Source of the DNA: Methanocaldococcus fervens AG86
GTDB lineage: Archaea; AGJL01; Methanococci; Methanococcales; Methanocaldococcaceae
Direction of reading: 5' to 3'
DNA length: 24,000 bases
Assembly: GCF_000023985.1 (NCBI RefSeq)
Contig: NC_013156.1
Coordinates: 274,363-298,362 of the forward strand
The position numbers were made by a program, and so were the translations under genes. Under the pieces are notes generated by a model. It saw only the letters and a program-made list of their open reading frames with translations, was not told the origin of the DNA and did no database searches. Below are positions 1 to 24,000 of this stretch, piece by piece; positions within the stretch are counted from its first letter, which is position 1; every line of letters starts with the position of its first letter.

Positions 1-1
1 A

Positions 2-889
2 CCAATTTCATGGCAGTTCATAATCCCAGCAGAATACGTTCCAAAACTAATTGAAAAGATTCAAGAGAAATGCAATAAAAACTTCAAATGGATTTATGGA
101 AAACTGCCATTGCATATTGGAATAATCATCCAACATTATAAAAGTCCATTATACATTGGAATAAAGGCTTTAAGAAAAATTAGAAGGGATTTATATAGTT
201 TAGAAGATATTAAAACAAAAATTGATGGAAAGTCATTAAAATCAATACAGAAAGAGCTTTATTCTAAATATGTTAGGGGAGAAGAATTAGCAAATAACAC
301 TGAAGAATATTACTCTCTCTATGAATGGGGAGGAGATAATGAAACATACCAATTCTATCTAAAACCAGATGAAAACAGCTTAAAATGGATTACTACAACG
401 AATGGAAAAGATAATCCAACATTCTACATCTATCCAAACACCTTCGATTTTGAGATTTTAGATTCAAATGTTAGAAGGAATGATATTGAATACTACAGAG
501 GAAAGAGAGTCCTACCATTAAAATCTAACAGACCATACACTTTAGAAGATTGGAAGAAATTTATTAAATTCAAAGAAATCTTTGAAAATAAACCTTCAAA
601 ACTTCAAAAATTGGTTAATATAATTTATAAATGCTTAGAAGATTGGGACAATAAATATGATGACTCAATAAGCCAATTCTTAGATACAAGTTTCATAAAT
701 GTCTTAGAATTGAACAAAAAATCCAACAAAGAGGTAATTGAGAAATTATGTGTGATATTTGATATTAGTTTAGAGGATAAAGACTTAGAAAAATTCAGAA
801 ATGAGCTAATAAATAAAATAGATAGGAAAAAGATGCTAATGTTCATAGATATGTTTGAATTCTGGCATAAGGGATTAAAAGCTGTATAA
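2..889 (+). CDS. cas10: Cas10-family type III large subunit, C-terminal ~295 aa (5' end lies outside the window)
   Basis: The frame is open from nt 2, so the tracked TTG at 110 is not the real start. PISWQFIIPAEYVPKLIEKIQEKCNKNFKWIYGKLPLHIGIIIQHYKSPLYIGIKALRKI resembles the Cas10 Palm2 segment that follows GGDD (pattern ..LP....a..i...F.......SaGi.i.h.k.PL......A..lL). A helical C-terminal region follows. The gene is first in a tightly packed, co-oriented set with RAMP and small-subunit genes. Confidence 0.55.
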   Translation, partial: PISWQFIIPAEYVPKLIEKIQEKCNKNFKWIYGKLPLHIGIIIQHYKSPLYIGIKALRKIRRDLYSLEDIKTKIDGKSLKSIQKELYSKYVRGEELANNTEEYYSLYEWGGDNETYQFYLKPDENSLKWITTTNGKDNPTFYIYPNTFDFEILDSNVRRNDIEYYRGKRVLPLKSNRPYTLEDWKKFIKFKEIFENKPSKLQKLVNIIYKCLEDWDNKYDDSISQFLDTSFINVLELNKKSNKEVIEKLCVIFDISLEDKDLEKFRNELINKIDRKKMLMFIDMFEFWHKGLKAV

Positions 890-902
890 GTGGGGGATAG
901 TC

Positions 903-1069
903 ATGTATTATTTTGTCTATGGTTCAAATATGAGTGAAGAAAGGATAAAAGAGAACTGAAAAAATCCAAAATTTGTAGATATTGGTTATATCAAAGATTA
1001 TAAGTTTGTTTATGATGGTTATTCCAGAGGTTGGGAAGGTGCTGTAGCCAACATAATACCAAAAAAATG
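903..1069 (+). pseudogene. N-terminal half of a GGCT/AIG2-like (gamma-glutamylcyclotransferase fold) domain, interrupted by TGA 957-959 and out of frame with the downstream ORF at the A7 run 1061-1067
   Basis: ATG 903 lies 13 nt after the cas10 stop and is preceded by GTGGGGGAT (RBS-like). Translation gives MYYFVYGSNMSEERIKEN*KNPKFVDIGYIKDYKFVYDGYSRGWEGAVANIIPKK. The YGSN motif and the W.G.VA.I.P block are GGCT-family hallmarks. The domain continues in the -1 frame as part of ORF 1031-2446. Confidence 0.6.
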
Positions 1070-2446
1070 GAGAAATTGTGTGGGGGTGTTATATATGAAA
1101 TCTCCGAAGATGACTTAAAAGCTTTAGATAGACAGGAAGGATACCCTATAACTTATGGTAGAAAAGAAATAACGGTTTTCTGTGTAAATAAGAATATAGA
1201 GATTAAAGCTTATGTTTATTTCAGAGAGGGAGAGCCTATTGAAAACCTACAAAAGAATACGTTAACTTGTGTAAAAGATGCTAAGGAGCATGGAATACCA
1301 GAAGATTATATTAAAAATGTGCTAATGGGTGGTAGTATGACAAATAATAATTTTGTAAATGAAATAAACGTTTATGCAGTAGCGACAGACCCAATATATA
1401 TTGGAACTGGAGGTTATACAATTGGGAGGGTTGATAACACTATTGTAAGAGACCCAATAACAAAAATCCCAAAAATTCCAGGGTCAAGTTTGGCTGGAAC
1501 TTGGAGATATTATGTGGCTTTGAAATTGCAGGGATATTTTAAAGATGATTATAGAGTTGATAAGAGCAAAAGAAAGGAGAAAAAGATTGAAGAATTATTT
1601 GAATTGGAAAATAATGAAGATAAAGATTGGGTTTTATTCGAAGGAAACAGATATGCTGGAATAAAATGTGCTGGACAAGATGATTTACCAAATATTGATT
1701 ATGAAAGTGCAAAGGATGAAAAAACCGGACATTGTGGAAGATGTATTGTTTGTAAAGCATTTGGTTTCTCTAAAAAAGATGTATCATGGCAAGGATTGAT
1801 TTATTTCTCCGATTTAAATATCTTATTCTTCCCAGTTTATACAAGATTTGGGGTTAAGTGGATAACTTCTAAAAGAATTTTAAAAGAAGCTGGTTTATTA
1901 AATGGAGATTTTGACGAAGAAAAAAATGTTGTTTTTGCACTTAAAGAAATAGAAAAAGAAATAGAAGATGATAAGAAAAAAGGGCATATAAATTTAGGTT
2001 GGCTGTATTTGCCTTATAAAGTTGATGGCATAAAAATCAATTTAGGCAAAATACAAAACTTTGGAATTGATGAAAATGATATAATAATCGTTCCAGACAA
2101 CCTAATTTCTCAAATAATCAACTCAAACTTAGAGGTTAGAACTTCTGTTTCAATAGATCCAATTACAGGAACAGCAAAAGAAGGAGCGTTATTCACATCA
2201 GAGGCAATCCCAAGAGGAACAATATTTTATGGAAAAATAAGAATCTTTGACAAAAAGCCATTTGAGGAAATTAACGATAATAAAACTAACAAACTAAAAC
2301 CATTACCAACAATAAAACAAATAAAAGATGCATTAGAAGATTCAAAAATATTCTTTGAGACATTGGGAATTGGGGGAATGACAACAAGAGGTTTTGGAAG
2401 ATTGAAGATTGAATTGTTTGATGAAAATGGAAAAAAGTTTGAATAA
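1031..2446 (+). CDS. cas7: Cmr4-like Cas7 RAMP (type III backbone subunit) with the C-terminal half of a GGCT-like domain at its N-terminus; internal ATGs at 1325 and 1337 could give a RAMP-only product
   Basis: GGCT part: EKLCGGVIYEISEDDLKALDRQEGYPITYGRKEI...AKEHGIPEDYIKNVL. RAMP part: DPIYIGTGGYTIGRVDNTIVRDPITKIPKIPGSSLAG. Zn-knuckle-like HCGRCIVCKAFGF. Cmr4-type thumb LFFPVYTRFGVKWITSKRIL. Also RTSVSIDPITGTAKEGALFTSEAIPRGTIFYG and the G-rich loop LGIGGMTTRGFGRLKIEL. Confidence 0.7.
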   Translation: MGRCCSQHNTKKMEKLCGGVIYEISEDDLKALDRQEGYPITYGRKEITVFCVNKNIEIKAYVYFREGEPIENLQKNTLTCVKDAKEHGIPEDYIKNVLMGGSMTNNNFVNEINVYAVATDPIYIGTGGYTIGRVDNTIVRDPITKIPKIPGSSLAGTWRYYVALKLQGYFKDDYRVDKSKRKEKKIEELFELENNEDKDWVLFEGNRYAGIKCAGQDDLPNIDYESAKDEKTGHCGRCIVCKAFGFSKKDVSWQGLIYFSDLNILFFPVYTRFGVKWITSKRILKEAGLLNGDFDEEKNVVFALKEIEKEIEDDKKKGHINLGWLYLPYKVDGIKINLGKIQNFGIDENDIIIVPDNLISQIINSNLEVRTSVSIDPITGTAKEGALFTSEAIPRGTIFYGKIRIFDKKPFEEINDNKTNKLKPLPTIKQIKDALEDSKIFFETLGIGGMTTRGFGRLKIELFDENGKKFE

Positions 2447-2463
2447 CCAAACTGGTGGTTCTA

Positions 2464-2925
2464 ATGGATAAACTGGAATACAAAATTAATGAAGTTGCTT
2501 TCAATATTGCCCAGATTTTAGATAAAAATGAAATAAATAAATTGTTGGGAGTTTTGGCAAATGATGGAGTTTATGCTATGTGGGTTTATGCATTGGATAA
2601 AATTAAAATTGAAGATAAAAAAGATAGAATAGGACTACTTATAAATCAAATACTTAATTTTTCAGATGCATTTCCAATCTTAAAAGAAAATCAGGAAGAA
2701 ATTGAAAGAAAAAATGAAAAAATAAAAGGACTTTTAGAAAAAGAAAAATTAAACGATGAAGGAAAAATAGAACTAAAAAATAAAATAAAAGAGAGAAATA
2801 AGATTATCTTAGAGATTTTCAAAGAACTTTCAAAAGATATTGATAATTTACTATTCTTCAAAGAAATCTTAGAAAGAGTATTAATCTTAGCAAGATATCA
2901 TGCAAAGGCATTAGGTGACGATTAA
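2464..2925 (+). CDS. Small alpha-helical protein, probable type III small subunit (Cas11, Cmr5/Csm2-like)
   Basis: About 153 aa that look all-helical. The position is between Cas7 and a RAMP gene. GGTGG lies 5 nt upstream of ATG 2464. The C-terminal LLFFKEILERVLILARYHAKAL resembles the conserved C-terminal helix of Cmr5-type subunits. The call rests on weak sequence signal and is mainly contextual. Confidence 0.4.
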   Translation: MDKLEYKINEVAFNIAQILDKNEINKLLGVLANDGVYAMWVYALDKIKIEDKKDRIGLLINQILNFSDAFPILKENQEEIERKNEKIKGLLEKEKLNDEGKIELKNKIKERNKIILEIFKELSKDIDNLLFFKEILERVLILARYHAKALGDD

Positions 2926-3731
2926 TGACTTGGTATAAAATAGTTTTAGAACAAGAACAACCAATTCACATTGGATATAAAAGATATGGTGTATTGGCAG
3001 AGACAAGAATATTTATTCCTGGGCAAACGATGTGGGGGGCTTTAACAAAAGCATATAATTTAATGAAAGGAAACTCTTTAAACAGCAATCAAGAATTATT
3101 TGAACAAATAACATGCTTTTATCCTTCCTTTGATAAAGAAAATATACTAAAACCAAATTTCAAAAATGGAGAGTTTCACTTAGGAGATCTATCAGAAAAA
3201 GAATTTAGATTATTATTTGTTGATTCTTTCATATCAACGGCAATACTACCCGAAACAAGAACAGCAAAGGATGAATCATTGCATGAAATTGAATTTATCT
3301 TACCAAAACCAAAAAAAGCATTAGAAAATACTGAATTATGGAAAAAAATAACTGAAGTGGGATATAAAAATGAAAACTTAAAATGGATTGGATTAGTTTG
3401 TCTTAATGATGATAGTTTAAAAGATGAATTGGAAAACTTAAAAATCTTTATTGGTGGGGATGTAAGATATGGATACGGTTTAATGAAAGTAATGAAAGTA
3501 ATTAAAATAGTAGAGGATAATATATTAGAAGAATTTAATGTTAAGAACAATAAAATAACTAAAGGAAAGATGATAAATCCCTCTGGAAAAAGGTTATTAA
3601 ACTATTTAGAATTCAATCCAACAATTAAATTTGAAGGAAAACTCGAATTACTACCAGAATTTGACTTCTATAATAAAAGAAAAATAACTAATGCAAAATA
3701 CTACATTATTCCAGGAAGTAAAATTATTTAA
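2925..3731 (+). CDS. RAMP-superfamily protein, Cas5 group (Cmr3/Csm4-like) by position and motifs
   Basis: The start overlaps the upstream stop (TAATG), suggesting translational coupling. N-terminal QPIHIGYKRYGVLAETRIFIPGQTMWGALTKAY fits the RAMP pattern h.hG....(x)..IPgsT..GAL. A C-terminal glycine loop FIGGDVRYGYGLMKV is present. Confidence 0.45.
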   Translation: MTWYKIVLEQEQPIHIGYKRYGVLAETRIFIPGQTMWGALTKAYNLMKGNSLNSNQELFEQITCFYPSFDKENILKPNFKNGEFHLGDLSEKEFRLLFVDSFISTAILPETRTAKDESLHEIEFILPKPKKALENTELWKKITEVGYKNENLKWIGLVCLNDDSLKDELENLKIFIGGDVRYGYGLMKVMKVIKIVEDNILEEFNVKNNKITKGKMINPSGKRLLNYLEFNPTIKFEGKLELLPEFDFYNKRKITNAKYYIIPGSKII

Positions 3732-3742
3732 AATCTAAAAAT

Positions 3743-4963
3743 TTAGAAAGTATTTACTTTCCCCTCAACAATCATTTTTTGGACTTCCATAATGTTATCT
3801 AACCATTTATTAGCTATCTCTTTTGCCTTTGGCTCAATGTCCTTTATATCATAACCATTTTCAGTTATAATTTCTATATCCAATGCTTTTGGTTCATTAA
3901 TTGGCTTACCTATTTGGCTTAATATTCTTACATAACACTCCTTAACTCCCTCTAATTTAGCAATATCTGATGCAATTAAGTTAGCTAAGATGTTATAAAT
4001 CTTACCAACGTGGTTTACTGGGTTTTTACCACTTGCTGCCTCCATACTCATAGGTCTGAATGGAGTTATTAATCCATTAACTCTATTTCCTCTCCCAACT
4101 GAACCATCATCCCCCATCTCTGCTGAAGTTCCAGTAACTGTTAAATAAACACTTTCTCTTTCATAATCATCTGCGGTGTTTATATTTATCTCAACCTCAT
4201 ATCCATCAGCTATCTTTTTAGCTAAATCTTCAACTTTTTCTTTTACTTTCTTAATAACCTCTTTATATTCTTCAACATTCTTAACATACTTATCAACAAC
4301 AGCCATAGCAATGGTTAAGGTTATTTTCTTCCCTTCTCTTAAACCCATAACTTTTATATCCTCTCCTACAGCAGGAATTTCTTTCTTTAACTCATCACTA
4401 TTTAAAAATCTCTCTGTTTCTAAAACCAATCTCTCTGTTGTTGATAATGGAGCATAACCTACTCCAAATGATGTATCGTTAGCTAAAGGAACTTCATTCT
4501 TTTGCCTTTCAAAGACATCAACTAAATCCATACTTCCTTGTCCAATTCTACAGTCGATAATTACATCCTTATCAACGTCAACATTTCTTAAAACTTTCTT
4601 TAAATATTCTTTAGCTGCTTTAACTGCAGTAGTACCAACTGGAAGTTTTATAATTTCGTTTTTCTCTTTATCTAAAATTTCCATTGTTGCCCTACCTGAC
4701 AACAAAATATAAATAGGGCTTACCATTACTCCTCCTCCAAATTTAGGATATGCGTGCCCACCTACAAGCTCAACTTGGTCTGTGTTGTGGTGTAAAATAG
4801 TTCCAAATCTTTCCATATACATCTTACACAAAGCTCTACTAACGCTCTCAGCAATACCGTCACAAATTGAATCTGGATGCCCCAAACCCTTTCTTTCGAC
4901 GATTTCAGTTGGTCTTTCCTCAATTGGTTCAACGTTTAATTTTTTTACAATTATGTTTCTCAT
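3743..4963 (-). CDS. mat: Archaeal-type S-adenosylmethionine synthetase (methionine adenosyltransferase)
   Basis: [36 protein letters not shown]... at 406 aa matches the archaeal MAT family (M. jannaschii MJ1208 type). I chose ATG 4963, which has GGTGAT upstream, over the tracked TTG at 4981. Confidence 0.95.
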
Positions 4964-5080
4964 CCCTATCACCGCATCCAATTATCATAAGTAAAATGAT
5001 AAAATAAATTTTTTATATTTAAAGTTAATCCTTCAATAAAAAAGAAAACTAAAAACTCAAATAAATTAGAAAAATTTCTA

Positions 5081-5761
5081 TTAAATTTTCTTTACCATCC
5101 TTAACCAGTCTTTAACAACTTCTCTTTCCTCAAAACCCAACTTTTTATAAAATTCAATGGCATTTTTGTTCTCAACTCCAACCCACAACTCAACTATATT
5201 TCTCCCATTCTTTTTGGCATATCCAATAGCTTTGTTTATTAAAGCTGTTCCAATCCCTCTACCTCTAAAATCCGGATCAACGAAGATTTCATGTATTTCG
5301 GCAACTTCTCTCTTTTCTATATTGCTAATCCAATTACAATCACAGGCAATAAAGCCAACTGGTTTTCCATCAATTTCACATACAAAAAACCCATCTTCAT
5401 CTCTCTTCATCAACCATTTAAAATACCATCTTGCCCATTTTTTCTTTTTGTAATAGTATTTATCAAAACCCTTGTATGCTTTATAATATAGCTCAAGAAA
5501 GTCCTCCAAATCATCTTTAGTTACATTTCTTATTGTATACGGTTTTGTTAAGTTATAAACATTCATAGCCGCGTTTAAGCATCTAAAGAAATCATCCAAT
5601 ATTGATTTTAATGAACCTATAGAACGGGTTTTAACATACAATATAGGCTTTTTCTCACATTTTAAATTAATTTCAATATCCTCATTATTGTAATTATCAA
5701 CTTCTAGGCTTCTACAAACTTCTTTTGGAATATCCACGTGAAGTTTTAAATAAACCTTCAT
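5081..5761 (-). CDS. GNAT-family N-acetyltransferase with an N-terminal ~75-aa Pcc1-like domain
   Basis: GNAT motif A: EIFVDPDFRGRGIGTALINKAIGYAKKNG. The N-terminus MKVYLKLHVDIPKEVCRSLEVDNYN...ILYVKTRSIGSLKSILDDFFRCLNAAMNVYNL resembles Pcc1/CTAG (compare yeast Pcc1 ...FRSIDDRVLRVGVSSIIDSIKTIVEAMDVL). Confidence 0.8.
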   Translation of the reverse strand: MKVYLKLHVDIPKEVCRSLEVDNYNNEDIEINLKCEKKPILYVKTRSIGSLKSILDDFFRCLNAAMNVYNLTKPYTIRNVTKDDLEDFLELYYKAYKGFDKYYYKKKKWARWYFKWLMKRDEDGFFVCEIDGKPVGFIACDCNWISNIEKREVAEIHEIFVDPDFRGRGIGTALINKAIGYAKKNGRNIVELWVGVENKNAIEFYKKLGFEEREVVKDWLRMVKKI

Positions 5762-5828
5762 AATCTCACAGGAAATCCCATATTTATTAATTTAATTTTA
5801 TAAATATATGTTGCTAAAAATAAAAATA

Positions 5829-5904
5829 TGGTGCGCCGGCCGGGATTTGAACCCGGGTCGCTGGCTTGGAAGGCCAGAGTGATACCAGGCTACACCACCG
5901 GCGC
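5829..5904 (-). tRNA. tRNA-Gly (anticodon UCC), CCA encoded
   Basis: Reverse complement: GCGCCGGTGGTGTAGCCTGGTATCACTCTGGCCTTCCAAGCCAGCGACCCGGGTTCAAATCCCGGCCGGCGCACCA. Acceptor stem GCGCCGG/CCGGCGC. Anticodon stem CTGGC/GCCAG with loop CTTCCAA. T arm CCGGG-TTCAAAT-CCCGG. Confidence 0.93.
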
Positions 5905-5933
5905 ATGTTTAAATTAAGCCCAATTAAATCCAG

Positions 5934-6009
5934 TGGTGCGGCCTCCGGGATTTGAACCCGGGGTCCGGGCGTGGCAGGCCCGTGTGTTACCAGGCTACAC
6001 CAAGGCCGC
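5934..6009 (-). tRNA. tRNA-Gly (anticodon GCC), CCA encoded
   Basis: Reverse complement: GCGGCCTTGGTGTAGCCTGGTAACACACGGGCCTGCCACGCCCGGACCCCGGGTTCAAATCCCGGAGGCCGCACCA. Acceptor stem GCGGCCT/AGGCCGC. Anticodon stem CGGGC/GCCCG with loop CTGCCAC. It lies 29 nt upstream of the other tRNA-Gly, so the pair is probably co-transcribed. Confidence 0.93.
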
Positions 6010-6051
6010 TCATTCGAGCGGTTGTAAGCAAGAATAACATACGCAAAACTA

Positions 6052-6065
6052 CTATATATACTTTT
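6052..6065 (-). promoter_or_regulatory. Probable BRE/TATA promoter for the tRNA-Gly pair
   Basis: The minus strand reads AAAAGTATATATAG about 45-55 nt upstream of the mature 5' end of tRNA-Gly(GCC). This has the archaeal TATA-box shape. No other support is available. Confidence 0.4.
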
Positions 6066-6184
6066 CGATTTCATTTTATTAAATATTCTAATTAATTTGT
6101 GAATAATTATGATGCTTTTTAATAGTAACAAATTTATACCATTTTTTACCAATATTTGCTTAGAAAGTGTTTTTTGTGATAATT

Positions 6185-6862
6185 ATGGTTGATGTTAATT
6201 TTGATATTGTTCTCTGGGTTAAAATGATTAAAGAAGGGATTGAAAAGAAAAATCTAAACCCCTGGGATGTCAATATTGCCGAAATTGCGGATTATTATAT
6301 CCAAAAAATCAGAGAGCTTAAAAAATTTGATATTAGGTTATCTGCCGATGTTATTCTTGTTGGTGGAATCTTACTGAGGATGAAATCTGAAGCGTTATAT
6401 GATGAATGTGAAATTGAAGAGGAAGAGGATTATGAATATTATGAGGATGACTACTTCTATGATGAAGATGTAGAAACCAAACCTAAAAAAAGTCAGAAAA
6501 AAGAGAAAAAAGAAAATAAAAAAACTAAAAAGCCAGTTACTGTTGATGAATTAATTAAAACTATAGAAAAAGAGCTTAACAAAGTCAAAAAATCGAGAAA
6601 AAAGAAAGAGAAAAAAACTAAAGAGGTTGAGGAAATTATAGAAGAGCTTATAGAAGAAGAAGATATATCAGATATAATAGCAGAGTTGTTAGAGGATTTG
6701 ATAAGGGAGGGTATTATAATCTATCAGGAAAGATTTAGGACAAGGGAAGAGAGGGTTAGATATTTCATCCCATCCCTATACCTAGCAAATGATGGAAAAG
6801 CCGAACTAATCCAAGAAAAGTTATTTGGAGAATTGATAATTAAGCTAAAATCCACCTTTTAG
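6185..6862 (+). CDS. scpA: ScpA-like kleisin (segregation and condensation protein A homologue) with a long acidic/basic low-complexity linker
   Basis: The N-terminus DIVLWVKMIKEGIEKKNLNPWDVNIAEIADYYIQKIRELKKFDIRLSADVILVGGILLRMKSEAL fits the ScpA N-terminal pattern (..L..lI....id.wdi.i..It.qYl.yi......dl....eflv.aa.Ll.iKS..L). I chose ATG 6185 over the tracked GTG at 6167. Confidence 0.6.
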   Translation: MVDVNFDIVLWVKMIKEGIEKKNLNPWDVNIAEIADYYIQKIRELKKFDIRLSADVILVGGILLRMKSEALYDECEIEEEEDYEYYEDDYFYDEDVETKPKKSQKKEKKENKKTKKPVTVDELIKTIEKELNKVKKSRKKKEKKTKEVEEIIEELIEEEDISDIIAELLEDLIREGIIIYQERFRTREERVRYFIPSLYLANDGKAELIQEKLFGELIIKLKSTF

Positions 6863-7075
6863 TAAGAGGTTGCTCGAACACCTTTTGGAAGAGGGCTGAT
6901 CAAAACGAAACTTTTAGTTTAGCCGGTTTAGAAGTAGATAATGAAACTTTAAGGGAAGAATTTAAAAATTCTCTAGTTTTAACTTTTTTCTCGTTATTAA
7001 TTCCTGGTTTAGGGGGTATTTAATTGGGCAGTTAAACTTGGGATAAAAAATCTTGTTGTATTTTTCAAATTGAAA

Positions 7076-8522
7076 CTTTCCATTCCGTTCCGGTCTGATT
7101 TTAACTAGAAGATTTGAAAATGTTTCAACTGTAGAGATTCAACCAAACTTTCCATTCCGTTCCGGTCTGATTTTAACAAGAGTGATGAAAAATGGTAGGA
7201 ATATTTTTTGATATACACTTTCCATTCCGTTCCGGTCTGATTTTAACGATTTTAACAGTTAAAAAATTAGTAAATGAAAGGTGAAAATACTTTCCATTCC
7301 GTTCCGGTCTGATTTTAACGTGTGTTTTCAGTTAATGAGGACTTTGCGCCTGCCACTTTCCATTCCGTTCCGGTCTGATTTTAACAACAAGAAAAGACGA
7401 TTTGAGAGAAGAGAGAGAAAGCTTTCCATTCCGTTCCGGTCTGATTTTAACAGTCACACTTGATTTTAAAGACCTTATAGCCTTCATCTTTCCATTCCGT
7501 TCCGGTCTGATTTTAACACCCCTCCTTCAGTCCTCAGCCATACAGGCTTCATCTTTCCATTCCGTTCCGGTCTGATTTTAACGTTATTGGAGGAACTGGG
7601 ATTGATTAAAGACCCTAAAACTTTCCATTCCGTTCCGGTCTGATTTTAACGTTATTGGAGGAACTGGGATTGATTAAAGACCCTAAAACTTTCCATTCCG
7701 TTCCGGTCTGATTTTAACGTAGTATATGCCAATAGTAAAACTAAATATCAAATGTCTTTCCATTCCGTTCCGGTCTGATTTTAACGTATATATCAGTGAA
7801 AAATGGCACTTTGGCAATTAAATCCTTTCCATTCCGTTCCGGTCTGATTTTAACCTTGCTCTTTTACATCCACTGGAAGCTCAGAATACTTTCCATTCCG
7901 TTCCGGTCTGATTTTAACTATGTTTAAAGTGGCGGGCTTGCTAATGGGGCTCGGAGCTTTCCATTCCGTTCCGGTCTGATTTTAACTTCAATATTATATA
8001 ATCTAATAATATTGCTGAGCTGTCTTTCCATTCCGTTCCGGTCTGATTTTAACCAATGCTTGGTAGTGCAAGAGCGGGTGCTTCAACTTTCTTTCCATTC
8101 CGTTCCGGTCTGATTTTAACTTATCAATATTCTGGCTCCCAAACTTATCAAACTCTTTCCATTCCGTTCCGGTCTGATTTTAACTAGAACCAATTGCAGG
8201 AGTAGGGGCAGCAATAGGTATCTTTCCATTCCGTTCCGGTCTGATTTTAACTTACAGGTTGGAATAATGAAGGAAAGATAAGAATTTACCTTTCCATTCC
8301 GTTCCGGTCTGATTTTAACCAATGGTTAAAAATAAGGTGAAATTATGAGGAAAGCCCTTTCCATTCCGTTCCGGTCTGATTTTAACCGATAACCGAAAAG
8401 TTTATATAGTAGAAAGTAAATAATCTTTCCATTCCGTTCCGGTCTGATTTTAACGACAACAAACAACATGAATACTCCTTTGATGACAACCGCTTTCCAT
8501 TCCGTTCCGGTCTGATTTTAAC
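7076..8522 (-). CRISPR. CRISPR array: 22 identical 30-nt repeats and 21 spacers (34-42 nt)
   Basis: The plus-strand repeat is CTTTCCATTCCGTTCCGGTCTGATTTTAAC. All 22 copies are exact when read by eye (first 7076-7105, last 8493-8522). The minus-strand form GTTAAAATCAGACCGGAACGGAATGGAAAG ends in ATGGAAAG, similar to the ATTGAAAG-type 8-nt crRNA 5' handle. The only long AT-rich non-coding flank lies on the right. Both points indicate minus-strand transcription. Spacers 7583-7620 and 7651-7688 are identical. Confidence 0.97.
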
Positions 8523-8916
8523 AGGGCAATAATTCGAGATAAGTATATTTTTAGCACCCATAATATTTATGCTTTTCGTTACCTTATAAGTCGAAGGGCA
8601 CTTAACCCCATTCATTTATATATCTTCTCACCCATATAAATTTTACCTTTTAGAACTAAAAAAAGAGTTTTAAAGACATAAATTTTAAAATCTTACTAAT
8701 ATATCGTGGAAATTTTTAGTTAAAAATAATTAACTAAAATATTTTAAAAATTCCATATAATTTAATTAATCTAAATACTTAAAATAATCAAAATACCCAA
8801 CCCTTCGAAATTTCTTAAAAATCATTAAAACCGAAAAATAAAATATAAAAAACCTTTATTTCGAAAATAAAACTCTTTCAGCGAGATAAGTATAATCTAA
8901 ATATTTAAATACAAAA
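8523..8916 (-). promoter_or_regulatory. CRISPR leader (~394 bp, AT-rich, non-coding)
   Basis: It abuts the repeat at 8493-8522 on the side predicted to be upstream by repeat orientation. No credible ORF is present. Several TATA-like boxes occur on the minus strand (e.g. TTTATATG and ATATATAAAT around 8615-8640). The size resembles the long-repeat segment reported upstream of M. jannaschii short-repeat clusters. Confidence 0.6.
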
Positions 8917-10182
8917 TTATTCTTCAGGAATTTTAGCCCTTTCAAAATGTTCTCTACCTTTAATTAAGCTCATTGTTGCATCTATCCCAACTTTTGCTGT
9001 TAATTTATTTTTCAAATCACTTGAAGGGTCTAAAGAAGAGCCTTTAGCTCCTGGAATTATGATTATATCTCTATCCCCCTGCACCCTTGTAGCTATTGCA
9101 TACTCAACATCATTTATATCAAATATATCTATGTCATCATCAACAACCACAACATGCTTTAAACTTGGATGAGATGCAAAAGCTGCCAATATAGCATTTT
9201 TTCCATCCCCCTCAGTTCTTTTTTGTATTTGCACCACAGCATGAAGCCAACAACAACCTCCTTCAGTTAAAACAACGTTTTTTACTGTAGGGACCGTATT
9301 TCTAACACCTTTTAATATTCTCGGCTCTTGAGGCATACCCATCAATGTTTTATGCTCAATCCCTCCAGGTAGTAAAGCATGGAATATTGGTTTTTCTTTT
9401 CTATAAAGCTTTTCTATTTTAATTATTGGCTGTTTTCTAACAATATCATAGGTTCCAGTTATATCTACAAAAGGCCCCTCATCATCCGTCTCTGGCATAA
9501 TTTTACCTTCAATAATGAACTCCGCTTCTGGAACTAATAAGCCGTTATCTAACTCAAAAACCTCCATTTCTCCCCCCAACAAAACAGAGGCAAATTTAAG
9601 CTCATCAAACGTTATATCAGCGGATGTAGAGCCAGCTAACAAAACAGCCGGATGAACCCCTATAACTATGGCAACATCCAAATAGCCCTTTTCATTTAAG
9701 GCTTTATTATATAAAAAGTGTAAATGCCTCTGCTCAACCATTCTTATAACCAAATGATTATCTTTAACTAAAATTCTATGAATGGATAAGTTGTAGCCAA
9801 AATCTTTATCATTTACAACAACAACTCCACTTGTTATATAAGGTCCGGCATCCTTTTCATAATAAGTTGGAATAGGCCAGTCTTTAATCTTCTCTGGACT
9901 TTCAACAATGTATTTTTCTTTCAATTTATTGTTTATCCTTAATTTTCCTTCCTTTTCTTTCTCCATTGCATTGAGCATAAAAAATATAAAATCCTCTTTT
10001 TTAACATTAAAAATCTTTGAGAGAGTTTCTCTACTGCAAAGATTACCAACAACTTCAAATCCATCTACATCTTTTATATAAACTGGTTTTCCATCATATT
10101 TTTTTAATATCCTTGAAATTCCAAACTTTTTATCGGCTTTCTCTATTATAATGGGGTTGAGCTTATTAATGATTTCTCTCAT
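8917..10182 (-). CDS. UbiD-family (prenylated-FMN dependent) decarboxylase; archaeal members of this size are assigned as anhydromevalonate phosphate decarboxylase
   Basis: 421 aa, with overall resemblance to the UbiD family (M. jannaschii MJ1133 type) across the ORF. The functional assignment is from memory of the archaeal mevalonate pathway literature and cannot be verified here. Confidence 0.75.
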   Translation of the reverse strand: MREIINKLNPIIIEKADKKFGISRILKKYDGKPVYIKDVDGFEVVGNLCSRETLSKIFNVKKEDFIFFMLNAMEKEKEGKLRINNKLKEKYIVESPEKIKDWPIPTYYEKDAGPYITSGVVVVNDKDFGYNLSIHRILVKDNHLVIRMVEQRHLHFLYNKALNEKGYLDVAIVIGVHPAVLLAGSTSADITFDELKFASVLLGGEMEVFELDNGLLVPEAEFIIEGKIMPETDDEGPFVDITGTYDIVRKQPIIKIEKLYRKEKPIFHALLPGGIEHKTLMGMPQEPRILKGVRNTVPTVKNVVLTEGGCCWLHAVVQIQKRTEGDGKNAILAAFASHPSLKHVVVVDDDIDIFDINDVEYAIATRVQGDRDIIIIPGAKGSSLDPSSDLKNKLTAKVGIDATMSLIKGREHFERAKIPEE

Positions 10183-10262
10183 GATACCACCAAAGTTTTA
10201 TATATTTCTTAGCCAATTTTAATATTAATCTTATTCTCTGCCTAAATATTTAAAGTGATAAC

Positions 10263-10610
10263 ATGCACAAAGAACAGTTAATGAAACTTCATCAATTTTT
10301 TGTTTATGTTGTAAAAGAAATTGTAAATGATGATTTTGGAAATAGAAATGATGAATGCAAAAAATTGCTTGAAATTTATGAGATGCTAGATATTCGTCCT
10401 CATCACATTCATCGACTTAAAAGCGAGCAAAAAGCGGCAATATTGTTATTATCTGCATGTGTTGCCAGTTATTTAGCCGATAATATGGATAATGTTCCCA
10501 AAAACTTAGCTAAAAAACTTGAAGAAAACGCTTTTAAACATCTAAACAGTTGTAAGAAAAACATTATTATATTGGAAGACGAAAATAATGGTAAAAATGT
10601 TGAGGAATAA
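10263..10610 (+). CDS. UPF0058-family small archaeal protein (function unknown)
   Basis: [20 protein letters not shown]...[26 protein letters not shown] matches my recollection of the UPF0058 pattern (MxKdELixLHxLL ... V.P.HiH.sK.EHK.Ai). A homologue (MJ1132) occupies the same position in M. jannaschii. Confidence 0.6.
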
Positions 10611-10629
10611 TTTAAAGGGTGATATTTTT

Positions 10630-11562
10630 ATGTTTAATCCACAAAAATTTATTGAAGAGGCTGTGGAAGAAATAAAACAGCAAATTGGAGACAGAAAGGC
10701 AATAATTGCTTTAAGTGGAGGAGTAGATAGTTCTGTTGCTGCTGTTTTAACTCACAAAGCTATTGGAAACAAATTAACTGCTGTTTTTGTTGATACTGGA
10801 TTGATGAGAAAGGGAGAGAGGGAAGAAGTTGAAAAAACATTTAGAGATAACTTAGGATTAAATTTAATAGTTGTAGATGCAAAAGATAGGTTTTTAGAGG
10901 CGTTAAAAGGAGTTAAAGATCCTGAAGAAAAGAGAAAAATTATAGGTAAATTGTTTATTGATGTTTTTGAAGAGATTGCTGAAGAAATAAAGGCAGAGGT
11001 TTTAGTTCAGGGAACCATAGCTCCAGATTGGATTGAAACACAGGGAAAGATAAAAAGCCACCACAATGTAGCTCTACCTCATGGGATGGTTTTAGAGGTT
11101 GTTGAGCCATTGAGGGAGCTTTATAAAGATGAAGTTAGATTGTTGGCAAAAGAGCTTGGATTACCAGATAGTATTGTACATAGGCAACCATTCCCAGGTC
11201 CAGGTTTAGCTGTTAGGGTTTTAGGAGAAGTTACTGAAGAGAAGCTAAATATTTGTAGAGAGGCCAATGCAATAGTTGAGGAAGAGGTTAAAAAAGCCAA
11301 CTTAGATAAAGAGTTGTGGCAATACTTTGCTGTTGTTTTGGATTGTAAGGCAACAGGGGTTAAAGGGGATGAGAGAGAATACAACTGGATTGTTGCTTTA
11401 AGAATGGTCAAATCATTAGATGCAATGACTGCCCACGTTCCAGAGATTCCATTTGATTTGTTGAAAAGAATTAGTAAGAGGATTACATCAGAGATTCCAA
11501 ATGTTGCAAGAGTTGTTTTTGATATAACAGACAAACCACCAGCAACAATTGAATTTGAGTAA
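10630..11562 (+). CDS. guaA: GMP synthase (glutamine-hydrolysing) subunit B, ATP pyrophosphatase subunit
   Basis: PP-loop [10 protein letters not shown] and C-terminal [14 protein letters not shown] chose ATG 10630 ([16 protein letters not shown]) because the tracked start at 10588 overlaps the upstream gene. Confidence 0.92.
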
Positions 11563-11668
11563 TTTTTAAACTTTTTTAGTTTTTATCTTACCTGGCTATT
11601 TTTAATTTTTAAAATAAATTAAAAAATAAAATTATTACTTATTAAATTATTTTAATTTGAGTGATACT

Positions 11669-13276
11669 ATGATTTGTTTGGGATTAGAGGGAACTGCAGA
11701 AAAGACTGGAGTTGGTGTTGTCACTTCAGATGGGGAAGTTTTATTTAATAAAACCATAATATACAAGCCTCCAAAACAGGGGATTAATCCAAGAGAAGCA
11801 GCTGACCATCATGCTGAAACATTTCCAAAATTAATAAAAGAAGCTTTTGAAGTTGTTGATAAAAATGAGATCGATTTAATTGCCTTTTCTCAAGGTCCAG
11901 GATTAGGGCCGAGTTTAAGAGTTACAGCAACTGTTGCAAGAACTCTATCCTTAGCTTTAAAAAAGCCAATAATTGGAGTTAACCACTGTATAGCCCATAT
12001 CGAGATTGGTAAATTAACAACTGAAGCTGAAGATCCTTTAACCCTATACGTTAGTGGGGGAAACACACAGGTTATAGCCTATGTGTCAAAAAAGTATAGA
12101 GTTTTTGGAGAAACGTTAGATATAGCTGTTGGGAACTGCTTAGACCAATTTGCGAGATATATATATCTGCCACACCCTGGAGGACCTTATATAGAAGAGT
12201 TAGCTAAGAAAGGAGAGAAGATTATTGATTTACCATATACAGTTAAAGGAATGGATATTGCCTTCTCTGGACTATTAACAGCGGCTATGAGAGCTTATGA
12301 TGCTGGAGAGAGATTGGAAGATATCTGCTATTCTCTACAAGAGTATGCATTTTCAATGCTAACTGAGATTACAGAGAGGGCTTTAGCCCATACAAATAAA
12401 GGAGAGGTTATGCTTGTTGGTGGAGTGGCGGCAAATAATAGACTGAGGGAGATGCTAAAAGAAATGTGTGAGGGGCAAAATGTGGATTTCTACGTCCCTC
12501 CAAAAGAGTTTTGTGGGGATAACGGAGCTATGATTGCATGGCTCGGTTTATTGATGCACAAAAATGGAAAATGGACGAGTTTAGATGAAACAAAAATAAT
12601 TCCAAATTACAGAACTGATATGGTTGAGGTTAATTGGATAAAAGAAATTAAAGGCAAGAAGAGAAAGATTCCAGAGCATTTAATTGGTAAGGGGGCGGAG
12701 GCAGATATTAAAAAAGATAAGTATTTAGATTTTGATGTAATTATCAAGGAGAGAGTTAAAAAAAGTTATAGGGATGAGAGATTAGATGAGAAGATAAGAA
12801 AGAGTAGAACTGCAAGGGAGGCAAGATATCTATCAATGATTAAAGATTTTGGCATCCCGGCTCCATACATTTTTGATGTTGATTTAGATAACAAAAGAAT
12901 TATGATGAGTTATATAAATGGAGAATTAGCCAAGGATGTTATTGAAAATAACTTAGACATTGCATATAAGATTGGAGAAATCGTCGGAAAACTGCATAAA
13001 AATGATGTAATTCATAACGATTTAACTACATCCAATTTCATATTTGATAAAAAGCTATATATCATTGACTTTGGCTTAGGAAAGATTTCAAATCTTGATG
13101 AAGATAAGGCAGTTGATTTAATCGTCTTTAAAAAAGCAGTGTTATCTACTCATCATGAAAAATTTGAAGAGATTTGGGAGAGGTTTTTAGAGGGCTATAA
13201 AAGCGTTTATGATAGGTGGGAAGTTATATTGGATTTAATGAAAGATGTAGAAAAGAGGGCGAGATATGTTGAATAA
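11669..13276 (+). CDS. kae1: Kae1-Bud32 fusion protein (KEOPS t6A threonylcarbamoyltransferase fused to Bud32 kinase/ATPase)
   Basis: [14 protein letters not shown], the metal-binding NHCIAHIE, and GGVAANNRL identify the Kae1 part. HNDLTTSNF and IIDFGLG identify the Bud32 part. The same fusion architecture is known from M. jannaschii MJ1130. Confidence 0.95.
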
Positions 13277-13331
13277 GTATTTATATAATAAATAGCTTAA
13301 ATCTTCTAATAAAAACTTTGAGGTGCAATAT

Positions 13332-13619
13332 ATGGTAACAAAGGAAGATGTTTTAAATGCCTTAAAAACCGTTGCAGACCCACACATGGGAATAAGCATT
13401 GTTGATATGGGATTAATTAGAGATGTGGAGGTTGATGATGAGGGCAATGTAAAATTTAAGCTCATTCCTACAAACCCTTACTGTATGAGTGTCATGGCAA
13501 TGGCATTTCAGGCAAAAGAAGCGGTTAAATCATTAGAAGGGGTTAAAAAGGTTGAGGTTATTGTTGAAGGGCATGTAATGGAGAATGACATTAATGAAAT
13601 GTTGAAGGATAAGGAATAA
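13332..13619 (+). CDS. DUF59/MIP18-family protein (SufT/PaaD-like Fe-S assembly associated)
   Basis: VLNALKTVADPHMGISIVDMGLIRDVEVDDEGNVKFKLIPTNPYCM fits the DUF59 pattern (v.DPe.g.~ivdLGli..v.....v.v.~t.T.p.Cp). GAGGTG lies upstream of ATG 13332. Confidence 0.8.
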   Translation: MVTKEDVLNALKTVADPHMGISIVDMGLIRDVEVDDEGNVKFKLIPTNPYCMSVMAMAFQAKEAVKSLEGVKKVEVIVEGHVMENDINEMLKDKE

Positions 13620-13630
13620 AAGTGGTTATT

Positions 13631-14548
13631 ATGAAAAGATTTGAGATTATTCTTTTTTTAATTTTATCAGTTTTAATTTTTATTTTTGGTTATTTTGTAG
13701 GATTATCTCAACCTTTATATTCTGAAAATTTAGTAGTTCAATATTTCAAAAATCCAAAGCCATTTTCAGTTGAAAATGTAAATATACCGGTTACTTACTA
13801 CGGGACTATAAATGGGAAATATATAGGTTATCAGATAACTCCTCACAATGTCAATGATGAGGCAAGAAAATGTTTCTATAAATATTTTGAACTAAAAGAT
13901 AAAAATCCAAAAGAAGCTGAGAAATATTTAAAAAGAGGATTATTTTTAACAGAATATCTAATATCTCAGGCAGATGAAGAAAAAGTTGAGGTAAATGGGA
14001 AGAACATCACTTTTATTGTTTGGAGGTATAATTTTGAATTTCCACTTTATAATCTATCTAAGGGATGGAGAGGGGCGTTATGCCAAGCGGGATGTTTAAA
14101 AACCTTATATTTGGCTTATGAAGTTACCGGAGATAAGAGGTATTTAAATTATGCAAATTTGGCTTTGAATGCATTTAAAGTTCCAGTTGAGAAAGGAGGA
14201 TTATTAAAAATTAGATATTATAAAAATAATAGCTACTATTGGTTTCCAGAGTATGCCTCTGAAAATCCTCCGTATGTGTTAAATGGATTTATTACAGCCA
14301 CTCTATGGATTGGTGAGTTTGGAAACAAAACAGGGAATGTTGATGCTTTATATTTATATAAAGAGGGCTTAAAATCAATAAAAACATTCCTCCCAATGTA
14401 TGATGCCGGAGATTGGAGTTATTACGATGCTTTGGGGCATAGATGCAATAAACATTATGAACACTTGCATAAACTACAAATGTTATGGCTTTATAACAAA
14501 ACAAAAGATGAGATATATCTAAAATATTACAAAAAATGGAAAGAATAG
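13631..14548 (+). CDS. Membrane-anchored protein with a D-glucuronyl C5-epimerase-like C-terminal domain
   Basis: The N-terminal hydrophobic helix FEIILFLILSVLIFIFGYFVGL suggests a membrane anchor. The C-terminal region reads GWRGALCQAGCLKTLYLAYEVTGDKRYLNYA...PPYVLNGFITATLWIGEF...LPMYDAGDWSYYD...HYEHLHKLQMLWLY. It resembles the C5-epimerase C-terminal family pattern (W.Sa.aQG...S.L.rAy..tgd.kYL..A...vLNGfi.aL.GL.d....Lp.yD.g.WS.YD...YH..Hi.qL). Confidence 0.6.
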   Translation: MKRFEIILFLILSVLIFIFGYFVGLSQPLYSENLVVQYFKNPKPFSVENVNIPVTYYGTINGKYIGYQITPHNVNDEARKCFYKYFELKDKNPKEAEKYLKRGLFLTEYLISQADEEKVEVNGKNITFIVWRYNFEFPLYNLSKGWRGALCQAGCLKTLYLAYEVTGDKRYLNYANLALNAFKVPVEKGGLLKIRYYKNNSYYWFPEYASENPPYVLNGFITATLWIGEFGNKTGNVDALYLYKEGLKSIKTFLPMYDAGDWSYYDALGHRCNKHYEHLHKLQMLWLYNKTKDEIYLKYYKKWKE

Positions 14549-15391
14549 CTATAATTTCAACTCTATATCATAAATTTTCTCTATATTTTCCTTATGGGTT
14601 CTATAAACTCCCTCTTCATTTAAAACTTCCTTCTCAATCAACTTCCTTGTAACTCTTGGGACTGTTTTTATCCCTAAAACAACTCCAGGTCTTTTTAAAT
14701 CATCTATATAGTCAGTTTCCATAACAAACCTTAAAGATTTTTTAACAACACCCTCATCAACTCTCGAAGCTAATATTGAAGGGAATATTTTATATTTCTC
14801 CCCTTCCAAAACCATATCTCCGCAGTGATGTTTAACAACCTTCTCTGGATTTAATCCAACCTCTTTAGCCATTTCAGAAAATTCTTTAAACTGCTCTTCC
14901 GTTGAGCTTTCGGCATGTATTTGGATAGCACATCCTAAATCTTTAGCTAATTCCATACAGTATTTTAATATCTCATTTGATGCATTCCAAACGTCTTCAT
15001 CAACTGGATAATGAGGTCTTCCAACCTCTCCAATTCCCACAATAAAATCATTACTTTCAACGAGCTTTTTAGCATAATTTAGAGCATTAATAATTTTTTC
15101 CTTTGCCTCTTCTAAGCTCATAAATTTCATTAGATGAGTTAGCTCAGCAGGATGAACTCCAACCAAACCAAAAGCTTTTACCGGTGTGTTTTTATTTATT
15201 ATCTCAACATCCCTAACTAAGATGTCCATAGATTTCGTTAAATCTCCATCAAATGTTGGTTTATTCAAAATTATCATTACCTTTCCTCCAGCATTGTAAA
15301 AGATTTTAGCAACTTTCTCAGCTCCATAACCGTTTTTATCATCAACATGAATGTGGTTGTCAGTAACAGGCAGATTTTTTAGAACGTCCAT
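14549..15391 (-). CDS. TatD-like / amidohydrolase-superfamily metal-dependent hydrolase
   Basis: The N-terminal VTDNHIHVD (metal-binding HxH), the later IQIHAE, and the TIM-barrel hydrolase size (280 aa) support the call. Confidence 0.65.
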   Translation of the reverse strand: MDVLKNLPVTDNHIHVDDKNGYGAEKVAKIFYNAGGKVMIILNKPTFDGDLTKSMDILVRDVEIINKNTPVKAFGLVGVHPAELTHLMKFMSLEEAKEKIINALNYAKKLVESNDFIVGIGEVGRPHYPVDEDVWNASNEILKYCMELAKDLGCAIQIHAESSTEEQFKEFSEMAKEVGLNPEKVVKHHCGDMVLEGEKYKIFPSILASRVDEGVVKKSLRFVMETDYIDDLKRPGVVLGIKTVPRVTRKLIEKEVLNEEGVYRTHKENIEKIYDIELKL

Positions 15392-15422
15392 ATCTTTTCA
15401 CCTAATAAAAAATTTAAAAGAC

Positions 15423-15485
15423 GTTAATTGCCTCTAAAAGAGGCAACTTAATGGATTCGGTATCCAATAGGGCTTCCCTATGGAT
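15423..15485 (-). terminator. Two stable hairpins followed (minus strand) by T-runs, downstream of hflX
   Basis: Hairpin A spans 15423-15452: core TTGCCTC/GAGGCAA with a 5-nt loop, extended by TTAA/TTAA pairing with a C bulge. Hairpin B spans 15462-15485: ATCCA(A)TAGGG / CCCTATGGAT. On the minus strand they are followed by CTCTTTTAG and GTCTTTTAAATTTTTT, ahead of the GGTGA RBS of the next gene. Confidence 0.3.
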
Positions 15486-15486
15486 T

Positions 15487-16713
15487 TTATGCTGTAGCTT
15501 TATGTAACTTTAAAATTCTATTAACATCCCTTTCTTTTGCTCTAAATGTTATTATATGTTTGTTTTCATCTAAAACGTCCTCAATAATCTCAGTATTTTC
15601 ATATAAGTAGGATATGAGCTTTGGATTATCGGTTTCTATTGTACCAATTGAAAGATTTAAATTATCTAAAATCTTTTCAATCAACAAATCTATATTTATA
15701 TTATATTTTGCAGAAACAAATATTGGATTTACTATATATCTGTTCAATTCCTCTAAAATTCTTTTCTTTTTTTCTTCTGTAATTTTATCCACTTTATTAA
15801 ATACAGTTATTATTGGTGATTTACAATTAATTTTACTTAAAATTTCATGATTTACCTTTAATTTTCTTTTAATCTCTTCTATATCATCAGATGCATCTAC
15901 AACAATTAATATTAAATCGCTATTTGCACTTTCCTCAATTGTTGATAAAAATGCCTCAATCATGAATGGTGGTAAATCATCGATAAACCCAACTGTATCA
16001 GTAACTAATATCTTTCTTTTAACGCCTTTTATAGCCCTTGTTGTTGTGGTTAATGTTGTAAAAACTTGGTTCTTTGATTCTTTCCTCTCCCCAGTTAAGG
16101 CATTTAATAAACTTGTCTTTCCTGCGTTTGTATATCCAATTAACCCAACAGAATCAAATTTTTCCCTACTCTTCCTTGCTGTCCTCCTATGCTCTCTAAC
16201 TTTCTCCAATTTTCTTTTTATTGTTGCTATCTCTCTTTTTACTTTTTGGTAGTATTTTTCAACCTCATAATCTCCATATCCCCCAAATCCTGGCTGTTCT
16301 CCCATCTTTGCTAATCTAACCTTCTCCCTTGCTCTTGGCAGTTCATACTGTAATTCTGCCAATCTAACCTGCAATTGAGCTTCCTTAGTTCTTGCATGCT
16401 TATAAAATATCCTCAAAACAAGCTCAATCTTATCAATAACCTCAATTTTAAATTTTTTAGCTAAGTTGTATTTTTGTGAAGGAGTTAAGGGATTTCCAAT
16501 CACAACAATATCTATATTTTCCTCTTTAATTTTTTCAGCTAATCTTTCAACTAAACCGCTACCAATTTGATATTTTGGGTCTGGTTTTCTAATTTGAACT
16601 ATCGTCTCTATTGGGTCATAGAGAACTTCAGCTAATTCCTTCAATTCTTCTATACTTTTATTATCAAACCTACTATCTTTTCTTAAAATTAGTAAAGCTC
16701 TTTTTTTAATCAT
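15487..16713 (-). CDS. hflX: GTPase HflX
   Basis: G1 GYTNAGKTSLLNALTG, G3 DTVGF and G4 NKVD are present. The N-terminal HflX domain includes the coiled QLQVRLAELQYELPR segment. Confidence 0.9.
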   Translation of the reverse strand: MIKKRALLILRKDSRFDNKSIEELKELAEVLYDPIETIVQIRKPDPKYQIGSGLVERLAEKIKEENIDIVVIGNPLTPSQKYNLAKKFKIEVIDKIELVLRIFYKHARTKEAQLQVRLAELQYELPRAREKVRLAKMGEQPGFGGYGDYEVEKYYQKVKREIATIKRKLEKVREHRRTARKSREKFDSVGLIGYTNAGKTSLLNALTGERKESKNQVFTTLTTTTRAIKGVKRKILVTDTVGFIDDLPPFMIEAFLSTIEESANSDLILIVVDASDDIEEIKRKLKVNHEILSKINCKSPIITVFNKVDKITEEKKKRILEELNRYIVNPIFVSAKYNINIDLLIEKILDNLNLSIGTIETDNPKLISYLYENTEIIEDVLDENKHIITFRAKERDVNRILKLHKATA

Positions 16714-16725
16714 ATCCCTCCATTT

Positions 16726-16839
16726 TATAGTTCTTTTTCAAAAGTTAATAAGATTATTAATGAAATCTGAACTCCTTTCTTAAATGGAAGGAGTTCATTT
16801 GTACCTATATATTTCAAGATATTTTTGAAAAGAACTATA
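16726..16839. repeat. Nested inverted repeat in the hflX/DUF364 divergent intergenic region
   Basis: Outer arms are TATAGTTCTTTTTCAAAA (16726-16743) and TTTTTGAAAAGAACTATA (16822-16839), giving 12 + 5 bp with a 1-nt bulge. The inner arms form a perfect 10-bp hairpin: TGAACTCCTT (16768-16777) / AAGGAGTTCA (16788-16797). Confidence 0.7.
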
Positions 16840-16978
16840 ACTTTTTAGTTTATATTATGAAAATTCAATATATAAATTTTACCATCTTAAACTTAAAGTT
16901 TTATATAATCAATAACGATTACATATTGATACAAAAGGTAATTATAATTAATAAAGATTAATAAATATTGGTGAAAAG

Positions 16979-17686
16979 ATGAAAGATGTGAAGGAAGTGT
17001 TAAAAAATCTTGCAGAAGAAAATAATTTGTTAGATGAAGTTGTTGAGATTAAAATATCAGATACAAAATTAGATACAACGAGGATTAAGGATTATCCCCT
17101 AATGAGTGGGAAAGAAATTTTATTGAGGGCTAATTTTAAAGGTTGTTATGGAGATGCATTTACAGATAAGCCAGTTGAGTTTAAAGGAACTTTAAGAGAG
17201 ATTTTAGATAAAGGAAATAGGGCTGAGATAGTTGCCACTTTAAATGCAGTTATGAGATTTCTCGGCTTAATTGATAAAACGGTTCATTGTGTTGGAGACG
17301 AGCCAGAGAGGTGTGCAAAAAAGTTAGTTGAGTATTTAAAAGAATTAAATCCAAAAAGGATTGGGATTATTGGATTTCAGCCAGCATTTGTTAAAGAAAT
17401 TGTTGATAATTTTGGAGCTGAAAATGTTTTAGTTAGTGATTTAAATCCAAATAATGTTGGAAAAGTAAAGTATGGTGTTAAAATAATGCATGGGGATTTT
17501 AATGAAGAGCTTATAAAAAATTCAGATGTTGTTTTAGCTACTGGTTCAACAATAGTAAATGGAACATTTGAGGGGATTTATAAATTATCTAAAAAATACA
17601 ACAAAAGAATTATATTTTATGGAACTTCTATTGCTGGAATGGCTAAAATTTTAGGAGTTGAGAGATTTTGCTATTTAGGAAAATAA
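16979..17686 (+). CDS. DUF364-like Rossmann-fold protein (putative heavy-metal chelation domain family), function unknown
   Basis: 235 aa. The central RIGIIGFQPAFVKEI...VLVSDLNP...DVVLATGSTIVNGT resembles the DUF364/DUF4213 architecture as I recall it. GGTGAAAAG lies upstream of the ATG. Confidence 0.5.
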   Translation: MKDVKEVLKNLAEENNLLDEVVEIKISDTKLDTTRIKDYPLMSGKEILLRANFKGCYGDAFTDKPVEFKGTLREILDKGNRAEIVATLNAVMRFLGLIDKTVHCVGDEPERCAKKLVEYLKELNPKRIGIIGFQPAFVKEIVDNFGAENVLVSDLNPNNVGKVKYGVKIMHGDFNEELIKNSDVVLATGSTIVNGTFEGIYKLSKKYNKRIIFYGTSIAGMAKILGVERFCYLGK

Positions 17687-17709
17687 TTAAAAGATAATTA
17701 AACTTTAAA

Positions 17710-19800
17710 TTAAAAAATTAATTTTTGCTGTCCAAATTTAATCCCCAAATCTTCTAAAATCTTTTTAGTTATCTTTTCTCCAATAATTGAAGCTACTTTT
17801 GAAGGATTGTTTATTATATCTTCAACATTTCTAATTCCAGCATTGTAAAGCTTTCTCGCTCTAACCCTTCCAATGTATTTTACATTTAAAAGCTCAATAA
17901 TATCCTCTTTAGCTCCATATTCCAATCTTATCTCTAACTTTTCTGGAATTTCTGAGTTTTTACCAATTATTTTGGCCATCTCTTTTAAAGCATGCATTAA
18001 CCAAACAGCATTTTCAACTTTATACCTTAAAATCCCCGGCTCAATTTTATATTTCTTTAAAATCTCATCCTCTGGAACTTCACTAATCCAATCATACAAC
18101 ATCTTAGCAGTTTTAAATGCCTCCAAATCTTCGATTTCAAAACTCTTTATTCCAAGGTTTTCCATCTCATCAATCAAATTCAACTCTTCGGATTTATAAA
18201 CTCTCAAATTTGGCATCATCTCTAAAGTTTTTGAGATTAGGTAGAGATAATAAATATCATCCTCATTTTCCATTTCATTTAATCCATCTATCATATATTT
18301 TGCTGACAACGGGTCTATGTAAAGCTCAGCAACTCTCTTCCCTAACTCAGTAGGTATAAAATCTATCATAAATTCCTTCTCCTCTAAAAATCTAATGACT
18401 TCATTAATATTTTTAGCAACCTCCCTTAAATTTCCATATTGATAAGCGTAAAATGTATTTCTTATAAACCATTCTAAATCATACTCATCTCTAATCTCTA
18501 TAGTAGCTATAAGCCCCAATAGCTGAGTTCTTAAAACTGCCTGATTTGAAAGCTTTGAATATATTGGCTCTGGTTTTTGCGTTAATACCTGATAAGACCT
18601 TAAATAATCTCTATCATTCTTTGCCACTATAATTCCCTCACCATAAGGGTCTAAACCTAGTCTTCCAGCCCTTCCTATACATTGCTGAATTTCCATTATT
18701 GGTATATATCTCATCCCTCTATTTGTGTATCTCGTTAAATCTTTAACTATTGCCCTTCTACATGGTAAATTTAGCCCGACGCTAAGGGTCGGAGTGCAAC
18801 AAATAACCTTTATAAGTTTATTTCTAAAGGCATCTTCAACAATCTTTCTATGTTGGTAGGTTAAGCCGGCATGATGAAAGGCAGAGCCGTTTAAGATACA
18901 TTCAGCCAACGTTTTACACATCTCTGTTGGAGGTTCTAAAATAGATAAAATTTCCTCAGCAACTTCTTTTAATTTTCTTTTTTCTTCATTTGTTAAAAAT
19001 TTCTTCAAATTTAATTTTTTTGCCTCATTAACTGCCCCTCTTTTTGTATTGCAAAATACTATGCAACATCCTCCATCTTTTACACAATCAACAACCAAAT
19101 TGTATATATCATTATTGTTAATTGCCTTAATCTCCCTATTTTCCCCATTTATAAATTCTATAATCCCATTCTTGTAAATGCCTTTTTTTAACTCAACTGG
19201 TCTCCAATCATCAACTATAAGCTCAGCATTTAACCAATTAGCTAACTCCTCTGGATTTCCTATAGTGGCTGATAACCCAATAATCTGTATATTAAACTTC
19301 TTCAATTTTGTTAATAAAATCTCTAAAGTTCCTCCTCTCGACTCATCATTAATTAAATGTATTTCATCAACAACAACTACAGAAACATCATCAATCCAGT
19401 CAATTTTATGCCTCCAAAGGGAATCGAGTTTTTCAGCAGTTGTTATTATTAAATGGTATCTACTCAAATCCTCATCTTCATCATAATCTCCAATGGATAA
19501 AGCTACTCTTAATCCATATCTCTCATATTTATTTTTAAATTCTTCGTATTTCTCTGATGCCAATGCCTTTAGAGGCACGATAAAAATACCTTTTTTGTTT
19601 GTAGGATTTTTATTTTCATCCAATAAGTGGTTTATTAAAGCCATTTCCCCAATTAACGTTTTTCCCGAAGCTGTTGGTATGGAAATTAAAAAATTTTTGT
19701 TTTTATCTAATAAACCCTTCTCTAAAGCCTTTTTCTGTGGAGGTCTCAGCTCTTCAATACCAAAATCCTTTAAAATTTCTAAGATTTTATTCGTTGGCAT
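17710..19800 (-). CDS. hel308: Hel308/Hjm (Ski2-like) DNA helicase, intein-free
   Basis: Motif I PTASGKT, motif II VVVDEIH, motif III SAT and motif VI QCIGRAGR are present. The length is 696 aa, with C-terminal winged-helix/ratchet/HhH-like regions. Confidence 0.93.
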   Translation of the reverse strand: MPTNKILEILKDFGIEELRPPQKKALEKGLLDKNKNFLISIPTASGKTLIGEMALINHLLDENKNPTNKKGIFIVPLKALASEKYEEFKNKYERYGLRVALSIGDYDEDEDLSRYHLIITTAEKLDSLWRHKIDWIDDVSVVVVDEIHLINDESRGGTLEILLTKLKKFNIQIIGLSATIGNPEELANWLNAELIVDDWRPVELKKGIYKNGIIEFINGENREIKAINNNDIYNLVVDCVKDGGCCIVFCNTKRGAVNEAKKLNLKKFLTNEEKRKLKEVAEEILSILEPPTEMCKTLAECILNGSAFHHAGLTYQHRKIVEDAFRNKLIKVICCTPTLSVGLNLPCRRAIVKDLTRYTNRGMRYIPIMEIQQCIGRAGRLGLDPYGEGIIVAKNDRDYLRSYQVLTQKPEPIYSKLSNQAVLRTQLLGLIATIEIRDEYDLEWFIRNTFYAYQYGNLREVAKNINEVIRFLEEKEFMIDFIPTELGKRVAELYIDPLSAKYMIDGLNEMENEDDIYYLYLISKTLEMMPNLRVYKSEELNLIDEMENLGIKSFEIEDLEAFKTAKMLYDWISEVPEDEILKKYKIEPGILRYKVENAVWLMHALKEMAKIIGKNSEIPEKLEIRLEYGAKEDIIELLNVKYIGRVRARKLYNAGIRNVEDIINNPSKVASIIGEKITKKILEDLGIKFGQQKLIF

Positions 19801-19959
19801 ATTATCAACCTTTCATTGAAAACTTTCCGAAAACTTATGCCATAAAATATAGTGGGGCTGAACGTAGTGAAGCCCCGCTCTGGAGTATAGCAATAGAGGC
19901 TGTGCCTCTATGCTTCTAAGATTTTGTTCATTGACATATTCTCAACCTTTTATTGAAAA
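19777..19959. repeat. 46-bp imperfect direct repeat (19777-19822 and 19914-19959) duplicating the helicase start region and flanking a ~91-bp insert with two GC-rich hairpins
   Basis: Copy A: TTCTAAGATTTTATTCGTTGGCATATTATCAACCTTTCATTGAAAA. Copy B: TTCTAAGATTTTGTTCATTGACATATTCTCAACCTTTTATTGAAAA. They differ at 5 of 46 positions. Hairpins lie at 19851-19879 (9-bp stem) and 19890-19913 (8 bp + 2 bp, 3-nt loop). Confidence 0.8.
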
Positions 19960-19962
19960 ATG

Positions 19963-20577
19963 TTATTTTTCAGCAGAAATTGCCACAAATCCTCCTTCTC
20001 CATAACCATCCTTAACCTCTACCTTATCAATTTTATTAAACTCTTTAAAAATCGTTTGCGTGGCTTTTATATTTTTAAATCCCAATTCTTTTAGCATTTC
20101 TATAACTTCCTTAGCAGATAAAAATTTTGCATCTTTGTAAAATTTGCTTTTATGCTTTTTTTCTTCATAAATTTTTCCTAAAAAGCTATCTCTATCAATA
20201 ATTCCTATAATTATTTTCCCTCCTTTTTTCAAAACTCTCTTAGCCTCTTTTAACATCTTTTTTGGATTTTCTGCAAACTCTAAAACAGTATTTATTAAAA
20301 TAAAATCAAACTCCTCATCTTTAAAAGGCAGTTCTTCACCCTTTGCTATTACAACCTTTATTCCTCTCTTTTCAGCTATTTTAGCCATTTCTTTTGATAT
20401 ATCAACGCCAATTTTTATATTAAATGGCATGGCAAACCTTCCAGTTCCTACTCCTATCTCCAATCCCTTACCTTTTGGAATATGCTTTCTCAACGCTTCA
20501 ACTTCTGATTTATAAATAATTTCATGTTCATCGAACCATTTATCATATTCTTCAGCGTATTTATCAAAAGGATTCAT
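19963..20577 (-). CDS. Class I SAM-dependent methyltransferase (Methyltransf_11 type)
   Basis: Motif I is GLEIGVGTGRFA. Post-I is VDISKEM. Motif III-like is LKKGGKIIIGI. Confidence 0.85.
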   Translation of the reverse strand: MNPFDKYAEEYDKWFDEHEIIYKSEVEALRKHIPKGKGLEIGVGTGRFAMPFNIKIGVDISKEMAKIAEKRGIKVVIAKGEELPFKDEEFDFILINTVLEFAENPKKMLKEAKRVLKKGGKIIIGIIDRDSFLGKIYEEKKHKSKFYKDAKFLSAKEVIEMLKELGFKNIKATQTIFKEFNKIDKVEVKDGYGEGGFVAISAEK

Positions 20578-21412
20578 ACTTAAAACCCAATTTCTTTATC
20601 TTTTTAATTTCTTTTTTATCAATTTTAACATCCTTGCCAAAGCTAATAAAGTTTATTGCATGAACTGTTTTTTCATAAAATTTAGGATAGGTTATGTTAA
20701 AATCATCATCAACATACCTCAAGAAACTCTCATTTAAAAATAGGCTGTATCCTTCATCAACCAACTCTATAGCCCTGAATGGATTTTTTACTCTTACTTT
20801 AACTTTAAATCTTATCCCCTCTTTCTTTAAAATGTTATAAACTATCCTTTGAGAACTAAATCTTATGCCAACCAAATTTTTGTAATCAAACTCTTTTTTA
20901 CTAACCATTACAAAGTTATCGTAGGCAATTAAAAATATGTTAAAATCACTGCCCCCAACTTCTGACTTTAAAAATCTCTCATCTCCCAACCTGTAAATCC
21001 AATAGCTGTCATCAACTCCTAAAACATCAACAAAACCCATCTTTAACAATTCCAATGCATTATCAAAAGATGTTATTATTGGATTCTCAAATAATACCTT
21101 TGCAATCTCCCCACTAACAAATCCAGAAACTATAAAAAAGTGTTTTTTCAATCTTTTTTTATATAAATTATATGTTTCTAAAATCTCTAAGCCAGTATCT
21201 GTTAAAATTGTTCCATTTGGTGATGAATAATATAGTTTATCCCCTAATTTATCCTCCAATCTTTTTAATTGAATATTAAAAGAAGAAGGGGAGATATTTA
21301 ATAACTTAGAAGCCTCATTTTGGGATTTTGTTTTATGTAAGGCAATTAAAAGCTTTATTTGATTTGGAGTTATTAGTTTTCCTTTATATTCAACAACTAA
21401 ATCGACATCCAT
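20564..21412 (-). CDS. LysR-type HTH transcriptional regulator-like protein
   Basis: The N-terminal ITPNQIKLLIALHKTKSQNEASKLLNISPSSFNIQLKRLEDKLGDKLYYSSPNGTILTDTGLEIL fits the LysR HTH_1 pattern. The 3' end overlaps the methyltransferase start by 14 nt. Confidence 0.7.
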   Translation of the reverse strand: MDVDLVVEYKGKLITPNQIKLLIALHKTKSQNEASKLLNISPSSFNIQLKRLEDKLGDKLYYSSPNGTILTDTGLEILETYNLYKKRLKKHFFIVSGFVSGEIAKVLFENPIITSFDNALELLKMGFVDVLGVDDSYWIYRLGDERFLKSEVGGSDFNIFLIAYDNFVMVSKKEFDYKNLVGIRFSSQRIVYNILKKEGIRFKVKVRVKNPFRAIELVDEGYSLFLNESFLRYVDDDFNITYPKFYEKTVHAINFISFGKDVKIDKKEIKKIKKLGFKYESF

Positions 21413-21415
21413 AGC

Positions 21416-22303
21416 TTACCATCCAATGTTTATTAATTTAGCATCATAGACAATTACTGCATCTCCAATCATATAAACTCCATCATCCTTAATTTCAATT
21501 TCCAAATCTCCACCATCTAAGTGAGCTAAAACCTTATTGCCTGTTTTACCCAGCTTGTGTGCTATTATAACTGAGGCAGTAGTTCCTGTTCCACATGCAG
21601 TTGTGTATCCAGCTCCTCTTTCCCAAGTAATAATTCTAATCTCATTTGGATTTAAAACCTTTACAAAATGCACATTAATCCTTTCTGGAAATGCTTTGTG
21701 ATGCTCTATTTCTTTTCCAATAACGTCTAAATGCTTTCTAACAAAATCTAAATCAATGCCATTATCTTCAACAAATATAACAGCATGTGGATTTCCCACA
21801 TTAACAACACTCAACTTAACCTTAGGCAAATAAGGATTTTTTAACTCCAACTCTCCATTTAAAAACTCATCATCTTCGCTATAGCCATCAACAACCATTG
21901 GTATATCTTTTAATTTAAACTTTGGAACTCCCATGTAGACTTTAATTTTCTTTACCTCATCCCCTTCAATCTCCATTTCAGAAACCCTTAAACCTCCCTT
22001 TGTCTCTACATTTAAAGGATTCTTTTTCATTATCCTCTCATAAACGTATTTTGAGAAGCATCTAATTCCATTACCGCACATCTCCGCCTCAGAACCATCA
22101 CTATTGAATATTCTAAATCTCACATCATATTCATCAGATGTTGGTTTCTGAACAAATATAACTCCATCAGCACCTACTGAAAACCCTCTCCTGCAAATTT
22201 TTTTAGCAAAATAACTTTTTTCTTCTTCCTTAACCTTCTCTCCATCAAACTCATTAATAACGATATAATCGTTCCCCAATGCATGCATCTTTGTAAATTC
22301 CAT
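21416..22303 (-). CDS. dapF: Diaminopimelate epimerase
   Basis: MEFTKMHALGNDYIV is present, with the catalytic Cys motifs MCGNGIRCF and TACGTGTTA. I chose ATG 22303, which has GGTG upstream, over the tracked GTG at 22309. Confidence 0.92.
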   Translation of the reverse strand: MEFTKMHALGNDYIVINEFDGEKVKEEEKSYFAKKICRRGFSVGADGVIFVQKPTSDEYDVRFRIFNSDGSEAEMCGNGIRCFSKYVYERIMKKNPLNVETKGGLRVSEMEIEGDEVKKIKVYMGVPKFKLKDIPMVVDGYSEDDEFLNGELELKNPYLPKVKLSVVNVGNPHAVIFVEDNGIDLDFVRKHLDVIGKEIEHHKAFPERINVHFVKVLNPNEIRIITWERGAGYTTACGTGTTASVIIAHKLGKTGNKVLAHLDGGDLEIEIKDDGVYMIGDAVIVYDAKLINIGW

Positions 22304-22333
22304 TTTCACACCAAAAAATAGTTTTTGTAAGAT

Positions 22334-22600
22334 TTAAATACTTTGAGAAGGTCTTATATTTACTTTATTTAAAGATTTTTCATCTACTACAACAACATCT
22401 TTAATAGCTGTTACGATTCTATATGGAATTAAAACATTTTTTCCTTCTTCTATAGGACTATTTTCAGTAGGTTCAACTTCTAAAGATACTAATCTTCCTA
22501 TCCTTTCATCAAAAATAACATCCTTAACCTTACCCAATATACTACCCATATTTCCCACTACGTTTCTTTCAAATAACAACCTTGCAGGCATTTTTTCCAT
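22334..22600 (-). CDS. PRC-barrel domain protein
   Basis: 88 aa. VVGNMGSILGKVKDVIFDERIGRLVSLEV...VLIPYRIVTAIKDVVVVD fits the PRC-barrel pattern (V....G..lG.v.dv.~d...g.v..l.v.........~p...v......i.v). Confidence 0.7.
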   Translation of the reverse strand: MEKMPARLLFERNVVGNMGSILGKVKDVIFDERIGRLVSLEVEPTENSPIEEGKNVLIPYRIVTAIKDVVVVDEKSLNKVNIRPSQSI

Positions 22601-22601
22601 T

Positions 22602-23201
22602 TTATCCCTCAGAATTTTGTTGATTTTTTAAAAGCATTTCAGCAAATTTTAAATCATCTTTTGTATTAATGTTAAATATTAAATCCTCAATAGCCATAAT
22701 CTCTTCTTTTTGATATTCATGCTTTGGCGATACAACATTTATCCCTACAGGAACTAAGCCATTAAAATCTATTGATGGGTTGGGATATATTTTTTTGGGA
22801 AGCATAACAGCTATTGCCTCGACATCTGGATTTTTAGATTTAATATAGTAAAAGTAATCAACTATACTATTAATAATTTTCGATGTTAAGTTAATCAAAT
22901 CAGAGCTAACAACTAAAAATGGCTCTGAAAAATATTTCATGCATTCATTTAAATCATTTATATAATCTTTACCAGAAGTCTCTACAACTGAGATATTTTT
23001 ATAATCGCAATAATTTTTAATTACATATTCTTTAGTTTTTGGCGTGTTTGGAGATACAGCAACAAATATATTTTTTACCTTTGAACTTAATAAAGGGTAT
23101 AGCACATAATCTATAAGGCATTTACCACAAACTTTAACTATTGGCTTTTCAACATTCCCCATTCTCGTCCCTTTACCACCAGCCATAACTAAGGCATCCA
23201 T
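22602..23201 (-). CDS. cobY: Adenosylcobinamide-phosphate guanylyltransferase (archaeal CobY type nucleotidyltransferase)
   Basis: MDALVMAGGKGTRMG (the NTP-transferase G-loop) and about 200 aa, like M. jannaschii CobY (MJ1117). I chose ATG 23201 because the tracked upstream extension is hydrophobic junk that overlaps the divergent asnB-like start. Confidence 0.8.
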   Translation of the reverse strand: MDALVMAGGKGTRMGNVEKPIVKVCGKCLIDYVLYPLLSSKVKNIFVAVSPNTPKTKEYVIKNYCDYKNISVVETSGKDYINDLNECMKYFSEPFLVVSSDLINLTSKIINSIVDYFYYIKSKNPDVEAIAVMLPKKIYPNPSIDFNGLVPVGINVVSPKHEYQKEEIMAIEDLIFNINTKDDLKFAEMLLKNQQNSEG

Positions 23202-23274
23202 TTTAAAACCTCGCAAGATTATAAAATAAACTATAAATAATAATAGATAACGGCTATTTAAAAATGTGAGAGAC

Positions 23275-24000
23275 ATGTGCTCGATAAGTGGGATAATAGT
23301 TAAAGAAAACCAAATTCCTGCAAAATATGCAATAGAAATGATGAAAATCTTAAAACATAGAGGAAAAGATGGTTCTGGGCTATTATTAGATGATGAAGTA
23401 GTTTACTTTGAAGATTTTAAAGATGTTGAGGATTTAGAGGATGAAATGATTGGAAATTTAAGCTTAGCCCACAACAGATTGGCAATAGTGGGAAAACATG
23501 GAGCTCAGCCAATACCAAATGAAGATGAAGACATATGGATGGTTTGTAATGGGGAAATCTATAACTATATTGAATTAAGGGAATATCTAAAAGAAAATCA
23601 CGAATTTAGAACAGATACCGATAATGAGGTTATAATCCACTTATATGAAGAGAGGATGTTGGAAGAGATAGATGGAGATTATGCATTTGCAATATATGAT
23701 AAATCAGATAATAGTGTTTTGTTATCGAGAGATTTGTTTGGAGTTAAGCCATTGTTTTATGTAGATACAGATAAATATTTTGCATTTGCTTCTGAAAGAA
23801 AGGCGTTATGGCATTTGTTGATAAACATTAATGGCTATGAAAAAGATCTAGATAAATTAAATGGTAAAATTAAAACATTAAAACCAAATTCTCAGCTGAT
23901 TTATTATTTAAGTGATAATAGCTTTGAGATTATTGAAAACTTTAAAAAATTGAAGCTAAATTACATGAAAGAGAGGAGTTATGGAGAAGCTAAGAAATAT
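23275..24000 (+). CDS. Asparagine synthase (glutamine-hydrolysing)-like protein, N-terminal class II GATase domain (3' end outside window)
   Basis: I translated this myself because it is not in the ORF track. It reads MCSISGIIVKEN...HRGKDGSG...LAHNRLAIVGKHGAQPI...VCNGEIYNY...TDTDNEVIIHLYEE...DGDYAFAIYD...SRDLFGVKPLFY...FASERKAL. The frame stays open to nt 24000. The N-terminal Cys nucleophile and the NGEIYN motif are diagnostic. Confidence 0.85.
   Translation, partial: MCSISGIIVKENQIPAKYAIEMMKILKHRGKDGSGLLLDDEVVYFEDFKDVEDLEDEMIGNLSLAHNRLAIVGKHGAQPIPNEDEDIWMVCNGEIYNYIELREYLKENHEFRTDTDNEVIIHLYEERMLEEIDGDYAFAIYDKSDNSVLLSRDLFGVKPLFYVDTDKYFAFASERKALWHLLININGYEKDLDKLNGKIKTLKPNSQLIYYLSDNSFEIIENFKKLKLNYMKERSYGEAKKY

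What the first reader, a model, noticed from the sequence alone, without database searches (positions are those of the whole stretch)
903..1339. GGCT/AIG2-like (gamma-glutamylcyclotransferase fold) enzymatic domain fused to the N-terminus of a type III Cas7 (Cmr4-like) backbone subunit
Seen in sequence: from ATG 903 the translation reads MYYFVYGSNMSEERIKEN*KNPKFVDIGYIKDYKFVYDGYSRGWEGAVANIIPKK. After a -1 frame change it continues (M)EKLCGGVIYEISEDDLKALDRQEGYPITYGRKEITVFCVNKNIEIKAYVYFREGEPI...AKEHGIPEDYIKNVL. This runs with no stop into MGGSMTNNNF...DPIYIGTGGYTIGRVDNTIVRDPITKIPKIPGSSLAG, a canonical RAMP N-terminus. Established knowledge: three signatures define the GGCT/AIG2-like fold. They are an N-terminal YGSN(L/M), a central W.GgvA.IvP..g..v.GvlYei...dl..LD..EG (the catalytic Glu lies in the human GGCT block LDEQEG), and a C-terminal GlP..Y. 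Enzymes of this fold cyclise gamma-glutamyl amides or isopeptides to 5-oxoproline. Inference: I know of no described type III subunit carrying this domain. Cas7 is present in several copies along the crRNA, so this would place several copies of a small-molecule or isopeptide-cleaving enzyme on the interference complex. Speculatively, target-RNA binding could gate attack on a gamma-glutamyl compound (methanogens carry gamma-glutamyl tails on F420 and pterins) or on an isopeptide-linked protein. That would be an effector mechanism distinct from cOA signalling.
Basis: partly seen in the sequence, partly recalled or inferred. Interest (0 to 1): 0.85.

Follow-up and report, generated by a model that had tools for sequence, protein, structure and literature searches.

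The report
Dead GGCT gene abutting Cas7
The apparent enzyme-Cas7 fusion is the broken remnant of a small, separate gamma-glutamylcyclotransferase gene between cas10 (csx11) and cas7 in a type III-C CRISPR operon; a 1-bp deletion reads it into cas7, so no enzyme-decorated Cas7 exists here.

Summary
The GGCT-like sequence at 903-1335 is real (Pfam GGACT 54-63 bits). It is not a domain of Cas7. Compared with intact orthologues (M. vulcanius, 148 aa; metagenomic P0121, 144 aa), the window copy (M. fervens AG86) has six disabling lesions: TGC>TGA at an invariant Cys, two 1-bp insertions, two 1-bp deletions and one 2-bp deletion. The last deletion lies 10 nt before the cas7 ATG (1337). It moves the native stop out of frame, which merges the remnant with the cas7 frame. 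All Cas7 orthologues start at MTNNNF/MTNKDF. None of the 120 listed Cas7 relatives, apart from M. fervens' own entry, and none of the 135 GGCT relatives has both domains. GenBank and RefSeq annotate the chimeric ORF (459/456 aa), which creates a false AIG2+RAMP architecture.

In M. vulcanius the intact GGCT gene sits inside the III-C operon: a 12-nt gap after csx11 and an 11-nt overlap with cas7. It is under purifying selection (dN/dS 0.12). It is absent from every other fetched III-C locus and has decayed independently in a second lineage. Its nearest relatives (49-55% identity) sit between mod and res in type III restriction-modification operons. That association is the only potentially new lead. 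The fusion itself is an artefact of gene decay plus annotation.

The parts
2..889 (+). 3' part of csx11, the divergent Cas10 analogue of subtype III-C. The frame is open from the window edge.
   Evidence: Frame 2 is open from base 2 to the stop at 887-889 and is collinear with the C-terminus of M. vulcanius Csx11. TIGR02682 scores 116 bits on model positions 763-1005 of 1007. The full-length M. vulcanius orthologue scores 550 bits against a cut-off of 249.
903..1335 (+). Pseudogene of a stand-alone GGCT/AIG2-family gene. The ancestral product was about 144 aa, ending MGW* at TAG 1333-1335.
   Evidence: Pfam GGACT and AIG2_2 hits. Alignment to the intact M. vulcanius and L087 genes shows six lesions. 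There are lineage-specific changes at invariant residues: A5V, C19*, G126D.
957..959 (+). Nonsense codon TGA replacing TGC/TGT. This is Cys19, invariant in 38-45 family members.
   Evidence: No SECIS or other Rfam hit in the window apart from two tRNAs.
1061..1067 (+). A7 run carrying a +1 A insertion (A6 in orthologues): frameshift 1.
1082..1086 (+). G5 run carrying a +1 G insertion (G4 in orthologues): frameshift 2. Between the two insertions the third frame reads the ancestral NGEIVWG.
1240..1241 (+). Site of a 1-bp deletion (ATT|GAAAAC here, ATTGGAAAAC in orthologues): frameshift 3.
1264..1265 (+). Site of a 2-bp deletion (GTTA|ACT here, GTTGATACT in orthologues): frameshift 4. It is not in a homopolymer.
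1326..1329 (+). Site of a 1-bp deletion (AAT|GGG here, AxTGGGG in orthologues): frameshift 5. It puts the native stop TAG 1333-1335 out of frame and joins the remnant to the cas7 frame.
1337..2446 (+). cas7 (Cmr4-like backbone subunit), 369 aa, starting MTNNNFVNEINVYA. It is intact and carries the GRVDN motif.
   Evidence: TIGR02580 scores 117 bits against a cut-off of 87. Orthologues P0002 (90% identity) and P0003 (85%) begin at the same Met. The catalytic role of the Asp in GRVDN rests on general knowledge of Cmr4/Csm3.
1067..2446 (+). The database-annotated chimeric ORF: ACV24117.1/WP_015790857.1, 459 aa from ATG 1067. WP_169301542.1, 456 aa, starts 9 nt later.
   Evidence: It carries precomputed Pfam AIG2_2 + GGACT + RAMPs, which is the false architecture.
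2455..2925 (+). Candidate small subunit (Cas11/Cmr5 position in the operon), 156 aa.
   Evidence: Assigned by position only. No Pfam or NCBIfam hit. A gene occupies the same position in relatives: 122 aa in M. vulcanius, 168 aa in the MAG contigs.
2925..3731 (+). Cas5/Cmr3-position RAMP, 268 aa.
   Evidence: Pfam RAMPs 23.6 bits. There are only weak hits to the Csx10 model here and the Csm4 model in the M. vulcanius orthologue, both below cut-off.

Best explanation
Window 903-1335 is a non-functional, decaying copy of a small independent GGCT-family gene. In an ancestor of several Methanocaldococcus lineages this gene was inserted between csx11 (cas10) and cas7 of a subtype III-C CRISPR-Cas operon.

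In M. fervens it has accumulated one nonsense mutation and five frameshifting indels. The 3'-most indel, 10 nt upstream of the cas7 start, shifted the native stop out of frame. The tail of the dead gene therefore reads through into cas7.

Cas7 is made from its own ATG at 1337, as in every orthologue (inferred). It carries no GGCT domain. The 'fusion' exists only as an annotation artefact (a 456/459-aa database protein).

Shown: the lesions, the orthologous gene boundaries, the intact separate gene in relatives, and the absence of fusions elsewhere.
Inferred: the actual translation start in vivo, and that no product of the remnant is functional.
For: (1) Lesions. DNA alignment to the intact M. 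vulcanius gene (L005:9565-10011) and to L087 shows TGC>TGA, +1, +1, -1, -2 and -1. Restoring the indels gives a 144-codon ORF ending MGW* at TAG 1333-1335.

(2) Pfam scores rise stepwise as the shifts are repaired: AIG2_2 39.6, then 46.4, then 60.4 bits.

(3) Window-lineage-specific substitutions hit invariant or near-invariant family positions: A5V, C19*, G126D.

(4) Cas7 orthologues (P0002 90% identity, P0003 85%, and more than 100 others) start at MTNNNF/MTNKDF or an equivalent. They cover only the Cas7 part of the chimeric query. Only M. fervens' own entry carries GGCT Pfam domains.

(5) All 120 listed GGCT relatives (of 135 hits) are 89-210 aa, and none carries a RAMP domain.

(6) In M. 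vulcanius the GGCT gene is separate: 148 aa, with a 12-nt gap after csx11 and an 11-nt overlap with cas7 in a different frame.

(7) A second lineage (MAG contigs L001-L004 and L007) carries an independent 1-bp deletion that splits the gene into 73- and 51-aa pieces.

(8) The flanking csx11, cas7, small-subunit and cas5-like genes in the window have uninterrupted frames.
Against: - Only one assembly of M. fervens AG86 could be examined. The look-up for an independent assembly failed.
- Four of the five indels lie in short homopolymer runs, where older sequencing chemistries make errors.
- dN/dS of the window copy against M. vulcanius is still low (0.20), so inactivation is recent, or some lesions are artefacts.
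- No transcript or protein data exist to prove that translation starts at 1337.
- An upstream start (ATG 1067) could in principle produce a Cas7 with an 90-aa N-terminal extension that is an inert half of a GGCT fold.
Confidence: 0.9

Rival explanations
1. The lesions are sequencing or assembly errors. M. fervens really has an intact, separate GGCT gene like M. vulcanius. This would still not be a fusion.
For: Four of the five indels sit in homopolymer runs: A7, G5, and the G runs after 1240 and 1326. Only one assembly is available. dN/dS against M. vulcanius is only 0.20.
Against: The TGC>TGA substitution and the 2-bp deletion in GTTGATACT are not homopolymer-type errors. About 3.7 kb of flanking cas genes in the same window show no frameshift. 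There are substitutions at invariant residues A5 and G126. An independent frameshift in the same gene appears in at least four separate metagenome assemblies of a sister lineage, so loss of this gene does occur in nature.
Confidence: 0.06
2. A real GGCT-Cas7 fusion protein is made by recoding: selenocysteine at TGA 957-959 plus programmed frameshifts.
For: The TGA replaces an invariant Cys. Methanocaldococcus species decode UGA as selenocysteine (general knowledge). The last frame is open into cas7.
Against: It would need five separate frameshift events, none of which is conserved in orthologues with plain intact ORFs. No SECIS or other RNA-family hit lies in the region. With the indels restored, the GGCT frame terminates before cas7. 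No such fusion exists among relatives.
Confidence: 0.01
3. The annotated 456/459-aa chimeric ORF is translated. The C-terminal half of the GGCT fold (about 90 aa) has been co-opted as a non-enzymatic N-terminal extension of Cas7.
For: The ORF is open from 1031, and ATG 1067 is in frame. GenBank and RefSeq annotate it this way.
Against: The fragment lacks the N-terminal YGSN strand and half of the barrel. It also contains two further frameshifts relative to the ancestral sequence (after 1240 and after 1264), so about 8 of its residues are out-of-frame sequence. The orthologous start at 1337 is conserved. No relative has any N-terminal extension. The extension arose from a single-base deletion found only in this lineage.
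Confidence: 0.03

Closest known systems
Human gamma-glutamylcyclotransferase (GGCT/C7orf24; PDB 2PN7, 2I5T, 3CRY, 2RBH)
   Same: The family profile aligns over the full length to human GGCT at E=9e-30, including FAYGSN and the LDxxEG block. The AlphaFold model of the intact orthologue P0121 (pLDDT 97.3) superposes at TM 0.90, rmsd 1.4-1.7 A, 32% identity.
   Different: The window copy is a pseudogene. The prokaryotic subfamily has an invariant Cys19 (an RC motif) that human GGCT lacks at the aligned position. The substrate is unknown. Methanogens have no glutathione gamma-glutamyl cycle (general knowledge).
Subtype III-C CRISPR-Cas (MTH326-like; Csx11-type Cas10 with an inactivated cyclase)
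   Same: The gene order Cmr1-like, Cmr6-like, Csx11, Cmr4-like, small subunit, Cas5-like is seen in the M. vulcanius orthologous operon. Csx11 is above its equivalog cut-off there. The subtype definition comes from PMC3973734 and PMC3150331.
   Different: In Methanocaldococcus an extra GGCT gene sits between csx11 and cmr4. In at least 55 of 60 homologous loci the two genes abut within about 20 bp.
Type III restriction-modification operons with an embedded GGCT gene (Mod-GGCT-Res; metagenomic loci L088-L093, L175, L181-L183)
   Same: Their GGCT proteins are the closest relatives of the Methanocaldococcus gene (49-55% identity). They likewise sit mid-operon, with small gaps or overlaps, inside a defence system. 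PADLOC identifies MTase_III and REase_III.
   Different: The host system is a DNA methylase/helicase-nuclease pair, not a CRISPR effector. The module has co-diverged (Res 55-76% identity, GGCT 65-78%), which suggests long residence. I found no published description.
Genuine enzymatic fusions or insertions on type III backbone proteins (for example Cas7-11/gRAMP of III-E, and insertions in Cas7 loops)
   Same: Some Cas7 orthologues of this very family carry large internal insertions: P0009 599 aa, P0091 490 aa, P0097 and P0102 about 460 aa.
   Different: Those are uninterrupted ORFs with insertions in an internal loop and have no GGCT similarity. The window's N-terminal 'domain' is a broken neighbouring gene.

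Membership tests
GGCT/AIG2-like fold family (Pfam GGACT PF06094 / AIG2_2 PF13772) | Profile match above the curated cut-off | tested here: met
   For the conceptually repaired remnant, GGACT scores 53.8-62.8 bits (cut-off 22.8) and AIG2_2 scores 39.6-60.4 bits (cut-off 27). The unrepaired pieces also hit a family HMM.
GGCT/AIG2-like fold family (Pfam GGACT PF06094 / AIG2_2 PF13772) | N-terminal YGSN(L/M) substrate-binding motif and the catalytic Glu in the LDxxEG block | tested here: met
   The window reads FVYGSNM and LDRQEGYP. These align with human FAYGSNL and LDEQEG. E78 is invariant in alignments A3 and A4. However, Ala5 of the FAYGSN motif is mutated to Val in the window.
GGCT/AIG2-like fold family (Pfam GGACT PF06094 / AIG2_2 PF13772) | GGCT three-dimensional fold | tested here: met
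   Tested on the intact orthologue P0121 (89% identical to the repaired remnant). pLDDT 97.3; TM 0.90 to 2I5T/3CRY. Not meaningful for the broken window copy itself.
GGCT/AIG2-like fold family (Pfam GGACT PF06094 / AIG2_2 PF13772) | An intact ORF able to encode the whole domain | tested here: not met
   One nonsense codon and five frameshifting indels relative to intact orthologues.
GGCT/AIG2-like fold family (Pfam GGACT PF06094 / AIG2_2 PF13772) | Cyclotransferase activity (5-oxoproline release) | not testable with these tools
   Needs an enzyme assay of an intact orthologue, for example WP_015733368.1 of M. vulcanius.
Type III Cas7 backbone subunit (Cmr4, TIGR02580) | Equivalog model above cut-off and the RAMP G-rich/GRVDN motifs | tested here: met
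   TIGR02580 scores 117.3 bits against a cut-off of 87, and Pfam RAMPs scores 82 bits. GRVDN and the C-terminal GGMTTRGFGR are invariant in A2.
Subtype III-C CRISPR-Cas | Csx11-type Cas10 analogue (TIGR02682) with III-B-like gene synteny | tested here: met
   The window holds only the C-terminal 296 aa (116 bits, model positions 763-1005). The full-length orthologue scores 550 bits against a cut-off of 249, with Cmr1/Cmr6/Cmr4-like neighbours. Definition from PMC3973734.
   A stop at 957-959 and frame changes. The ancestral GGCT stop at 1333-1335 precedes the cas7 ATG.
   Of the 120 best Cas7 relatives, only M. fervens' own annotation has GGCT domains. All 120 listed GGCT relatives are 89-210 aa without a RAMP domain. 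In M. vulcanius and L087 the two genes are separate.
Archaeal selenoprotein gene (TGA = Sec) | A SECIS element and an otherwise intact ORF | tested here: not met
   No Rfam family other than two tRNAs reaches threshold in the window. Five additional frameshifts are present.

The most novel reading that the evidence does not exclude
The intact form of this gene may be a genuine, undescribed accessory enzyme of prokaryotic defence operons rather than a passenger. It is found in M. vulcanius and in many vent metagenome contigs.

The same GGCT clade is embedded mid-operon in three settings:
- type III-C CRISPR (csx11-GGCT-cmr4);
- a co-diverging family of type III R-M systems (mod-GGCT-res);
- more distantly, Hma (hmaB-GGCT-hmaC), a IIG-methylase/PLD-SNF2 system, and next to PDC-S68.

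It might cyclise off a gamma-glutamyl-linked group from a phage-borne DNA or protein modification, or from a small-molecule cofactor or inhibitor, and so assist restriction or interference. The M. fervens pseudogene would then record recent loss of that accessory function.
Probability: 0.2. Interest if true: 0.65.

Novelty: not a real feature. Interest (0 to 1): 0.22.

Why it matters
As proposed, a Cas7 filament decorated with several copies of a small-molecule enzyme would have been a new effector principle for type III CRISPR. It is not real.

The practical value of this result is threefold.

1. It flags a false domain architecture (AIG2/GGACT + RAMP) that is present in GenBank, RefSeq and UniProt (ACV24117.1, WP_015790857.1, WP_169301542.1, C7P6D5). 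That architecture could mislead domain-fusion ('Rosetta stone') inference.

2. It documents a gene caught in the act of being lost from a CRISPR operon.

3. It yields a modest lead: a GGCT clade that lives inside defence operons (type III R-M, Hma, III-C CRISPR). Its role is unknown and, as far as the searchable literature shows, undescribed.

Tried and rejected
(a) Selenocysteine or programmed-frameshift recoding. Rejected: five unconserved indels and no SECIS.

(b) GGCT as a general accessory of III-C systems. Rejected: in the genome scan it was found only in the Methanocaldococcus locus (L007) among 80 homologous loci. In the 60 loci where the csx11 end is visible, csx11 and cas7 abut within about 20 bp in at least 55. 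The exceptions carry other inserts: a DUF6602 gene in L008 and an IS200/RAYT-like gene in L063. This suggests the junction simply tolerates insertions.

(c) A functional link to the adjacent SAM synthetase (3743-4981, minus strand). Rejected: in M. vulcanius the neighbour is a thermosome subunit instead.

(d) An independent M. fervens assembly to verify the lesions. Not obtained: L006 covers only csx10/MAT, and the exact-protein look-up was empty.

(e) The broad GGCT family as defence-enriched. Not supported: of 78 immediate same-strand neighbours of more distant relatives, only about 5-6 hit PADLOC at E<=1e-20. Most contexts are metabolic or envelope-related, such as acyl-CoA dehydrogenase, DUF748/AsmA, Amidoligase_2 + thioester adhesins, and GatB.

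(f) Phage and plasmid copies (30-36% identity). The two phage contexts inspected were uninformative; the plasmid hits were only listed, not inspected.

(g) Literature searches for GGCT/AIG2 together with CRISPR, R-M or defence found nothing relevant.

(h) My initial III-D label, based on a weak Csx10 hit, was corrected to III-C.
Full report
**What is in the sequence**

The window comes from Methanocaldococcus fervens AG86. The best protein match is that organism's own entry, and the cluster members are ACV24117.1/WP_015790857.1 (459 aa) and WP_169301542.1 (456 aa).

From ATG 903 the translation reads MYYFVYGSNMSEERIKEN and stops at TGA 957-959. GGCT-like sequence then continues in the same frame, moves to other frames, and finally lies in the frame of ORF 1031-2446. 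That frame runs without a stop into a RAMP protein.

The C-terminal 373 aa is a Cmr4-type Cas7 (TIGR02580 117 bits against a cut-off of 87; Pfam RAMPs 82 bits). The raw observation and the domain identities therefore hold.

**The gene is broken in six places**

I noticed that the third frame reads NGEIVWG between the A-run and the G-run. This is the canonical '..g..vWGvlyei' block. Applying two shifts instead of one raised AIG2_2 to 46.4 bits. Two further shifts around GEPI-KPTKEYV raised it to 60.4 bits.

I then aligned the window DNA to the intact M. vulcanius gene, to an intact metagenomic gene (L087/P0121, 89% identical to the repaired protein) and to a MAG lineage. This pins down six lesions:
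- C>A at 959, turning Cys19 (TGC/TGT) into TGA.
- +1 A in the A7 run at 1061-1067.
- +1 G in the G5 run at 1082-1086.
- -1 G after 1240.
- -2 bp after 1264.
- -1 G after 1326.

Cys19 is invariant in the 38- and 45-member family alignments. The window lineage also has private substitutions at the invariant Ala5 (A5V, inside FAYGSN) and the near-invariant Gly126 (G126D).

With the indels restored, the ORF ends ...EDYIKNVLMGW* at TAG 1333-1335, one base before the cas7 ATG at 1337. The absence of a stop between 'GGCT' and 'Cas7' is therefore the result of the last single-base deletion.

**Cas7 is a separate gene**

The closest Cas7 orthologues are P0002 (90% identity, 378 aa) and M. vulcanius P0003 (85%, 362 aa). 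Over a hundred further relatives from thermophilic bacteria and archaea are also listed. All begin at MTNNNF/MTNKDF or an equivalent and match only the Cas7 part of the chimeric query. Only M. fervens' own entry carries GGCT Pfam domains.

A search with the GGCT part alone returned 135 proteins. The 120 listed are 89-210 aa with only GGACT and AIG2_2 domains.

In M. vulcanius M7 the GGCT gene is an intact, separate 148-aa ORF (L005:9565-10011). It lies 12 nt after csx11 and overlaps cas7 (10001-11089) by 11 nt in a different frame. On contig L087 the intact 144-aa gene ends 1 nt before cas7.

The database proteins of 456 and 459 aa are annotations of the accidental chimeric ORF.

**Context: a subtype III-C operon**

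The upstream frame (2-889) is the C-terminus of Csx11. The full M. vulcanius orthologue scores 550 bits on TIGR02682, against a cut-off of 249. It is flanked by Cmr1-like and Cmr6-like RAMPs upstream, and by Cmr4-like Cas7, a small protein and a Cas5-like RAMP downstream.

Csx11 is the divergent Cas10 analogue that defines subtype III-C (PMC3973734). Makarova et al. call it an inactivated Cas10 subfamily (PMC3150331). In the window, csx11 (as far as it is visible), cas7, the small ORF and the cas5-like gene are all uninterrupted. The decay is specific to the GGCT gene.

**How far the GGCT-type III linkage extends**

A scan of one genome per GTDB species with a Cas7 alignment returned 80 homologous loci. 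An HMM of the GGCT family run over all six-frame translations found the gene only in Methanocaldococcus loci: M. vulcanius, the MAG lineage and the window.

In 60 loci where the end of csx11 could be located, csx11 and cas7 abut within about 20 bp in at least 55. The exceptions, apart from the GGCT-bearing Methanocaldococcus MAG locus L007, carry other material:
- A 247-aa DUF6602 gene in a Methanococci MAG (L008).
- An IS200/RAYT-like gene in a Desulfobacterales MAG (L063).
- An unexamined 197-bp gap in L028.

The junction thus tolerates insertions, and GGCT is one lineage-restricted insert.

Where intact, the gene is constrained. dN/dS between M. vulcanius and L087 is 0.12, and most members of its 90%-identity cluster are full-length at 143-149 aa. 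It has nevertheless been lost twice. M. fervens has six lesions. The MAG lineage has an independent 1-bp deletion, seen in several separate assemblies, and a relaxed pattern of 10 non-synonymous to 11 synonymous private changes.

**Where the gene came from**

Four of the closest non-Methanocaldococcus relatives (49-55% identity: P0122, P0124, P0135, P0154) lie directly between the mod and res genes of type III restriction-modification operons, with small gaps or overlaps. PADLOC confirms MTase_III and REase_III.

These four modules are orthologous and have co-diverged: Res 55-76% identity, GGCT 65-78%, with the same closest pair in both. One also has an MNT/HEPN pair inserted. Another lies next to Cas6 and type III genes.

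More distant relatives show mixed contexts:
- HmaB methylase-GGCT-HmaC (L149, L133).
- PLD-SNF2 helicase + type IIG methylase + GGCT (L103).
- GGCT + PDC-S68 (L139).
- Most others sit in non-defence contexts: acyl-CoA dehydrogenases, DUF748/AsmA, Amidoligase_2 with thioester adhesins, and GatB.
- Phage genomes also carry copies at 30-36% identity.

Literature searches found no description of GGCT/AIG2 genes in CRISPR or R-M operons.

**The enzyme family**

The family profile matches human GGCT (2PN7 and related entries) at E=9e-30 over its full length, aligning FAYGSN and the LDxxEG glutamate. An AlphaFold model of P0121 (pLDDT 97.3, pTM 0.91) superposes on human GGCT at TM 0.90 and 1.4-1.7 A. 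GGACT, ChaC and YkqA are more distant. Intact relatives are very probably active cyclotransferases of unknown substrate. The window copy cannot be.

**Alternatives**

- Sequencing error. It cannot be excluded for the four homopolymer indels. It does not explain the nonsense substitution, the 2-bp deletion or the substitutions at invariant sites. It would in any case restore a separate gene, not a fusion.
- Recoding (Sec plus frameshifting). It would need five unconserved shifts, and there is no SECIS.
- Translation of the annotated chimeric ORF. This would add an inert, partly out-of-frame half-domain, and no orthologue has such an extension.

**Verdict**

The fusion is an artefact of pseudogenisation plus automated annotation, so interest in the finding as stated is low. 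The residual lead is a GGCT clade embedded in defence operons, including an intact copy in the M. vulcanius III-C operon. It is real but narrow, and its function is unknown. I put about 0.2 on it being a true defence accessory.

Noticed in passing
window 7076-8522: CRISPR array of 22 copies of a 30-nt repeat (CTTTCCATTCCGTTCCGGTCTGATTTTAAC on the + strand), with spacers of about 34-42 nt. One repeat-spacer unit is exactly duplicated (7553-7620 = 7621-7688). It lies about 3.3 kb from the III-C genes.
   Followed up: no
window 5829-5904 and 5934-6009 (- strand): Two tandem tRNA-Gly genes (anticodons TCC and GCC) between the acetyltransferase gene and the ScpA-like ORF.
   Followed up: no
window 3743-4981 (- strand): The archaeal SAM synthetase gene is convergent with the end of the III-C operon, and also in the MAG loci L001-L004. 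In M. vulcanius the neighbour is a thermosome subunit, so the adjacency is not conserved and is probably coincidental.
   Followed up: partly
L008:1716-2459; L063:1284-1808: Two other III-C loci carry different genes at the same csx11|cas7 junction. One is a 247-aa DUF6602 protein (70 bits) that overlaps cas7 by 14 nt. The other is an IS200/RAYT-like gene. This suggests the junction is an insertion-tolerant spot.
   Followed up: partly
P0009 (599 aa), P0091 (490 aa), P0097/P0102 (about 460 aa), P0004 (420 aa): Cas7 orthologues of this family carry large insertions in the variable loop between the YYVAL and FEGNR blocks. The P0009 insert contains a PD-(D/E)XK-looking motif by eye (PDIVIH...VIIEIKR), but no Pfam hit was obtained. 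These would be real examples of extra modules on the backbone subunit.
   Followed up: partly
window about 1650-1760 (Cas7 residues C111, H132, C133, C136, C139 in A2 numbering): An invariant Cys/His cluster (KCAGQD...GHCGRCIVCK) in all 17 aligned Cas7 orthologues suggests a zinc-binding knuckle in this Cmr4-like subunit.
   Followed up: no
L088-L093, L175, L181-L183: A family of type III R-M operons has a GGCT gene between mod and res, and the three genes have co-diverged. L175 also has an MNT/HEPN pair inserted between GGCT and res. In L181 and L182 the operon is followed by Cas6 and type III CRISPR genes.
   Followed up: partly
L149:3937-11249; L133; L103:455-7426; L139:1644-5915: More distant GGCT relatives sit inside or next to other defence systems: HmaB-GGCT-...-HmaC; PLD-SNF2 helicase + type IIG methylase + GGCT; and GGCT + PDC-S68.
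   Followed up: partly
L001/L002/L007 around 5213-5337: In one MAG lineage csx11 itself is split into 938- and 283-aa pieces, while sister contigs L003 and L004 have an intact 1263-aa gene. The same lineage has the frameshifted GGCT gene.
   Followed up: no
L184:4866-6334 (also L185, L186): Two tandem GGCT paralogues (145 and 118 aa) lie directly upstream of a QueC-like gene in a flagellated bacterium's contig.
   Followed up: no
L121, L134, L135, L137, L172, L173 (human-gut metagenome contigs): A recurrent trio: Amidoligase_2 (317 aa), then GGCT, then a very large thioester-domain/SpaA adhesin of about 1500 aa.
   Followed up: no
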